From a virus (Duplodnaviria > Caudoviricetes), in the IMG/VR virus record IMGVR_UViG_3300023263_000002, positions 36,946 through 100,945 of that record: a stretch of DNA of 64,000 nucleotides; one strand, given 5' to 3'. Below are positions 1 to 64,000 of this stretch, one piece after another. Under the pieces are notes generated by a model. It was given only the letters and a program-made list of their open reading frames with translations. It was not told the DNA's origin and searched no databases. Positions within the stretch are counted from its first letter, which is position 1. Every line of letters starts with the position of its first letter. A program made the translations under genes and the position numbers.

Positions 1-321
1 ATGCGTCTTTCCGGAATCAACGATATCATCAACGAACAGAACGCTGCGGTTGTTGAAAATGTATCGGGTAGATGAATCAACAAGGAACGCGGGCTCTTGT
101 ATCTGGACGCCTTCGGAATACGAGCTAACCGCGATAGAGCGGACATCGCGGACGTTCAGAGCATTGGCTATAACAGCAGCCGGAACCAGCCCTCCGCGAG
201 CGATAGCCACGATGCAATCGATATCAAGCGCAACGTCTTTAAGGCTTTTGAGCAGCACAGCGCACTGGAAGTCAAACTCAGTCCACGAGATGTTCAATAA
301 ATTCTTAACTTCTTCTGTCAC
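1..321 (-). CDS. Purine (xanthine/guanine) phosphoribosyltransferase, 3' end runs off the window
   Basis: Not in the ORF track. Manual translation from GTG at 321 (GGAGG upstream) gives VTEEVKNLLNISWTEF...IVAIARGGLVPAAVIA...VLFVDDIVDSGKTH, with the type I PRTase PPi loop and PRPP-binding motif. Confidence 0.88.
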   Translation of the reverse strand, partial: MTEEVKNLLNISWTEFDFQCAVLLKSLKDVALDIDCIVAIARGGLVPAAVIANALNVRDVRSIAVSSYSEGVQIQEPAFLVDSSTRYIFNNRSVLFVDDIVDSGKTH

Positions 322-332
322 TAGACCCTCCG

Positions 333-782
333 TCAACAATCAATGAAACCATTCTTAACTGCAAGGCTAAATTCATCCACCGCAACCCGCCGAAGCGTTG
401 CGGAGGTGTTCGTATATCGTGGAACCCTACGCATCGATCCCTCTTCGGCCGCTTGCGCGAGGTACTGAGCCATCATGCCGTTGATGGCGTGCGAGAATCG
501 CGGCGCCGAATACGGACACGCTTTAAGCATCGCCTGTACTCGACGCAAGCTCAACCGATCGGAGACATACTGCACCTGCTCAAGGTCGCTTTCGGGGACG
601 GTGAAGTACGGATAGTCACCATCAGGATTGAGCACCACTGAGATGTGCTTCACTCCTGTAAGAGCAGTATCGTCTGCTGCGAGGCCGTAGTCGTATTTCA
701 TGCAGCGGTAGACAACCTGCCCAGCCTTGACACTAGGCTCGATAGTTGAATCCTTCAGCATGATGTATCGCGGCGGTTTCAT
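333..782 (-). CDS. Hypothetical phage protein
   Basis: 149 aa ORF with strong RBS (AGGAGGAGG), co-oriented with neighbours. Confidence 0.7.
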   Translation of the reverse strand: MKPPRYIMLKDSTIEPSVKAGQVVYRCMKYDYGLAADDTALTGVKHISVVLNPDGDYPYFTVPESDLEQVQYVSDRLSLRRVQAMLKACPYSAPRFSHAINGMMAQYLAQAAEEGSMRRVPRYTNTSATLRRVAVDEFSLAVKNGFIDC

Positions 783-799
783 TGTTTCCTCCTCCTAAG

Positions 800-1286
800 T
801 TATTCGTACTCCGCTCGTAATTCTGGAAGGTTGAGACCTGCAGGCTCGTTGCCCCACTCGTGGTCCCAGTGCCATAGCTGACATACTAGGCACCAGCGCT
901 GCCGCTCCCCTTTATCGAGACGCTCCTGCGCATCAGCGTGAGCAGTTAGGAAGTCGAAGTTATCTGGCGTGTGCCACTCACAACGCTCGACCTGGAACCT
1001 ACTTTTTCGCATGATGTTGTCCCGCAAGCTCGCGAAAGATTTTCCGAGCCTCTCGATAGGTTTTCACTGATGTCAGGTGCGGAGCGCAATCAGGACGCAG
1101 ACCAAGCCGTTTGTAGTGCGCAGTTTGAGTCTCGTTCGCCATGGTGTTCGCCCAGCTTGCATGATACAAGCGAAGTTGCCAGGCTCCACGATTTCGGAAG
1201 TATTTAGCGGAGGCAACAACGACATTGCCCTGCATGACAGTCATGCCGTGCCTGGCACCGAAATCATGGAGCACTGGGAACATCAT
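800..1286 (-). other. Two small hypothetical CDS (800-1027 with CxxC; 999-1286)
   Basis: Tightly packed minus-strand ORFs in operon context. Confidence 0.55.
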
Positions 1287-1287
1287 C

Positions 1288-1518
1288 TTACGACCTTAAG
1301 TTCCATCGTGTGATTGCGACGTCTCTGGTTTGATTAGAAACCATCTTTCCTTCTTCATGCTTGGTCTCTACAGCAGAGCTTGTATGACCGCAGACCGAAC
1401 ATCTCACGAACGTCCGGTCAACTTCTTTCCCGTAGTGCGTATGAGTCGAGATCCTGTTGTTCTTGGCTTTGCACTCCGGACAATCTCGAATGAGTACCGT
1501 CATTGGCGTAAGTTCCAT
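1288..1518 (-). CDS. Lar-like restriction-alleviation Zn-finger protein, copy 2 (likely start 1503)
   Basis: CPEC...FVRCSVCG...AITRWN; paralogue of the adjacent gene. Confidence 0.65.
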   Translation of the reverse strand: MELTPMTVLIRDCPECKAKNNRISTHTHYGKEVDRTFVRCSVCGHTSSAVETKHEEGKMVSNQTRDVAITRWNLRS

Positions 1519-1733
1519 CTTGCTATGGCAGCCAAGGTAACTGACGTGCTCACCTTTTCGCCGTAATTGTGCGGTGTTTCAACTGCCGGACCTGATGCCT
1601 TACATTCGCCGCACTCAACGAATGTACGATCCGGGGTTGGGTAAGGACCGCGCGTACCTTGTAAAGTGATTATCTTCAAGGTTGCGGTGGACGTGCATCC
1701 ACAGAATGGACAGCTTGCTGCTACACTGGTCAT
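1500..1733 (-). CDS. Lar-like restriction-alleviation Zn-finger protein, copy 1
   Basis: CPFCG...FVECGECKASGP...AIARWN, the typical Lar-family pattern. Confidence 0.7.
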   Translation of the reverse strand: MTSVAASCPFCGCTSTATLKIITLQGTRGPYPTPDRTFVECGECKASGPAVETPHNYGEKVSTSVTLAAIARWNLRQ

Positions 1734-2048
1734 CTACTTCTTCTCCTCCTTCATAATCATCATGAGGGTTACTTCCATCGCTGTACCTTCTTCGTCGACA
1801 CCGTCATATTCAGTGCAGGTGCCGCGGATAGGTATCCCGTCAGAGCGAGCAGCGTCGAAAGCCTCCATGATGTGCATCATACAATCGTCCTCCGTCGGTA
1901 CAGTCTTGTAGACAGGCAGCATAACACCTGTATTCGGAAACTGCACCAAGAAGACGAGCAGCCAGACCTTTACCATCGCATTCTCCCTTCCACCTCTGTT
2001 ATCTTGGCATAATGGCAAGAGCCTACTAACGCAAGCCATAAATCCCAA
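1734..2048 (-). CDS. Hypothetical protein with hydrophobic N-terminus (likely start MVKVWLL near 1976)
   Basis: ORF track; purine-rich RBS before the internal ATG. Confidence 0.55.
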   Translation of the reverse strand: MGFMACVSRLLPLCQDNRGGRENAMVKVWLLVFLVQFPNTGVMLPVYKTVPTEDDCMMHIMEAFDAARSDGIPIRGTCTEYDGVDEEGTAMEVTLMMIMKEEKK

Positions 2049-2199
2049 GTATCCAATAAAGCTGTATCTACTTGACCTTCTTCAACCTGAACGGAGTTGG
2101 TCAACCTCGAACCTCGATTGATTCTTCTTCGCGCGAGAAGTATGTCACCTTAACCTAGAATTTATCACCTAAGAAATATCGATCATTTAGGAATCTGTA

Positions 2200-3060
2200 G
2201 GGCTAGAGCCATAGCTTGCCCATCAGGACGAACAGCTATGGCACTCACATCATTTGAGGCTGTGAGGGAAGGTCTCAGATGAGACACGCCATGCAGCGAA
2301 GTAGAGAGGAGATGTATAGAAGGTCTTTTTGTAAGAATACTTCTACAACCCATTCAATCTACATACTGCGCTAGAAGTGTACAACCTGAGTCTAGTCAGG
2401 AATGGTGGGGTTACTCTATCACCTTTACGTACAGCTTGCTCAGAAGCAACGGAGACTGATCCAGCTAAGGATCTGTAGAACGAGCTCTTCTAACAACAAG
2501 TTCTACGTCACGCAGGTTGTAAGTTACCAGAGCCTGCTCCAGGTGTGGTTCTTCTCGAGCTTTTTCCACACTCACTAGTTAGGATTTTTCCTAACGCTTG
2601 TCACGACGATGCCCTTCGTCATCTTTCCTTGTAAGCTCTCGCCTACGGTAGGGGACATTAGGTCCTGGCTATGAGCTGCTCAGATTCGCGTGCATGTGCG
2701 GTTGCGATAAGTGCCAAGTGCGGCACGCATTGAGCCCGGGCAGCTCATATAACATACCGACCGCGTTCTAGGATTTTTTAGGTGGGGGTTTGAAAGCGCG
2801 AAGAATCGCGGTACGCAAGAGCTTCCAAGGCTGCGATGCTGCCCCAGACTCTGCGATAGACCGGAACTATGGACGATCCCCTAGCGATACCGCTGAGCAG
2901 CGATGAGCGTCCAGAGTCGTGCCAGATTCGCGAGCGAGAAAGAAAGACTTCAAACAAAGGAAAACCGGACCTTCATCAACGTAGGCGGGTGCTCGGGGGG
3001 CGTGAGCACTACGTATCTGAAGGTCCGGCGACGCGACGAGCCAGGTTGGGGTACTTGTGG
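2200..3060 (-). ncRNA. Candidate large structured non-coding RNA (alternatively a structured replication origin)
   Basis: About 1 kb with no credible ORF, tiled by more than 12 hairpins. A GAGA-tetraloop stem with a G-U pair pairs fully only on the minus strand. Lies downstream of a leftward promoter. Confidence 0.45.
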
Positions 3061-3070
3061 CCCGTCGATC

Positions 3071-3099
3071 GGTATAAGTGCGTCTAGCCATTAGGTCAA
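3071..3099 (-). promoter_or_regulatory. Leftward sigma70-like promoter
   Basis: Minus strand TTGACC (3099-3094), 17 nt spacer, TATACC (3076-3071). Confidence 0.6.
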
Positions 3100-3110
3100 G
3101 CGGCAAATTA

Positions 3111-3139
3111 TTGACCTATCCTAAAAAAAGGGTTATAGT
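3111..3139 (+). promoter_or_regulatory. Rightward sigma70-like promoter
   Basis: TTGACC-17 nt-TATAGT, upstream of the HTH gene. Confidence 0.75.
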
Positions 3140-3172
3140 GCAAGGATGCGAGAAGTCAACGGAGAACCAACG

Positions 3173-3445
3173 ATGAGTCTAAACAGTACGCAGCTACAGG
3201 CAGAGCTGGATAAACTCCTGACCGTCCACGACATGTGCGACATGTTCAACATCACAGCGATGACCTTGTACACTTGGCGGAAGGATCGCAAGCTGCCAAC
3301 CGTCCAAATCAAGGGTGGTCCGCGTGAGAACATGCGAGCCTCGATTCGCTTCCATCCCGACGACGTAGCGGCATGGGCGAAGACTCAGGGTCTCCAGGCG
3401 AAGGCGTTGCCGAATACTCAGCGGCGCGTGCGCTTGGCGGCATAA
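3173..3445 (+). CDS. Excisionase/MerR-like HTH DNA-binding protein
   Basis: LLTVHDMCDMFNITAMTLYTWRK...IRFHPDDVAAW, an HTH_17-type pattern; GGAGA RBS. Confidence 0.8.
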   Translation: MSLNSTQLQAELDKLLTVHDMCDMFNITAMTLYTWRKDRKLPTVQIKGGPRENMRASIRFHPDDVAAWAKTQGLQAKALPNTQRRVRLAA

Positions 3446-3503
3446 CGCTCCTCCAGATCGGGGGGCGTTTCCATGAGACTCGTGGAACCAGACCTTAGAC
3501 GCT

Positions 3504-3539
3504 AGAGACCCTCGGCTTACCACCGGGGGTCTCTTTTTG
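3504..3539 (+). terminator. Intrinsic terminator
   Basis: AGAGACCCTCGG-loop-CCGGGGGTCTCT followed by a T-run. Confidence 0.8.
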
Positions 3540-3544
3540 TGCTC

Positions 3545-3573
3545 TTGCGGAGCCACGCTTTACCTACTATAAA
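3545..3573 (+). promoter_or_regulatory. Early promoter, repeat family copy 1
   Basis: TTGCGG-17 nt (containing CTTTACC)-TATAAA. Confidence 0.7.
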
Positions 3574-3607
3574 GCACGTGCGCATTACGCGCGAAGGAGT
3601 ACTGCAA

Positions 3608-4440
3608 ATGGATGCCATGATTATACAAGGCCTGATCTCCGACCTGTTCTTCAATCACGAGAACGAGGAGTTCCGAGGCCTCTGCAAAATGCAGCCGGAG
3701 TATACAGCCGACCAGCTACGCGCAGCCATCCAAAAAGACTCGGAGACTTTCACCAAGCACTACTTCGATCTGTTCAAACAGATCCCTGGCGTACCGTGGA
3801 AGGACGAAACTGAGATGGCCGAGTGGCTTCACAAGGATTTCCGCCGCCGCCTCTGATCGCATACCGGAGGGGAGTGATCCCCTCCTCCCTACAAACCAAA
3901 TCACAGGAATTGAACAATGGTTGATACAGTCTACATCACGACGTATTCCATGGCCGCAGCATCGCCCATTGACGACGTATTCGCCTCACTTGAAGGAGCT
4001 AAAAGATCCCTCAGAAAACGGGCCAACCATCTTCTCGAAAAAGATGGTCGGGCGAAAGAGAAGTTAGCCATTTCCTTTACGTTCGACATATCACTCAACC
4101 TTTGGTCGGTATTCACCGCACTCGAAGAAGGGTCAAACGAAGCCAAGCTGTTCGCGCACATCCACGTGAAACAGGTCCGCTTCGAATAAACATGTGGGAG
4201 GGTCCGATGTACAGAATGTCCTGGATCAAATACTGCAACACGAGAACGCTTCGATACTCGCACAAGGAGGTCTGCGCGAAGCTAGGTGCGGCTGGGTTCC
4301 TGGTTAAAATCGACCCTCCCGCAACTATGATAGCCTACATCGAGATCGAGACAGCTGAGCAACGCAAGCGTGCTACTGAGGTCCTCAATCTAATCTCGAG
4401 GAATTTCCCCCACCTCTTTGAGAAAGTACAACAGTCATGA
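3608..4440 (+). other. Three small early CDS (3608-3856, 3917-4189, 4207-4440)
   Basis: Plus-strand ORFs, each preceded by a GGAG/AGGA RBS. Confidence 0.65.
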
Positions 4441-4745
4441 CAAGCTATATCGAATATCAACTACCCTGCCCGCATTGCGATAAACATTTGCGGTTGACAC
4501 TTCACCATCCGGAACTGCGTCCGATGACGATGCAAATGTTTTCTGCAGGTGGTGGTGGTGGCGGTGGGTTCTCGGGCGCGAGCGGAAGTGGTGGACCCGG
4601 CGAAGGCTTCACCATTTTAGCCGAAGGCGGAGGTGGGGTCGGTGGAGGCGGAGGTGGTGGAGGAGGTACTAGCTTCCCCAAGAACATTCGCTATCCGCTT
4701 ACCATTCCGAAGAATGTCCGCTGGTGGCACTTCTGGAGAAAATAA
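4437..4745 (+). CDS. CxxC plus poly-glycine small protein
   Basis: CPHC, two poly-Gly tracts, C-terminal RWWHFWRK; ATGA overlap with the upstream gene. Confidence 0.6.
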   Translation: MTSYIEYQLPCPHCDKHLRLTLHHPELRPMTMQMFSAGGGGGGGFSGASGSGGPGEGFTILAEGGGGVGGGGGGGGGTSFPKNIRYPLTIPKNVRWWHFWRK

Positions 4746-4761
4746 TTTTCCGTGATATAAA

Positions 4762-4830
4762 GTTTCTGCTTGCGGCTAGTGGCACTTTACCTTACACATA
4801 AATCACAGGCAAGCAGAAACACAACGGAGA
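4762..4830 (+). promoter_or_regulatory. Early promoter and leader, repeat family copy 2
   Basis: TTGCGG-17 nt-TACACA; closely similar to 5596-5667. Confidence 0.75.
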
Positions 4831-5579
4831 ATGAAAATGTTCATCGAAGACACCAAAAACCTGACCGAGTATCAGCCGCATCATTTCTGCACTGAAGCAT
4901 CCACCCTAGGTCTGCGCCCCGGCCAATGGCCCGAGAAGATCGAAACCAAGATCGGCAACGGTCAGCCCTTCTACATCATTTCGAAGAAGAGCACGGACGG
5001 CGATATCGAGTACGCCACTTACCGCCAAGACTGCGGTTGCGTTGTCCTCCGCGTCTTCAACGACTAAACCCCGAGCCACAGGAGAAGAAAATGACCACCG
5101 CCGCTATGCAGCTTGAATTGACCCAAGTTCACATCCGCGCCATCATCTTCGACATCGACGACTCCGAAGATGGATATGGTGGAGCTATCGTCCGAGACAT
5201 CTACGAAGTCGACAACACAGAGAACGGCAAGAAGTGTCTTCGCTCGATTGTCACAACCCACTGCCCCGACGTCATGCATGTACGTCTTCCGAAAGCCACG
5301 ATTGGAACCGTCCAAGTCGGGAACAGTAACTGTATTCCGGCTCGCACGCGTTCGATGCTGTGGAAGAAAGCCTGGGCTAACATCTACGACAGCACCGTTC
5401 CTATCGTTGCCGAAGAAGAATTCGTCGAGCCGGAGATCACCAAAGAGCAGCTTCTCGCCAACGCGTTGTTCGACGTCCTCGACAGCCTTGGAGCCCTCGG
5501 CAACCCCGATGAGCTGTGCGGGCATGGATTTTCGTCCGAGCGGGCCAAGGAAATCGTCCGGCTCGTCCACAAGGGGTAA
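4831..5579 (+). other. Two early CDS (4831-5067, 5091-5579)
   Basis: ORFs with GGAGA RBS, directly after the promoter. Confidence 0.7.
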
Positions 5580-5595
5580 TTTGCCTGACGGTAAG

Positions 5596-5667
5596 GTTTC
5601 CGCTTGCAGTAGCGGGAGCTTTACCTTACACATAATTCATAGGCAATGCAGACCACAGGAGAACGAA
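5596..5667 (+). promoter_or_regulatory. Early promoter and leader, repeat family copy 3
   Basis: TTGCAG-17 nt-TACACA; shares CTTTACCTTACACATAA and AGGCAA(T)GCAGA with copy 2. Confidence 0.75.
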
Positions 5668-7385
5668 ATGCACTACATTCACCCAGACGATGAATCCGGC
5701 GGACTGGCCACCGATGTTGAATCCTGCCGCGAATACGCTCGCAACGTTGGCATGGAAAATCAGGACGTCGCTTGGATCAACACGCCGCAGGATACTTGGG
5801 AGCGCAATCCCTTCTATCAGGGCCCAGCAGTTCGTCATCCCGAAGACGACGATTACGACGAGGAGGTGTACGGTCCGTTCCTTCCGCGCACGTCTTACGC
5901 CGACGACGAAATTCCTTATTAGGAGGCAGCAAATGTCACGGGGGCACAAGATGTCGAACGATTCAGAATTCAGTCGCAGCTACTTGGCCCTCGTGCACAA
6001 GGATGTGAAACGGATCCCGAACGGGCCCAAGAACGTCTGGTCAGCAGCCTGGACTTACAAGTTTGGGCGGGACTGTTATGAATTCCACGGTCCAGATCAA
6101 TTCTACTGCACCGTGTCAGCGACCAACGGTTACGAGGCTCGGGCTAAGGGCTGGGATTCATACATTCGGCAGAGGCATCCGACGCTTCACGCACAGCTTG
6201 AGGCCGAATCCGAGAAAGTATTTGAAACTCTTGGTAAGGAGGGGCTGTGAAATACAAACGCATCTATGAGCTACTGAAAGCGAATGGACATTCAGCAGCA
6301 GTAGCAGCAGTAATCATTCGCGCAGCTAGGCGGAAAGATCTCTTTTCGCTTAACTGGATTAAAACCTTTTTCAAAGGGAGGCACTCGAAGTGACACAACT
6401 GCATACCCGCGTGACGATAATCGGGCGGACGACAGGAGGCTCTTCCCGTAGCGTCAACTTCGGCATCAAGTACCAGCCGGATCGCGGCCTTGCTCGCCAG
6501 GACCCAAAGGTGAGTGCGGCGGTAATCGAGCTACAGAAGTTCTATCCTCTCATCTCAGTAACCTTCAACGACACCAATTAGAGGCAGCAGCAAGAATGAT
6601 CCGTAGACTCATCCCCTTCATCGCAGCGCTGATGGCAGCTATTGCTATCGGCATCATCAACCCAAGCGTTCCGACAACGCCACAGCAGGAGGCTAGCAAT
6701 GGGAAGAAAGCGGAAAACGGAAGTGGGCAGCAAAGGCCCGGTCAATCGGGCCACGCACATCAAGCTCGCTGAAGAAGCGGAAGCCAGAGCAGCGAAGGAG
6801 AGCAATCGCGAGAAGCGTGAGTCGCTTGAAAACCTTGCGAAGCAACATCGCAACATTGCAAACACTGGGAAACCCGATGACTGAGGAGACACTCGAGGAC
6901 GGCGCCATCGCCGTCCTGCTACCCGCTAGAGAGATTCCACTGGGTTCGGAGGTGACTAGACGCACAGGAGAGAAGCGTGTCACCATCATCGATAAGATTC
7001 GGATCTTTGATGAGAGCGGCACTGCTCGGGAGATCAAGGCTGAAGGCGACACACGATTCCTCTCTAGCTCGCGCGGGGACTTCAACGTAGTGCCAGGCGG
7101 AGTACTACTGCTGTGGCGGACTACTGGCCATGAGCTACTCGACTTCCTCCGCGATCTGCACGAAGGGACGGATTGATGTCGCAGCCAATCAGAGTCTGGG
7201 AATACGAGGGCGCTCCGAAAGACTTGCGCGAGCTGACAGCACTCAAAGGCAACTGGATAGCTGAGATCCCTCCTACCTGGGTTGATAAACTGCCCGCGTG
7301 GCTGTCCGTGCTTGGACGAAACATAGTCATGCGTCAGCATCCGAACAAGCCGAGTTGGCGGGTTCGCATCTGGTCGGATAGTTAA
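5668..7385 (+). other. Cluster of small early CDS (5668-5922, 5933-6250, 6390-6581, 6699-6884, 6877-7176, 7176-7385)
   Basis: Contiguous plus-strand ORFs with RBSs and start/stop overlaps. Confidence 0.65.
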
Positions 7386-7393
7386 AACTACAA

Positions 7394-7422
7394 TTGCGCT
7401 CACGCGGACTTTATCCTATATA
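7394..7422 (+). promoter_or_regulatory. Early promoter, repeat family copy 4
   Basis: TTGCGC-17 nt (CTTTATCC)-TATATA. Confidence 0.7.
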
Positions 7423-7454
7423 AAATGAGTAGCCTACAACACAGGGATAACCAA

Positions 7455-7637
7455 ATGCGCACCTACACCATCAGCATAAGTGAGCAGCAACGCGCTCATA
7501 TCGTCGACGCTCTTCGCAAAGCCAACATCCAAGTCGATCTGGAAAACGACGAGCTGTCTAGCCTCATTCAAATGCTTACTAATATGCCGCAAATCGAAGA
7601 GGACAACCCCGGAATTCTACACGGGCTCTGCCTCTAA
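7455..7637 (+). CDS. Hypothetical early protein
   Basis: ORF following the promoter; a GGGGGC-TTCG-GCCCCC hairpin lies just downstream. Confidence 0.6.
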   Translation: MRTYTISISEQQRAHIVDALRKANIQVDLENDELSSLIQMLTNMPQIEEDNPGILHGLCL

Positions 7638-7679
7638 CAACTGGGGGCTTCGGCCCCCGCCCTTCTCAGGAGCACGAAC

Positions 7680-8054
7680 ATGGGATACGCAGACGAAGGT
7701 TCCGAACACGCCAAGCTCGTTCTTGAAAACCTCGACAGGGACATCGCTAGGTGGCATCGATCCAACACAGTCCATGCCAGGTTCAACTTTTTCTACATCT
7801 GCGCAGCCCTGGCCATCTTGTTCAGCCTCTACATGCTCATGGGCGAACTCGGCTACCGGGAAGGATACACAGGGCCGCAGTGGGCTGCGCGCCGGAACCG
7901 TAACAGCAACTACTACGACGACCGCTACGAAGAGGGCGGGATGTATAGACGACCCAGCAGAAACTACTATTACGAAAGGGACGAGCGTGGCAGATACTAC
8001 TCCGATCAACCCGTATACTCAAGTGACCGTCAAAGGGAAAGAAGGTGGCGCTAA
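7680..8054 (+). CDS. Hypothetical protein with one TM segment and a Tyr/Arg-rich tail
   Basis: AGGAG RBS; hydrophobic FFYICAALAILFSLYMLM. Confidence 0.55.
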   Translation: MGYADEGSEHAKLVLENLDRDIARWHRSNTVHARFNFFYICAALAILFSLYMLMGELGYREGYTGPQWAARRNRNSNYYDDRYEEGGMYRRPSRNYYYERDERGRYYSDQPVYSSDRQRERRWR

Positions 8055-8202
8055 GGTCTGGGCTGTAATAATTCCTTTCAACATTCCTTGGACGCCCAAT
8101 CGATCTGAGGCCCGGAAACATCCCGATGTCGTGTGTCGTGTAGAGGCCGTCGGGAAGCGATACCCGGTTGTAGATGTAGTTTTTCGAGACATGGATGTCT
8201 GA
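7987..8202 (+). CDS. Hypothetical protein, paralogue of 6390-6581
   Basis: GTG start with GAAAGGG upstream; aligns by eye with 6390-6581. Confidence 0.65.
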   Translation: MADTTPINPYTQVTVKGKEGGAKVWAVIIPFNIPWTPNRSEARKHPDVVCRVEAVGKRYPVVDVVFRDMDV

Positions 8203-8444
8203 TGGCTCTAGTAATCTGCAAGAACTGCGCGGGGGTCGGGGGTTTCCTCGTCCCCAACAAGAATAACCTAACCACAGGCAAGGGCTGGGTGACGTGCCAG
8301 GTATGTAAAGGCTCGTGCCATGTGGAGGTTGATAACAGGTGCACCAAGTGCAGCGGCACAGGGAGGATGCTAAAATACAGTAGGCTTACGCAAGCTGATC
8401 AGTATGTCGATTGCGACGGTTGTAATGGCAAAGGCACAATTTAA
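8202..8444 (+). CDS. DnaJ-type zinc-finger protein (CxxCxGxG repeats)
   Basis: CKNCAGVG, CQVCKGS, CTKCSGTG, CDGCNGKG. Confidence 0.75.
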   Translation: MALVICKNCAGVGGFLVPNKNNLTTGKGWVTCQVCKGSCHVEVDNRCTKCSGTGRMLKYSRLTQADQYVDCDGCNGKGTI

Positions 8445-8475
8445 CAACAGAGTGTAAGAGTGAGAGGGGAATACA

Positions 8476-8820
8476 ATGTCAGCCGCACGGGACGCCTTGG
8501 TTTTAACAGTAAAAGATTTCATTCGTGATCTTAATCGGAGCAAGTGGATCTGCCACCACGCATACAAGGTCTACGTTCGCAGGGACATCGAGAAGACCAG
8601 GTTCTGGATTGCCAGTGTCGAGGTCTACAAATCCGGGCAGGGTACATTCAAGAATGTGATCCTCCCGGCTTGTGAGAAAGCTGCAAAGGAGGCCGGGTTT
8701 AAACAAATCACTGTCGAGAACGTTGGCAGCCCGCGCTTCGCCGAATTCTTCCGCAAGCTGGGCTGGACGGAAGTCGCGTACGGAGGAACTCCAACCTTCT
8801 ACAAATCGTTACAGGAGTAG
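8476..8820 (+). CDS. GNAT-like acetyltransferase
   Basis: SVEVYKSGQGTFK resembles motif A; VENVGSPRFAEFFRKLGW resembles motif B. Confidence 0.55.
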   Translation: MSAARDALVLTVKDFIRDLNRSKWICHHAYKVYVRRDIEKTRFWIASVEVYKSGQGTFKNVILPACEKAAKEAGFKQITVENVGSPRFAEFFRKLGWTEVAYGGTPTFYKSLQE

Positions 8821-8822
8821 GG

Positions 8823-9271
8823 ATGAGCGAGGACGAAGAAAACGCGTATCGAGTTGCTGCTATCGATGCGTTGATATCAGCCACAAAATCAACTCAGGGG
8901 CATGAGGTCCCTGACACAAAGGTGCCCAGCGTCAAGACCTTGGACAGCTTGCGGCACCGTGTCGCTGCCTTCCTTCGGGAGATGCCCGAGCTTATGACTG
9001 TCGAGGAGATCTTGGAGGCCTTAGAGCGGCCCGTGGATAAGGCGGAGCTCCACAGTGGCAGCACCGTGGCTGTAAAACCTTAAGCGAATCAAGGCTCATA
9101 TACACCATGACAGACGATCCTAAGAAGAGCAAAGACGAGTCTAAGCAGAAGGATATCGTAAGAAAGGAGATCCAGGAGAAGGGAAAGCAGAGCGTAGTAG
9201 ACAAGTACCGCATCGATCCTGATAAGCCATATAAGCCGCACACACCTAAAAGAGGGATCAGGGAACAATGA
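8823..9271 (+). other. Two hypothetical CDS (8823-9083; 9107-9271, 54 aa Lys-rich, below the track cut-off)
   Basis: ORF track plus manual translation. Confidence 0.5.
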
Positions 9272-9374
9272 TACCCGAACGAACCCACTCGCAGATACGC
9301 TGATGAAGTCTTAGCTGGGGCTGAGATGTCAATCCGTGAAGCGAAAGGGTCTCGGCTGGCTCCGAAGCCCGATA

Positions 9375-9470
9375 GAGCCGCAGAGAGCGGTGGGAAGCAG
9401 GCACGGACCGGCTAGGGTAGCGGAGAGCTCATTGTGCCAGCTCATTCGCTGGCGCTCGCAGAGCTCTCCC
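9375..9470 (+). repeat. Dispersed ~95 bp intergenic element, copy A
   Basis: CGGCTAGGGTAG (9409-9420), TTGTGCCAGCTC (9432-9443), TCGCAGAGCT; same order and near-identical spacing at 45368-45425. Confidence 0.7.
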
Positions 9471-9471
9471 A

Positions 9472-9505
9472 ATAAAAAGCCCGCGTACCCTGGAGCACGC
9501 GGGAG
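9472..9505 (-). terminator. Terminator at the convergence of late (-) and early (+) transcription
   Basis: CCCGCGT...ACGCGGG stem followed by CTTTTTATT on the minus strand. Confidence 0.75.
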
Positions 9506-9529
9506 TTTACCTCCATTGCAGTTCCGCAG

Positions 9530-9781
9530 TCACTTCAACGGAGGGCACTCACTCAGGTACGTAGCGTTGTGCTCGCGTACCTGCTTTACTGTTTCAACCG
9601 TGTCGTTCTTCGCGGAATACCTAATCGGCTTGTAGATTATGCAGTTCGCCTTAGGCGTCGTTATCACGGTTGAAGGGGTCGTCGCGCACGCTGCGGTCAT
9701 CATGCTTAAGGGCACGACGAGCAGCCTCAGCCTTGGCAATCGTCTCCAAGTCCTGCGCATGTTGAGCAATTTCTTGTTCAC
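9530..9781 (-). CDS. o-spanin (Rz1-like lipoprotein)
   Basis: Hydrophobic stretch with lipobox-like TAAC; overlaps the upstream i-spanin in another frame. Confidence 0.7.
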   Translation of the reverse strand: MNKKLLNMRRTWRRLPRLRLLVVPLSMMTAACATTPSTVITTPKANCIIYKPIRYSAKNDTVETVKQVREHNATYLSECPPLK

Positions 9782-9896
9782 GTTGCTGCTCCACTCTTCC
9801 TTCCCGCCGACCCATAAAATACGAGATAAGATGAGTAAGCGGCGTTGTTATCAGTTTCGTTACAACTGTAGATAACCATGCGTAGAAGGCAGCCAT
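9651..9896 (-). CDS. i-spanin (Rz-like)
   Basis: N-terminal hydrophobic segment followed by a charged coiled coil. Confidence 0.65.
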   Translation of the reverse strand: MAAFYAWLSTVVTKLITTPLTHLISYFMGRREGRVEQQREQEIAQHAQDLETIAKAEAARRALKHDDRSVRDDPFNRDNDA

Positions 9897-9905
9897 AGTC
9901 TACTC

Positions 9906-11723
9906 CTATTGATCACAGGTACGTATACCTGTCGTGGGATCGTAGACACACGCACCATTTGTAAGAGGGGCGAAGGGCTCCTCAGCTACCACAACCTCAG
10001 GCTTCTCTTTCGTCGGAGCCTTGAGAATCCCCATACGCTTGCCGTCCGGCCGGAAGGTAGTGAAACCTTTCAGACCCATTTCCCACGCGCGCATGTAGAT
10101 GTTCTGGAATGCCCCAAACTCGATGTCGGGGCCGATGTTGCTCGTCTTCGAACAAGATGAGTCAACGTATTTGGATGCGATGTTGAGCACGTTGAGGTGA
10201 TCATCAATTGTGCAGTCACCAGCGGTCTTACCTCGCACGCCGAACCGAGCCACACCATAGTCCTGCATGATGAAAGTTTGCAGACCGCTCGGCGTATACA
10301 TCTTGCGCTCGTACTCGTATGCGAATACCGGCTCGATGCCCGACGAGATGTTATCGGCCGTGACCGATATCGTCCCCGTCGGAGCAATGGACAGGAGGTG
10401 CGAGTTTCGGATGCCCTGCTCGTGGATCTTGTTCTGCACGTCCTCGGGGAGGGTATCGATAAACCTGCTCTCCATATACTTGTCGCGATCGAAGAGCGGA
10501 AAGGATCCCTTCTGCACAGCAAGGTCGCTCGACGCTGCATACGCTGTATCACGAAGGGTCTGCATGATCTTCTCGAAGATTTCGAGAAAGTCAGGAGACC
10601 CATATGGACATCCCAGAGCTTCGATAGCGTTGGCTACGCCTGTTACCCCCAAGCCCATCCGGCGCTTATTCATCTGCTCTTCGCGCTGCTCTGGAAGTGG
10701 GTAGGTGGCAGTGTCGAAGATGTTGTCCATGCCCTCGACAACCGGAGGGATATCAGCCTTGAAAGCTTCGAAGTCGAAAGTGAGTTTATCGCTGCGACGT
10801 ACGACATACTTTACAAGGTTGAAGGATCCCAACATGCAAACACCGAACGGCGGCAAAGGCTGCTCACCGCACGGATTCGTGGCAGCGAGTTCTTCGCAAT
10901 ACCACAGGTTGTTCATCTTGTTGATTTGATCGATGAACAGGATGCCAGGCTCTGCCCAATCCCAGGTGCCGCGCATGATCTCGGACCAGAGATCGCGAGC
11001 ACGAACCGTGGAGTAGACCCGGCCGCCGTACGTCAACTGGAAGTCGGTGTCGTCCTTGACGGCTTGCATGAACTCATCAGTGACGGCAACCGAAACGTTG
11101 AAGTTGGTCAGGCGCAGCGTAGACTGAAGCGCGTTGAACATCTCCTGCCGACGAATGGGGTTCGTCTCAGCCTCAGCGAGATCCCAAAGCACCTGGGTTT
11201 CCATTGGTGCGCGTTTGCAGCGAATGAAGTCCAGGATATTCGGATGATCGCAACGCAGCACGCCCATCATGGCTCCGCGGCGATGTCCGGCCGACTTGAT
11301 TGTCTCGCAGACCGCGTTGAAGATGCCCATGAAGCTAACCGGGCCAGATGCCTGAGAGCCAAGAGAGGCGATCATATCTCCTGATGGTCGTATGGTTGAG
11401 AAGTCACCTCCCCAGCCGCCGCCCATACGCAATGTTAGCGCGCAATACTCGGCCGCGCGCATGATGCCTTCCATCGAGTCATCGATAGTTGAACTCACGT
11501 AGCAGTTGCCTGCCGTAACCTTCTTCAAGCTTCCCACCGCTGCTTGTATCCGCCCTGCCGGCAAGAAGCTCATGTCGCCGATGATTGATTTCAGACGATA
11601 GAAATGTGCGCTATTCGACGCCATCCCGCCGCACATTCTAACTACGGCATCACGGAAAGTTTCATTCGCTCCGCGATACTTATCGTAGTGCGTCTGATCA
11701 GATATAACTAGAGTTGGACCCAT
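9906..11723 (-). CDS. nrdJ: Class II (adenosylcobalamin-dependent) ribonucleotide reductase
   Basis: FLPAGRI, GGGWG, RRGAMM, TNPCGEQPL, RRMGLG, SIAPTGTIS, C-terminal Cys pair; no beta-subunit gene nearby. Confidence 0.92.
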   Translation of the reverse strand: MGPTLVISDQTHYDKYRGANETFRDAVVRMCGGMASNSAHFYRLKSIIGDMSFLPAGRIQAAVGSLKKVTAGNCYVSSTIDDSMEGIMRAAEYCALTLRMGGGWGGDFSTIRPSGDMIASLGSQASGPVSFMGIFNAVCETIKSAGHRRGAMMGVLRCDHPNILDFIRCKRAPMETQVLWDLAEAETNPIRRQEMFNALQSTLRLTNFNVSVAVTDEFMQAVKDDTDFQLTYGGRVYSTVRARDLWSEIMRGTWDWAEPGILFIDQINKMNNLWYCEELAATNPCGEQPLPPFGVCMLGSFNLVKYVVRRSDKLTFDFEAFKADIPPVVEGMDNIFDTATYPLPEQREEQMNKRRMGLGVTGVANAIEALGCPYGSPDFLEIFEKIMQTLRDTAYAASSDLAVQKGSFPLFDRDKYMESRFIDTLPEDVQNKIHEQGIRNSHLLSIAPTGTISVTADNISSGIEPVFAYEYERKMYTPSGLQTFIMQDYGVARFGVRGKTAGDCTIDDHLNVLNIASKYVDSSCSKTSNIGPDIEFGAFQNIYMRAWEMGLKGFTTFRPDGKRMGILKAPTKEKPEVVVAEEPFAPLTNGACVYDPTTGIRTCDQ

Positions 11724-11744
11724 TTAGACACCCCTTGGAGATTT

Positions 11745-11777
11745 ATATAGCGTCCGCAGCGGATACGGACGCTATAT
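11745..11777. terminator. 12 bp perfect hairpin between the holin-like gene and nrdJ
   Basis: ATATAGCGTCCG-9 nt-CGGACGCTATAT. Confidence 0.5.
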
Positions 11778-11798
11778 GTTACATATCGACCACGAATT

Positions 11799-12032
11799 CT
11801 ACTTGTTTTCGTTGGTGGCCGTAATCTCCTTCTTCGCGTACACGCGGCCCCACAGCGACGCGGCGCCGGCTAGGGATGTCACGATGGCGACGATGAGACC
11901 GGGTAGCTGATCGGCGATAGTTGATCCAGCGGCCTGATCAACAAAGCCGAGGCTGACTGCCACACCAACGAGAACCTGTACAAGGCTGGCCCACACGCCG
12001 ATTGACTGATACCAGGGTTTCGTTTCGTTCAT
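11799..12032 (-). CDS. Holin-like membrane protein
   Basis: KPWYQSIGVW start, two TM helices, basic C-terminus. Confidence 0.65.
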   Translation of the reverse strand: MNETKPWYQSIGVWASLVQVLVGVAVSLGFVDQAAGSTIADQLPGLIVAIVTSLAGAASLWGRVYAKKEITATNENK

Positions 12033-12059
12033 ATTACTTCTCCATGTTGTAGATATTGC

Positions 12060-12341
12060 TTATTTGAACGGAAGGTATCGTGAGATAACCTCCCAGACGA
12101 ATCCTCCTAGTGCGGCTGCGAAAGCCAACATGCTGAATAGCATCCGCTTACCACCCTCTACTCGAACCATGTAGTTTTTAAGTTCATCTACATCAGCTTT
12201 TAAACTCTTCAGCTCTTCGCGATCAGCCTCGCGCCGCTCCTCCATATGCCTATCGTTACGATCAAGTCGATCATGTAATGCCTTGACTTCTGCAATAAGC
12301 TGTCCGAGTAGACGATCTGTTGACTTGTCAGCAGCAACCAT
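12060..12341 (-). CDS. Coiled-coil plus C-terminal TM protein (XhlA-like, lysis-associated)
   Basis: Heptad-rich N-terminus and a single C-terminal TM segment. Confidence 0.6.
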   Translation of the reverse strand: MVAADKSTDRLLGQLIAEVKALHDRLDRNDRHMEERREADREELKSLKADVDELKNYMVRVEGGKRMLFSMLAFAAALGGFVWEVISRYLPFK

Positions 12342-12496
12342 GGCCAGTTATTCTCGCTGATCTACAATCGTACGAATCTGCGGTAACAAGCAGGACTGAT
12401 TTGCATCAGTATCGACTCCTAATGGTGATGCCATTAGCGTTCCCCTTCTATGAGCCATCTTCTATCTTTGCTTGTGCGAGAATAGATAGTTTGAAT

Positions 12497-13072
12497 TTAG
12501 CTTACCCGGTCATTGAATTCCTCCGTAACTTGATTGAACGTCGTCACCTCCCCCGCATCGATCTTACTGCTGACTTCTGCTTCGGCTGCAAAGCACTTCT
12601 GCACGTGAGCATATACAGCTTCGGCAAGCGGAAGGAATTTTTTCATCGTCTGCTTCTTGAAACTACCCGATCCTGCTTTGTAAGTGAACAGTTCGTTGGG
12701 GAATTGTTCGGCACGCAGTCGAACCTCCGCAAACAACTTCTGCTCTTCTCGAGTAGTTTTGATGGGTTCAGATTCCCAGACGATACCAGAGGTCTCTGCG
12801 AAGTATCTTAGGTCTGCCAAGAAGGCGTGCAACTCTTCCGCAGACTTTGGCACCGCTCCAGGATGCGTGAACTTGGCCCCATCGTACGACCAACCAACAC
12901 TTGGAATCGAGCCGTCCTCGGTTCTGAATGGAACAAGGTCGTGGCCGTCTTCATCGACTTCCGAGAGGCGCACCATTGTCTTTCCGGGGATCCCAAAATC
13001 GGAGTCCCCTAGTATGACATTCTCCACTAGTCCAGTAGTTCCGATAACAGCAATCTTGTAATTCTTGTTCAT
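12497..13072 (-). CDS. Tail fibre assembly-like protein (DUF4376-like C-terminus)
   Basis: GWSYDGAKF motif; HVQKCFAAEA; follows the fibre gene. Confidence 0.7.
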   Translation of the reverse strand: MNKNYKIAVIGTTGLVENVILGDSDFGIPGKTMVRLSEVDEDGHDLVPFRTEDGSIPSVGWSYDGAKFTHPGAVPKSAEELHAFLADLRYFAETSGIVWESEPIKTTREEQKLFAEVRLRAEQFPNELFTYKAGSGSFKKQTMKKFLPLAEAVYAHVQKCFAAEAEVSSKIDAGEVTTFNQVTEEFNDRVS

Positions 13073-13077
13073 GACTA

Positions 13078-14217
13078 TCAACCGAGTGTCCATACCCGAA
13101 CCTCCCCACGAGCGCCAGCACCGCCGCCACCGTTGTCAGAAGCACCACCACCGCCACCGGGAGCCGATCCAGCACTACCAACAACGCCGGTAGTACCGCT
13201 ACCGCCGCCATCGCCGCCTACAACAGAGTTGCCTCCAGCTGTGGTGGAGCCTGCAGCACTAGCACCACCACCGCCACCGCCGCCATATAATGACTCACCA
13301 CCGATAGACGCGATACTGGCACCACCGGCACCACCACCGCCACCGCCGAATATCGCTGAACCACCAGTAATTACTGTAGTGTTAGAGCCGCCACCGCCGT
13401 AACGCCCAGCAGTACCGCCTGATGGAGTTTGGCCAGATATACCCGGCTCACCTGGAGTGGATCCAGATCCAGCACTTGTAGCACCACCACCGCCACCACC
13501 AATTCCGCCGGCCACGCCACCACCGCCACCAAATGCTGATAAATGTGTTCCGAAGGTTGATGAGCCACCTGCACTACCGTTGGCGCCCGAGCCGCCGCCA
13601 CCACCCGCTGCTACAGTAACTGTAACTGTGGCAGCCAAGTCGCCGGCACGAAACGTATATACCGTGTACGCACCGCCACCGCCACCACCGCCACCGTTAG
13701 TATTACTGCCGCCACCGCCACCGCCACCCCACAACTCTACACGCACAAGAGCATCGGCGCTAATATCTTCTGGCTTGGTCCAGGTGCCGGAGGCTGTGAA
13801 TACTTGACGGTCAATCTGAGCCCCGCCGCTGCTGGCAACCTGAACCGTTACAGTTCTAAACTCACCATTGTTAAACAGCACACCGTAGGTAACGCCAGCT
13901 ACAATCTCACCAGCAGCAAACGGGTCTCCGTTAACCTTGACCCAATTGTAGTATGGATTGGAAGAGGATACTCGAAGCCGCGCAACATCTGTATTGTCTT
14001 GTTCTGGAGTAACCCAGAATAACATTCCAGATACGACATCAGCATCGAGGACAGGATCAACGATGATAGTGTAGTCATTTCCGGTATTCGAGATAGACGT
14101 TGGAACCAACGCGATGGCATCAAACATGATGCCAACCTTCTCCGCTAGGTTGTCAACTAGCTCCTTTCCTGTAACAGGAGGAGTACTTGCAGATGTAAAC
14201 GTCGTCCGAGTAGCCAT
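13078..14217 (-). CDS. Glycine-rich tail fibre/receptor-binding protein
   Basis: FTASGTWTKP..VRVELWGGGGGGG followed by a long Gly-rich domain. Confidence 0.8.
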   Translation of the reverse strand: MATRTTFTSASTPPVTGKELVDNLAEKVGIMFDAIALVPTSISNTGNDYTIIVDPVLDADVVSGMLFWVTPEQDNTDVARLRVSSSNPYYNWVKVNGDPFAAGEIVAGVTYGVLFNNGEFRTVTVQVASSGGAQIDRQVFTASGTWTKPEDISADALVRVELWGGGGGGGSNTNGGGGGGGGAYTVYTFRAGDLAATVTVTVAAGGGGGSGANGSAGGSSTFGTHLSAFGGGGGVAGGIGGGGGGATSAGSGSTPGEPGISGQTPSGGTAGRYGGGGSNTTVITGGSAIFGGGGGGAGGASIASIGGESLYGGGGGGGASAAGSTTAGGNSVVGGDGGGSGTTGVVGSAGSAPGGGGGASDNGGGGAGARGEVRVWTLG

Positions 14218-17200
14218 TAGACAGAAACTCCAAAAACCTCACCAAACATTTCCGAGGCCTCGTCAACACAAACAAGCTGAGCTTCCAGATTGATTTGCGG
14301 CGATATCTCAGACACAACTAACCGTTTGTACTCACTCCCGAGAACACCAGCGACAACCAAACATCCAGGAGCCACTGTGTGGATCGGATGTCTATCGAAA
14401 GTAGAATTATGTCCGTATCGGATGGGTATCGGAGTAGTAAACTCAAGCTCATCTGTTAGGCCTGAAACCGTGCTCAAGCCGTGAGTGGTGGTCTGCCCAT
14501 TCGTCAGTCGAATAGCAACTCCAGTTGTTATTCCGAGGGCTAGAACATCTTCTACTTCCAGCATGTCGTATACATCGAGGACGTCTTCTTCAGTAACCAC
14601 CTCGATAGGAGCATCGAGAATGATTCCAGTGATTTCATCTTCGTCGTATATAACGTCTGCTATGCGCGCGTATCCGTACTGTGACTGCAGGATATCGTGA
14701 GTGACACCAATCAGATCACCGCGGCGGCAGACGATTGATTCAGAAGGAGCATTCAAACTGTAGAATGCTGCACGACGCTCAGCTTGGAGTAGATCAAACC
14801 TAGCCCTACGAATAACATCGGCCTCTCGAATAAGCCCGTCGTATGTCACCTGTTCCAGGCGATTAGATGAACCTTCGGCACCGGTCCGGTAAACGACAAC
14901 CTGGTCGTTGCCATAGTCGAGTTCGAACTCTCTGAAGTTGATTCGGAACCCTGCCGGAAGTCTAGAGAACGCCTTCCTCCACGATAACCCTGAGCTATTC
15001 CTCGGAGAGAACACCTGAGTAGGTGTATCACCGCTCCGATCAAAATCTTGGATAACTCCGAAGAGTTCTGAGCGGTACAGTCGCCCGAATCCGCATGAGG
15101 CAACAACACGCAGCAAGTCAGGAACCTCTAGTCCCTCGACCACCATATCGCACGTGAAGTCAGATGCTGCACATCTGCGCCACCAATCAATGATAGAGGT
15201 GTCGTCCAGAAGCTCTTCCGGAAGCGGATCAAAGTTTTGTGCTCCTGTAAGAACATCACGAAAATGCGCAGCCGGGTTGCTCGTGACTCTAAACTCATTC
15301 CAATCAGTCTGCTTACCATTGTAAGGGAACATCGCGTTCTCCGTTACAAGGAATGTCGCATTAGCTACGACCCAGAAGTTTGTCCAACCTGATGGATTTG
15401 CTCCGAGCGTGTCGGAACTAAAATCAGTAGCGAGCGTTGCTAAATCGGGCGGACTGGGCGCTGTATCACCATCACTCGCAGAAAACCAATTTATACTCGA
15501 TGATGCATCTGTTCCGAGTTGGTTGAAGAAAATACCAACCCTACCTGATGTGAAAGCAGTATCAGTTGTTTCTAGAGTCCAATCATCCGGCTCAGATAAC
15601 GCAGCCGACCACACTTTGGCCTTTAACGCAGAGCCACGCACCTGGAACCGAATAAAGTAGTTTCTGCCTTCTTCGACTGGAAAAGGCGTTGTTGCAATAA
15701 CAGTGAATGCCGGTGCGAACTTGTTAATCTCCAGTCGTGCTGTATTCGTAGCATCTGCCAAACGAAGCGTTGCCCTGTACCCAGTCTCAGTTGCAGCCGC
15801 ACCTCCCACCCTAAGCATAGGTGTGCCCTGAATCTCACCTTCGTCAACAACAAGGGTGGGCCTGAGGAATATAAGCACTTCAGGATCGATCATCGTTCCC
15901 GCAGCATCATACGTGAATACGGTTCGATTCGTTCCAGAGGACCTAGCTGTAACTGGGCCACGACCTTGCGGAAGGTCTTTCACGTACCCTGAAGCGATAA
16001 CCGACAACTTCTTAACTGACCGGTTCCGAGCCGTAAGAGCAATGAGCGTCATCCCTGCTTGTACGATGGGATGCTCGTTCCACACGTTCACCAACCGAAC
16101 GAGTGTGATAGAGTCGAGGAGGCCTTCTCTTGTTACTGGAAGCTCACCAGCATCAGTCCGACCAAAAAAGTTTAGGATGCTTCCGCTATACGTGTACGTT
16201 GACGAAGTGAAGTTCGCCGATACAAGAGTCGCACCACGCTTGATTTCAATATCGTAGATTCCCGGTGTCCAGTCAGCTGCACTGAGGTAGATATCAGCGT
16301 GCTCAGCGAACAAGACAACATTTCGCAGATTTGTAGTTAGCTCCGTTCCCGCTACAAGAATATCGTTTCCCGCACCCGCAGAAAAGTACGCGTCTGATTC
16401 AAAAATAGTTCCCAGCGGTTGTACGTTTTGCGCAGGGACAAGTTTGCGCGCAGATACAAATCCGATAGTAGACGGCACTGGTGGAAAGGCAGAAGTGTAG
16501 GCCTCTCCCCAGTAAATCTTTATCTGCAACCTGACTGAACTCTGCGTCTCATTCTGATAGTGAATCTCAGGCAAATCACGCCAAAGAGTATCACCTCGTC
16601 TCCGCATCCGCAAGCGAATTGGAATACGCAAACTTCCTGTAGCGTCTTGCCGAGCCAGACCTTGTAGATTCAAATGGATCCAGTTCTCGTCAGGATCAAT
16701 GCGTGTGGTGACAGCATGGAACACGGGAAGCGGATCAGCACCTTGAAGCGTATCCTGATTCTCTGGATCTACTGTATGAACCGACAATTCAATGTTTGGC
16801 TCAGTCGTCCTGCCTTGCCTCTCAGTCAAGGTAACGGGGATGTCTCCTGGGAGACCATTCCGCACCTCGATCTCGATATCCGTCGCATCGGCCGACTCCA
16901 AGTCGATGGAAGCGTCACCTAGGCGAATATCTTCTAGAGCGTGCGGACCTGCGAGTCCCCAGACAGCTTCGACGATCTCGTCCTGACCGATGAGTTCAAT
17001 AATCGGCTCAGTGAGGAACGGCGGGAACATCCGCCGTGTGCCGATCACGCGAGGAACCGGGGCATTCGCCTCCAGCAGATTGCCGTCGATAGAAGCGGCC
17101 TCAAGCCGGAGACCGGCTCCCTTTTGCTCTGCTCCGGGCTTTGCCGTTGGGGGCGGTGTCAGCGCTTGAATCGCCAGAGCTCCGGCAATGCCGACCACGC

Positions 17201-17579
17201 CGGACAGAACAGCCGCGCCGATCGTTCCCGCAGCGAACCCCGCTCCGAGGACTGGGGCGAGCAGACCAGCACTGATACCACCAGTAACGACAGTAAGAGC
17301 GATGGCAGCAATCAAGCCAAAGACTTGTTTGCCACCACCGCCTGCGCCGCCCCCGATGTAATCATGCATCGATATGATTGTACCGGTCTTGGGTCTGACT
17401 CTTTTCCAATACTCCCTAGGCACGAGATCGCCATTGATCGTTACCGACCCGCGCTCGAGGAAGTCCTTTGGCAGATGTGAGTTGAAGCTGACGATCTCAT
17501 AGAGCGTAAAACCCTCCCCAATCTGACTGATATGAGGAGAGCCCAGAGCAAAAGGATCGCGATATACTGTATGCAGCAT
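14217..17579 (-). CDS. Tail tip/central fibre protein (gpJ-like) with inserted lectin-like domain
   Basis: 1120 aa; PVPRVIG, TSNPA, RGDLIGVTHD; follows the NlpC/P60 gene. Confidence 0.8.
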   Translation of the reverse strand: MLHTVYRDPFALGSPHISQIGEGFTLYEIVSFNSHLPKDFLERGSVTINGDLVPREYWKRVRPKTGTIISMHDYIGGGAGGGGKQVFGLIAAIALTVVTGGISAGLLAPVLGAGFAAGTIGAAVLSGVVGIAGALAIQALTPPPTAKPGAEQKGAGLRLEAASIDGNLLEANAPVPRVIGTRRMFPPFLTEPIIELIGQDEIVEAVWGLAGPHALEDIRLGDASIDLESADATDIEIEVRNGLPGDIPVTLTERQGRTTEPNIELSVHTVDPENQDTLQGADPLPVFHAVTTRIDPDENWIHLNLQGLARQDATGSLRIPIRLRMRRRGDTLWRDLPEIHYQNETQSSVRLQIKIYWGEAYTSAFPPVPSTIGFVSARKLVPAQNVQPLGTIFESDAYFSAGAGNDILVAGTELTTNLRNVVLFAEHADIYLSAADWTPGIYDIEIKRGATLVSANFTSSTYTYSGSILNFFGRTDAGELPVTREGLLDSITLVRLVNVWNEHPIVQAGMTLIALTARNRSVKKLSVIASGYVKDLPQGRGPVTARSSGTNRTVFTYDAAGTMIDPEVLIFLRPTLVVDEGEIQGTPMLRVGGAAATETGYRATLRLADATNTARLEINKFAPAFTVIATTPFPVEEGRNYFIRFQVRGSALKAKVWSAALSEPDDWTLETTDTAFTSGRVGIFFNQLGTDASSSINWFSASDGDTAPSPPDLATLATDFSSDTLGANPSGWTNFWVVANATFLVTENAMFPYNGKQTDWNEFRVTSNPAAHFRDVLTGAQNFDPLPEELLDDTSIIDWWRRCAASDFTCDMVVEGLEVPDLLRVVASCGFGRLYRSELFGVIQDFDRSGDTPTQVFSPRNSSGLSWRKAFSRLPAGFRINFREFELDYGNDQVVVYRTGAEGSSNRLEQVTYDGLIREADVIRRARFDLLQAERRAAFYSLNAPSESIVCRRGDLIGVTHDILQSQYGYARIADVIYDEDEITGIILDAPIEVVTEEDVLDVYDMLEVEDVLALGITTGVAIRLTNGQTTTHGLSTVSGLTDELEFTTPIPIRYGHNSTFDRHPIHTVAPGCLVVAGVLGSEYKRLVVSEISPQINLEAQLVCVDEASEMFGEVFGVSV

Positions 17580-17581
17580 AA

Positions 17582-17998
17582 CTACCCACCGATATCTTTA
17601 TGTCTTCTGAAGCCTACGATCCTCGATCTGATTGTCATGTGCCCCAGAGGCACCATAACAGAATCTACCGATCTCTCAGTATGAAGGACCGCGGTTCCGC
17701 CAGCAACTACTACTCCCACATGCCCAACCTTTCGAGCGCCATAAAACCGCATTACGACAACATCGAAAGGCATTATATCTTCTCGCGCGATCTCTCTCCA
17801 CGGCTCGAGTATGTAGTTTCCTTCTACCATCTGCGAGACGGCCACGAGATCATTCGCTGAGATTTCTCCGTAGGTTGGCAACTCGATGCGAAGCTCATTC
17901 AGATAGATCAACCTGACCAACCCCCAGCAGTCGCAGCCTGTCCGCTCGCGACCTTGATCCTTGAAAGGAATGCCTACATACTTCGAGAGCCAATTCAT
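17582..17998 (-). CDS. NlpC/P60 tail-tip peptidase (gpK-like)
   Basis: YVGIPF..GR..GCDCWGLV...HVGV...VLH. Confidence 0.88.
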   Translation of the reverse strand: MNWLSKYVGIPFKDQGRERTGCDCWGLVRLIYLNELRIELPTYGEISANDLVAVSQMVEGNYILEPWREIAREDIMPFDVVVMRFYGARKVGHVGVVVAGGTAVLHTERSVDSVMVPLGHMTIRSRIVGFRRHKDIGG

Positions 17999-18513
17999 CT
18001 GAACAACCCCGGAAACCGAGTCTTGGTCGCCATCATTCCTGGCCACAGCTCTTGCGTATAGTCCCATGACACAATACGCGCAGTCAACTGCATCGCATCA
18101 GTTTCAATCTCGGTTAGAAACAACTGAGGAGCATTGTACGTGTACACTGCAGATCCTGCTCCGTTCTTTTCTGTGCAGGGCGTCTCGTCAAGGTTGAACT
18201 CGCTGCCTGCGAACACTTGGATGTGTACGCGCGCGGGAGCTACTGCTGCGAGGATGCCTTCGGGTATCTGCTTGCTGATGTTCTGAATAGTCAACTGCGA
18301 GAACGGCGCCGCTTCATTATCTGACAAGAGTCGGATATCAAACTGGAACCCAATATGCTCGTGACCATCCAGTACGAAATTACGGGGATCCGAAACAACA
18401 CGAATCGCATCCGAGAGCGCCGGATGCGATATAGTCAGGAACACAACGTAGAACTCTGCTGAGTCCTGCCTATTGAGTTCCCGCAATACTGCCGATGGAA
18501 GCGAACGAGGCAT
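17995..18513 (-). CDS. Tail tip protein (DUF1833/gpL-like)
   Basis: FLTISHP..IRVVSD, LTIQN, FPGLF C-terminus; synteny. Confidence 0.75.
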   Translation of the reverse strand: MPRSLPSAVLRELNRQDSAEFYVVFLTISHPALSDAIRVVSDPRNFVLDGHEHIGFQFDIRLLSDNEAAPFSQLTIQNISKQIPEGILAAVAPARVHIQVFAGSEFNLDETPCTEKNGAGSAVYTYNAPQLFLTEIETDAMQLTARIVSWDYTQELWPGMMATKTRFPGLFR

Positions 18514-20115
18514 CTAGTCCAACCTTATCACTGAAAAGGATACCTGGTATATCCCATTCGTATAGTCAGGACCAGGAGACCGTTGTATAGATTCTTGGTA
18601 TGCCGGATCGTCCGAGCCGAACTTGAATGTCTTCTCCAAACCAGTGAACGGATCCGTAATCATGAAAGGCAGAGTGCCTTCCTTCAGAGTTGTATGATAG
18701 AACTCAACAAAGGCGAGGTATTCCTCCTGCGTCAAGCCGGGGCAGTTTACTTGATACAACCGATTGGTTGCACTCGCGCGGCGACGATCGATAGGCGGTC
18801 CGATATCAGGTTTGAACGAGATCTTATTCGACTGCGGACCACCTTGGATATCAACCGTCCAGTTGTTCGGGATGGTATCAGTCGGCCACTCCGTAACAAG
18901 CTCAGTGATTGCAAAGTGCCCAAGCTCGAATACCGTGCCTGTGTAGAATTGGAAGATGCCCGAGCGTCCTGCGACTGTAATATCGCTATCAGACGTATCG
19001 AGGAGCCAAGTCGATGGCTCTGTAGAACCCTCGGCCCAGATCCTAGCCTTGAGTGATGAGCCGCGAACTCGGAACCGCATCCAATAGTTTGTATTTAGAG
19101 ACCAGCTGAAGTTCTCTACATCGAGAATCGAGGTCCCTGCGAGGTGCTTCGCGATACTGACCGTGTCGCGCAGTCCTGCACTAGACTGGGTGAGCAAAAA
19201 TGAGTAGGCCTGCTCAGAAGCGGCGGCTCCTCCGCCACGGACAGCAATGCCTACACGCGCGAGATCACTCTGGGCTGTAACCCTGATTAGTGCCAGCGCT
19301 TCGACATCGTCCAAGAGTGGGATCACATCCCAGGACCACATCGTCAGAGCATTGGAACTCTGCTTCGTGAATTCAGCACCCTGGCCAGACGGGAAGTATG
19401 GAACAGGGGTGTCAAAGGCGATTGCAGCCCAGCCACTCTGAGAAGGAACATCGTTTGTACTCACTGCGATGCTGATCGAGGACTCTTCTGTCTTAATCAA
19501 CTTATCAGCAGCAGACCGATACGATGTACCATCAACTAGTCCGTCTACGCGCTCGTCGAGCGTAGACCAGAACATGTCAATTCCAGCGACACCTCCTGTT
19601 ACTGCTTGGGCCAAGACCACGCTGCGTTGCGCTACAGCGATTGCCGCCTCAGCGTTCACTGAAGGCGACGTAACTTCTGCGTCGTGCGTAGCTTCATCAT
19701 TGCCATACAGTCTCCAGACAACAATGGCACACCGATTGAAGGCCGATACGAAGGTGACTGTTATATCGCCATGCGCGAAGCTGCTTGGCTCCAACATGAA
19801 GAAGGCATTGATCTGATTGCCACCGGGCTGCTGCTCTAATATCTGATTGCCACCGGTTCCGTCAATCGTCACAGAGGCGATGCCAATCGCGTTATTCGTC
19901 TGCCCTTGCACAGCAACGATGTACGTGCCGAACTCATCGATCAATCCAGAGAAGGTGTACGATGTGGCGTCAGTACCATCTACTCCAGACCCAATAAACT
20001 CGTAGCCGATGCCGAGGACCTCAGCAACGGCCGCTGTATTCCAACGCTTCGTCCAATCAGATTCCGACAGATCGCCAGCTGCCAGATACCCACCAAACTT
20101 GGTTATGTATGACAT
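18514..20115 (-). CDS. Distal tail protein with large N-terminal beta-sandwich domains
   Basis: Directly after the TMP. C-terminal ~130 aa (PDIGPPIDRRR, FYHTTLKEGTLPF) is Dit/gpM-like. Confidence 0.7.
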   Translation of the reverse strand: MSYITKFGGYLAAGDLSESDWTKRWNTAAVAEVLGIGYEFIGSGVDGTDATSYTFSGLIDEFGTYIVAVQGQTNNAIGIASVTIDGTGGNQILEQQPGGNQINAFFMLEPSSFAHGDITVTFVSAFNRCAIVVWRLYGNDEATHDAEVTSPSVNAEAAIAVAQRSVVLAQAVTGGVAGIDMFWSTLDERVDGLVDGTSYRSAADKLIKTEESSISIAVSTNDVPSQSGWAAIAFDTPVPYFPSGQGAEFTKQSSNALTMWSWDVIPLLDDVEALALIRVTAQSDLARVGIAVRGGGAAASEQAYSFLLTQSSAGLRDTVSIAKHLAGTSILDVENFSWSLNTNYWMRFRVRGSSLKARIWAEGSTEPSTWLLDTSDSDITVAGRSGIFQFYTGTVFELGHFAITELVTEWPTDTIPNNWTVDIQGGPQSNKISFKPDIGPPIDRRRASATNRLYQVNCPGLTQEEYLAFVEFYHTTLKEGTLPFMITDPFTGLEKTFKFGSDDPAYQESIQRSPGPDYTNGIYQVSFSVIRLD

Positions 20116-20125
20116 GCCTCATCCC

Positions 20126-22438
20126 TTACCGGCGAGTACCGACTACTTGGTTTCCGTAGCGGCCTCGCATCGAACCATCAAAGGCTCCGCGGGTCATACC
20201 CTTGTTTGTCTCTTCAATGACAAACCTACGGATTTCCTCACCATCTGAACTCCGCGTTGACTCTTCCTTAACCTGAGCGCTGGAGTTGTTTATAATCTGA
20301 ACCGTCACCCGGCCATTGTCATTCTCGCCGCGCGGAATAACCTTCTCACCTTTTTGAAGGATCGCCGGTACTTCATCAGCGCCAAGGATGCTGCCGCCTT
20401 TGTGCATCCGCGGAGCACCCATGAGAGCAGAAGCAGAAACCATTCTCCTCACGCCGCTACCGCTACCAACCACACCACCTGAATGGAACAGTGACATGAG
20501 CGCCTGTCCCATGGCACCACCTCCCTGCACCTGTCCGCCTCCGAACAGCGGTTGCAGCACAGCCATGCGAAGTGCGATCATTGCAATGTCAGCGATAATG
20601 GATCTCGTCAACTCGTTAAAGTCGATCTTTCCGGTCTCGATAAAGCTACGGAAGGCACCTTCCAGTCCACTCGATATCGCGCCAGTGATGTCTTCAACGA
20701 ACTTCAAATCCTTTGCGCGCAACTCCTCGAGCTTCTTCTGCGTGACTGCTGCCAACTGCTCGCGCGCTTGGTTATACTGCTCCTCGGAAATCAACTTCTG
20801 ATCAAGGAGTTCTTTAAACTTCTCGAGTTCGCGATCGTGTTCAACCTGTATGAGTCGCGCGTTCTGTTTGGTCGCCTCGAGATATTCAGACTCCAAAGCT
20901 TGAAGCGCGCTAAGGGCTGCCTTCTGTTTTGCTGCCTGGCCCTCAACATCAGCGGGAGGAGGAATATCTTTATCGTCTGTACGCTCGATTGTTTTTCCGG
21001 GAGGCGCCTGGCCTGCGAGCGTTGACTGTAGCTGACCTTGGAGACGAATGAACTCCTGCGTGGTCGCCATATTCTCGAGCATCGCCTTTCGACCGGCCTC
21101 GAGACGATTAATCGCACTAAGCGGACGGTTGCCTGCTCGTGATTCTGCGAGAACTCTATCAAGCTGATCAAGCTCTGCCTGCTGACCTTCCAAGGTGGCT
21201 TGAAGAGTGTTGAGTGACTGCTGCTGTAGCGGGGCCATTCCCTTCAAGCTTGTGGCCATCGACCTGAGTGCTTGTGCAGCTCTATCAGCCAACACCTCGA
21301 ACGCGTGCCCGAGGCCGCTCTCTCCGATTGCGACAGCGAGACCTTTCGCCGCCGAGCCGAGTTCGATAAACGCGCCTTTCAGACCTTCCATCTGAGTAGC
21401 AGCGATTCGCTTTGATGTTCCTGACACCTTACTCAAGGCGCCCTCAAAGCGATTAAGCTCATCTGCTCCGGCCTTGGTCAAAGCTGCAATGCCCTGGAAT
21501 GGTCGTGCACCAAACACTGTGCTCAAATCAGCGAGGCCGCGAGCACCTGCTTTGGACATCGGCTCGAACTGCTTCACGATCTCAACAAGGGACTTGAGCT
21601 TCCCTGTCGTGTCAATTACACTGATTCCCCAAGCCTTCATAATCTTAGCAGCTTCGGGGACGGGATCAATCAAGCGCTGGATGATGCCGCGCAGAGCAGT
21701 ACCTGCTGTAGAACCTTTCGTACCGGCTTGGGCCATGACACCGATAGCCGCGGCAACTTGTTCAATGCTGTACCCAGCTTGCTCAGAGATGCCAGATGCG
21801 TATTTGAACGCGTAGGCGAGTTCGGTAACGCTAGTCGTAGAATCAACACTCGTCTTTGTCAGAACGTCAACGGCGCGGTCGAGGTCTTTAACTGTTAGAC
21901 CCATACCCGTCATAATGTTGACAACCGCCTCAGTAGACGTCGCCAGGTCCATGCCTTCAACAGCGGCTAGGTTCAAGGTGCTGGCCACGCCTCCGTACAC
22001 CTGCCCAGCGTTCATGCCGGCCTTGGCCATAAGAGTCATCGCCTCAGCAACCTGTTCTGCTGAGTAGCGAGTGGTAAGTCCTAACTCCTGCGCTTTGTTG
22101 TTAAGCAGGGAGAACTCCGAGCCTGTCGTTTGCAAGACAGCTCGCACCGTATTCATGTTGTATTCGAATTCAGCGAACTGAGCAGTTACCTTATACAGTG
22201 CAAAGCCGGCAGTCAACGTCCCGAGGAACGCGAACTGCCGGGCGAACACTGATATGGCTCCACTCGCCCTTGTCGAAGCGGCGCCGAGCGTATCGAATTG
22301 CTTGGCTGTGGTGCCTGCTGCGCGAGTCGCAGAAGCATCGAATCTTGCGAGCTCCGCACGCGCGCGTTGTAGATCGCGCAAGAACAAAGCCATGTTCGCA
22401 CGAACCGCAACTTCCACAGATCCAGCAACTTGCGTCAT
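20126..22438 (-). CDS. Tape measure protein (TP901-like core)
   Basis: 770 aa, Ala/Gly-rich helical; TTRYSAEQVAEAM, GSTAGTALR; C-terminal FHSGG and EVPAILQKGE. Confidence 0.92.
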   Translation of the reverse strand: MTQVAGSVEVAVRANMALFLRDLQRARAELARFDASATRAAGTTAKQFDTLGAASTRASGAISVFARQFAFLGTLTAGFALYKVTAQFAEFEYNMNTVRAVLQTTGSEFSLLNNKAQELGLTTRYSAEQVAEAMTLMAKAGMNAGQVYGGVASTLNLAAVEGMDLATSTEAVVNIMTGMGLTVKDLDRAVDVLTKTSVDSTTSVTELAYAFKYASGISEQAGYSIEQVAAAIGVMAQAGTKGSTAGTALRGIIQRLIDPVPEAAKIMKAWGISVIDTTGKLKSLVEIVKQFEPMSKAGARGLADLSTVFGARPFQGIAALTKAGADELNRFEGALSKVSGTSKRIAATQMEGLKGAFIELGSAAKGLAVAIGESGLGHAFEVLADRAAQALRSMATSLKGMAPLQQQSLNTLQATLEGQQAELDQLDRVLAESRAGNRPLSAINRLEAGRKAMLENMATTQEFIRLQGQLQSTLAGQAPPGKTIERTDDKDIPPPADVEGQAAKQKAALSALQALESEYLEATKQNARLIQVEHDRELEKFKELLDQKLISEEQYNQAREQLAAVTQKKLEELRAKDLKFVEDITGAISSGLEGAFRSFIETGKIDFNELTRSIIADIAMIALRMAVLQPLFGGGQVQGGGAMGQALMSLFHSGGVVGSGSGVRRMVSASALMGAPRMHKGGSILGADEVPAILQKGEKVIPRGENDNGRVTVQIINNSSAQVKEESTRSSDGEEIRRFVIEETNKGMTRGAFDGSMRGRYGNQVVGTRR

Positions 22439-23081
22439 TTCTTCTTCGCTTTCTTCTTAGGAAGTTTTACTTTGCCTGTCTGCACAAGAAGATTGTGTGT
22501 CTTTGCGAACTGTTTGATCTCGTCCGCTTTGGCTGTCTTCGGACGGTCCGCTGTGTCCCTAGATCCGAAGAGTAGTTGAAACATCTCCATCCTGCCTTGG
22601 TACGCATAGAGGAGATAACAGATGTCGCATTCTAACGCTTGTTCTGGTTGCCATCCGAGCCAACCCGCTGCAAACTCCAGCAGCTTGCTGTAATACTGCG
22701 AAAGAGTTACAGGCTCGGACTTGGAGGGTTTCCCTCTTCTTCCTGCTCCTCAGTAGTCTTGTCAACGTTGATAGGCCGGCCGCCGTTGTTGACCACATGA
22801 ATGAACGATATCAAGGCTGGCCGGAGTTCGACCAATCCCGTCTTGTATACCTTCTCCTGGAGCTCTTTCGAGACTGGACGGTTCAATCCAAAACCGACGA
22901 CGGAGACGATGGTATCGAAATCCATCGCCATAACCTTGCTGGCGGTCTCGTGCGGATTGTTGTGCAGCCGCGATACACTCATGCAAGCCTTGAGAGAAGG
23001 CTTCAGGAAAAGATCTTCACCATCGAGGGTGAAGGGAATGTCACCTGATCCAGGTAGCGGCAGTTCTACTGTCTTTGTCAT
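22435..23081 (-). CDS. Tail assembly chaperone: short form 22707-23081, long form by -1 frameshift ending at 22435
   Basis: G GGA AAC slippery heptamer at 22734-22728. The -1 frame is open (...LLEFAAGWLGWQPEQAL...) to a TGA overlapping the TMP ATG. Confidence 0.85.
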
Positions 23082-23119
23082 TGCTTGTCTCAGTTAGATT
23101 TCAGGAAAATGTGAGCTCG

Positions 23120-23220
23120 AGATCCACGAATCTGGACGAACGAGCGGTCGAAAGGGCTTTCCGCTATCTGCGGGGCGGCTAAGTCCCTTCCACGAGCGAG
23201 CGCCTGCGATTCGCAGAGCA
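23120..23220 (+). repeat. Dispersed ~95 bp intergenic element, copy D
   Basis: CGAATCTGGACGAA(c)GAGC (from 23127) matches 45331-45349; GCGGCTA; ends in TTCGCAGAGC. Confidence 0.65.
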
Positions 23221-23221
23221 A

Positions 23222-23686
23222 TTAGGTAGCGGTAACCTCAAGGATCTCGGTATTGATACCGACCATGAACGTCTGCCGGACGATGTTGTTCACCTGGCCG
23301 ACGTTACGGGTCTTTGACATCACCTTTCCGCTGAAGAATAACGTGGTGGGTGATCCACCGAGCGTCAGCTCATCGTTCAGCGTGACTTTGAAGTTGTAAT
23401 CAAAGTCGGTGGCGAACGCAGCAAGGAGGGCTTGCTGGCCCGAATCAGCCGGATCCGATCCGGTGATGATTGTCAGGGTCCCGGCGTTGAATGATCCCTT
23501 GAACTTCCGAGTGCGCCGATCCGCAAGAGCGGTGAACGTCACCTCCTCAGCCGTGTCGCCGAACTCACCGAGATCCTCGACCTCGCCAACTTCGACGTAG
23601 CTGTCAGATTCGTAGTCGATGACACTGTTCGCCTGCCCAGTGGTGCCGATGAACACCCTAGATTCCGCTGCTGTATTAACCGTCAT
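23222..23686 (-). CDS. Major tail tube protein
   Basis: VGEVEDLGEFGD, RTRKFKGSFNAG, D..D.GQ..L; precedes the chaperone. Confidence 0.88.
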   Translation of the reverse strand: MTVNTAAESRVFIGTTGQANSVIDYESDSYVEVGEVEDLGEFGDTAEEVTFTALADRRTRKFKGSFNAGTLTIITGSDPADSGQQALLAAFATDFDYNFKVTLNDELTLGGSPTTLFFSGKVMSKTRNVGQVNNIVRQTFMVGINTEILEVTAT

Positions 23687-23699
23687 AGCACGTTCCTTT

Positions 23700-24959
23700 C
23701 TACGCTGTCTGTAAACGAATTGTTAGTGTGACTCCCCTAGCAATATGTTGGTAATCATCTGTTGGCGCAGGGAAGGGACCAACTACTACGATGTCGATAA
23801 TGTCGTATCCTGACACAGTCAAACTATCGGGATTGCGATGGAATTTATCACGAAGGTAATACCCAAGTTCTTCTACTACGCGATACTGACCATCCTGCTC
23901 ACCGTACGCAATCACGTCACGAGTGATAACCGGTCTCCGAGAAACAAGTGCATCCTCGTTGATGATGCTCGTGTCAGGATTAACAACGATCATAGGGTAT
24001 TCAGCACCCTCAGGAACCGGCCGCCGTGTATGAATAGAAGGCGACATGAATTGACCGAGCCTAGAGGTTATGTATAAATCATCAGCCAATGCAGCATATA
24101 TCGAAGAAGCCAGGTTCAAGGTGGCGCCGCCGCCCACGAGAGTGACAGCCTGTCCTTGTACTGCGACATCAACCGGGTCTACAGCTATTTGTAGATTGAT
24201 AATGTCAATGGTCTGTCCCGCAACTGCCGCTGCTGCTGCTGTTACCGGAATAGGATCTTCAAATAAGTCGATGGTCTGTCCGGCTACTGCTGCTTGAGCG
24301 GCATCGACTCCAACCACGCTCGCAGTAGAGAACGAAGCAACTACTTTTGCCGCGGCGTCATTAAGTAGAGTCGCTGTAATGGTGCGAGGCGTTTCAGCAG
24401 AAACCGCGCTGGCATACGCAGTGCTAAACCTGTTGGAGCCTTCTGCCGCAACGTCAATATCAGAGACCTCAGTAAGCCCTGTCCAAATGACTGTGTTGCC
24501 ATTTCCATCGTAGCTGGATCCAACAACAATGCCATCGGCTGACGTATTTACGCTGACATCAGAAACTCCAAGCGCGGCTGTCTTTGTAGCAAACGCTGAT
24601 GAGCTAGCATCAGGAGAAACAGCGACAGCGACAGCGTGCCGAATACAAACCTGATCATGTGTTAGAACGATATCAACATCTGTCTGGTTTGGATCTGGTA
24701 GGTTGTTCCTCGGCAGGACGAAAATGCCGACGTTAGATCTGACGTTGCCTCCGTCATTCTGACTAAAGAAAACGGCCTGTGTTGCAGCGACGCCGTCTAC
24801 TGAGCACGCCATGGTTGAGGCGTTAGCTATAGTACGAGCGCCAGCCGAAATATACAGGACATCGCTACCGCCATTCGCGCCGATCGCCTGCGCCGCAAAC
24901 GTCGGAGTCGCTGTGTCCGTTGAGCTGGACGCGATTGCGGTCTGTGTGACGCTCGCCAT
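23700..24959 (-). CDS. Tail terminator (DUF3168-like C-terminus) with a ~280 aa Ala/Ser/Thr-rich N-terminal extension
   Basis: C-terminal IYAALADD..PEGAEYPMIVV..LRDKFHR..RGVTLTIRL; located before the tail tube gene. Confidence 0.65.
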   Translation of the reverse strand: MASVTQTAIASSSTDTATPTFAAQAIGANGGSDVLYISAGARTIANASTMACSVDGVAATQAVFFSQNDGGNVRSNVGIFVLPRNNLPDPNQTDVDIVLTHDQVCIRHAVAVAVSPDASSSAFATKTAALGVSDVSVNTSADGIVVGSSYDGNGNTVIWTGLTEVSDIDVAAEGSNRFSTAYASAVSAETPRTITATLLNDAAAKVVASFSTASVVGVDAAQAAVAGQTIDLFEDPIPVTAAAAAVAGQTIDIINLQIAVDPVDVAVQGQAVTLVGGGATLNLASSIYAALADDLYITSRLGQFMSPSIHTRRPVPEGAEYPMIVVNPDTSIINEDALVSRRPVITRDVIAYGEQDGQYRVVEELGYYLRDKFHRNPDSLTVSGYDIIDIVVVGPFPAPTDDYQHIARGVTLTIRLQTA

Positions 24960-24994
24960 ACTGTTTGTATCTCCCAGGAACGATCAACTAAAAC

Positions 24995-25438
24995 CTAGCT
25001 AACAGTTCCCGCTCCCAGCCGCAGCAGCCCAAGGGTCGCGCTAAAGTCAAGAGTCCGGCTCTGTCCATCAGCCAGCGAGATGCCTGAGCCTACATCAAGA
25101 TAGCCGATCAGCGGATCCAGCGGAGACGACGGCGTGTCATCGTACAGCACCGGATACCGCCAGGTTGCCATCGTGCCACCGCTCGCAGTGATCACCAGAT
25201 CAGAAGCAATCAGCTCAGCGACAGCACTATCGAGCGTAAAGGTAATACCTGAGAGCGTGAACCCGCCGGTCGTGTATCCGTTACCATTCGCGATCTGTGT
25301 GATGTCGCTCAGCAAAGCTTGCGTGGCGATATTCGGAGCCGAGTTCGTCAGAGCCATCTTGAGCGCGTTGGTGTGCAGGTTATGAACACCGCGACCAACG
25401 TTCTGAAAGAACTGATTGAACAGAACCAAAGCTGCCAT
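24995..25438 (-). CDS. Virion structural protein
   Basis: LKMALTN, GNGYTTGG, YPVLYDDT, PLIGYLD; a pattern common in phage structural proteins. Confidence 0.65.
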   Translation of the reverse strand: MAALVLFNQFFQNVGRGVHNLHTNALKMALTNSAPNIATQALLSDITQIANGNGYTTGGFTLSGITFTLDSAVAELIASDLVITASGGTMATWRYPVLYDDTPSSPLDPLIGYLDVGSGISLADGQSRTLDFSATLGLLRLGAGTVS

Positions 25439-25453
25439 GATAATAAACTCCTT

Positions 25454-25870
25454 TTATCGACCGCCGCCGGCCAGGTAAGCTCTAACCTCAGCAGTCACTC
25501 TTGCGTTGATTTGCGCCGTGTGTACTGCCAAGGCCGGCCGCAGGAATGGCCGAGGCTCCATACGCACCGTGCCGTACTCGAGAGCAGCAGCATAACGCGC
25601 GCCCGCGTTGACATACACGTTCAACTTTGCAGCATCGATGCGCAGAGTGATTGAATTCTGTAAGGTGCCAATATCACCGGCTGGCGGCTCACCTGGCGCT
25701 GAAGCCTGATGCACTTTACCGCCGCGCGAATATACAGCACCAGTCTTTGGTCCCTCGACTATCGAGTTGATTGCGTAGTTACGAACGTCGTTTCCTACGC
25801 TAACCAACCCGCGCATGATAGCGTTGCGAACACCGATAGTTATTCTATCGCCATTCCAAGTTGTAGACAT
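25454..25870 (-). CDS. HK97 gp10-like neck/tail completion protein
   Basis: HQASAPGEPP, GTLQNSI, YAAALEYGT..MEPRPFLRPAL. Confidence 0.85.
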   Translation of the reverse strand: MSTTWNGDRITIGVRNAIMRGLVSVGNDVRNYAINSIVEGPKTGAVYSRGGKVHQASAPGEPPAGDIGTLQNSITLRIDAAKLNVYVNAGARYAAALEYGTVRMEPRPFLRPALAVHTAQINARVTAEVRAYLAGGGR

Positions 25871-26523
25871 TAGAATACTCCCCTCCGGATAAACACCATC
25901 CGAGTGCACTTCTTCGAACGATCGGGAAGCGTCTTGTGATACTCGAATCCCGCATCAAGGAAATCTTGCATTCCGGAAGTGCCGTTCCGAATATCAACAA
26001 TCACAGGATTTCCGTAGCTCAGACTCTTCCGAGCTAGGTCCATGTAAGTTGATGCTGCGTAATGATGCGCCCATGACCGAGTAGAGATTATCAGGTCTAC
26101 AGGAATAGGTGCAGCCGGATGCGGATCAGCAGTGTGCCGATATACTACGGCGCCACCTTTGACATTCCGCTTCACGATGTCAGTACCAATTCCAACATCG
26201 GCCCACGCCAAGGTGCTTGGTTTGATTCCTGTAATCCGCGGGATATTCTTTTCGCCGTCCATTAGGCGGATAGTAGAAACCTTTGAGATGCGCGCGAGGA
26301 AGACGTCGATGACGGCTAAGCCACAACCAATGTCGAGCGAGCGATCTGACTTGAACTCTGCTACTACTTCTTTGATTGTGTCGAACCGCGTGGCGATCGA
26401 CTCAACATGACGATGGAGATAAGAAGTAATAAACGCAGGATTCTGATTCTCGAAGTAGGGCTTTACTACATCGAGGTCAAATTCAACTGGACCATATGCG
26501 CTATCTACTTCTACGAGGGTCAT
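25870..26523 (-). CDS. Class I SAM methyltransferase, paralogue family M1
   Basis: LDIGCG, LMDG, DLIISTRSWAHHY; start and stop overlap both neck genes. Confidence 0.8.
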   Translation of the reverse strand: MTLVEVDSAYGPVEFDLDVVKPYFENQNPAFITSYLHRHVESIATRFDTIKEVVAEFKSDRSLDIGCGLAVIDVFLARISKVSTIRLMDGEKNIPRITGIKPSTLAWADVGIGTDIVKRNVKGGAVVYRHTADPHPAAPIPVDLIISTRSWAHHYAASTYMDLARKSLSYGNPVIVDIRNGTSGMQDFLDAGFEYHKTLPDRSKKCTRMVFIRRGVF

Positions 26524-26894
26524 GTCGGATCCGCTATCTGAAAACTCTGCAATTCCCAAGTTGCGATGCCTGGGTCTGTTCCAAGCCTGCGAACCTGGTA
26601 CCAGACGCCTCGGAACCGAACCTGATCATCTTTCCGAGGGGCGATTGCGAGGCTGCCAGCGATAATCAACAGCTTCACATCAGATTCTGGGATACCGGCT
26701 TGGGCTTTGTAGAAGGCTGAGTAGGTGTCCACAAAGCCTTCCAGGTTGTATGTAGTGTACGTCTTCTCTGTAGGATCACCTAGAGAGTCAACGACACCAC
26801 TAAACGTTGCTCTGCGCAGAATCCCCGTCAGCAGCCGGCCTTTGAACCCTTTGTAGATTTCGTTTCTTATCTGCGTTTCCAGAAACGACGGCAT
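26520..26894 (-). CDS. Head closure/stopper protein
   Basis: DVKLLIIAGSL..PRKDD..DPGIATWELQ; synteny. Confidence 0.7.
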   Translation of the reverse strand: MPSFLETQIRNEIYKGFKGRLLTGILRRATFSGVVDSLGDPTEKTYTTYNLEGFVDTYSAFYKAQAGIPESDVKLLIIAGSLAIAPRKDDQVRFRGVWYQVRRLGTDPGIATWELQSFQIADPT

Positions 26895-27258
26895 TGTCAG
26901 CTTCCTTTTCTTTCGCTTGGATAGTCTCCGCTAGAGAGATAATCTTCGCGCGGTCACTTCCGGGCCTTGGAATCTTATGCCGCGCCGCTAGCCAACTCAC
27001 GATAGCAGCAGTAGGCAACTGTTTGAAGTCGATTGAATGCGGAGCAATCAAGGCCGGCCGATCGAGATCACCCTGGACGATAAAACGCTGCTCGTACAAC
27101 TGGCGGAGTCTGCGAGTCGTTAGTAGAGTCTTATCGACAGTATCACCAAACTTAAGAACTGTTCCGGCTAGGGTAATCTGACGCTTGACAGTAAACTCAC
27201 ATTCACGATTAAAAGGCTGCATACGGGGAAATGCTGTATACCTGGGCATTGTTGCCAT
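26800..27258 (-). CDS. Hypothetical protein downstream of the capsid gene
   Basis: ORF with AAGGA RBS. Confidence 0.6.
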   Translation of the reverse strand: MATMPRYTAFPRMQPFNRECEFTVKRQITLAGTVLKFGDTVDKTLLTTRRLRQLYEQRFIVQGDLDRPALIAPHSIDFKQLPTAAIVSWLAARHKIPRPGSDRAKIISLAETIQAKEKEADNAVVSGNADKKRNLQRVQRPAADGDSAQSNV

Positions 27259-27307
27259 TCCTTCTAAGCCAGGTTCAATCTTGTGCAGTCACTAGGCTAG
27301 AAAAGTA

Positions 27308-28324
27308 TTAGCCAGTCACCACGTCGTTGAAGAAGACACCGAGGTCGGCGGCGACCTGCTGAAGATCCCAAGCCATGCGGCCCTGGAACCAATCGCTGTG
27401 CGCGCGCTCGTCACGGCCAGACTCGATCACGCCGCCCATCGCATTCGTGGCGCCGGGGATGAGGCCGGTCCAAGCGAAGTTGGCAATCGCGGTCGGCGAG
27501 TCGAGGCCGGGATTCGGCTCGATGTACGCCAGCAGCATGCCAGTACGATCGACGATGAAGTCGAAGTTGTCGGTGGCGCCCTCAGCCGCAGAGTTGTATA
27601 CCGACCGAGCCGTGATAACGTTGTCGACGTCGAACAGAGCAGCGAGGATCTGATCGTCGGCAACACCGTGCTGGACGTATTTGATACGGTCAGCGATATC
27701 CGGATGCGAACGCAGGGTCCGCTTCACGTCGGCGCCGAGGACGAGCGTGTTCGGCATGAAGCCGGTCAGCTCGTTCACCTGGTCCTTCGCAAGGTCGATA
27801 ACACCGATCGGATCCGACGAGGCATCATTGAACTGCAGGAACTGGAGGGAACCCGGAGTTGATGCAACGCCTTCAAAGTTCGTCGTCCAGACGCCGGAAC
27901 GGAAGAAGTTCTGGGCCCAGACACGGTCCTGCTTGATCAGGTGCTTCTGCGTCAGCAGGATCGTGGCGTTCTCGTCGAGGCGGATAGGATCGTCCGCGTT
28001 GGCGCGCTGGCGATCGTCAACGGTGTGCTCCAGAGCGAACTCGGTCGCGCTGTAGGTGCCTTCGCCGATCTTGTAACCGACCTGGACAGGGCGGCCGCCA
28101 AGCGGACGGGGCTTGGCTTCATCACGCCAGAAGTAGCCACGATCGTAGACAACGAATTTGTCGGTCTGCTTCAAGACCGGGATCACGGAGGCGGCCCGCT
28201 GCGCGATAAACTTGTTCGAGTCCTGAACGAACATCACAGAGAAGTCGGTCAGGTACCGATCAATATGCAACGTCCCCTCGATGTTCGTTGCCGACGGGGA
28301 ATTCTTCCTGATACGCATTGTCAT
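27308..28324 (-). CDS. Major capsid protein
   Basis: 338 aa; HIDRYLTDFSV, SDPI, PNTLVLG, LRSHPDI; strong codon bias; synteny. Confidence 0.9.
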   Translation of the reverse strand: MTMRIRKNSPSATNIEGTLHIDRYLTDFSVMFVQDSNKFIAQRAASVIPVLKQTDKFVVYDRGYFWRDEAKPRPLGGRPVQVGYKIGEGTYSATEFALEHTVDDRQRANADDPIRLDENATILLTQKHLIKQDRVWAQNFFRSGVWTTNFEGVASTPGSLQFLQFNDASSDPIGVIDLAKDQVNELTGFMPNTLVLGADVKRTLRSHPDIADRIKYVQHGVADDQILAALFDVDNVITARSVYNSAAEGATDNFDFIVDRTGMLLAYIEPNPGLDSPTAIANFAWTGLIPGATNAMGGVIESGRDERAHSDWFQGRMAWDLQQVAADLGVFFNDVVTG

Positions 28325-28372
28325 AAGCCCTTCTATATTTATGTGGTACTGAGTGCCTAACCGATGTTGTTG

Positions 28373-28738
28373 TTAGACGCGATGGCCGCCGAGCAGGACC
28401 GGAATCACGTCGCCGGAAACGCCGCCCGTCAGAGACTGGCCGATCGCATACAGGGCAGAGGTCGCAGCAATGCCGAGGCCGGAGGCATTCGACATCACAC
28501 GCTGACCAGGGACGACAGTACCGCCGAGCTTGACCTTGGCAATGCAGCCGATCTGAACAGTCGCCGGCTCGCCGCTGGCAGCTTCCTCATACACGGTGCC
28601 GAGGGCGACTTCACCATTGCCAGCGAGAACGAGCGTGCCGGCCTCATTCAACTTGACGATCTTGTTCAGATCGCCCGTGAGATCCTCGCCCGCCGTCTCA
28701 GCGTGCAGGAAGGCCTCATGAACACGAAAAATTGCCAT
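28373..28738 (-). CDS. Capsid decoration/cement protein
   Basis: Small Gly/Ala-rich beta protein between scaffold and MCP. Confidence 0.75.
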   Translation of the reverse strand: MAIFRVHEAFLHAETAGEDLTGDLNKIVKLNEAGTLVLAGNGEVALGTVYEEAASGEPATVQIGCIAKVKLGGTVVPGQRVMSNASGLGIAATSALYAIGQSLTGGVSGDVIPVLLGGHRV

Positions 28739-28803
28739 TTTATTCTACTCCGTTTGATTTGAGTATGAATGGGAGGGGCTAAGACAATGCCTAGCCCTTC
28801 TGA

Positions 28804-30063
28804 TTACGCGGCGTTGTCGGAATTGCGATAGTCCGCAAAGTCGTCCGGGAACTCAGTCCGGGCCTTCGTGAACGCAGCAGCGTGACCAAGGTTGTCGCGC
28901 TTCTTGACTTCGGCGACTTTGGTCAGGAACGGATGCGAGCCGTTCTTGCGGAGACCAGAGTACTTGTGGACCGAATCATCATCGCCGTTCGAGCCGACAC
29001 GATTGAAGGCCGACTTGATCGCGCCCTCGCCCGCAGCAAGCATCTTCGAGATGGTGTTCTGGACAGACTCGTCGAGAACCTCGAGGCCCTTCAGGACCGC
29101 TGCCTTCTCCGCATTGGTGCCGGGCAGGTTGCCGTAGGAGTCAGCCGCCACCTTCTCGTACTGCGACATCTGACGGGCTTCCCGCTCAGTCGCGGCCGCC
29201 TTCTGGGCGATCTCGATCTCCTCGTTCTGGGCCTTCATCATTTCGAACATGTCGGCATTGGATTCCGACTTGCGAATGGTGCGCCCCTTGAACGTGATGG
29301 TCTCGCCCTCGTCGCCGGCCTTGCCGACCAACTTCTTGCGCTCGCCAGCCGGCTTGCTGCGGAAGGCACGCTGCGCATCAGCACTCAGGCCGCGCATGTA
29401 TTCCTTCTCAGCGTCGCTCATCTTCGCGAGAGCCGACTCGTCCTCGAGCTTCTTGGTCAGGTCAGCAACCTGGGCGTTGAGCTCCTCGACCTGCTTAGTA
29501 AGGCCGGCCGCAACGCTGGCGTCCGTGGAAGCCGTAGTAACCTCCTCGAGCTTCTTCTCAAGGGCCGCGATCTGCTCCTGCATCTGATCAGCAGTCAGCG
29601 CCTTCTTCACCATATCATCAACCTCTTCGTTCGATTTGCCTAAAGCCGACATCATGACGACATCAGCGCTGCTCCACATCTGTCGAATAACAGACATGAA
29701 ATCTTCGACGGTGTTCCGCATCATCGTGAGTTTGGTCTCAGGAGGAACTGCGGAATCGCCAGCAATTGATTTTAGTGATGTATCCATCGCGTAGATAACC
29801 GGACACACCTCTTCCATCACTTCATGGTATTCCTGGCAACGCATCTCCGCTGCCATAGCAGTAGAGAAAGGGACGGCGCCGTCTATGGGATCAATATATC
29901 TTTTTGTTAGTGCTCCAATATCGAGTTTAGTCATATCCACATCTCCATCTGCGCTTTTTACAATGCGCATGAGTGCGCCTGATTGCGCCGGAATATCAAC
30001 AGCGCTGATCTCTCCGATTTCAAAGGCGCGCATGACATTGAGCGCTTTTGGTTTCTTGCTCAT
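28804..30063 (-). CDS. Scaffold protein with N-terminal protease-like strand; possible internal start at 29613
   Basis: IGEISAVDIPAQ at the N-terminus; long coiled coil; GAGG RBS before the internal MVKK. Confidence 0.75.
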   Translation of the reverse strand: MSKKPKALNVMRAFEIGEISAVDIPAQSGALMRIVKSADGDVDMTKLDIGALTKRYIDPIDGAVPFSTAMAAEMRCQEYHEVMEEVCPVIYAMDTSLKSIAGDSAVPPETKLTMMRNTVEDFMSVIRQMWSSADVVMMSALGKSNEEVDDMVKKALTADQMQEQIAALEKKLEEVTTASTDASVAAGLTKQVEELNAQVADLTKKLEDESALAKMSDAEKEYMRGLSADAQRAFRSKPAGERKKLVGKAGDEGETITFKGRTIRKSESNADMFEMMKAQNEEIEIAQKAAATEREARQMSQYEKVAADSYGNLPGTNAEKAAVLKGLEVLDESVQNTISKMLAAGEGAIKSAFNRVGSNGDDDSVHKYSGLRKNGSHPFLTKVAEVKKRDNLGHAAAFTKARTEFPDDFADYRNSDNAA

Positions 30064-31088
30064 CCGTTTACCCTCTCATCGAGTATACGGCGTCCGCCGA
30101 TACTGAATCCCGTGTACGTGCCATCTTTAAATCTTTCGAGGATCTCCGGCCGCACAACTTTCATGCCGATCATCAAGCCAGTGGTCGGTGTCGTGATCCC
30201 CATCATCTTGGCGATGTCAGCTGTCATCGGCCATGCGAATACAACTTCCCCAACCCGCTCGACGCTCCTCGGATCATCGCCAGCGTAACGATGCATATGG
30301 CCAGCAATACGTGAGTTCATCATGAAATCCGTGGCAGCGTGCAACATCGCCTCTTCGGGGATGTGATCGCCCTGAGTATCGAAATACGGCTCGCCGCGGA
30401 TCTTCGAGATGACTGCCCAACCAAAGACGATACCAAGCTCAGTGCTGACTTTGGCGACCTGGAACACCTTCTCGGTGATAGAGTCTTTCCAGTCCTCGTC
30501 AATCGGCTTTAGCTTCTCTGGGCCGAACACCAACTCGCCTGTATAGGGATGGACCATGTCGAGGTTGACATCCGAAGCATCCCAGGAGATAGTGACGTGC
30601 GGCGTGTACTGGAAGTGGTCCCACGTCGCACCGACCGAGCGAAGGTAATCCCACCGCTCGTTGAGTTCTGGTGATTTGAATAGAAGGACAGTAGCTCCAC
30701 CATCACCAAGCCGGACCACTGCTCTACCCGTCGGGTCGTCGGCAGTGACTGGCGTCGCCACAGGAGCCGGCCATTCTACCGGCACGCGCGAGTACGCGAG
30801 AGTAACGTGTAGATCGCCACGCTGAAGAACTGTCTTGAATCCCTGCTGCTTAGCCCATGCGATAAAAGGCTCCGCATTAAGCAGGGGCCGGCTCACGTAA
30901 AGCGGCCGCTCAACCCTCTTCTCGATGGGAGCGTGCTCGCATACAGCACCAAGCCGAACGGAGGCGTTATGGATCGATTGGATATCAGTAAGGTCCGTAC
31001 GCGAGTTACGGGCGCCAATCTTAGCCATAGGCTCAGGTAGGGCCGCCCTCGCCGCATCCGGCAGGTCATCGGTAGAAAACCCTGACAT
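30060..31088 (-). CDS. Acb1-like 2H phosphodiesterase fused to XkdF-like prohead protease
   Basis: LHVTLAYSRV and YTPHVTISW (two HxT motifs); C-terminal GIVFGWA, DTQGD, HMH, YTGFSIGG. Confidence 0.82.
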   Translation of the reverse strand: MSGFSTDDLPDAARAALPEPMAKIGARNSRTDLTDIQSIHNASVRLGAVCEHAPIEKRVERPLYVSRPLLNAEPFIAWAKQQGFKTVLQRGDLHVTLAYSRVPVEWPAPVATPVTADDPTGRAVVRLGDGGATVLLFKSPELNERWDYLRSVGATWDHFQYTPHVTISWDASDVNLDMVHPYTGELVFGPEKLKPIDEDWKDSITEKVFQVAKVSTELGIVFGWAVISKIRGEPYFDTQGDHIPEEAMLHAATDFMMNSRIAGHMHRYAGDDPRSVERVGEVVFAWPMTADIAKMMGITTPTTGLMIGMKVVRPEILERFKDGTYTGFSIGGRRILDERVNG

Positions 31089-31260
31089 ATTTATTTGGGA
31101 GCCTACGGGAGAGTGGCAGCCGCCCGAGTTCCGTTAGGGGCCAGTCCGCGTAGGCCGTAAAAGTAGCATAGCCCTATAGATGACGCAATATGGTAAAATT
31201 TAGGTTAAACGCAGAAACGGCTCCACAAATACGTGAAGCCGCTCTTCCTTCAGAAATATT

Positions 31261-31425
31261 TTATGATTTCTTTAGCATGGCGCGGCTCTCAGCGAGCAGC
31301 GCCTCGACGGTCTGTCGACGAGCTTCGTCGTCGTAACGAATGATATCAAACTCTTTCTCGTCGTCCTGCCACACAAATCGTGATACAGGATCTACTTTCT
31401 TGACTGGTTTTGCTTTCCTAGCCAT
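31261..31425 (-). CDS. 54 aa protein, candidate immunity protein for MuF-ART
   Basis: Manual translation MARKAKPVKKVDPVSRFVWQDDEKEFDIIRYDDEARRQTVEALLAESRAMLKKS; GGAGAGGT RBS just after the ART stop. Confidence 0.65.
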   Translation of the reverse strand: MARKAKPVKKVDPVSRFVWQDDEKEFDIIRYDDEARRQTVEALLAESRAMLKKS

Positions 31426-31434
31426 CTACCTCTC

Positions 31435-33507
31435 CTATGGAAGAAGTTCCAAAACAGCTTTGTTACTTGATATCGAATGAACGATAAATTTCGAACCTCG
31501 ATTAAGTAGAACTTCATATTCTCCCTTAACCCTACTTATAGGATTGATAGCTAACGCCGAAGAACCCTTTGGCACCATTATTTCAACTACAAAAGGCTTC
31601 TGATTTGCCCGCGGAAGATACCAATTCGCCGCAAAGTCTCGGCTCATGCTCGTACTAAGGAATGCTTTATCTAGAATAACTATTTGCCCTTCCAATGCAC
31701 CAGAAAAAGTCCTAAGAAATCGATCAGCACCCATACCGCGAAAAACCATGATATCTTCTGTTAGTCGAGTTCTAGAAAAAACATCATCAAGGATTTTAAT
31801 AAACTCTCCCTCGAAATCAGGTAAGGTGGGATCAAGCTGAAGTGGTTTCGAACTCCTCAAACGTTTTTCTAGTAATTTGTTAATCGCCTCGTACTGAGAA
31901 CCCGTATACCTTTGAATGGTTTCGAGTTCAATAGACGTCAATGGTCGTTTTAAACTCTCCTCGTACATCTCCCTAGCGAGTGTGGTTAGTTCCTCCTTTG
32001 TTTTAACAGCGATAAATAGATCTTTATTCTTACCAGATCCCTTTGGCGGTTTCGTTACTGTAGATGGCACACCATAATCGTATTTGGCAGAAGTTGCAAC
32101 CTTTTCGTTTCCGATGGTTTTTATCGAAGTAGATGTAATCCCACGATCCTTTGCGGCGGCTCGAACCACATCAGTGTACTTCTTTGCTGCCTTAGCTTCG
32201 GCCAACTCCAAAGCCTCTGCCGATTTCAAGGCTGCGGCTAGGATCTCGTCTGCCTCAGCTATTTGGGCGGCCTCTACCTTCCTAAGTACGTCAGCCACCT
32301 GAGTATTCAACTGCGTAAAGGCTGTACGAGCTACGTCATTGTCAGCGAAGGTAATGAAGCCATCAGCAAAATCATCAACATGCGCCGTATTGAGATTCTG
32401 GTAAACAGGTGGAGGCGTGGTCGGTCGAAGCGGCGTACGAACTGGCTGCGAGATCGCTGTGCTTTCTCCTGGCGGAAGTATTTTAACCTGAGTTACGCAT
32501 CTGCAGTTGATTACCTCAGCAGCAGGAGCCGACCGATCTCCCGGATACATCAGCTTCGCACCAGACGGACTGACAAAAGGCTCTTCCGCGCCGCGGACCT
32601 GTCTATTCATCGCGAGATGCGTATCGCGCGTGCGCGTATCCATAACGCATCGCCAGGTTCTCTGGATGCGGCCCATCTCCAGATCAACCTTATTGGCCAT
32701 CTGGATCGTGGCTGTATGTCGCGCAGCATTGACTGTGCTCAGCATCTCGGTACGCGCGATAGTCTCCGCACGCATAGTCAACATCCGTTCCTGGTATCGG
32801 CCAACCATTCGTTCAATTTGAGTAGTGGATAACTGCACGCCTTGATCGATAGCCCGGCCGATAGTGCTATCGAACCGGCGATCACGTAAGGTGCGACTAA
32901 GCGCCTCAGAACTACCATTCTGGAGTAGATTGCGGTACTTGTCTACAGCCCCCATCTGGAACTGTGTCAAGCCGATCTTGCTTCGGAACAACCTTGCTGC
33001 CTCGATAGGACTCAAGCCCTGCTGCAATGCCTGTGCTAGAACAGTACGAATCGCCTTCCGCTGCGCATCAGTCATCTCACGAATAAACTGCAACAAGGAG
33101 TTGCGCATCGATCTAGCAGCCTCAGCGCTGCCTGGATCAAATGACAGATCAATGTTCGGGCTCACATCGATCTTCTTGACCTGGTTGATATCCAGTTCGT
33201 GGTAGAGCCAATTGGTTTCGAACTTCCCGGCATTGTTAAATACAGGAACCAGCACACGAGAGAAGTTAGCGATCGCCTGATCCGTTACGTCTACAGCTTG
33301 GATCATTCTTGACTTCGAATAGGCCTCGCCGAATTTACTGGCAACCTCATCAGATCGACATTCATCTAAGAACGTGTCGAATGCATCAATGATCAGACGC
33401 TCCTGCTTCGCCTCGAATGTCACGATGCGTTTAACATCTTCCGGCAAGGCTTTACCAAGCGTGGCGTGCCGGAATCTAACTACATGCGACTGCGGAATAA
33501 ACTGCAT
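31435..33507 (-). CDS. MuF/SPP1 gp7-like head morphogenesis protein with C-terminal ADP-ribosyltransferase domain
   Basis: RAETIARTE, DTRTRDTH, YPGD, INCRC; then YTG..Y..IN, VFRG, FLSTS, GEYEVLL (R-S-E triad). Confidence 0.9.
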   Translation of the reverse strand: MQFIPQSHVVRFRHATLGKALPEDVKRIVTFEAKQERLIIDAFDTFLDECRSDEVASKFGEAYSKSRMIQAVDVTDQAIANFSRVLVPVFNNAGKFETNWLYHELDINQVKKIDVSPNIDLSFDPGSAEAARSMRNSLLQFIREMTDAQRKAIRTVLAQALQQGLSPIEAARLFRSKIGLTQFQMGAVDKYRNLLQNGSSEALSRTLRDRRFDSTIGRAIDQGVQLSTTQIERMVGRYQERMLTMRAETIARTEMLSTVNAARHTATIQMANKVDLEMGRIQRTWRCVMDTRTRDTHLAMNRQVRGAEEPFVSPSGAKLMYPGDRSAPAAEVINCRCVTQVKILPPGESTAISQPVRTPLRPTTPPPVYQNLNTAHVDDFADGFITFADNDVARTAFTQLNTQVADVLRKVEAAQIAEADEILAAALKSAEALELAEAKAAKKYTDVVRAAAKDRGITSTSIKTIGNEKVATSAKYDYGVPSTVTKPPKGSGKNKDLFIAVKTKEELTTLAREMYEESLKRPLTSIELETIQRYTGSQYEAINKLLEKRLRSSKPLQLDPTLPDFEGEFIKILDDVFSRTRLTEDIMVFRGMGADRFLRTFSGALEGQIVILDKAFLSTSMSRDFAANWYLPRANQKPFVVEIMVPKGSSALAINPISRVKGEYEVLLNRGSKFIVHSISSNKAVLELLP

Positions 33508-34065
33508 CTAACCCTCCAACCATTCTTTAGTAGGGGACCCGAGTAATTCAGCAGTCCACCCGCTCATACTTCTAACACGATCGCGGAAGTCATTATTTGC
33601 TGCTTCTCTCCAGTGCTTCTGGTACTTCAAAGCCTCGGTCCAGGCTGCTCCCTTTTTGTGCTTGTGGTAGTGCGGCATCTTTGCATCGATGGGAATGCCA
33701 CAAAGGATCACCTTCGCAGCATCTACTTTCAGAGCGACATACGTTGCCAGCATCCCCGAGGACCCTCCAACTGCATTCACCGTTCTTGTACCTTTGGGAG
33801 CAGACTTCGTTGGTCCACCTTTCCCCGTCCAGTAGTGTTGGATATCGGGCATTCCTCGTGCTGCTCGAAGGCGGGCCCATTTGTCGAGGAAATCAGTATG
33901 ATAAGATACCCAGTGGTCGATCCTTCCCGGGTAGTCTACTCCGATATCGTTCACGGCAACAACGATATGCGGAGAGCATAACGACTGGGCTGACTCCAGG
34001 TCAGCCCAGATGCATTCAGCGCCCCCGAGAACGAAGGCAATCAATTTAGACGAGCGCTCCACCAC
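33508..34065 (-). CDS. Maf/GT29-like Rossmann-fold protein, putative sugar transferase
   Basis: VLGGA, VAVND, GSSG..A...A, VILCGI; cluster context. Confidence 0.55.
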   Translation of the reverse strand: MVERSSKLIAFVLGGAECIWADLESAQSLCSPHIVVAVNDIGVDYPGRIDHWVSYHTDFLDKWARLRAARGMPDIQHYWTGKGGPTKSAPKGTRTVNAVGGSSGMLATYVALKVDAAKVILCGIPIDAKMPHYHKHKKGAAWTEALKYQKHWREAANNDFRDRVRSMSGWTAELLGSPTKEWLEG

Positions 34066-34786
34066 TGATAGCCCATGAGTTTAGGATGTGGTGAAACTCA
34101 TCGTAGTAGATTGTGTTCTCGCGGGCGACGATATTCGGACTGCCGAGGGTCCAATGCACCAGATTGATGTGTTCAGTCGGCATCATAGTAACGCCTACAA
34201 GGTGGTTCCACGTCGCCGGCAGTGCGCCGATGTCATCGTCTTCGAGCCAACAAAAAGCGTGGAGGTCTCGGCCTGGGAGAGTGTTGATCATCTCCACAGT
34301 CAGCTTCTGGTTGGCCGGATGCTCACAATTGAAGACCATCACCGAGGACCAGTTCTTCCGATTGTATTTCGTCTGGATCTCGCCGGTCTTCTTCTTCTCC
34401 TCGGTCGGCACGTGATTGTGTTTGACACAGGTCACTGCCTTGCTCGGATCAACCAGGTCGAAGAGCTCGGCCGGATCAGAGAGGAACATGGTATCGCAAT
34501 CGACGAATAGGGCTAGGCCCTCTTTCTGCAGATGCGGAACCAGGAAGCGTGAGCACGCAAATTCAGTAGACATAGGAGCGTCGCTGATTTTGTCCCACAG
34601 CTTCCCTTCCATGTTGATTGACGTCGGCCTGGTATACAGACCGCGGCGCCGCACTTGGTCCAGGACTAGGCCATGGACTGGGATATCCTCACGCTTCATC
34701 ATCGAACGCGCCGAGCGAAGGCACACTACAAAGTTATTCGTCTCGCGGGGGTCGTACCCCACATAAATGCTACGCGAATTTGACAC
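34046..34786 (-). CDS. GT-A glycosyltransferase (GT8-like)
   Basis: YVGYDPRE, STEF..SRFLVP, FVDCD (DxD), RKNWSS, WNHLVG, HWTLG. Confidence 0.85.
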   Translation of the reverse strand: MSNSRSIYVGYDPRETNNFVVCLRSARSMMKREDIPVHGLVLDQVRRRGLYTRPTSINMEGKLWDKISDAPMSTEFACSRFLVPHLQKEGLALFVDCDTMFLSDPAELFDLVDPSKAVTCVKHNHVPTEEKKKTGEIQTKYNRKNWSSVMVFNCEHPANQKLTVEMINTLPGRDLHAFCWLEDDDIGALPATWNHLVGVTMMPTEHINLVHWTLGSPNIVARENTIYYDEFHHILNSWAISGGALV

Positions 34787-35435
34787 AATAATCTCCTGAC
34801 TTTTCCCACATTAGTTTTGCCCCGTTCCCAATCAGGTATTCAAGGGCGGCTGTTCTGCTTAGTTGGTAACGCTCGGCATTACCTGGCTTCTGCTCAAGCA
34901 CGATGACGGGCTTGTCTTTCAGTATTGTCTTTATGGCTCCTTTCAACACAAACAGTTCCCATCCCTCAGTGTCGATCTTCATCAGATCGATCTTCTGGGG
35001 AAAGAGAAGATTGTCCAACGCGCACGCACGCGTAAGATGGCCTCTGCCGGTACCAGGTTCGGCTACGTGAGCATTGCCGCTGTTGCCCTCGACGTATTCA
35101 ATCCTGATGTCAGAGTCTACATTCGACAACGCTACCTTGTGGCCGGTGACGTTCTCGATCCCTGCGCAGTTCCGTTTCCAGCACTCGAATAGCACCGGAT
35201 GCGGCTCGAAGGCTTCCACGTGATCGAAGAGTGACGCGAGCACGTGAGTCCACAGGCCGACATGGGCCCCGATATCGACCGCGAGGCCGCGCGATGACTC
35301 GGGTACCAGGGCTACCGCAGCGTGTAGCTTCTTGGACTGGTACTGCCCGCGATTCAGCAGAAGCTCCTCACGCTCGAGGTGCTGCTGGAAATGGGTATCG
35401 TCGTCGGGGAACCACATTCCACGAATCTGCTTCAT
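34770..35435 (-). CDS. FkbM-family methyltransferase
   Basis: VDIGAHVGLW, AFEP, KIDTEGWE..VLKGA. Confidence 0.9.
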   Translation of the reverse strand: MKQIRGMWFPDDDTHFQQHLEREELLLNRGQYQSKKLHAAVALVPESSRGLAVDIGAHVGLWTHVLASLFDHVEAFEPHPVLFECWKRNCAGIENVTGHKVALSNVDSDIRIEYVEGNSGNAHVAEPGTGRGHLTRACALDNLLFPQKIDLMKIDTEGWELFVLKGAIKTILKDKPVIVLEQKPGNAERYQLSRTAALEYLIGNGAKLMWEKSGDYCVKFA

Positions 35436-36223
35436 CTCCAGTAAGCCTCTCTCCGCATGTTCTTGACTTCGACCTTGCTCGTGCGGCCATGCCGCTTTCG
35501 TGCACCCTTCGCATGATCAAGACGTGAGCCAAGCTCGCAGTGCACGAATGGATGATGCTGGCGACTGTGTCTCCCCGATAGGCTATGAGGAGTAGTAAGC
35601 CAACCCTGCGCGATTCCGCGCAGAGCTATTCGTTGGAAGACGTATGAGTCGTGAGTCTCGTCAAGCTCGAATATCTTTCCCGACTCATAAATCTCTCGCA
35701 TCTCTGACATGAACCGAGTATGTTCAGGTCTCCAGCACTTGAACATCATGAACCCACACTCGGGATAACCCCGATCACGATGTAGCCACGCGATGTACGT
35801 GTCGGTTGGAAATAGACTGAACAGCCAGTCAGCATCAACGTGAGTATGGGCCAAGGTATCGGCGTCTATCATTATGAGCAGGTCTTCGCCGCACTTGCCT
35901 GCAGCATCAGTTAGTGCTGCTACCTTGTGCCCGAACTTCAGGCAATCACGCCGGAAGTCATACTCCCGGCGCTCTCTGTTCTTTCTGCGGTCGCGACCAA
36001 CAGCATCAGGATTGTCAGCGTGCTTCTTTTTGAACTCCGTGTACCACTCTGGCATGTCGCGATACACTACATTCTTTATCGCTGGGAGGTCGGCGCTCGG
36101 GATGTCCTCGCTGTAGAAATACAGCTTAATATCTCTCGGCCAGAAACGATCGAATGTCCGCAGTAGGCGATGCCCGTATTCCTCGTACCCTTTCTTGCTA
36201 GTCGTCGTAACTACTCGGATCAT
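35432..36223 (-). CDS. GT-A glycosyltransferase-like protein
   Basis: VVTT, KFGHKV, MIDADT (DxD), ECGF, HDSYVF, DHAKG. Confidence 0.75.
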   Translation of the reverse strand: MIRVVTTTSKKGYEEYGHRLLRTFDRFWPRDIKLYFYSEDIPSADLPAIKNVVYRDMPEWYTEFKKKHADNPDAVGRDRRKNRERREYDFRRDCLKFGHKVAALTDAAGKCGEDLLIMIDADTLAHTHVDADWLFSLFPTDTYIAWLHRDRGYPECGFMMFKCWRPEHTRFMSEMREIYESGKIFELDETHDSYVFQRIALRGIAQGWLTTPHSLSGRHSRQHHPFVHCELGSRLDHAKGARKRHGRTSKVEVKNMRREAYWR

Positions 36224-36743
36224 CCTTAACCTCGTAATCGGCCCTAATGATGAGCCCATCTCGTTTGTACTGGCTCAGCTTCTGATTCCACCACCGCGGA
36301 GACATCACGGTAAGGTGCACGTTTACCCCGTCAGGAAACTCCTTCCTAGCAGGGCGGCAGCAGATCGCGAAGTAGGCAAAGCCTCGCTTCCCGATATATC
36401 CGAATAGATTCTTTAGTAGCTCGTCGATATCGGTCTGCGAGATGTGCTCCATGACATCTGTGCAGATGACACCATCGAACTTCGTGCCTTCGGCTGGCGG
36501 ATCCTGAAGCTGAACTACTCCAGGATCGTAACAGGTTGGAAGGATCCCCCAAGCCTCGTGGACTCTGGCTTTCAAATACTGATAGCCTTTTCCGCTACCG
36601 TAGTCCAGAATCGTCTTCGCGCCTGTATCCTTGACCAGCTGGGTGATCTCCTGGACGGATACAGACTTGAGCGCCCCGCTAAACCACTTAGGGTGTTGCT
36701 GGTGTAGTTCCCTGTAGCGTTTTTGATATTTGAATTGACCCAT
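36198..36743 (-). CDS. Class I SAM methyltransferase, paralogue family M2
   Basis: LDYGSGKG, CYDP, VICTDVMEH, NVHLTV..WW. Confidence 0.85.
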   Translation of the reverse strand: MGQFKYQKRYRELHQQHPKWFSGALKSVSVQEITQLVKDTGAKTILDYGSGKGYQYLKARVHEAWGILPTCYDPGVVQLQDPPAEGTKFDGVICTDVMEHISQTDIDELLKNLFGYIGKRGFAYFAICCRPARKEFPDGVNVHLTVMSPRWWNQKLSQYKRDGLIIRADYEVKDDPSSYDD

Positions 36744-37581
36744 CTAACATTCCCCAAAACTTACCGTCGTTGATTTCCGACACGCTCCACTGGCAATACG
36801 CCAAATCATTCAGTAGAGTATGAACTTCCTCGACACTTGCCTCCCTAGGGTTGTTAACGTCTTCAAGCGCGCGGGAGGATATCGGAGCGATAACAGCCTC
36901 GCCGAGACAGATGGTTGGGATGCCGTCAAAGAGGGCTTCCATCACTGCGTTGCTCCCGTACGTCACCATGGCATGCGCGCCACGCAGATCTGCGCGAATG
37001 CCAATCTCAGTTGAGAACTCAGACCCAGGCAGCTTTTCTGCCTCGTGCCAGGACTTCTTCGGACGGTAGAGTATCTCCCGCTTGGTCAGAGCATGGAGAC
37101 GATCAACAACATCCTGCCAGAATTTAGTCGGATGTTCGAGGTTGTGGTAGACGTGATACTTCAAGCTTGATCCAGCGATCAGCACGTGGCCGTCTTTGGT
37201 GGGCTTCCGCCAGCCCTTAAACTCCCATCCCTCGGCCTTGCGACGATCATCAGGCATTCTCAACTGCCCGAGGAACTTCGTAGGCTGGTGGCTGCCATAC
37301 GATATCTTCCACCAATCCGGATTGCGGTTGTAGGCCTTGTCGAAGTAGATGTACGGAACTTTGAGCAGATCGCACTTCGCCGCAAGGTCGGATTTCTTAA
37401 CTCCGATGAACCCGATAATGTCGTATGCGGCGACATCAGGAACTTCTTCGGACAGGGTAACATTCCAGCCGTGCTTGGCCACGCCGTTCTTGAATGCCTG
37501 ACCAAGATCGTATTCCAACTTCCGCCATCCGCCGCTATCGGGATTGGGCCGGATCTGAAAATACATCTTCATTTGATACAC
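36688..37581 (-). CDS. KpsS/KpsC-like (Capsule_synth) GT-B glycosyltransferase, paralogue 1
   Basis: YFDKAY, YRPK, VTYGSN..EAL..GIP, LAYCQWS..E...G..W. Confidence 0.7.
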   Translation of the reverse strand: MYQMKMYFQIRPNPDSGGWRKLEYDLGQAFKNGVAKHGWNVTLSEEVPDVAAYDIIGFIGVKKSDLAAKCDLLKVPYIYFDKAYNRNPDWWKISYGSHQPTKFLGQLRMPDDRRKAEGWEFKGWRKPTKDGHVLIAGSSLKYHVYHNLEHPTKFWQDVVDRLHALTKREILYRPKKSWHEAEKLPGSEFSTEIGIRADLRGAHAMVTYGSNAVMEALFDGIPTICLGEAVIAPISSRALEDVNNPREASVEEVHTLLNDLAYCQWSVSEINDGKFWGMLDGSIQISKTLQGTTPATP

Positions 37582-37609
37582 CTCGAAAGTTTGATTGGGT
37601 TAAGAAATT

Positions 37610-38437
37610 CTATTGCTCGACAATCGGTCTGATGTAATCCCAACAAGCGCCGGATCGCATCTCCGCTGGCGTCCACTGCGCGTACGCAATGTCGTACAGA
37701 AGGCCCATCATATCCTCACGGGCAGGACGGGTTGGATTGAGGATCGTATCGGCGCTGAAGTCGGGCAGGGACATCAGAGACCCTACTCCCTTCTTAGCGT
37801 AGAACGGCACACCAGCAACGAGGCAATCGACTGCGACGTTGCTGTGATGGCTGACTACGAAGTATGCCTCCCGTAGGGCTTCTTCGATTGGCGCCATCCT
37901 ACGCGTTGATTTGTTTGGCTTCTGCCGAACATACACCTCGTATCCAGGTACAGCCTTTTCGACTTCTACCTTTGTCCGCTGCTCCCACTCGCCAGCCTTG
38001 TAGCCGTGGGTCCAAGCCGCTTTGTCAGACATCCCAACAACCATAATCGTCTTGCTGTTGGAATCCCAATCATTCCGCAGCGGAATGCGTAGGCTATCAA
38101 ATCGATCGGATGGACAGCCGCGCCGCATCTTCAAGGCTGTATCCCAATCGTCGATGCCTAGCCGATAGTGCCCTTCTGCGCCACGCTCCCAGTATCCCAG
38201 ATCGAAGAATACAAAATGCTTCCCCGCTTCTTTATACTTCGAGAACACGTGAGTGGTCAGCTCTCCTAGCCAACCATACGCGAGCGCGACATCGGCGACA
38301 ACCTCACCAGTGAATCGCTCGATCGGCAAGCACTCGACACCATGGCGCTTGAATCCTGCACGAAGCGCGTGCCCGATTAGGTTTGGTTTGTCACGCCCTG
38401 CTGCATGATTGGATACTCCATACACTGCTACTTTCAC
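37610..38437 (-). CDS. KpsS/KpsC-like GT-B glycosyltransferase, paralogue 2
   Basis: FFDLGYW, RQKP, SHHSNVAVDCLVAGVP, IAYAQWT..E...G..W. Confidence 0.7.
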   Translation of the reverse strand: MKVAVYGVSNHAAGRDKPNLIGHALRAGFKRHGVECLPIERFTGEVVADVALAYGWLGELTTHVFSKYKEAGKHFVFFDLGYWERGAEGHYRLGIDDWDTALKMRRGCPSDRFDSLRIPLRNDWDSNSKTIMVVGMSDKAAWTHGYKAGEWEQRTKVEVEKAVPGYEVYVRQKPNKSTRRMAPIEEALREAYFVVSHHSNVAVDCLVAGVPFYAKKGVGSLMSLPDFSADTILNPTRPAREDMMGLLYDIAYAQWTPAEMRSGACWDYIRPIVEQ

Positions 38438-39252
38438 GGGTTCCTCCGTTTGTGTAAATCAATAAGCCGGGCCATAGGGTCGCCGGTTACAACTTCTTCC
38501 AGGGTCCACTGCGCCCAGGCAAGGCTTTTTAACATCTCAACTCGATCACCCATCAAGGTGTGGGCAGTCGTGTCGAGTGAGATGTTGTTAATTCCGAAGC
38601 AGGCTCCTGGGCCTGCGATCCACCGATCGAATTCGTAGAAGACGGGGATGCCTGCCACCAGTGCTTTCGTCGCCGCACTACTGCCCCAGGTAACAGCACA
38701 CCAAGCCGGCTTGAAATCTTCTTCGAGAGGAATGGTCTCTCTACTGGTTCCTGGATGCCTGCGGACGTGGACAAGCGTTGATTTACTTATCCGTCTGATG
38801 CGTGGGACGACACTGCCTTCCCAATCCTTTGGCATCGCGACACCAGGCAAACCAACTCCACGCTGCGGCAGCACAAGAATGTGAGTGCCTGATTCCTTCC
38901 ACGGCTGCAACTCGATATCGAGTTTCTCAAACCGGGAGTACTCAGGTGCTGGCCACGAGCCTGCGCCGTTGTGGCGGTTAAGCGACATCGCAAAGGACTT
39001 CTTCGCTTTGCGCATGTTGAGATACGAGTTCTCGACAACAATGACTGCGGCACCATTGTCCTCGAATAACTTCGCTTGCTTCTCTCCTGTACCGTATCTG
39101 TTCCAAATCAGGAGAACGTCATCTTCACGCGGGCGACGTTCCTTAAAAAAAGGTTGGGACTCAACTTGGAATCCCAACTTCTTCATTCCCTCAATGAATG
39201 CGTCGTGACGATATACAGGATTAGGGCGGATAAGAGATAGAGCTATTTTCAT
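38434..39252 (-). CDS. KpsS/KpsC-like GT-B glycosyltransferase, paralogue 3
   Basis: ENSY, RRHP, VTWGSS...ALVAGIPV, LAWAQWT..E...G. Confidence 0.7.
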   Translation of the reverse strand: MKIALSLIRPNPVYRHDAFIEGMKKLGFQVESQPFFKERRPREDDVLLIWNRYGTGEKQAKLFEDNGAAVIVVENSYLNMRKAKKSFAMSLNRHNGAGSWPAPEYSRFEKLDIELQPWKESGTHILVLPQRGVGLPGVAMPKDWEGSVVPRIRRISKSTLVHVRRHPGTSRETIPLEEDFKPAWCAVTWGSSAATKALVAGIPVFYEFDRWIAGPGACFGINNISLDTTAHTLMGDRVEMLKSLAWAQWTLEEVVTGDPMARLIDLHKRRNP

Positions 39253-39268
39253 TACTTATGCTCAAAGG

Positions 39269-39820
39269 TTATAGGGGTTCGCTGTATCCGAAATCGTCTG
39301 CGGTGGTTGATTCAAGATCAGTTCCGGATGATACAACTCCTACGGACACACCAGTGCCGCATAGGTATTTCCTGATCAGTGACATGATGTTATACGAGAA
39401 CCTAGACGGCTCTCCACCCGCACCACGGAAGAACGTGATGGCGGCCGAGCCGGCCTTCAACGATTGGATGGTCTGCTCGTTGTTCTGAGACGTAATCGGG
39501 GCCGTGTCGGCAACAAGGCCGGCGGCTAGCTCGATGCTGGCATTGATGATATCCTGCGGGACAACATCATCTTCCACACCAGTGATACCTGTTCCGGTTC
39601 GTGGCCACTGTAGGGGCTGAGCGGAATCAGTCTTCTCGCCTAGCCAGCATTCCCGATCGAGCGTCCGAGTAGCAGTCACCAGATACCTGGCCCGATCGTC
39701 TAGGCTTAGGTCTCGCCAACCGGTCGCGGTCACTGATGCGTTCAGATATTCATCCGCTTGCTCGATAGTGGCGTATGTATCGTAGACAATACCACTATCG
39801 ATCTGCACCTGCTCAGTCAT
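39269..39820 (-). CDS. Head-tail adaptor (DnaT-like annotation family)
   Basis: YATIEQADEY, LVTATRTLD, Q.LQWPR, VPQDIINASIELA. Confidence 0.8.
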   Translation of the reverse strand: MTEQVQIDSGIVYDTYATIEQADEYLNASVTATGWRDLSLDDRARYLVTATRTLDRECWLGEKTDSAQPLQWPRTGTGITGVEDDVVPQDIINASIELAAGLVADTAPITSQNNEQTIQSLKAGSAAITFFRGAGGEPSRFSYNIMSLIRKYLCGTGVSVGVVSSGTDLESTTADDFGYSEPL

Positions 39821-40251
39821 CTAGAAGCCTCCATCTCTCTGACCATGCGGGCCCGTCTGGCCCGCACCTGATCCTGTTTCCTATTTCGCATGTTCAGCTC
39901 AGCCTTCTTCCTTTCATATCCTAACAGCAGTTGCCGCTGACATCTTCTCCACTCGATCTCAGCCAGGTAGTGCTTTGGCAACTTTCCTTTGACCCTCTGC
40001 ACGAAACACATACAAGAAAGAGTACGAAGCTCTATCGGAATCGCACCCTTCTCGATAGCCAGCTCACGTTTAGACATCGAGACGTCGTAATGTGCGCCGC
40101 TGTGCTTGTCTTGGAAGTGACGTCGAGCAATACCAATCCGCTGGGCCATCGCATGAAGCTCGTCCAAGGTGTCAGCGATCATATGCGACATCTTCATACG
40201 GCCAAATTGACCCATAGGATACTGGTACATGTCATCGACGTAGACGGTCAT
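39817..40251 (-). CDS. DUF4031-family protein
   Basis: MTVYVDD..SHMIADTLDELHAMA..IG..FQ..HYDV. Confidence 0.85.
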   Translation of the reverse strand: MTVYVDDMYQYPMGQFGRMKMSHMIADTLDELHAMAQRIGIARRHFQDKHSGAHYDVSMSKRELAIEKGAIPIELRTLSCMCFVQRVKGKLPKHYLAEIEWRRCQRQLLLGYERKKAELNMRNRKQDQVRARRARMVREMEASR

Positions 40252-40253
40252 GG

Positions 40254-43200
40254 TTATCTCTTATGCCAGGTGTAGGCGTACTCGATGGCCTGCTCCAGAG
40301 TAATGCGAGTAGCGTCTCCATTCCAATAAGAACGGTGCTCACCGTCATGGCATCGAGACTCGATCTTCCATTCGCCAGCGACCTTGGCTATCTGCATATC
40401 GACGCCGCGGAAGCTGGCCTTGAGGCTCCATTCCTCGCTCATGGTCTACTTGCTCTCCCGTAACCGAGCTTGTACCTTCCGCCACAAAGACGGCATGTGC
40501 TTTTTGTTTTCCTCGACGCACTTCGGACACACGATCTGCCCGTCGAGTACGAATGTAGGAAGGTTGTGCGTATTGCAGCGGTCGTCGTCGGACTCGTCCT
40601 CAGCCACAGCTAGCCTCCATAATCTTCTTGATGCGGTCGCGATCCGAGGGCAGGATCAGCGGAAGGATCTGATGCCGGCAGACATTAAGAGCCTCGACAT
40701 CAGTAAAGCCTTCGCCCTTTATAAATCGTCCGGTCCTGTAGTCAGTAAAAAGCCAGAAGGTCATCCGACGACCTTCTAGTATGTAATCGTTGTGGATCGC
40801 GACCAGCCAACCAAGGTTGCGGATGTCATCGGGAGAAGATGCTCTAAGCCGATCGCGCTCATTGTCTTTGACCTGCGGGCCGCAAGTAGGGCAGTCCTCA
40901 TGCTCATGTACGAGCTTGACGCCACACTCACAATACCAATTTACGTCTTCTGCGTGTTTCTTGATTGCCATTACTTCTTCTTCTCTGCTTTGGGATAAAT
41001 CGTCTCGGACGCTCCCGTCAATTTGTTAACAACAGTGACGTAGGCGACATCATTCGAGCGAGCCATGCGCGACTTCCAGCAGTCTACTTCTAAGTCTTTG
41101 CCGGCGTCGTCCGCGTGCACAGTGCCAAGAAGGATGTCGCCTAACTTGACCTTGGGGTAGAGTCGGTGCCGGTTACTCGCGTAACCAGTCACCTGCCATT
41201 TCCAACTCCTGGCCATCAGATGCCCATCCTACCCCGAGCCAGTTCGAGTAGAGTCAAGGCTGCGCGTAATCTGATTACCTCACGCACCGAACCTGCTGCC
41301 TCTGCTCGTTCTACTGCTCTACGCACGCGCGGCAGAGCAATTCTAACTTCTTGCTGGCAGCGCGTGCAGTTCAAACATCCTGTATTGGCAAGAACTGACC
41401 CACCACAGGGCGTATCATTCAGAGCCATCGAACCCTCCTAGAAGATGTAGGGGTTTAGAGCGTCCCACTTCTCAGCGAATACCTTAGCGGAACCAACTAC
41501 CACCCACTTACCTCCGCGAAGAGCTTCTACATCTTTTCCGAGGTTCGAGAGTCTGAACTTCTGGCCATCAACATGATTGCTCGCATATGCGAGCGCTGCC
41601 TGGCCTTCTGTATACTGCTGCTTTCCGTACTTCATTCCTGTGCCTCAATTCAATAAGGTTTCGTCTTATCCGTCTGACTGAGAGTCTACAACATACAGAG
41701 TATTGGTATCCGAATCAACACGCAAGCCATACGACCACTTATTAACGATGTGGCCGATAGGATCTTTCCAAAAATCGGGGTACTTCGTTCCAGCCGTATA
41801 CAAGGTCGCGACGTGGTCGTATAAATCAGTCCGGCAAAGGTTCCACCAGGCGTCCTCGTACCAGACCTGGAGCATCTTACTACGATGCGGCTCCGAATCA
41901 ACAACCTGCCACAAGCCGGCCTTGCGGATAAGCAGCAGCATAATCATCGTCTCGGAAGGGCTGTATACGATTGGAAGGTGCTTAGCCGCCTCGCGCTTAT
42001 CGTCCAGCCAGCCGTTCTCGAATATCTTGTGCGGAGGAACATCCGGATTGGGAACAGCCCAGAGCAGAGTCACCTTGGTAACATCGACACCAGCTTCGTC
42101 GCTCTCGCGTTCAGCCCACGGACGAATCTTCAGCTTGTAGACACCAACCAGAAGATTGTCGTCCCAGTTGTGATTGAATCCGCACTCCTCAGCGGTATCC
42201 TCGAGAAGGATATCCTTTGCTGCAATCTCATCTGAGCGTGCGATAATGAATCCTGTACCGTCCTCACCTAAAGAAACGATACACTCATCATCTTCCAAGA
42301 CCAGCGCGCCGCATATCGACGGGAGAGCGTTCTCGAGATATTCAACGCCATTGAGCTTCCGACCACACGACCCATCACATTCCGATTCGTGGGCGCAGTC
42401 GCACTCAATGATACGCAATTCACCTTTTCCTACCTCAGTCATTTTTTAGTATTCCTTAACACCAGGGTGCGGGTTCTTCTGTTGCGCGATTAAGTACATC
42501 ATGTACACGCGTGCGGCCCCATCGCTTCCGAGCCGCCGCATAGCCTAAAATGATTATGAATAGAAAGATAATACCTGCCGGCCAGTAGATGAGAAACAGT
42601 AGCATAGATGCGACTGCGGCATACAAGGCTGCGAAGACTGGAAACCCATCTTTCAGCGGTAGCATTATCTGTCGTCCTTGTAGTGACCAGCAAGACCTAC
42701 GACGGCAATCAGTCCAATGATAGTGATTGCGCACCACTGCCAGCCATCTGTATCGCTAGTCGCCGCCATAGCCACCGGTGGCGGTGGCGATTGGATTGCT
42801 TCCCACAGCCACGGCAGTTCTCCCGTCACCTCCTCGAGAGCCATTAGCATCTGTATGATCATTAGGCATTCCTGTGTTTCTTAGAATGTCTGCGAACTCA
42901 TCACGAACAAAGCGTGGATCGGATAGAAGCTGCTGTGCTTTCCAGCCAGACATTTCGACTAATTGCTTTGCTGTCACGTAGGGCTCCTGAGCCCAGTTCG
43001 TGGAATCCAGCTTAATCCGTTCACGATGCAACGCAATGAATTGTTTTTCGGATCTGGTAATTCGCATCCTCTATCCGATCTCTGAGCGTTATTTCAACGA
43101 CGTTTAAATCCCGTCCTCACGATTCCTTCATCAGTATCAGCGAGCTCGGCGTCGTAACGCGCAGCAGTCTCACCTATTCGAATAGGTGCGAAGTCTGGAT

Positions 43201-43875
43201 GGAACAGGTCCATGTGAAAGGCGTCATCGATGGCCCTGTACTCACAGCGCAGGACCACGCAATCCTTCTGTACGGCAGCCAGCTCTGCCTTCCACGACTG
43301 ATCGCGGACAGTAACGCTCACCTTGCCAACACGTCTTTCCATTCCTGCATAAAACAACATATCGCTACTCCTTGGGAATATTCCCTGTATGAATGTAGGT
43401 CTCGTAAACCCGCGCTCGTTTCAGAACGCTACTAGAGTCCTCTTCCAAATCGTCTACTGCCGGACCTGATATTGTCGCGCAGAACAACGCAACGGCGCGT
43501 GTGATCATCGACAAATCAAGGTCTTGCGAATCATCTTCTTTAGAATCAGTTCTTAAGTAGTCACCGCTCTGCACTGTCATCGATCATCTCCTTGATTGCA
43601 AACGTAAGTGGTCTTCCAAAACGCGTGACAGTAAACTCCCGGTTACCTCCTTCCGTTATCGTTAGAAGTACTGTGATGGCTGTTCCGAGCGACTGCATCT
43701 TCGTGCCATCAAGCCTGAGTGATAGCTCTTCCAATTGAGCGACAACTGCAGGATCTACTACTACTGTGATGCCTTTAGCTGCCTCCTCGAGTGCTTGTGC
43801 TTTAACCTCCGCCAAGATAGCTGTTGCGGTTTTGGGTTTCTTTTTACGTGTCCAGCCCCACCACACGGTTCTCAC
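40254..43875 (-). other. Run of about 13 small hypothetical CDS (e.g. 40254-40442, 40600-40971, 40971-41216, 41216-41428, 41438-41635, 41666-42442, 42756-43067, 43094-43360, 43365-43580, 43561-43875)
   Basis: Contiguous co-oriented ORFs with overlapping starts and stops; several have Cys motifs. Confidence 0.6.
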
Positions 43876-44492
43876 CGTAACGTGCCAGAGCGGATAGGTT
43901 TGGTTCTGTTCTTCTCCCTGATCTTATCGCTGTTCGCCCAGTTGCGAGCAATACCTTCTCGAACCATCTTGACTAGATCAATATTGCGCGCCCTAGCCAA
44001 CTGCACGAGGCAGATGATAACATCTGCGCACTCGCCTCCTTGATTGGAAGACGGAGGTTTGCTGTATACCACGTCAGCCATCGCATCGATCTGCGCACGC
44101 GTATAGCCACAAGCCTGCAGGAGTTCGAGAGCTTCCTCGCAGAACCTGTGATTGCGTTCAGCCAGGTCATCGGCAACCTCATGGCCTACACAGTCGCGCA
44201 GCCAGATGTTAACACGCTCCTCAATCTCCCGGAGGCCAAAATCATCATCGGCTTCTGCAGAACGCCACCAACGTCCTCTATAGAAGTCGAGGTCTTCATT
44301 CCGCACACTGATCTTCTGCTCCTCGGTCATACGAGTACCAGGGCAGTCCCTAGGCAAGTCGGCCTCAGCACCACCACACACCGTACACCAGCCAAGCCCG
44401 CCGTTGCAGACAATGCAATCATGCTCGTTGCATTTATGCCAGGTGTGCGAAGCCCTCAACCGCCTAATCGAGTTCGCGGCAGACTGTCCCAT
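43872..44492 (-). CDS. Zn-finger plus MazG-like NTP pyrophosphohydrolase
   Basis: CxxC/CxxC N-terminus; RFCEEALEL...GECADVIICL (EExxE...ExxD). Confidence 0.75.
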   Translation of the reverse strand: MGQSAANSIRRLRASHTWHKCNEHDCIVCNGGLGWCTVCGGAEADLPRDCPGTRMTEEQKISVRNEDLDFYRGRWWRSAEADDDFGLREIEERVNIWLRDCVGHEVADDLAERNHRFCEEALELLQACGYTRAQIDAMADVVYSKPPSSNQGGECADVIICLVQLARARNIDLVKMVREGIARNWANSDKIREKNRTKPIRSGTLR

Positions 44493-45983
44493 CTCTTTCC
44501 CATCCGTTTCTCAAAAGCCATAACCAAATGCTTAATCTCTTCCCGGATGGCAGTCCGCTCTTCTCTATTCGCATACTCGAGCTGGATCCACTCACCCTTC
44601 CTAGTCTTTACATACCAAAAGCCATTCCCCGGGTAGTAGGATGTTTCTCCTGTTACCTCGACGACATCAAGGTCGTAGAAATCTACTCCCAGGAAGATCG
44701 GCTCATCCGATGCGGTGGGAACCTCCGCCTTCGGATTCAGGTCGAACTTGATCATTACGTGGCTCCTCACTTATTTCGTCCCAGAACCCACGTTCTGCGC
44801 AATCTGTTGCCTCGTCTTGGTGCGGTGGGTGGTCTTTCTTCGGACGGCCGCACATATCGCAAAGTTCATCACTTGTTGCCCATGACGGCGGCCGTCTATC
44901 TTGCTTCTCGTTCTTCTTGATCACCACGTGGCTTTCCTCTCACCCACTCACCACATACCTCTGTAATTCTTGTATCCGGCCAAATTGTAATAGGGTTACC
45001 CATTGGGAGCATCAAAGGTATGGGCGGATACCTACGACATTGTCCGGCAGTGCCGTGAGGCTCAGTCCGCTTCCAATAGTGGCAGTTCCCGCAGGAGTCT
45101 TTCATTTCTTGTACCTCACTAAAGCTTCGTTGGCTCTACTAATCGCCATCTCGGTTGTAAGACCTGGTGTCGATTGTACCATCTGCAGATGTGCGGTCAG
45201 GATCTGCTCAGCCTGTGGTTGCGAAATGTTCTGAAGATAGGCGCTCCTGTAGAAGGCATCGATCTGCCTTTGCGCCTTCTGAGTCATCTTCAAAGTCTGT
45301 GTCATTCCTGAAGTCTTTCTATATCGGCTGCGAATCTGGACGAATGAGCCGGCTGAATCATTCCGAGCGGCTAGGGTAGGGGCAGAGAGCCTTGTGCCAG
45401 CTCTCTCAGCCGCGTTCGCGGAGCTTCACCGTCCGCACGGTGTTCCAACGCCTGCGTTATTATGATACTGGCCGCAGCTTTCGCAACCGCCCTCGTCGCT
45501 AGACTCTGGCTCAGGATCAGGCAGCTTGCCTTCTAACAGCAGATTCCTAACGCCCCTAGTCCGGTTCCGCAAGACAGTCGCTGTGCGCGTTAACCCATCA
45601 ACAGAACGCGGACGCGCATCATAAGCTTCAAGGAAGTCTTCAATCGTGTTGAGCATCGTCTCGAGAAGCCTTTTGTACTTCGCCGCCTCACCAAGTGCGC
45701 TGCTCAGCTTATCCGACATCTCTACATAAGCGGGCGGTATTGTGCCATCAGACTTATTCCATTCACCACTCGCAGTGTACTTAGAAGGCGTAGGCAGTTC
45801 CAGCTTACCTACGATATATTCCAGCCTAGCCAGTAAGGCTTCTTCTTTGTGTAGAACCATCTTCTGCTGAATTGTGATGCCGCTAAGCATCGTCAGCGTT
45901 GAATCAATTCCATTGAATAACGAGCTAGACAAACTTTTGACGATCGCGGCAAGTGTGTCGGTGAGTGGGTTGGGCGCAGACAT
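44456..45983 (-). other. Small hypothetical CDS (44456-44770, 44703-44927, 44896-45105, 45102-45305, 45426-45983)
   Basis: Co-oriented ORFs; 44896-45105 has CGNC..W..G.CRRYPP..CGEW. Confidence 0.6.
45326..45426 (+). repeat. Dispersed ~95 bp intergenic element, copy B
   Basis: Carries all motifs: GCGAATCTGGACGAA, CGGCTAGGGTAG, TTGTGCCAGCTC, TTCGCGGAGC. Confidence 0.75.
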
Positions 45984-46044
45984 ATCTTACTTCTCCCTGT
46001 TGCTATTGCTTACATCTCAATACATATCGCTTGCGCGCTAAACC

Positions 46045-46596
46045 TTACGTATCGGATATCACCGCAGCCGAGTAATGGTTGCAGCCTATCGAAGCTCGTA
46101 GTGCTCCACCAGACCTATTTGTAAGTCTGATAAGATATGCCGTACTCACCTTGCAGATCCATTCAAGCGTGAAGGCTGAGGAACTACCAATCGCTTGGTT
46201 CTTTACACCTCCTGGCATAACCTGAGCACTGAGGAGTGTTCCAACATCGGATACCGTGGGACCAGACACCATTACGCCACTCCACTCTCGTGTGCTCGTT
46301 CGCTTGAGGTTCATCACCTCCTCAGGTGTTCCACCTGTTGCCACAGTACCTTCATATACTCGTAGTTCCGAAAGTCCTCCTGCGGCGGCCTCGACTATCA
46401 TATGGATGGCATCGTCCGCAGGTGTTGTTATCATCATGTCGAGATTAGCATCGTTCGCAAGGTTGGTCGATATCGCAGAACAATGATACATCACGCCTTG
46501 ATGAACTCTACTGTGCGGATCGTCTGCAACCCGCCTGCCTGACGCTGATAGCATCAGGATCCCAGTAGTCTGGAGAAGTCTTCCCCATGAGCTCAT
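46045..46596 (-). CDS. Hypothetical protein, probably virion-associated
   Basis: Follows the portal gene; beta-rich composition. Confidence 0.6.
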   Translation of the reverse strand: MSSWGRLLQTTGILMLSASGRRVADDPHSRVHQGVMYHCSAISTNLANDANLDMMITTPADDAIHMIVEAAAGGLSELRVYEGTVATGGTPEEVMNLKRTSTREWSGVMVSGPTVSDVGTLLSAQVMPGGVKNQAIGSSSAFTLEWICKVSTAYLIRLTNRSGGALRASIGCNHYSAAVISDT

Positions 46597-46627
46597 AGCC
46601 CAAATCCGATCTTACAAAAAGTTACAA

Positions 46628-48148
46628 CTACGTCTCAGATGCGGAACTTCTTCTTGGGCGGCGGCTACGCGATTCACCGCTACCATCTGATCGAGTATCG
46701 CTACCACCAGCATTATCCGGCTGCGGCGGATTGATTAGGTTCTCTGTCGCGGCCAGTGATGCGTCCATTGAGTTCTGTGCCATCATGGTTGGATCCATGA
46801 CACCTTCGTATCTGCTTATACCAAGAAGGTCGCGCACATCATCGATAGCAGGATCGTCTGGTGCGAGGACTGCTCCAGCTGTTGCCATATCACGAATCGC
46901 TGCTGTGATCTGTCCCACGTCTTTGAATGAGACATCTTCAACCTTAAACCTAGGCTTGGACTCTACTGGGAAACCATTGAGGACCCAGATCGGTGTGATT
47001 ACGTCTGCATCATACGCAGCCACAATCGAGCTAAGCACAGAGTTGGCGATGAGGTACAGGTTCCGACTCTTGTCAACAGCTAAGGCACGATTGCCACCTT
47101 GGTCGCCCATCATCAGATGTTCTGTTCCGATGATGCGAGCCATCTCTCTTTGCAGCCGATCGATCGCAGTTGACAGTTCCGGCAATCCATTCGCACTGCC
47201 CTGCAGAAGCTCTAGGCCGTACTGATAGACGCTAGAGATCTTCATGCCATCAGCTGCCTCAGATTCATACGGCATGGAGTCGAGCAGCAGACCAGTATTA
47301 GAGTCCTTGACCTGTAGCTCAACGAAGTTAGTCATCTGCGTGATGGCAGCATCAGCCTGATCCTTGGTAATCTGCCCAGCCTTAACCAACTCCTGCAACT
47401 TAGCCAAGGGCATCCGGCCGATTGGAATACCACGAAGGTCTCTCTCAAACGTCCTAGCCTCAAGGTCGAGGTACTGCTTCAACCTGTTATAGGGTTCGAG
47501 CAGGTTGCGGAAGATACCAAACCCTTCAGGTGAATCCGTGAACGTGTCATCAACCAGATAAACCATCTTGGATCTGGGCAGGCCTAGCAGATTATGGTTC
47601 TGAGGCGAGCGCTGCCAAACACCAAGAACGGTTCCCTTCTCATCTACCTCCCAGCGCTCAACTGTATGCTGCATTCTCGGCTCCAGACTCTCAAAGCCGA
47701 TCTTGCCATCTTCTCTTCTTTTGGCCGTCCACTCCTGAATGCCAAAGCCGTGGAACAGATATGTCGCTGCCCTGCGCACAGTAGACTGAAATGGATTGGT
47801 CATGTCGTGGATAACGTCTTCCACGAACTCAGAGTACATCCTATCCTCGTCTGTATCGCTGGCAGGAGTCACCGTCCACTGCGGATGCGATACCAGGTTT
47901 AAGAAGTATCGCACGCTCGCTGCCACGATCGAGATGTTCGATAGGATCTCAGACGAGATTGTATATCGCTGCTTTCCATACCACTCAGGCGCTTTATCTT
48001 TCCGCTGTACGAATCCTCCGTATACAGCAGTGCCTGTCCCACCCATCTCCTTGAATGGTTTTGCCGGGGGCAGTCCCAGCCCCGGTGTATTGATGCCCCG
48101 GTTCAGACGGCTGACCGTAGCCTTGCCTAGCCGAACTCTTTCAACCAT
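46628..48148 (-). CDS. Portal protein
   Basis: 506 aa directly after TerL; DSPEGFGIFR, ERDLRGIP. Confidence 0.85.
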   Translation of the reverse strand: MVERVRLGKATVSRLNRGINTPGLGLPPAKPFKEMGGTGTAVYGGFVQRKDKAPEWYGKQRYTISSEILSNISIVAASVRYFLNLVSHPQWTVTPASDTDEDRMYSEFVEDVIHDMTNPFQSTVRRAATYLFHGFGIQEWTAKRREDGKIGFESLEPRMQHTVERWEVDEKGTVLGVWQRSPQNHNLLGLPRSKMVYLVDDTFTDSPEGFGIFRNLLEPYNRLKQYLDLEARTFERDLRGIPIGRMPLAKLQELVKAGQITKDQADAAITQMTNFVELQVKDSNTGLLLDSMPYESEAADGMKISSVYQYGLELLQGSANGLPELSTAIDRLQREMARIIGTEHLMMGDQGGNRALAVDKSRNLYLIANSVLSSIVAAYDADVITPIWVLNGFPVESKPRFKVEDVSFKDVGQITAAIRDMATAGAVLAPDDPAIDDVRDLLGISRYEGVMDPTMMAQNSMDASLAATENLINPPQPDNAGGSDTRSDGSGESRSRRPRRSSASET

Positions 48149-48172
48149 CTTAACGTGTCCTCTTACTTCGAT

Positions 48173-49993
48173 TTACCTAACGCCAACTACCCTAAAGCCC
48201 GCAACAGATATCAACCTCTCCTTTTTATCTGCCGGACAGAAGCACATTACAAACCCGTCACCAAGGTTCGGTGACTTTGCTCCATCTGGTTGCTTCTTAA
48301 TCATCATCTTCAGCGTGGCACTCTTTGCCGCTACTGGCTGGCTGAGTTCTTTTACCAACCTGCCGAGTAATTTCGCTGGTAGAGTAGATGGAAGCGATAT
48401 CACCATATCAGGCGTCCACACGAAACCTTCTTCGTATATCGCTCGATATGTATTCTCAAACCTGCGTGCGACTATCCACCAAGCCTGTGCTTTGAAGTTT
48501 TGGAAGAAGTCCTTATTCCTAGGTGACTTCCTCATCGCTTCTGGCAGCAGATTATCTTCTGGTACTACTCGATCATTCGGATTAAGAACCTTTGCGCCAG
48601 CTGACCAAGGTGAGATTGTCCACTGCTTTGGTATCTTCCCCCTCTCACTTAGACGGTTTGTTTCAGACTTTATACCAGCACCAACCCCGATACAGTCATA
48701 CTCGAACTCTAGGAAGTCACCTTCTGGAACCAATGTCTTTGCATTGGATACTGCGCGTCTCCCTGAAAGGCCGGTATCCCTGTCTCCCCACTCATCGATA
48801 AACTTGAGGACACTTCCTTTCCGGATGAGTTGTGCGTTAAGGTCGACTCCCTCATCTGCGACGTCAAGACCGCTGGCCCATCCACCGCTATCATCAAACC
48901 CCAGTTTCTTATCAGCGTCGATTGCAGCCTTGACCCATTCGGGTAAGATGATAACACCTTCGACCGAGGCAGCACTGTCCCTGTCAATCTCTCTTGCGAA
49001 TACGTGACTGAGACCATCTGCCTTGGCTTTGGTTTTTCTCTGCAAATACCACTCTTGAGTCTTCTCAGGATGATCCGACCAATCCATAACAAAGACATTC
49101 GTCTTACCTTTGTAAACCGGATCATCTTGTCCCCATTCAATCCCGGAGTCGCGCTTGCGGTAGAAGATTGTATCCGTGCCACTAACTGAGGAGATATCAA
49201 TCTGGCAACGCGTATTATCCATAAGAGCAGCTTCGATCGATTCTGCCTTATCATAGTGGGCTGACTCGTCCTTGAAGTAAACAAGCGTTCTACCACCACG
49301 TCCGATCTGATCGCCGATTTCCCCGATGATTGAAGATCCATTCTCAGGGTTTGTAACACGCATGAAGTGGGCATTGCCATCGAACGTGAATCCTCGAGGT
49401 AAAAACACTTCTGGTAGATTGCGAATAAGGATTCTGATCTTCTCAAAGATAGAAGATGGGTCACCAATCCTATCTACGAGTTCCTGCTTCCTACTTCCCC
49501 AGCCTACTGCCGATCCATCCTTGTATAACCATAGCCAGACACTTATCGCGCAGCATATCCAAGTGGCACCCATGTCGCGTGATTTCTCTACAAGGCCATC
49601 GCATTCCTCTGCTAGACAGCGCAGGATAAAATCAACGAACTGCTCTTGCCTGTAGAACATGATGAAAGGCATCTTTGCTGGATTGCCTTTCGATATCATT
49701 CTAGGGTCATACGTCGTGCACCAATCATTGATAAAGTCCACTGCACCACGGAACCCAGACTTATAATGGTTCTTAGCAGCATCAACTAACTCAGGGTCTA
49801 ATGCCATTCTTTCTAACTGCTGCTGACGCCATGCCTTAACCAAATCATAGTTTGGTGGCCACTCATTCGACTTTAAGGTCGATGGTGCGGGAATACTCCT
49901 TAACCGGCTTCTTATCACGAGTATTCGCATCTTCTCGGCTATCTCCTCTTCCGAGGAGTTTACCGAATACACGCTGGAAGACATCGAGTTCAT
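48173..49993 (-). CDS. Terminase large subunit (true start may lie slightly inside this ORF)
   Basis: EKSRDMGATW (Walker A-like), GRGGR, YFKDE (Walker B), GLDVADEG.D, YDCIGVGAG, KSPNLGD. Confidence 0.92.
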   Translation of the reverse strand: MNSMSSSVYSVNSSEEEIAEKMRILVIRSRLRSIPAPSTLKSNEWPPNYDLVKAWRQQQLERMALDPELVDAAKNHYKSGFRGAVDFINDWCTTYDPRMISKGNPAKMPFIMFYRQEQFVDFILRCLAEECDGLVEKSRDMGATWICCAISVWLWLYKDGSAVGWGSRKQELVDRIGDPSSIFEKIRILIRNLPEVFLPRGFTFDGNAHFMRVTNPENGSSIIGEIGDQIGRGGRTLVYFKDESAHYDKAESIEAALMDNTRCQIDISSVSGTDTIFYRKRDSGIEWGQDDPVYKGKTNVFVMDWSDHPEKTQEWYLQRKTKAKADGLSHVFAREIDRDSAASVEGVIILPEWVKAAIDADKKLGFDDSGGWASGLDVADEGVDLNAQLIRKGSVLKFIDEWGDRDTGLSGRRAVSNAKTLVPEGDFLEFEYDCIGVGAGIKSETNRLSERGKIPKQWTISPWSAGAKVLNPNDRVVPEDNLLPEAMRKSPRNKDFFQNFKAQAWWIVARRFENTYRAIYEEGFVWTPDMVISLPSTLPAKLLGRLVKELSQPVAAKSATLKMMIKKQPDGAKSPNLGDGFVMCFCPADKKERLISVAGFRVVGVR

Positions 49994-50336
49994 CTGGCGT
50001 CAAGCTCTCTAGTGCTTCTTCATTAAACACCATCTGTTGTCTTGGTGTCGTATCTGTATCATCCTTAACTGCTAAGGATCCCAACTTCGGAACGAAATAC
50101 TGTGCGCAAGCCTTCGCACAATCTATCCGTTCTTCTATTGTAGGGCGATGACCGCGAGGTGTACCATCTTCTATCACTTCCCCTCTGCTAATCCTCAACA
50201 AGAATAGGTGTGGCATCTCACCTGTTTGAAACGCATGTTCCCTTGCCGCCTTAGCAGTCCACTTAACCAAAGGGGAAGTAGTTGATACTAAACCTGGTTC
50301 CTTTGGTACATCTTCTTTCAACCTGACGCGCTTCAT
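49863..50336 (-). CDS. Terminase small subunit (putative)
   Basis: Immediately upstream of TerL; ERIDCAKACAQYFVPKL. Confidence 0.65.
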   Translation of the reverse strand: MKRVRLKEDVPKEPGLVSTTSPLVKWTAKAAREHAFQTGEMPHLFLLRISRGEVIEDGTPRGHRPTIEERIDCAKACAQYFVPKLGSLAVKDDTDTTPRQQMVFNEEALESLTPDELDVFQRVFGKLLGRGDSREDANTRDKKPVKEYSRTIDLKVE

Positions 50337-50478
50337 ATACTTAACCTTCTTTCTATTACTTACTGCTTTTGCTCTGATTCCATCTTCTTCTGTAGTAGCG
50401 TCAAGTATAACATCAATCTACATCATACTTGCCGCTACAGGTTTTTGTCGTTTTAGTATTCAACTAATTCTTTTTGTT

Positions 50479-50601
50479 CTACTTAATCAACTCGAGGATA
50501 CTAGCGAACGCTGTACCCAGATCGAGATATCTGATCACTGCGTATATCAGAGCCATTACCCCAGCTATTCCGCAGAACAACAATACTTCTTTGTATTCCA
50601 T
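50479..50601 (-). CDS. 40 aa membrane peptide
   Basis: Manual translation MEYKEVLLFCGIAGVMALIYAVIRYLDLGTAFASILELIK; TAATG overlap. Confidence 0.5.
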   Translation of the reverse strand: MEYKEVLLFCGIAGVMALIYAVIRYLDLGTAFASILELIK

Positions 50602-51188
50602 TATCTGCTCCTTCGCGCGTTCATCTTCTCTTTTACGAACTCTGCCCGACGCTGCGGAGTTGTATTCTCTATCGTCTCATACTTCGCGCCATACTCAGTT
50701 AACAAGCCGAGCATGATCGATTGTGTTGCGATCCGGTACGCTTTGTTGTTCTGCCGGAAGCCGTCATCAACTACTTTTCCCCAATCGTATATCGGGAAGA
50801 AGAAAAGCAGATCATACTTGCTCGTGTATGACCAGCATTCTGTTTGGATCCATTCGAGATCATCATCGCTGATGAAGTTACCGCATCGATACAACGCGTA
50901 AGCTGCATGGTCTATCGGCGTCCTATCGAAGAGTCCTGTAGTAGCGATTGTATCGTATTCAAACTTCGCTTTCAATATCATCTTCTGCAGGTGCCAGGCA
51001 TCAGTATCGTTCATCTTCAACTGATCGAGCTCGCCTCTGTAGCCAAGCTTGGTGAACACATCACGAACGATGGATGGCCGGAACTGTTCTGGTATCGTGA
51101 TATCTGCTGCGAGGATGTTGGCAACCGAACTCTTTCCAGTACAGCCCGCACCAACAAAACCTATCTTCAACTTATCTACGCCCTTCAT
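50601..51188 (-). CDS. P-loop nucleotide kinase (AAA_28/dNMP kinase-like)
   Basis: GAGCTGKS, FDRTPID, DDGFR. Confidence 0.75.
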   Translation of the reverse strand: MKGVDKLKIGFVGAGCTGKSSVANILAADITIPEQFRPSIVRDVFTKLGYRGELDQLKMNDTDAWHLQKMILKAKFEYDTIATTGLFDRTPIDHAAYALYRCGNFISDDDLEWIQTECWSYTSKYDLLFFFPIYDWGKVVDDGFRQNNKAYRIATQSIMLGLLTEYGAKYETIENTTPQRRAEFVKEKMNARRSR

Positions 51189-51224
51189 TATTGCTATTCC
51201 TTTCCTTGGGAATGTTGTAGTTGT

Positions 51225-51704
51225 CTACTCTTGAATCAGTCTGGCCACCTGAGGACCTGGATCCTGATTCTGATATCTTCCAACATACGGCTGCTCTGTA
51301 TCCTCAAGCAGTAGATGGAAGACGATCTGCGCGATTGGTGTTCCGCGCGTAAGACTGATAACCTCGTCGCCGATGTTGCTCAGCTCTAACGTCAAGTAAC
51401 CGCACCAACCAGGCTCGATCACTGTATTCTGAACAACCAATCCTCGACGGGCCCACGATGATTTATCGCAGACCTTGCCGAGTAGATTCTTTGGCATTAT
51501 GAATCGCTCTACTGTAGATGCCAGCGCGAACGATCCCCGATAGGATGTCGGGCTGATTGTGACATCCTGATCGATTCGAACATCATATCCTGCGGGCGAG
51601 AGCCCGAAGGTCATACCTTCAAATGCTTGCTGCTCGTTGAATGGAGACACAAGCGATTCTTCTTGCAGGCACAATTTCCTGATATGCTGAGCCGGGAGAA
51701 TCAT
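51225..51704 (-). CDS. dcd: dCTP deaminase
   Basis: GLSPAGYDVR, KSSWARRG, IEPGWCGYLTLE, YxGRYQNQ. Confidence 0.9.
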   Translation of the reverse strand: MILPAQHIRKLCLQEESLVSPFNEQQAFEGMTFGLSPAGYDVRIDQDVTISPTSYRGSFALASTVERFIMPKNLLGKVCDKSSWARRGLVVQNTVIEPGWCGYLTLELSNIGDEVISLTRGTPIAQIVFHLLLEDTEQPYVGRYQNQDPGPQVARLIQE

Positions 51705-51707
51705 ACG

Positions 51708-52625
51708 TCATTCCTCGGATTGAACTACTTCGTCACTTCCACTCACACTGTCAGTTCTACTTCTATAACTAGAAACTTCGCTGACAGCCTCTTCGCTGTA
51801 TAGTTTTCTATGTTGAACCCACCCATGGAAGTTACCCCACAAGTAGCGTTCCTTTTCTAACGGATCGGGAGTGGCCTGATGCTCAAGTGGTGATGCGTGT
51901 AGAGGTCTCGCAGCCACCAACCGTTTACCCAGTGTGTAGTCTTCTTCGCAGGAGAATACGTTATGTTCGAATAAGGTGTACGATGTACGCGCACATCGCG
52001 CGACTGATATCAGCTGCAACTTCTTTCTAGAAGTCTCGGGATTCAACGTCACGAACGGGTCTGCCATATCTACGCTTGTGATGAATGGAAGGTGCCATTC
52101 ATCTTTTCCCTTCAGCTTCGGAAGGCTTTCGGTGTACCAATACTGCATCTTTCTTGCAAGATCATCAACCTCCGGCATCGCATCAGAGTGCGCACGAAGA
52201 TGGAAGAAGTTTTTCCACTGCGTCGAGGTAACAAGAACGGTGATGTGCGAATGCGTTTCGAGTAGACGATTTGCCAACTGCTTATGCAGTCCCAGCTTGT
52301 TAAGCGTCCAAACGATTCCAACACTATGCCATCTGTGAATATTCCACAGCATCTTTGCGCATCTTAACCGCCAACCGTCCAGCTGCCGCTTCGCCTGCAT
52401 CCCCTTCTGATTCTTACCCCAATGTATCGGAAGGGCAGGAGTATCTAAAACAGAGTGTAACATCTTCGTAATCGGGATCGCGCGACTAGATGCACTATTC
52501 CTCGAAAAGACTCGATGTGTTAACACCTCCGCATGAATGAATCTCGGATACGTCAACAAAAAAGTAGTGATCCGAACATCTGTTTCGGAAATGCTATCTG
52601 CGATAATTTCAACTTGTATCGTCAT
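51708..52625 (-). CDS. thyX: Flavin-dependent thymidylate synthase
   Basis: PRFIHAEVLTHRVFSRNSASSRAIP, HKQLANRLLE, NFFHLR, HASPLEHQA. Confidence 0.85.
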   Translation of the reverse strand: MTIQVEIIADSISETDVRITTFLLTYPRFIHAEVLTHRVFSRNSASSRAIPITKMLHSVLDTPALPIHWGKNQKGMQAKRQLDGWRLRCAKMLWNIHRWHSVGIVWTLNKLGLHKQLANRLLETHSHITVLVTSTQWKNFFHLRAHSDAMPEVDDLARKMQYWYTESLPKLKGKDEWHLPFITSVDMADPFVTLNPETSRKKLQLISVARCARTSYTLFEHNVFSCEEDYTLGKRLVAARPLHASPLEHQATPDPLEKERYLWGNFHGWVQHRKLYSEEAVSEVSSYRSRTDSVSGSDEVVQSEE

Positions 52626-53478
52626 GTGTTTTTTGCCATTGCTTGATTGCGTTGATGAATAGCATTCGCTTGATGTACGACCAAGCTTTGCCTGATTCGA
52701 ATTCTTCCATCGACCATTGATGGTACGCGAGATCATTCAGTACTGCGATAACTTCTTCTTCAGTTCCCAATCTAGGATGCTCGATGTTCGATAAACTACT
52801 ACTCGAGAACCCTACTGAGACGGCATCACCTAGAATTATTGATGGCACACCTTCAAGTGCTGCCCAGAGTGCTACGCTTGACCCTACAGTGATCAGAGCA
52901 TGAGCACCTTTTAAATCTTCTTGGATCGTCCTCCCGTCTTCAGATTGTATCGTTCCTGGCACCGTTCCTTTCTCGTTTAGGTTTGGTTTGCAGCGATATA
53001 GAATCGGCCGATCGGTATACAGCCTCAACTCTTCTACAAGCTGGGCGGCGTGCTCTTCTGGTGGCGGAAGGTTTCTCCACTTATGCTCTTTCGGGCTCGA
53101 GGACGCGATAACGATATGATTTCCTTCTGTCCGCCAAGGCTTGGGTTCCCAGTTGAACAGCCTGCGCCGGTCATGCTTAAAACCGTACAGGCCTAATGAC
53201 GTACCAGGCTCGCATCCGTTGAAGGCAATTCTCTTCCAATCACGAGTACGCGTGTAACCTTTGTCAAAATACAATAACGGAATCTCATTCGCTTGTGCGT
53301 AGTCGAAAATCTCCCTCCGCTTTACAGCCAACACAGCAATCGCATCAGCTGGATTGTTAAAGTCACCGCCGATGGCATGCTCGTCTAATGTGTCGCCATG
53401 CACCAGCATACCAGTACGAAAGATGCCAGCGATGAGCCGGCATCCCTCCTTCGCGCTTCTGTAGAAAGCGAGCCGCAT
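52609..53478 (-). CDS. KpsS/KpsC-like GT-B glycosyltransferase, paralogue 4
   Basis: YFDKGY, YRCKP, ITVGSS..AALEGVP, LNDLAYHQWS..E..SG.AW; most similar to 36688-37581. Confidence 0.7.
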   Translation of the reverse strand: MRLAFYRSAKEGCRLIAGIFRTGMLVHGDTLDEHAIGGDFNNPADAIAVLAVKRREIFDYAQANEIPLLYFDKGYTRTRDWKRIAFNGCEPGTSLGLYGFKHDRRRLFNWEPKPWRTEGNHIVIASSSPKEHKWRNLPPPEEHAAQLVEELRLYTDRPILYRCKPNLNEKGTVPGTIQSEDGRTIQEDLKGAHALITVGSSVALWAALEGVPSIILGDAVSVGFSSSSLSNIEHPRLGTEEEVIAVLNDLAYHQWSMEEFESGKAWSYIKRMLFINAIKQWQKTHDDTS

Positions 53479-53480
53479 GA

Positions 53481-53645
53481 TTATGAAGTCGGCCAGGTCG
53501 CTGCAAGGATCTTACGCTTGCGGCGGAAGATGTTGCGAATCAACGCCTGCCGAGTTGCGCCGGTCGTCGAGTTCGGGATCAAGGCGATGAGCTCCTGGGT
53601 TTCACCGTGGAAGATCATCGAGCGGATACGAGCATTCAGAAACAT
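53481..53645 (-). CDS. 54 aa basic protein
   Basis: Manual translation MFLNARIRSMIFHGETQELI...; GAGGAG RBS. Confidence 0.6.
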   Translation of the reverse strand: MFLNARIRSMIFHGETQELIALIPNSTTGATRQALIRNIFRRKRKILAATWPTS

Positions 53646-53682
53646 CTACTTCTCCTCTTCAGTTACTTACTTGGTTTAGTAG

Positions 53683-54048
53683 TTAGATCCCTTCAAATAA
53701 AAGGGATACCCGACTAAAACTTGCAACGTCTTCCGCTGTAGGCCAGTAGAAACGCATTGGAGGAAAATAAATTACGTCACTCCCTGAGGGCAACACGATA
53801 CTGTCAGAAATGTTTGACAGCACACCTTGGCTTGGATCTGTCTTGGCTGCCTCCAGGTTACTGCCGTACAACTTGCACAGAATTCCAGAAGCCGATAGAG
53901 CGTGTACCGAAACAAGATCGGCGTCTATCGCTTCGAACGGATCACCGATGTAAACATCAGTAGCATTTTGAGGATCGAGAATCCATTCAACAGTAAACCG
54001 ACGCGCCCCAAACTTGTACAGTGTGTACGGCACAGAAATAGTCGTCAT
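53683..54048 (-). CDS. Hypothetical beta-rich protein
   Basis: AGGAGG RBS before MTTISV. Confidence 0.6.
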   Translation of the reverse strand: MTTISVPYTLYKFGARRFTVEWILDPQNATDVYIGDPFEAIDADLVSVHALSASGILCKLYGSNLEAAKTDPSQGVLSNISDSIVLPSGSDVIYFPPMRFYWPTAEDVASFSRVSLLFEGI

Positions 54049-54055
54049 TCGCCAG

Positions 54056-54721
54056 CTACCTCCTAGTAAAAACAAACCGACGACGCTTGCTAGACCTCGA
54101 CGGCAGTTCACGTTCAACTGTAAAACCGTGTGCCCTAAACGTGTCAACTCCTTTCGTCCTAGTTCGTATATCAGTGATGATGCAACCTCCAGGATTCAAA
54201 CATCTAGAAGCTGTATCAATATACATATCAACAGGAAAGTGATGTCCCCACGCTTGTGTAGAAATTATCATATCTACAGATACGTCAATACTCGGATCAG
54301 CTAGATGTCCGAATACAGTTACACCTTCCGGAACGTTTTCCTGTACAATAGTTCTCCCAAGTTCAACTGAGTACCAGGCAACAGCATCTTTGGAGAAGCT
54401 ATTCAACTTCTTTGCAGAACCATCACCATCCATCAGATGAATTTCTGTGATACCCCCAAGCCCCGCTAGGAAAATATCAATCACACCTAACCCCGAACCA
54501 ATGTCAAGAACTGCTTTGGGGTTAAACTTCTGTAGGACCGGTACCAGAGATAAATACCGATTGTAAATATGTCTAACGTGTTCTTGTATCTCTGAAGCGC
54601 GTACCTGCGGAACTGCGGGGAAGGTGATAGCGCCAGCTTCGAGATGATCAACAACAATTTGAGACACCACAACCCCCCTTACCAGACAAACAGATAGTCG
54701 TTCTTCTGCCGCCATATACAT
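54056..54721 (-). CDS. Class I SAM methyltransferase, family M1
   Basis: LDIGSG, HLMDGDG, IISTQAWGHHF. Confidence 0.8.
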   Translation of the reverse strand: MYMAAEERLSVCLVRGVVVSQIVVDHLEAGAITFPAVPQVRASEIQEHVRHIYNRYLSLVPVLQKFNPKAVLDIGSGLGVIDIFLAGLGGITEIHLMDGDGSAKKLNSFSKDAVAWYSVELGRTIVQENVPEGVTVFGHLADPSIDVSVDMIISTQAWGHHFPVDMYIDTASRCLNPGGCIITDIRTRTKGVDTFRAHGFTVERELPSRSSKRRRFVFTRR

Positions 54722-55314
54722 CTCATACCCAACTTCCTAAGAAACCTTGTTGCCTCCTTTCTGGAATTCAACTTCTCTTCGATGAGCACTACAGACTTGT
54801 TTTTAACAATCGTCTTCTGTGCTCCCTGCAACGCTGGCAACTCATTCCCCTCAACATCAAGCTTTAGGAAATCGACAGACCAGTCGAAACTATCTAGGCT
54901 GTGCATATGAGCTGTAACAGACGGGGTCTTTGGATCATCTACCAATGGAATGCGATACCCATACGCCTTGCCAAGATCGGTCATCTGCACTTCGCCGTCC
55001 TTGTCGCTTAGCCCGCCTCCCACCAAAACGACATTTTCAAGCTTGTCAACATTCTTCACCAAGCATACGAAATTATCTGTTATTGGCTCGAACGCCACCA
55101 CCTTAGAAAAATGCCGAGCTAGGTGTTGTGTCCAAATACCAACGTATGCTCCCCCATCAATTGCAAGGCCACGACTCCGCTGAGGTAGATGCTTCAATAC
55201 CGCAGCGATATGTTCCTCGCAGTGCTTAGATAAGCCCTCAGGTGTAGTATCCCTGAAGTACGGTTTCCCGTAGCATCCGTCAGGAACCCAAAACCCCGAT
55301 GGCAGCTTTTCCAT
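54679..55314 (-). CDS. FkbM-family methyltransferase
   Basis: IDGGAYVGIW, AFEP, KLDVEGNE..ALQGA. Confidence 0.88.
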   Translation of the reverse strand: MEKLPSGFWVPDGCYGKPYFRDTTPEGLSKHCEEHIAAVLKHLPQRSRGLAIDGGAYVGIWTQHLARHFSKVVAFEPITDNFVCLVKNVDKLENVVLVGGGLSDKDGEVQMTDLGKAYGYRIPLVDDPKTPSVTAHMHSLDSFDWSVDFLKLDVEGNELPALQGAQKTIVKNKSVVLIEEKLNSRKEATRFLRKLGMRCIWRQKNDYLFVW

Positions 55315-55319
55315 ACCTT

Positions 55320-55844
55320 TTACACCTTTTTGAGAAATACCCTCAACGACTTCTTCCCTGCGTTCATCTCCGCGACCTTCCAAGGCTGGGCTTTGAGTTG
55401 CTCTATCCACCAAAACGCCGACTTGATGGTGATGTGTGCGTTGGTACCGTCGGGGAGGTCTCGCTTGGCTTTCGTAAGCGCGATGGCGAAATACGCTCCA
55501 CGCTCTGTCAACGTGCAGATGTGCTCCAACACGTTAGCGACGTACTGCTCTTCGACGTGTTCCATCACATCAGTGCAGACAACGAAGTGGGCCGAGTCTG
55601 GCAGCAGGTCATACTCCGGCACACATGGATCGTAGCAGTAGACGGTGATCTCTGGATTGACCTCCGCCAGGTGTTCTTTTATCGTCGCCCTGCCGCAGCC
55701 ATAATCAAGAAGGGTTTGGCAGCCCAGCCTTTTGACGTGTGGATAGAAATCGTCGATGTACCGATAGCCCTTTGTCCCCCAGGGCTTCTCCTTGTGCATC
55801 TCTTCACACAGCTGACGGTAGGCCTGCGAGTACAACGTCTTCAT
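55320..55844 (-). CDS. Class I SAM methyltransferase, family M2
   Basis: LDYGCG, CYDP, VCTDVMEH, DGTNAHIT..WW. Confidence 0.85.
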   Translation of the reverse strand: MKTLYSQAYRQLCEEMHKEKPWGTKGYRYIDDFYPHVKRLGCQTLLDYGCGRATIKEHLAEVNPEITVYCYDPCVPEYDLLPDSAHFVVCTDVMEHVEEQYVANVLEHICTLTERGAYFAIALTKAKRDLPDGTNAHITIKSAFWWIEQLKAQPWKVAEMNAGKKSLRVFLKKV

Positions 55845-55846
55845 AA

Positions 55847-56455
55847 CTAGCTCCGTTGGAAAACGTGTTGACGACTCTGACGATCGACAAGTTTAAAACC
55901 AGCAGCTACAACCTCGCCAACCTGCTCCTGTAGAAATTTCTCATCACCTGGACGCAAGGTCATAACAACTAAACCACCGGGTTCCAATGAGTGCCAAGCA
56001 AGCGGCAGGTAAGTAGACACCGGATAATGGGTTCCCCAGGATTTGAAAGAAACAATAACGTCTACTGGAATTATGCGATTCGGATCTGCGTAATACGCGC
56101 TAACCAAACAACCGAGCGGGACGTTGGCTGCAGCCATCTTACGAGCTAGCTCAACGTCATTCCACGGGAGAGCATCTTCACGGTAATCGTGATAGATTTC
56201 GCTCGACCCATCGCCGTCCATCAAATGCAAATCAGTCAAATCGAACTGCTGCGCAAGAATAATTGATGCTATTCCAAGTCCACAGCCGATATCAAGAAGT
56301 GTCCTTGGCTCGTGCTCCTGAAATATCGATACTAGCGTATCCGCCTGTTTGCGTGCTCTGTTGATTTGCAGCGCACATGCAGTATCAATATCGTGTACTT
56401 TGGTACGCTGCAGATACGCAACAACCTCGCTGGGGAATTCCACGGATAGCCTCAC
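55847..56455 (-). CDS. Class I SAM methyltransferase, family M1
   Basis: LDIGCG, HLMDGDG, IVSFKSWGTHY. Confidence 0.8.
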   Translation of the reverse strand: MRLSVEFPSEVVAYLQRTKVHDIDTACALQINRARKQADTLVSIFQEHEPRTLLDIGCGLGIASIILAQQFDLTDLHLMDGDGSSEIYHDYREDALPWNDVELARKMAAANVPLGCLVSAYYADPNRIIPVDVIVSFKSWGTHYPVSTYLPLAWHSLEPGGLVVMTLRPGDEKFLQEQVGEVVAAGFKLVDRQSRQHVFQRS

Positions 56456-56458
56456 TAC

Positions 56459-57292
56459 CTAGAAGTTTGCAGCCTGTACGTGCATCCAATCGTAGTTGCG
56501 TTCGCGGCCAAGCGATACCCAACCTTCGTCTTCCCAGAACTCCCAGAACTTCACACACGACGGCAGGGCGAGTCGCGCGCGATCTCGACCCCACCTAAGC
56601 TGATTACGCAAGGGATCAAAGTCAATCGCGATCCCCCAGTTGTGCATTGACGCTGTTTTCAAACTGCCGCGCTTGAACCTGGGAGGATTGGCGAGGCAGC
56701 CGCCGAACATGTTCATCCCGAGACGATCAATCTCCTTCTTCCCGTAATGCATCAAGATCTTCTCGAGAACGCGATGCGCAGACTCAGAGCATCTTTTGTT
56801 TATCGCAATCCGGTTAACCTCTACAAGAGGGTCCCAGGCAATCTTCATCGGGTAGGGCAGGTCCATGTTCACGAGACCTGTACCAGGCTGCCCGTAAAAC
56901 TTTTCAACATCACGCTCGCGCGGCCAGGACGATATCTTTATCGCAGCCTTGGCAGCAGCCTTGGTTGGCTCAGTATCGCGGATAATGTTCTGCCACTGCT
57001 CAAGCGCGTTCATGGTCATCGGACCGACCAGCCCGTCGATATCTCCGGGGTTGGCGCCAGCGTCTGCAAACATCAACTGTTGTACTGCAATCACCTTTCG
57101 CGGAAGCGGCCAGCCCTTGTCCTGGTCTTCTTTGACCTTCCTAGTAGCCAGGAAGCGAGTGATGTCGTTACCAAATTCAATGCTATTCGTGATTGAGTAG
57201 TTTACGCCCTGACTCAACAGATAACGTTCGAGCTCTTTCACGCCAACCAGGAGCTTGTAGTTAGCTTCTGATTTATACTTAACATCGGCCAT
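56459..57292 (-). CDS. Endolysin: peptidoglycan-binding domain plus M15 Zn peptidase
   Basis: GDIDGLVGPMT; SMHNWGIAIDFD; DWMHVQ. Confidence 0.88.
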   Translation of the reverse strand: MADVKYKSEANYKLLVGVKELERYLLSQGVNYSITNSIEFGNDITRFLATRKVKEDQDKGWPLPRKVIAVQQLMFADAGANPGDIDGLVGPMTMNALEQWQNIIRDTEPTKAAAKAAIKISSWPRERDVEKFYGQPGTGLVNMDLPYPMKIAWDPLVEVNRIAINKRCSESAHRVLEKILMHYGKKEIDRLGMNMFGGCLANPPRFKRGSLKTASMHNWGIAIDFDPLRNQLRWGRDRARLALPSCVKFWEFWEDEGWVSLGRERNYDWMHVQAANF

Positions 57293-57355
57293 GAGAGTCT
57301 CCTATTGGTACAAGAGTTGGGTGGCCCGGATCAAACCGAGCCACCCACGTTTATG

Positions 57356-57700
57356 TTACGCGAGCGGAGGCTCCGGATCCGCAGGCGTGTTGGCCGTAAT
57401 GGCGGCGGCGAGAGCAGCATTGCTCGCATCCAGCTCGCCGACGATGCGCGTGATCTCGGCCTCGTTGGCAGCATTGGCACGGATCGCATCCGTGACACGC
57501 TGAAGCAGCAGGATGGCCGACTGAGCAACGTCCTTGGTCTCGGTGACCTCGGCGAGCAGGGCGTCGAAGTTAAGCTTTTTCATGATCTCACTAACTCCTA
57601 GTAGGTTAAGTGCCTCTTCGATCCGATCCAGCCGGCACCCTAACTCCGGATCGGTATGCACATGAATATGGATGTCCATTCGCGAGTCTTTCTTCGCCAT
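57356..57700 (-). CDS. Hypothetical coiled-coil protein
   Basis: IHIHVH motif, Ala-rich helix; GGAGG RBS. Confidence 0.65.
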   Translation of the reverse strand: MAKKDSRMDIHIHVHTDPELGCRLDRIEEALNLLGVSEIMKKLNFDALLAEVTETKDVAQSAILLLQRVTDAIRANAANEAEITRIVGELDASNAALAAAITANTPADPEPPLA

Positions 57701-57702
57701 CT

Positions 57703-64000: not shown

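Follow-up and report, generated by a model that had tools for sequence, protein, structure and literature searches.

A candidate large structured RNA of a new family, conserved behind a predicted early promoter in a lineage of ~100 kb phages

A gap of about 1.2 kb (positions ~1978–3172) in a phage genome, with the leftward early genes on one side and a rightward HTH gene on the other, carries a long series of helices that have been kept by compensatory base change among related phages. Our preferred reading, to which we give a probability of roughly 0.55, is that the product of this gap is a non-coding RNA, ~0.85 kb in length and of a new family, which is transcribed leftward from a promoter-like element, PL1, and works as a stand-alone structured molecule; that it is transcribed, where its transcript ends and that it acts in trans are what we infer from the findings below. 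The window, by which we mean the whole stretch of DNA that was analysed, is 64,000 bp long and corresponds to bases 36946–100945 of a 100,945-bp IMG/VR phage contig with a CheckV completeness of 99%; positions are those of the window unless otherwise indicated. The phage's genes include those for a ribonucleotide reductase, ThyX, a Mu-like portal protein, a tape-measure protein and an SbcC-like ATPase, and its large terminase shares no more than 52% identity with those of cultured phages (Pseudanabaena and Rhizobium phages). To the left of the gap, small leftward genes start at ~1977 with an ATG, and the leftward strand runs on for ~20 kb; to the right, a rightward gene that starts at 3173 encodes an HTH_17 protein of 90 amino acids. 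Two adjacent members of the small leftward set, at 1288–1518 and 1500–1733 (minus strand), encode proteins that resemble the Lar restriction-alleviation zinc finger, with Pfam E values of 3e-4 and 2e-5 that fall below the curated cut-off. A strong intrinsic terminator (3504–3534; a 12-bp stem with 8 G-C pairs and a TTTTT tail) lies directly after the HTH gene, and the next rightward genes therefore need either read-through or promoters of their own.

Relatives of the locus were sought in a collection of 5.8 billion proteins with the HTH protein and then with a profile of its relatives, which yielded nine clusters, and gap versions were taken from the contigs of these nine clusters and from one metagenome pattern scan. 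Ten distinct versions in three clades were obtained (the window, L002, L003, L009, L013, L062, L010, L014, L070 and L067), and every related contig that reaches far enough has, at the same place, a gap of ~1.0–1.3 kb without a reliable gene call. The only real matches to come from the DNA pattern scans were L013/L015/L060, which are a single contig, and L014; three such scans of IMG/VR and one of 185,579 prokaryote genomes produced no further member, only chance matches. Those discarded as chance are L012, where the pattern falls inside a coding gene, all 42 of the 42 genome_contigs matches, and L058, L059, L061, L077 and L078. A blastn search of 50,697 phage records gave no match, and single-protein searches of IMG/VR with two flanking proteins returned no relatives. 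The RNA family looks rare, and its members all seem to belong to a single syntenic lineage of ~100 kb phages.

The region 2200–2815, which a first-pass annotation had put forward as a candidate large structured RNA, folds better than its dinucleotide shuffles on both strands (z of –3.0 on the plus and –4.3 on the minus strand, with none of 20 shuffles as good), and on the minus strand its centroid is nearly the same as its minimum-energy fold. Local z-scores in sliding windows of 200 nt are modest (–0.5 to –3.4) and are equalled by some coding windows; stability alone is therefore weak evidence, and conservation and covariation carry the case. A conserved core at 2343–2678 (minus strand), in which 13 to 16 helices are found according to the alignment used, is the top-scoring nucleotide match when the window is compared with its distant relatives L010 and L070, for which flanks of 3–5 kb on each side were fetched. 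Between the window and L009 the core is 83.6% identical and the HTH gene 67.5%, and in distant relatives the core is conserved better than the flanking genes.

Covariation in the core is abundant. The alignment of all ten core sequences (A8) has 69 pairs and 94.3% of its cells paired, with both-sided change in 33 of the 69 pairs versus 1–10 in slid controls and a covariation score of 0.368 versus at most 0.097; since the ten homologues are all members of a single syntenic lineage of phages, independent covariation events are fewer than these cell counts suggest. RNAalifold analysis of seven core sequences gave 77 pairs with 97.5% of cells paired, and both-sided change occurs in 23 of the 77 versus 0–5 in controls whose 3′ partners had been moved by 1–3 columns. 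In the ten-sequence alignment the count for helix 2475–2506 stems partly from a one-base misregistration of clade 2, and the other helices are clean. Helix 2578–2595, for example, appears as GUUAGGA/UCCUAAC, GCUAGGA/UCCUAGC, GCUGGGA/UCCCAGC and GUGUAG/CUACAC, helix 2605–2620 as GACGA/UCGUC and GCUGA/UCAGC, and the junction-closing helix 2378–2382/2429–2433 as UGUAC/GUACA and CGCAC/GUGCG. The helices are thus maintained by compensatory substitution above controls that preserve relatedness, which is the generic test for a structured non-coding RNA, and the proposal of a large structured RNA holds up well. Every stem that the first-pass annotation had listed within 2200–2815 exists in the sequence in the place it was given, and those at 2208–2242, 2385–2400, 2436–2449, 2458–2473, 2475–2506, 2543–2571, 2578–2595, 2605–2620, 2631–2646, 2653–2665 and 2670–2749 are conserved as helices in the relatives, whereas those at 2272–2285 and 2797–2810 are present only in the window and its nearest relative.

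The core also contains invariant loops, among them AAGGGCA and AACCCCACC, and a hairpin at 2631–2646 (minus strand) that is capped by GAGA; the invariant loops and junctions would be the candidate surface for tertiary contacts or protein binding. In six phages loop 2549–2565 of helix 2543–2571 contains the self-complementary CUCGAG, and in four others an extra hairpin takes the place of the loop (GAAA-capped in L010; the loop was also compared in L003, L010, L014 and L067). Insertions vary at this point, which may also be the site of a kissing-loop contact. Three long-range pairings that came out of a repeat search (2634–2647/2980–2993, 2380–2391/2510–2521 and 2125–2134/2796–2805) were rejected, as none is conserved in relatives.

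Conserved structure extends well beyond the core. A hairpin called P1 that reaches to ~3029 and a terminal hairpin that reaches to 2208 are both kept, and the conserved fold therefore spans ~3029–2208 and runs past 2815; the structured region that was originally delimited at 2200–2815 is real, and its right-hand limit was set too short. In the order of the proposed transcript, P1 would come first, followed by a variable multi-hairpin domain, the strongly conserved core and the two-tier terminal hairpin. P1 itself (2964–3029, minus strand) is a long 5′ hairpin, bulged and with an apical loop rich in C, after which comes a U-rich tract (~2950–2963). All ten homologues have an equivalent hairpin of 65–85 nt with a z of –2.6 to –6.0; their sequences are very different, with compensatory change at 7 of 12 base pairs, a stem base of CCGG/CCGG or CCGAG/CUCGG and, in all ten, a U-rich tail such as UUUUCCUUU, UAUUUUACU or UUCUUACU. 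P1 looks like an attenuator or terminator, with a stem that is far longer than that of a usual terminator, and our terminator scan did not call it. A transcript that starts with P1 would probably have its synthesis attenuated or gated there, and P1 with its U-run would be an attenuator or else a protective cap. The hairpin and its U-run could, however, halt most transcripts ahead of the large structure, which counts against our reading.

P1 is joined to the next domain by a linker, UGUUUGAAGUC ... CGCGAAUCUGGC (2920–2957, minus strand), that is nearly invariant in the ten homologues. Its CUGGC may pair with GCCAG at 2666–2670 and so close the variable domain; the two strands of this predicted 5-bp long-range helix are invariant and so carry no covariation signal. 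The variable domain (2671–2919, minus strand) measures 239–315 nt across homologues and in each forms multiple hairpins, the last of them long (2670–2749 in the window). P1 and this domain are too divergent to be aligned jointly (RNAalifold gave 0 and 10 pairs, respectively), and their sequences were folded singly; within the variable domain, helix 2728–2723/2693–2688 has three compensatory pairs. Downstream of the core lies a 3′ domain (2243–2342, minus strand) whose length is clade-specific, ~65–80 nt shorter in clades 2 and 3, and in which the pyrimidine-rich stretch CCUCUCUACUU (~2299–2313) is conserved in clade 1. The terminal hairpin (2208–2242, minus strand) has a lower stem of CAUAGC/GCUAUG with a conserved GGGCAAGCUAUG on its 3′ side and a variable upper stem; it is present in all ten homologues, where the upper stems differ yet compensate.

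Upstream of P1, a leftward promoter-like element, PL1 (3071–3099, minus strand), consists of a –35 box TTGACC (3099–3094), a 17-nt spacer and a –10 box TATACC (3076–3071), and its predicted start is near 3063. In all ten homologues CTTGACCTAA and the TAT of the –10 box are invariant with no gap between them, and the spacer sequence varies. A sigma-70-type promoter has –35 and –10 hexamers with a 16–18 nt spacer, and A2 and T6 in its –10 box. In PL1 the usual final T of the –10 box is absent from most homologues (by one count from all ten, with C, G or A as the last base), and our consensus promoter scan did not list the element. Back to back with PL1 is PR, the rightward promoter of the HTH gene (TTGACC-17-TATAGT, with a score of 10/12). 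The –35 boxes of the two promoters (together 3092–3139) are the arms of a palindrome, TAGGTCAA-N11-TTGACCTA (3092–3118), whose half-sites are invariant in the ten homologues and which is presumably the operator of the HTH protein. Leftward transcription of the minus strand would thus start at a sigma-70-like promoter that shares an operator with the promoter of the HTH regulator, and because of this shared operator we propose that the RNA is made at the onset of infection and under HTH control. A second promoter within the RNA (TTGAAG ... GAATCT) was considered and rejected because its spacer length varies.

The main rival to a stand-alone RNA, and one that we think rather unlikely, makes the fold a leader that acts in cis on the long leftward early operon. 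Transcription from PL1 would then continue through the fold to the leftward genes, with the fold acting on the polymerase complex that made it or on the message, either by attenuation at P1 with control of read-through or by processive antitermination of the put type across the many structured elements further left. The gap RNA does lie on the same strand as the leftward genes and immediately between them and a predicted early promoter, P1 and its U-rich tail are attenuator-like, the HTH gene is followed by a strong terminator as in antitermination phages, and the leftward strand is ~20 kb long and carries weak hammerhead-like elements. Moreover, neither the terminator scan nor folding of the spacer found a clear intrinsic terminator after the terminal hairpin, so that nothing convincing of this kind separates the RNA from the leftward genes. 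Against a leader, known cis-acting antitermination RNAs such as put and EAR are 65–120 nt long and not 850, and the terminator-like P1 precedes the large fold rather than following it. In addition, the ~150 nt beyond the terminal hairpin, which form the spacer ahead of the first leftward gene (2060–2207, minus strand), are unstructured (z of +1.7 to –0.8 in six homologues) and carry conserved promoter-like and palindromic DNA motifs: a TATAAAT-like box, a palindrome of the CTTCGCGCGAAG type and the inverted repeat TTGACC...GGTCAA. An unstructured spacer with such motifs suggests that the leftward genes have controls of their own.

The palindrome of the CTTCGCGCGAAG type (~2124–2140) occurs in five of the six clade-1 phages, is imperfect in the window and L062, is absent from clades 2 and 3, and probably serves to bind a protein in this spacer. 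The inverted repeat TTGACC-N21-GGTCAA (2072–2104) has the hexamer of the main operator, with both arms TGATCA in L009, and could be a second operator or a hairpin. A sigma-54 reading of TTGGCATAATGGCAA near 2007–2021 was rejected, as it does not fit the consensus spacing.

It seems quite improbable that the hairpins function at the level of DNA, as a replication origin (the alternative that had been offered for this region), a single-strand initiation site or an array of protein-binding palindromes. Regions between divergent promoters are a common location for origins, and G.T wobble pairs can form in single-stranded DNA as well, so that strand bias alone does not exclude such a reading. An origin would be expected to show iterons or DnaA-box arrays beside an AT-rich unwinding element. 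The gap, however, has no iterons; its direct repeats are limited to four two-copy repeats of 10–13 nt, and its GC content is 0.44–0.56 throughout, with no AT-rich block. These points lend the origin interpretation no support, and ~800 nt of helices kept by compensatory change, invariant loops, a GNRA loop and a conserved promoter-like element that reads into the region all argue against any DNA-level role.

We think it very improbable that the functional RNA is instead the plus strand, read rightward toward the HTH gene. Most of the helices are strand-symmetric, RNAalifold energies are similar on the two strands, each of which gains G.U pairs of its own, and a few invariant helix extensions pair as G.U on the plus strand only. 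A bulk count over all predicted pairs likewise gave no strand asymmetry, with as many A.C as G.U; such bulk counts are undecided between the strands, and we therefore based the strand call on curated covarying helices together with their context. On the minus strand 15 curated helices have 27 G.U versus 5 A.C cells. On the minus strand the hairpin at 2631–2646 has, in every clade-1 sequence, one or two G.U pairs, and only there is it capped by GAGA; read as plus-strand RNA, it would contain A.C mismatches next to each other and be closed by UCUC in place of a GNRA tetraloop. One-sided changes in 2429–2433, 2533–2537 and 2208–2242 all go through G.U on the minus strand, and in the junction helix 2453–2458/2355–2360 two covarying pairs flank a G.U shared by all seven aligned sequences. 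Several covarying helices would hold A.C mismatches on the plus strand, where the terminal hairpin, whose G.U pairs exist on the minus strand only, is not even predicted, and the U-rich tract follows P1 on the minus strand alone. Finally, the promoter scan and the alignment found no conserved rightward promoter to the left of the RNA. The minus strand, which had been suggested from the GNRA loop and a G-U pair, is likely to be the RNA strand, with the strand-specific G.U pairs, the GNRA loop and the leftward promoter-like element all in its favour.

The gap does not code for protein, in agreement with the original remark that the region has no credible open reading frame. Stop codons occur in all frames, numbering 8–18 in most of the six frames of each homologue and only 5–6 in three frames, a search for an open reading frame common to the homologues found none, and the variable columns of the core are spread over the three phases as 41/44/40, that is, without codon periodicity. 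A 27-codon frame that starts at an AUG near 2659 was rejected because the AUG is ACG in two clades and indels break the frame. That a poorly annotated spacer simply contains hairpins by chance, or small protein genes that escaped annotation, is hardly credible as an explanation, even with local z-scores within the range of some coding windows and a 92-aa open reading frame that a gene caller placed within the core of one relative, in view of the stops, the lack of periodicity, the conservation of the core above that of neighbouring genes and covariation far above that of controls.

No known family could be assigned to the RNA when it was first noticed, and this is still the case. Rfam 15 gave no match at gathering score in the whole window and none at an E value of up to 10 in 1900–3250, and four homologous loci gave three chance-level matches only (E of 2.9–4.4), which lie outside the RNA or are implausible. 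This covariance-model test thus rules out GOLLD, ROOL, OLE, HEARO, introns, RNase P, 6S RNA and tmRNA; the Rfam 15 families for raiA and for group I and group II introns were likewise without a match, and ARAGORN found no tRNA or tmRNA. To our knowledge, intricately folded bacterial and phage RNAs of more than ~500 nt are few, namely rRNA, RNase P, group I and II introns, OLE, GOLLD, ROOL, HEARO and raiA. Each of these long RNAs is a ribozyme, the core of a ribonucleoprotein, a self-assembling particle or still a puzzle. A search of the literature on large phage RNAs returned only work on GOLLD, ROOL and OLE, and nothing like the gap RNA.

ROOL and GOLLD are large ornate RNAs of phages and prophages that cryo-EM has shown to form homo-oligomeric, RNA-only assemblies (PMC12286853). 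The gap RNA resembles them in its size class (600–850 nt), its many helices and its conserved loops and junctions, and like them is non-coding and phage-borne, with a function that cannot be deduced from its context. It differs from both in that it has no match to either covariance model (E up to 5–10), lies directly downstream of a putative early promoter under operator control, has a terminator-like hairpin as its first element and is known only from one rare lineage of ~100 kb environmental siphophages. Our preferred reading has the gap RNA acting as a folded stand-alone molecule in the manner of ROOL and GOLLD, and not as an antisense RNA or as DNA.

Smaller regulatory RNAs of phages offer parallels of position. 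The put RNA of phage HK022 and EAR are cis-acting antitermination RNAs of ~65–120 nt with two stem-loops. Like them, the gap RNA is structured, has an early phage promoter (here a predicted one) before it and an early operon after it, and faces an opposite early unit that ends in a strong terminator; at ~850 nt and at least 16 helices it is quite unlike them in size and architecture, and we found no sequence or structural likeness to either, a position behind an early promoter being the only trait in common with put. The P4 CI RNA and the c4 RNA of P1/P7, which are ~70–80 nt long, pair with repeated complementary sites in the same leader. These share with the gap RNA a non-coding product in a regulatory region where a repressor gene might be expected and transcription that diverges from the promoter of the regulator (in the gap RNA, from the predicted PL1), whereas the internal complementarities of the gap RNA (pairs I2, I4 and I5) are not conserved in relatives.

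In lambdoid phages a protein repressor is encoded at the position divergent from the Cro regulator. We tentatively suggest, at slightly less than even odds, that here a member of an undescribed class of large (~0.8–0.85 kb) ornate RNAs, made at the onset of infection in a rare lineage of ~100 kb environmental phages, is placed divergent from a Cro-like regulator with which it shares an operator, and that its complex fold points to a ribozyme, a self-assembling RNA particle or a molecule that reprograms host transcription. Large structured RNAs are rare and usually have an elaborate function. That the RNA shares an operator with a Cro-like gene suggests that it takes part in the earliest decisions of an infection, and if it does act on transcription, it would be by far the largest such RNA known in phage. 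A new family that comes with a promoter, a regulator and an early context would be a testable handle on the roles of large phage RNAs, and the alignment of ten homologues and the helix map suffice for a covariance model and for the design of probing, cryo-EM and deletion work.

Two further features were noted away from the gap. Upstream of the window, on the leftward strand of the same contig, are two weak hammerhead-like elements, L076:7133–7207(–) and L076:6238–6319(–) (contig 24132–24206 and 23237–23318). Both are full-length matches to the Rfam type II hammerhead model, at 23.4 and 22.8 bits versus a gathering score of 37 (E of 0.2–0.3), and no hammerhead match in the L076 stretch comes up to the gathering score. 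Within the window, a leftward gene at 31435–33507 (minus strand) encodes a 690-aa protein that combines a Mu F-like head-morphogenesis domain with a C-terminal ADP-ribosyltransferase exoenzyme domain (E of 4e-26), and this protein is possibly an ejected enzyme that modifies the host.

Follow-up and report, generated by a model that had tools for sequence, protein, structure and literature searches.

Why would a phage build an enzyme that destroys the cyclic oligonucleotide signals of CBASS into its own prohead protease? The question is raised by one open reading frame in a 64,000-nucleotide stretch of DNA (the window) from an uncultured 101-kb phage. Its 342 residues, encoded on the minus strand, had been interpreted from the sequence as an Acb1-type phosphodiesterase fused to an XkdF-like prohead protease. 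That interpretation rested on LHVTLAYSRV (H94), GATWDHFQYTPHVTISW (H164), PIDEDWKD (195-202) and GFSIGG (327-332), all of which lie in the frame at these residues. Pfam recognizes both halves: PF23474 (Acb1) matches aa 62-202 over profile positions 2-143 of 144, scoring 131.7 bits (cut-off 27; E=2.1e-38), and PF14550 (Peptidase_S78_2/XkdF) matches aa 208-333 with 39.4 bits (cut-off 24; E=7.2e-10). The agreement of motifs and profiles is far beyond chance.

A fused gene within the head module

The features of the module, in window coordinates, are as follows.

27308..28324, minus strand: major capsid protein (MCP), phrog_1005, which closes the head module
28804..30063, minus strand: downstream gene for a 419-aa coiled-coil, scaffold-like protein, with an ATGA overlap with the protease stop
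30060..31088, minus strand: Acb1-protease ORF, 342 aa (N-terminal motif, Acb1 domain, XkdF-type prohead protease)
30063..30467, minus strand: XkdF/HK97-fold prohead serine protease body, aa 208-342 (Pfam, fold match, conservation)
30102-30104, minus strand: S329 codon of the protease, within GFSIGG
30291-30293, minus strand: H266 codon of the protease
30483..30905, minus strand: Acb1 2H phosphodiesterase domain, aa 62-202 (Pfam, structure match, alignments)
30597-30599, minus strand: H164 codon (second HxT of the Acb1 domain, H164/T166)
30807-30809, minus strand: H94 codon (first HxT of the Acb1 domain, H94/T96)
30945..31016, minus strand: N-terminal motif GARNSRTDLTDIQSIHNASVRLGA, aa 25-48, with a confident helix at 30-45 in the AF2 model
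31435..33507, minus strand: upstream MuF head protein fused to an ADP-ribosyltransferase (ART)

The order of the module is MuF-ART, a 54-aa ORF, Acb1-protease, the scaffold-like protein, a 121-aa phrog_673 protein and the MCP, and the same gene order is found in Rhizobium phage RHph_TM3_3_9 and on a metagenomic contig (P0004). XkdF- and HK97-type proteases likewise have their genes between MuF or portal and scaffold or MCP. No sigma-70 promoter-like or terminator-like sites occur on the minus strand around the Acb1-protease gene. With an effector on a head-internal protein and its gene inside the head morphogenesis module, the locus belongs to the class of fused effectors, and MuF-ART is a second such effector within the same module.

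The N-terminal 60 aa of the fusion have no Pfam match, no Atlas match and no paralogue elsewhere in the phage genome. The GARNSRTDLTDIQSIHNASVRLGA motif within them is seen at varying positions around other proteases of the same XkdF-type family and is a candidate assembly-targeting or recognition peptide.

The Acb1 half and its active site

The AF2 model of the full ORF has a mean pLDDT of 88.3. Foldseek returns the Acb1 structures 7T26 and 7T27 as the best matches of the Acb1 half, with 7T26 first (E=7e-9), and VIA-align superposes this half on 7T27 with Z 17.9 and an rmsd of 1.7 A over 135 of 140 residues. In second place is 9Q2Y (Z 14.1), an uncharacterised phosphodiesterase from a phage, for which a literature search found no paper under 9Q2Y/BCSR5, and the generic 2H enzymes LigT, CPDase and Usb1 reach at most Z 10.5. 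Acb1, rather than an RNA 2',3'-cyclic phosphodiesterase, thus heads the structural ranking, as the sequence-only reading had expected. The resemblance to T4 gp57B that it noted is borne out by phage RB32, whose T-even gp57B aligns with the ORF column for column over the motifs (KIHSTICYSRV, GATHDFDDYTPHITLSY and PLKLDWAD) at 29% identity. Overall identity to characterised Acb1 is 25-30%. By sequence, homology of this half extends to PDB 7T26 and to the C-terminal domain of the Pam3 portal, and the portal match is the stronger (E=7e-19 vs 6e-9 for FBB1 Acb1).

The catalytic tetrad of characterised Acb1 is HxT/HxT, formed by H44, T46, H113 and T115 (PMC9117128). In our alignment, H94-V-T96 and H164-V-T166 pair with the corresponding HxT motifs in 7T26 and in RB32 gp57B. 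Across 101 homologues of 42-92% identity, H94, T96 and H164 never vary, and at least 90% keep T166. Near the C-terminal end of the domain, W200 aligns with the stacking Trp of the lid (W147 of Acb1 from Erwinia phage FBB1) and is Trp in 85 of the 101. The domain shares with Acb1 (T4 gp57B; FBB1 Acb1, 7T26/7T27; PF23474; PMC9117128) its profile, 2H fold, tetrad and C-terminal lid Trp, and we conclude that it is an Acb1-family 2H phosphodiesterase, predicted to be catalytically intact. It differs in setting, since characterised Acb1 is a stand-alone protein of ~150 aa encoded outside the head module and here the domain is internal to a head-assembly protein.

The substrate is less certain than the fold. 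In a HMMER alignment, read without coordinates to reconcile the residue numbering, the adenine-contacting E141 of FBB1 Acb1 pairs with K194, although a nearby E191 is invariant; the Glu is not obviously kept, and the substrate range is uncertain because of this column. The subfamily stands nearer to portal-fused forms than to FBB1 Acb1. Might the domain act on something other than CBASS signals, such as type III CRISPR cyclic oligoadenylates, other nucleotide second messengers, 2'-5' oligoadenylate-like molecules or LigT-type RNA 2',3'-cyclic phosphate ends? Iyer et al. proposed head-fused 2H domains to be RNases or 2'-5' phosphodiesterases, also directed against CRISPR/SMODS signals (PMC5512222, PMC9503650). 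The altered Glu column, weak LigT_PEase and 2_5_RNA_ligase2 profile matches and an uncharacterised phosphodiesterase as structural runner-up are consistent with such a target. We nevertheless judge it quite unlikely: the generic 2H model reaches 17.5 bits where the Acb1 profile reaches 131.7, the structural scores separate in the same direction, W200 and the tetrad are conserved and no RNA ligase partner lies nearby. Moreover, cAAA, which Acb1 cleaves, is also a CRISPR signal, so that this alternative in part overlaps the CBASS reading.

A second alternative is that the chemistry is irrelevant and that the domain rides along as a passenger or pro-domain without enzymatic function, masking or regulating the protease or aiding assembly. 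The linker between the two domains is indeed very short (just 3-6 residues). The commonest form of the protease is a stand-alone protein of 135 aa, so assembly can do without the N-terminal extension. An active site, however, is not something that a structural passenger would retain, and here the whole Acb1 profile is matched and three catalytic residues are invariant down to 42% identity; we regard this explanation as highly improbable.

After W200 comes a conserved [IVL]-[TV]-E206-K207. We considered [IVL]-[TV]-E-K (aa 204-207) as a T4-type L/I-x-E cleavage site and rejected it. Stand-alone proteases are without it and it closes the Acb1 domains of portal fusions, which makes it a piece of the Acb1 lid and no sign of processing. 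No cleavage site could be demonstrated between the Acb1 and protease domains.

A short protease body, possibly completed by its neighbor

The PHROGs families phrog_3017 and phrog_34096, both annotated 'head maturation protease', match the protease half. Its fold scores are moderate, Z 8.5 over 113 residues for T4 gp21 (5JBL) and Z 5.2 and 4.0 for the herpesvirus assemblins of VZV and HCMV, but these three proteases are the sole matches that form one coherent family. D237, H266 and S329 do not vary among the 101 homologues of the fusion, nor among 150 representatives of the protease. XkdF-type (PF14550), HK97-type (PF04586, of the same clan) and gp21 proteases share the fold and an invariant His and Ser; we infer that H266 and S329 are catalytic. 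The active sites of both halves of the fusion are kept under purifying selection.

The ORF does not hold a complete canonical protease domain in one polypeptide, as it stops 10 aa past GFSIGG. Canonical S78 domains carry the strand that follows the Ser motif in cis, whereas here the body is ~135 aa long and the following gene begins with the strand. An EISxVDxPA-type strand opens that ORF as the N-terminus of the scaffold-like protein, ALNVMRAFEIGEISAVDIPAQSGALMRIVK, a counterpart to the region of the last strand in canonical HK97-type protease domains. The PF04586 (HK97 protease) model extends through this strand in two cis forms (P0197 and L025), and the N-terminal motif of the downstream gene is conserved in ~50 of 59 loci. 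AF2 on a natural cis fusion, L103, with protease rows alone for depth, gave a pLDDT of 32-63 in the motif region. Two MAFFT alignments for strand completion, which mixed proteases with fragments of the downstream gene, were discarded as misaligned, 'ILEKFKSGEYTGFSIGG' having attracted 'IMRAFKIDEISAVDVPAQ'.

Occurrence of the fusion and exchange of carriers

The fusion is real and frequent in metagenomes. The survey that the sequence-only reading had proposed yields at least 437 clusters (E<=1e-3) that resemble the Acb1-protease, and PF23474 is present in each of the top 120; among 50,697 GenBank phage records, none matches both halves. The 150 representatives nearest to the protease half include 28 with Acb1 and 22 with ChaB, so that Acb1 is the most frequent recognizable partner within this protease clade. 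Relatives in Rhizobium and Roseobacter phages are labeled 'DNA methyltransferase/prohead protease'; Pfam finds no methyltransferase in their N-terminal 120 aa, where a sub-threshold ParB-like match stands alone, and we do not count these relatives as a case of anti-restriction.

Acb1 also rides on other head proteins. Among 36 Acb1-only ORFs sampled in IMG/VR from loci drawn by peptide patterns, 32 are PF06381 (DUF1073) portals with a C-terminal Acb1 and two are DUF2213 fusions. From these counts, the subfamily appears to sit on portal C-termini at least as often as on proteases. A quickly built Acb1 tree requires ~10 changes of carrier, at least 2-3 of them forced by well-supported branches, and suggests repeated swaps between portal and protease. 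Two polyproteins add further effectors, in the order Acb1-ART-protease (P0121) and NUDIX-Acb1-protease (L008). The ART of the former was considered as the gene of this phage's MuF-ART; the two are homologous but 24% identical, the same kind of domain in a different gene.

The closest Acb1 domains by sequence are those of the portal fusions (cyanophage Pam3 gp3, PDB 8HDS, PMC9942802; Pseudomonas phage phiPSA1; Rhizobium phages RHEph04 and RHph_TM26), where Acb1 lies on the end of the protein that faces the capsid interior. In Pam3-type phages a DUF1073 (PF06381) portal carries Acb1 C-terminally; here Acb1 is on the N-terminal side of the protease and, unlike Pam3-type portals, this phage's own portal is Mu-type (PF06074) and without Acb1. 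The sections of the Pam3 paper considered here (PMC9942802) do not discuss the Acb1 domain of the portal.

Discussion

The sequence-only reading held that the fusion ties an antidote covalently to a potential CBASS trigger and perhaps packages it. The trigger premise has direct support. Many CBASS systems sense the prohead protease, as shown in 2024 and 2026 (10.1101/2023.05.21.541620; PMC12991175), phages escape type I CBASS through prohead-protease mutations (10.1101/2023.05.21.541620), and prohead proteases cleave the activation loops of CD-NTases and suffice for CBASS activation (PMC12991175).

One could stop at this coupling and suppose that Acb1 is merely made in equimolar amounts with its trigger, at the same time and in genetic linkage, that it works in the producing cell alone and that it is lost or degraded at maturation. 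The frequency of Acb1 among the partners of the protease clade would fit. Yet the subfamily is found equally on portal C-termini, with carriers swapped repeatedly, and the portal is no known CBASS trigger; Acb1 also stands in polyproteins with ART and NUDIX, which are typical of injected effectors. Nor is a fusion necessary for co-expression, for which an operon alone suffices, and an enzyme placed beside the trigger gains little when the signal is diffusible. Coupling without packaging therefore seems unlikely to us. The portal fusions, the carrier swaps and the ART and NUDIX polyproteins favor head packaging as the primary logic, and the role of the protease as a trigger adds a second rationale beside it rather than an exclusive one. 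The earlier interpretation is thus partly supported: the fusion and its trigger premise stand, and the antidote-trigger tie gives way to packaging as the leading reason.

We propose a model, to which we assign a probability of roughly 60%, where the Acb1-protease is head-loaded counter-defence cargo, made together with the CBASS-triggering protease late in infection. Acb1 would have been joined to a small XkdF/HK97-fold prohead protease at its N-terminal extension, and the fusion gene would be expressed with the late head-morphogenesis module. The protease body would dock on the scaffold protein, whose N-terminus may supply the strand that canonical HK97 proteases hold in cis, and would enter the procapsid with Acb1 carried along. 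Produced alongside a known trigger, Acb1 could hydrolyse CBASS cyclic oligonucleotides during late infection, and some copies would probably remain in the head, possibly after proteolytic release, and pass into the next host with the DNA. Prohead proteases usually self-digest, so the model has to assume that the cargo survives in the head.

There is established precedent for such a mechanism, in part from PMC5512222. T4 Alt, the internal proteins (IPI*) and P1 Dar are anti-defence or host-takeover enzymes that are loaded in the prohead, undergo processing by its protease and reach the host along with the DNA. These cargoes are separate polypeptides with a capsid-targeting sequence, whereas the Acb1 cargo is covalently within the protease itself.

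It is tempting to extend the model, though only tentatively, to a small XkdF-type protease that serves as a general modular platform and loads interchangeable Acb1, ART, NUDIX and ChaB domains into the head. A variable N-terminal extension, often with a GAR[NH]S...LGA helix motif, would hold the effector, and the downstream scaffold would lend its strand; Acb1 on this platform may both quench the CBASS response that the protease provokes and arrive pre-made in the next cell.

The general idea is already published, and the Acb1-protease is one form of it. Fusions of 2H domains to MuF and portal proteins were proposed in 2017 (PMC5512222) and 2022 (PMC9503650) to be packaged and injected against host nucleotide signals (SMODS/CBASS, CRISPR). 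With fusions to head proteins and an anti-signalling role on record, the finding is less novel than first held. The concept of Iyer et al. is the same, an effector enzyme on a head-internal protein in the head module. In the parts of these two papers considered here (PMC5512222, PMC9503650), the 2H carriers are MuF and portal, a capsid-processing serine peptidase is named as a carrier of NUDIX only, and there is no mention of Acb1 paired with the protease, of how abundant that pairing is, of swaps between carriers or of a link to CBASS triggering by the protease. Our literature search, which covered sources outside subscription journals, found no paper on an Acb1-protease fusion or a packaged Acb1, and no virion proteomics for any member of the head-fused Acb1 subfamily.

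This large family runs to hundreds of clusters, and the question it poses is testable now because cultured sister phages with portal fusions exist, among them Pam3, phiPSA1 and several Rhizobium phages. As CBASS senses the prohead protease, natural Acb1-protease fusions offer a direct test of antidote-trigger coupling in phages. If Acb1 is truly loaded in capsids, phages would deliver a ready-made signal-degrading enzyme together with their DNA, which would be a new mode of anti-CBASS defence.

Results

The 342-aa ORF joins an Acb1-type phosphodiesterase to an XkdF-like prohead protease, as the sequence-only reading had proposed and as Pfam, PHROGs and structure matches bear out. The window makes up the last 64 kb (3' end) of an IMG/VR phage record that is 100,945 bp long and ~99% complete. 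The features concerned are as follows.

28804-30063, minus strand: coiled-coil scaffold-like protein, 419 aa, with an ATGA overlap with the protease ORF (30060-30063)
30060-31088, minus strand: Acb1-protease ORF, 342 aa
30945-31016, minus strand: helix motif GARNSRTDLTDIQSIHNASVRLGA of the fusion (aa 25-48), a confident helix in the AlphaFold2 model
31261-31425, minus strand: 54-aa ORF after MuF-ART, no Pfam match
31435-33507, minus strand: MuF head protein fused to an Alt/VIP2-type ADP-ribosyltransferase (MuF-ART)
33508-40251, minus strand: glycosyltransferase-like and FkbM-type methyltransferase genes, among others

Pfam places Acb1 (PF23474) at aa 62-202 (E=2.1e-38, whole profile covered) and the XkdF-type protease (Peptidase_S78_2, PF14550) at aa 208-333 (E=7.2e-10), generic 2H models being much weaker on this ORF (17.5 bits). 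PHROGs agree, assigning one half to 'RNA ligase'/2H and the other to 'head maturation protease' families. The T4 motifs cited in the sequence-only reading hold up in an alignment with gp57B of the T-even phage RB32 (29% identity), where KIHSTICYSRV, GATHDFDDYTPHITLSY and PLKLDWAD correspond to LHVTLAYSRV, GATWDHFQYTPHVTISW and PIDEDWKD.

An AlphaFold2 model built on a 101-sequence alignment (mean pLDDT 88.3, pTM 0.57) predicts two well-defined domains of uncertain mutual orientation. Foldseek ranks Acb1 first (7T26/7T27, E=7e-9), then phage phosphodiesterase 9Q2Y, with LigT after those. An all-against-representatives structure search aligns 7T27 with aa 61-204 (Z 17.9, rmsd 1.7 Å, 135/140 residues), followed by 9Q2Y (Z 14.1) and generic 2H enzymes (Z <=10.5); the top match is Acb1 and not the RNA cyclic phosphodiesterases considered as the alternative. 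In the same search aa 208-342 match T4 prohead protease gp21 (5JBL; Z 8.5, 113 residues) and herpesvirus assemblins (Z 4-5.2). The domain identities and the intactness of the fusion protein are secure.

Among 101 homologues (42-92% identity), H94, T96, H164, R67, R145 and E191 of the Acb1 part and D237, H266 and S329 of the protease part are invariant, and T166 is kept in at least 90%. Both enzymes are thus under purifying selection. A word-indexed search returned 437 metagenomic cluster representatives at E<=1e-3. PF23474 is present in all of the best 120 of these, PF14550 in most and an N-terminal ChaB domain in many. Two HxT motifs ~70 aa apart and GxSxGG ~15 aa before the C-terminus occur in nearly all. 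By contrast, a search of 50,697 GenBank phage records yielded no locus where both halves match and at least 80% of the protein is covered; the Acb1 domain alone matched 1,297 of the records, chiefly T-even 57B.

With the protease half as query, a full phmmer search yields 2,210 representatives at E<=1e-3, of which 93 reach E<=1e-30; in them the domain is almost always C-terminal, after an extension of 0 to ~500 aa. Pfam finds XkdF in 144 of the best 150, Acb1 in 28, ChaB in 22, LigT-like domains in 8 and PARP in 1. The 65 strong loci drawn from genomes and IMG/VR include 39 stand-alone proteases of ~135 aa, 6 with Acb1 and 19 with other extensions; at 62 of these loci the stop codon comes 0-8 aa past the protease domain. 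The N-terminus of the mini-protease thus forms a variable slot. Distant XkdF-like domains (E ~1e-8 to 1e-10) also stand at the C-terminal end of larger proteins (450-1,080 aa) in loci L026-L082, many of them Myxococcota, Polyangiales and Planctomycetota MAG contigs; a genome often has several such copies.

The helix motif (~24 aa, consensus GAR[NH]S..D....[IL]Q.[IM]H[DN]...LGA) travels with the XkdF-type protease family and matches no known family. It precedes Acb1 in the window phage's clade, separates the protease from Acb1 or ART in P0068, P0258, L108 and P0121, directly precedes a protease without Acb1 in P0148, P0158, P0221, P0226 and L106, and follows the protease in L025, L046 and L065, which are more distant cis forms. 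These differing positions show that Acb1 joined the protease extension in two or more arrangements. The motif is a candidate targeting or recognition peptide.

The fusion ORF stops 10 aa past GFSIGG, and the downstream 419-aa protein (N-terminus ...VMRAFEIGEISAVDIPAQSGALMRIVK) opens with the EISAVDIPAQ strand. This motif is kept in ~50 of 59 loci, its gene abutting or overlapping the protease stop. In rare natural cis fusions (L103/P0187, P0197) an EISAVDIPAQ-type motif lies ~40 aa after the Ser motif, and the classical HK97 protease model PF04586 spans it both in L025 and in P0197, where positions 71-158 of the 165-position profile align with aa 91-184. Because the motif sits in the next gene and is covered by PF04586 in the cis forms, the canonical protease domain of HK97 type seems to be divided over two genes in the window phage's clade. 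No slippery heptamer is evident at the junction (30060-30063), and the frame of the scaffold-like gene has a TAA two codons ahead of its ATG. The scaffold N-terminus may complete the protease domain in trans, which would tether Acb1-protease to the scaffold. Downstream scaffold-like proteins of many loci (for example L004, L012, L089, L091, L103) carry a His-rich repeat, DGHxH ... GHxHP ... GHTH, after the N-terminal motif; it occurs in most such proteins and suggests metal binding, and is absent from the window's 419-aa protein and from the L003 and L005 counterparts.

Along the minus strand, MuF-ART is followed by the 54-aa ORF, Acb1-protease, the scaffold-like protein, a 121-aa phrog_673 protein and the major capsid protein, an order repeated in Rhizobium phage RHph_TM3_3_9 and one metagenomic relative. 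The MuF-ART and small-ORF pair, kept on the contig of the related sequence P0004 (691 aa and 57 aa), resembles the published arrangement of MuF polymorphic toxin plus immunity. The glycosyltransferase/methyltransferase block lies within the ~13 kb separating the Mu-type portal (46628-48148) from MuF, and the P0004 contig has the same methyltransferases upstream of its MuF.

The phage has a single Acb1 copy, and its own portal lacks the domain. In the PDB, the best sequence match to this Acb1 comes from the portal of cyanophage Pam3 (8HDS, C-terminal 150 aa, E=7e-19), Acb1 structure 7T26 being weaker (6e-9). Of 36 IMG/VR or MAG ORFs matching the Acb1 half only, 32 are PF06381 portals with C-terminal Acb1 and 2 are DUF2213 fusions; L008 among them reads NUDIX-Acb1-XkdF protease. 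This 1,051-aa polyprotein (L008:7335-10487, Rhodocyclaceae MAG contig DAIDAU010000514.1) has a long C-terminal part after the protease, so that one head protease bears two nucleotide-hydrolysing effector domains. P0121 reads Acb1-ART-protease; its contig has MuF without ART, whereas the window phage has MuF-ART, and the two ARTs are distant homologues. Protease-fused and portal-fused forms interleave when 172 Acb1 domains are arranged in a quick maximum-likelihood tree, which requires ~10 changes of carrier label, at least 2-3 of them forced by well-supported branches alone. In phage RB32 (L166, 57A-57B-Ip5), the T-even stand-alone Acb1 gene 57B directly adjoins internal-protein gene ipI/Ip5, whose product is packaged in the head; this adjacency may be coincidental.

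Discussion

The common denominator of the Acb1 carriers (portal C-terminus, protease, DUF2213 and, in earlier work, MuF) is a site inside the prohead. Together with the ART and NUDIX co-cargo and the repeated carrier swaps, this favours head loading as the selected property of Acb1 fusions. A processing site in the fusion was sought by sequence comparison and none could be demonstrated.

The sequence-only reading held that the fusion ties an antidote to a potential CBASS trigger. Its premise is supported by reports of prohead-protease escape mutations from CBASS (10.1101/2023.05.21.541620) and of prohead proteases cleaving CD-NTase activation loops, which triggers CBASS (PMC12991175). This gives a second rationale for the fusion, compatible with head loading, and could account for Acb1 being the most frequent recognisable partner of the XkdF-type protease.

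Iyer et al. 2017 (PMC5512222) reported MuF or portal fusions of 2H domains and suggested that these break down host immune nucleotides. Iyer et al. 2022 (PMC9503650) take 2H-head fusions to suggest packaging and injection against SMODS/CBASS and CRISPR signalling, and note NUDIX fused to the capsid-processing serine peptidase. Our literature search found no paper on the Acb1-protease fusion itself or on any experimental test. The Acb1-protease pairing is a well-documented addition to the published proposal of head-packaged 2H effectors.
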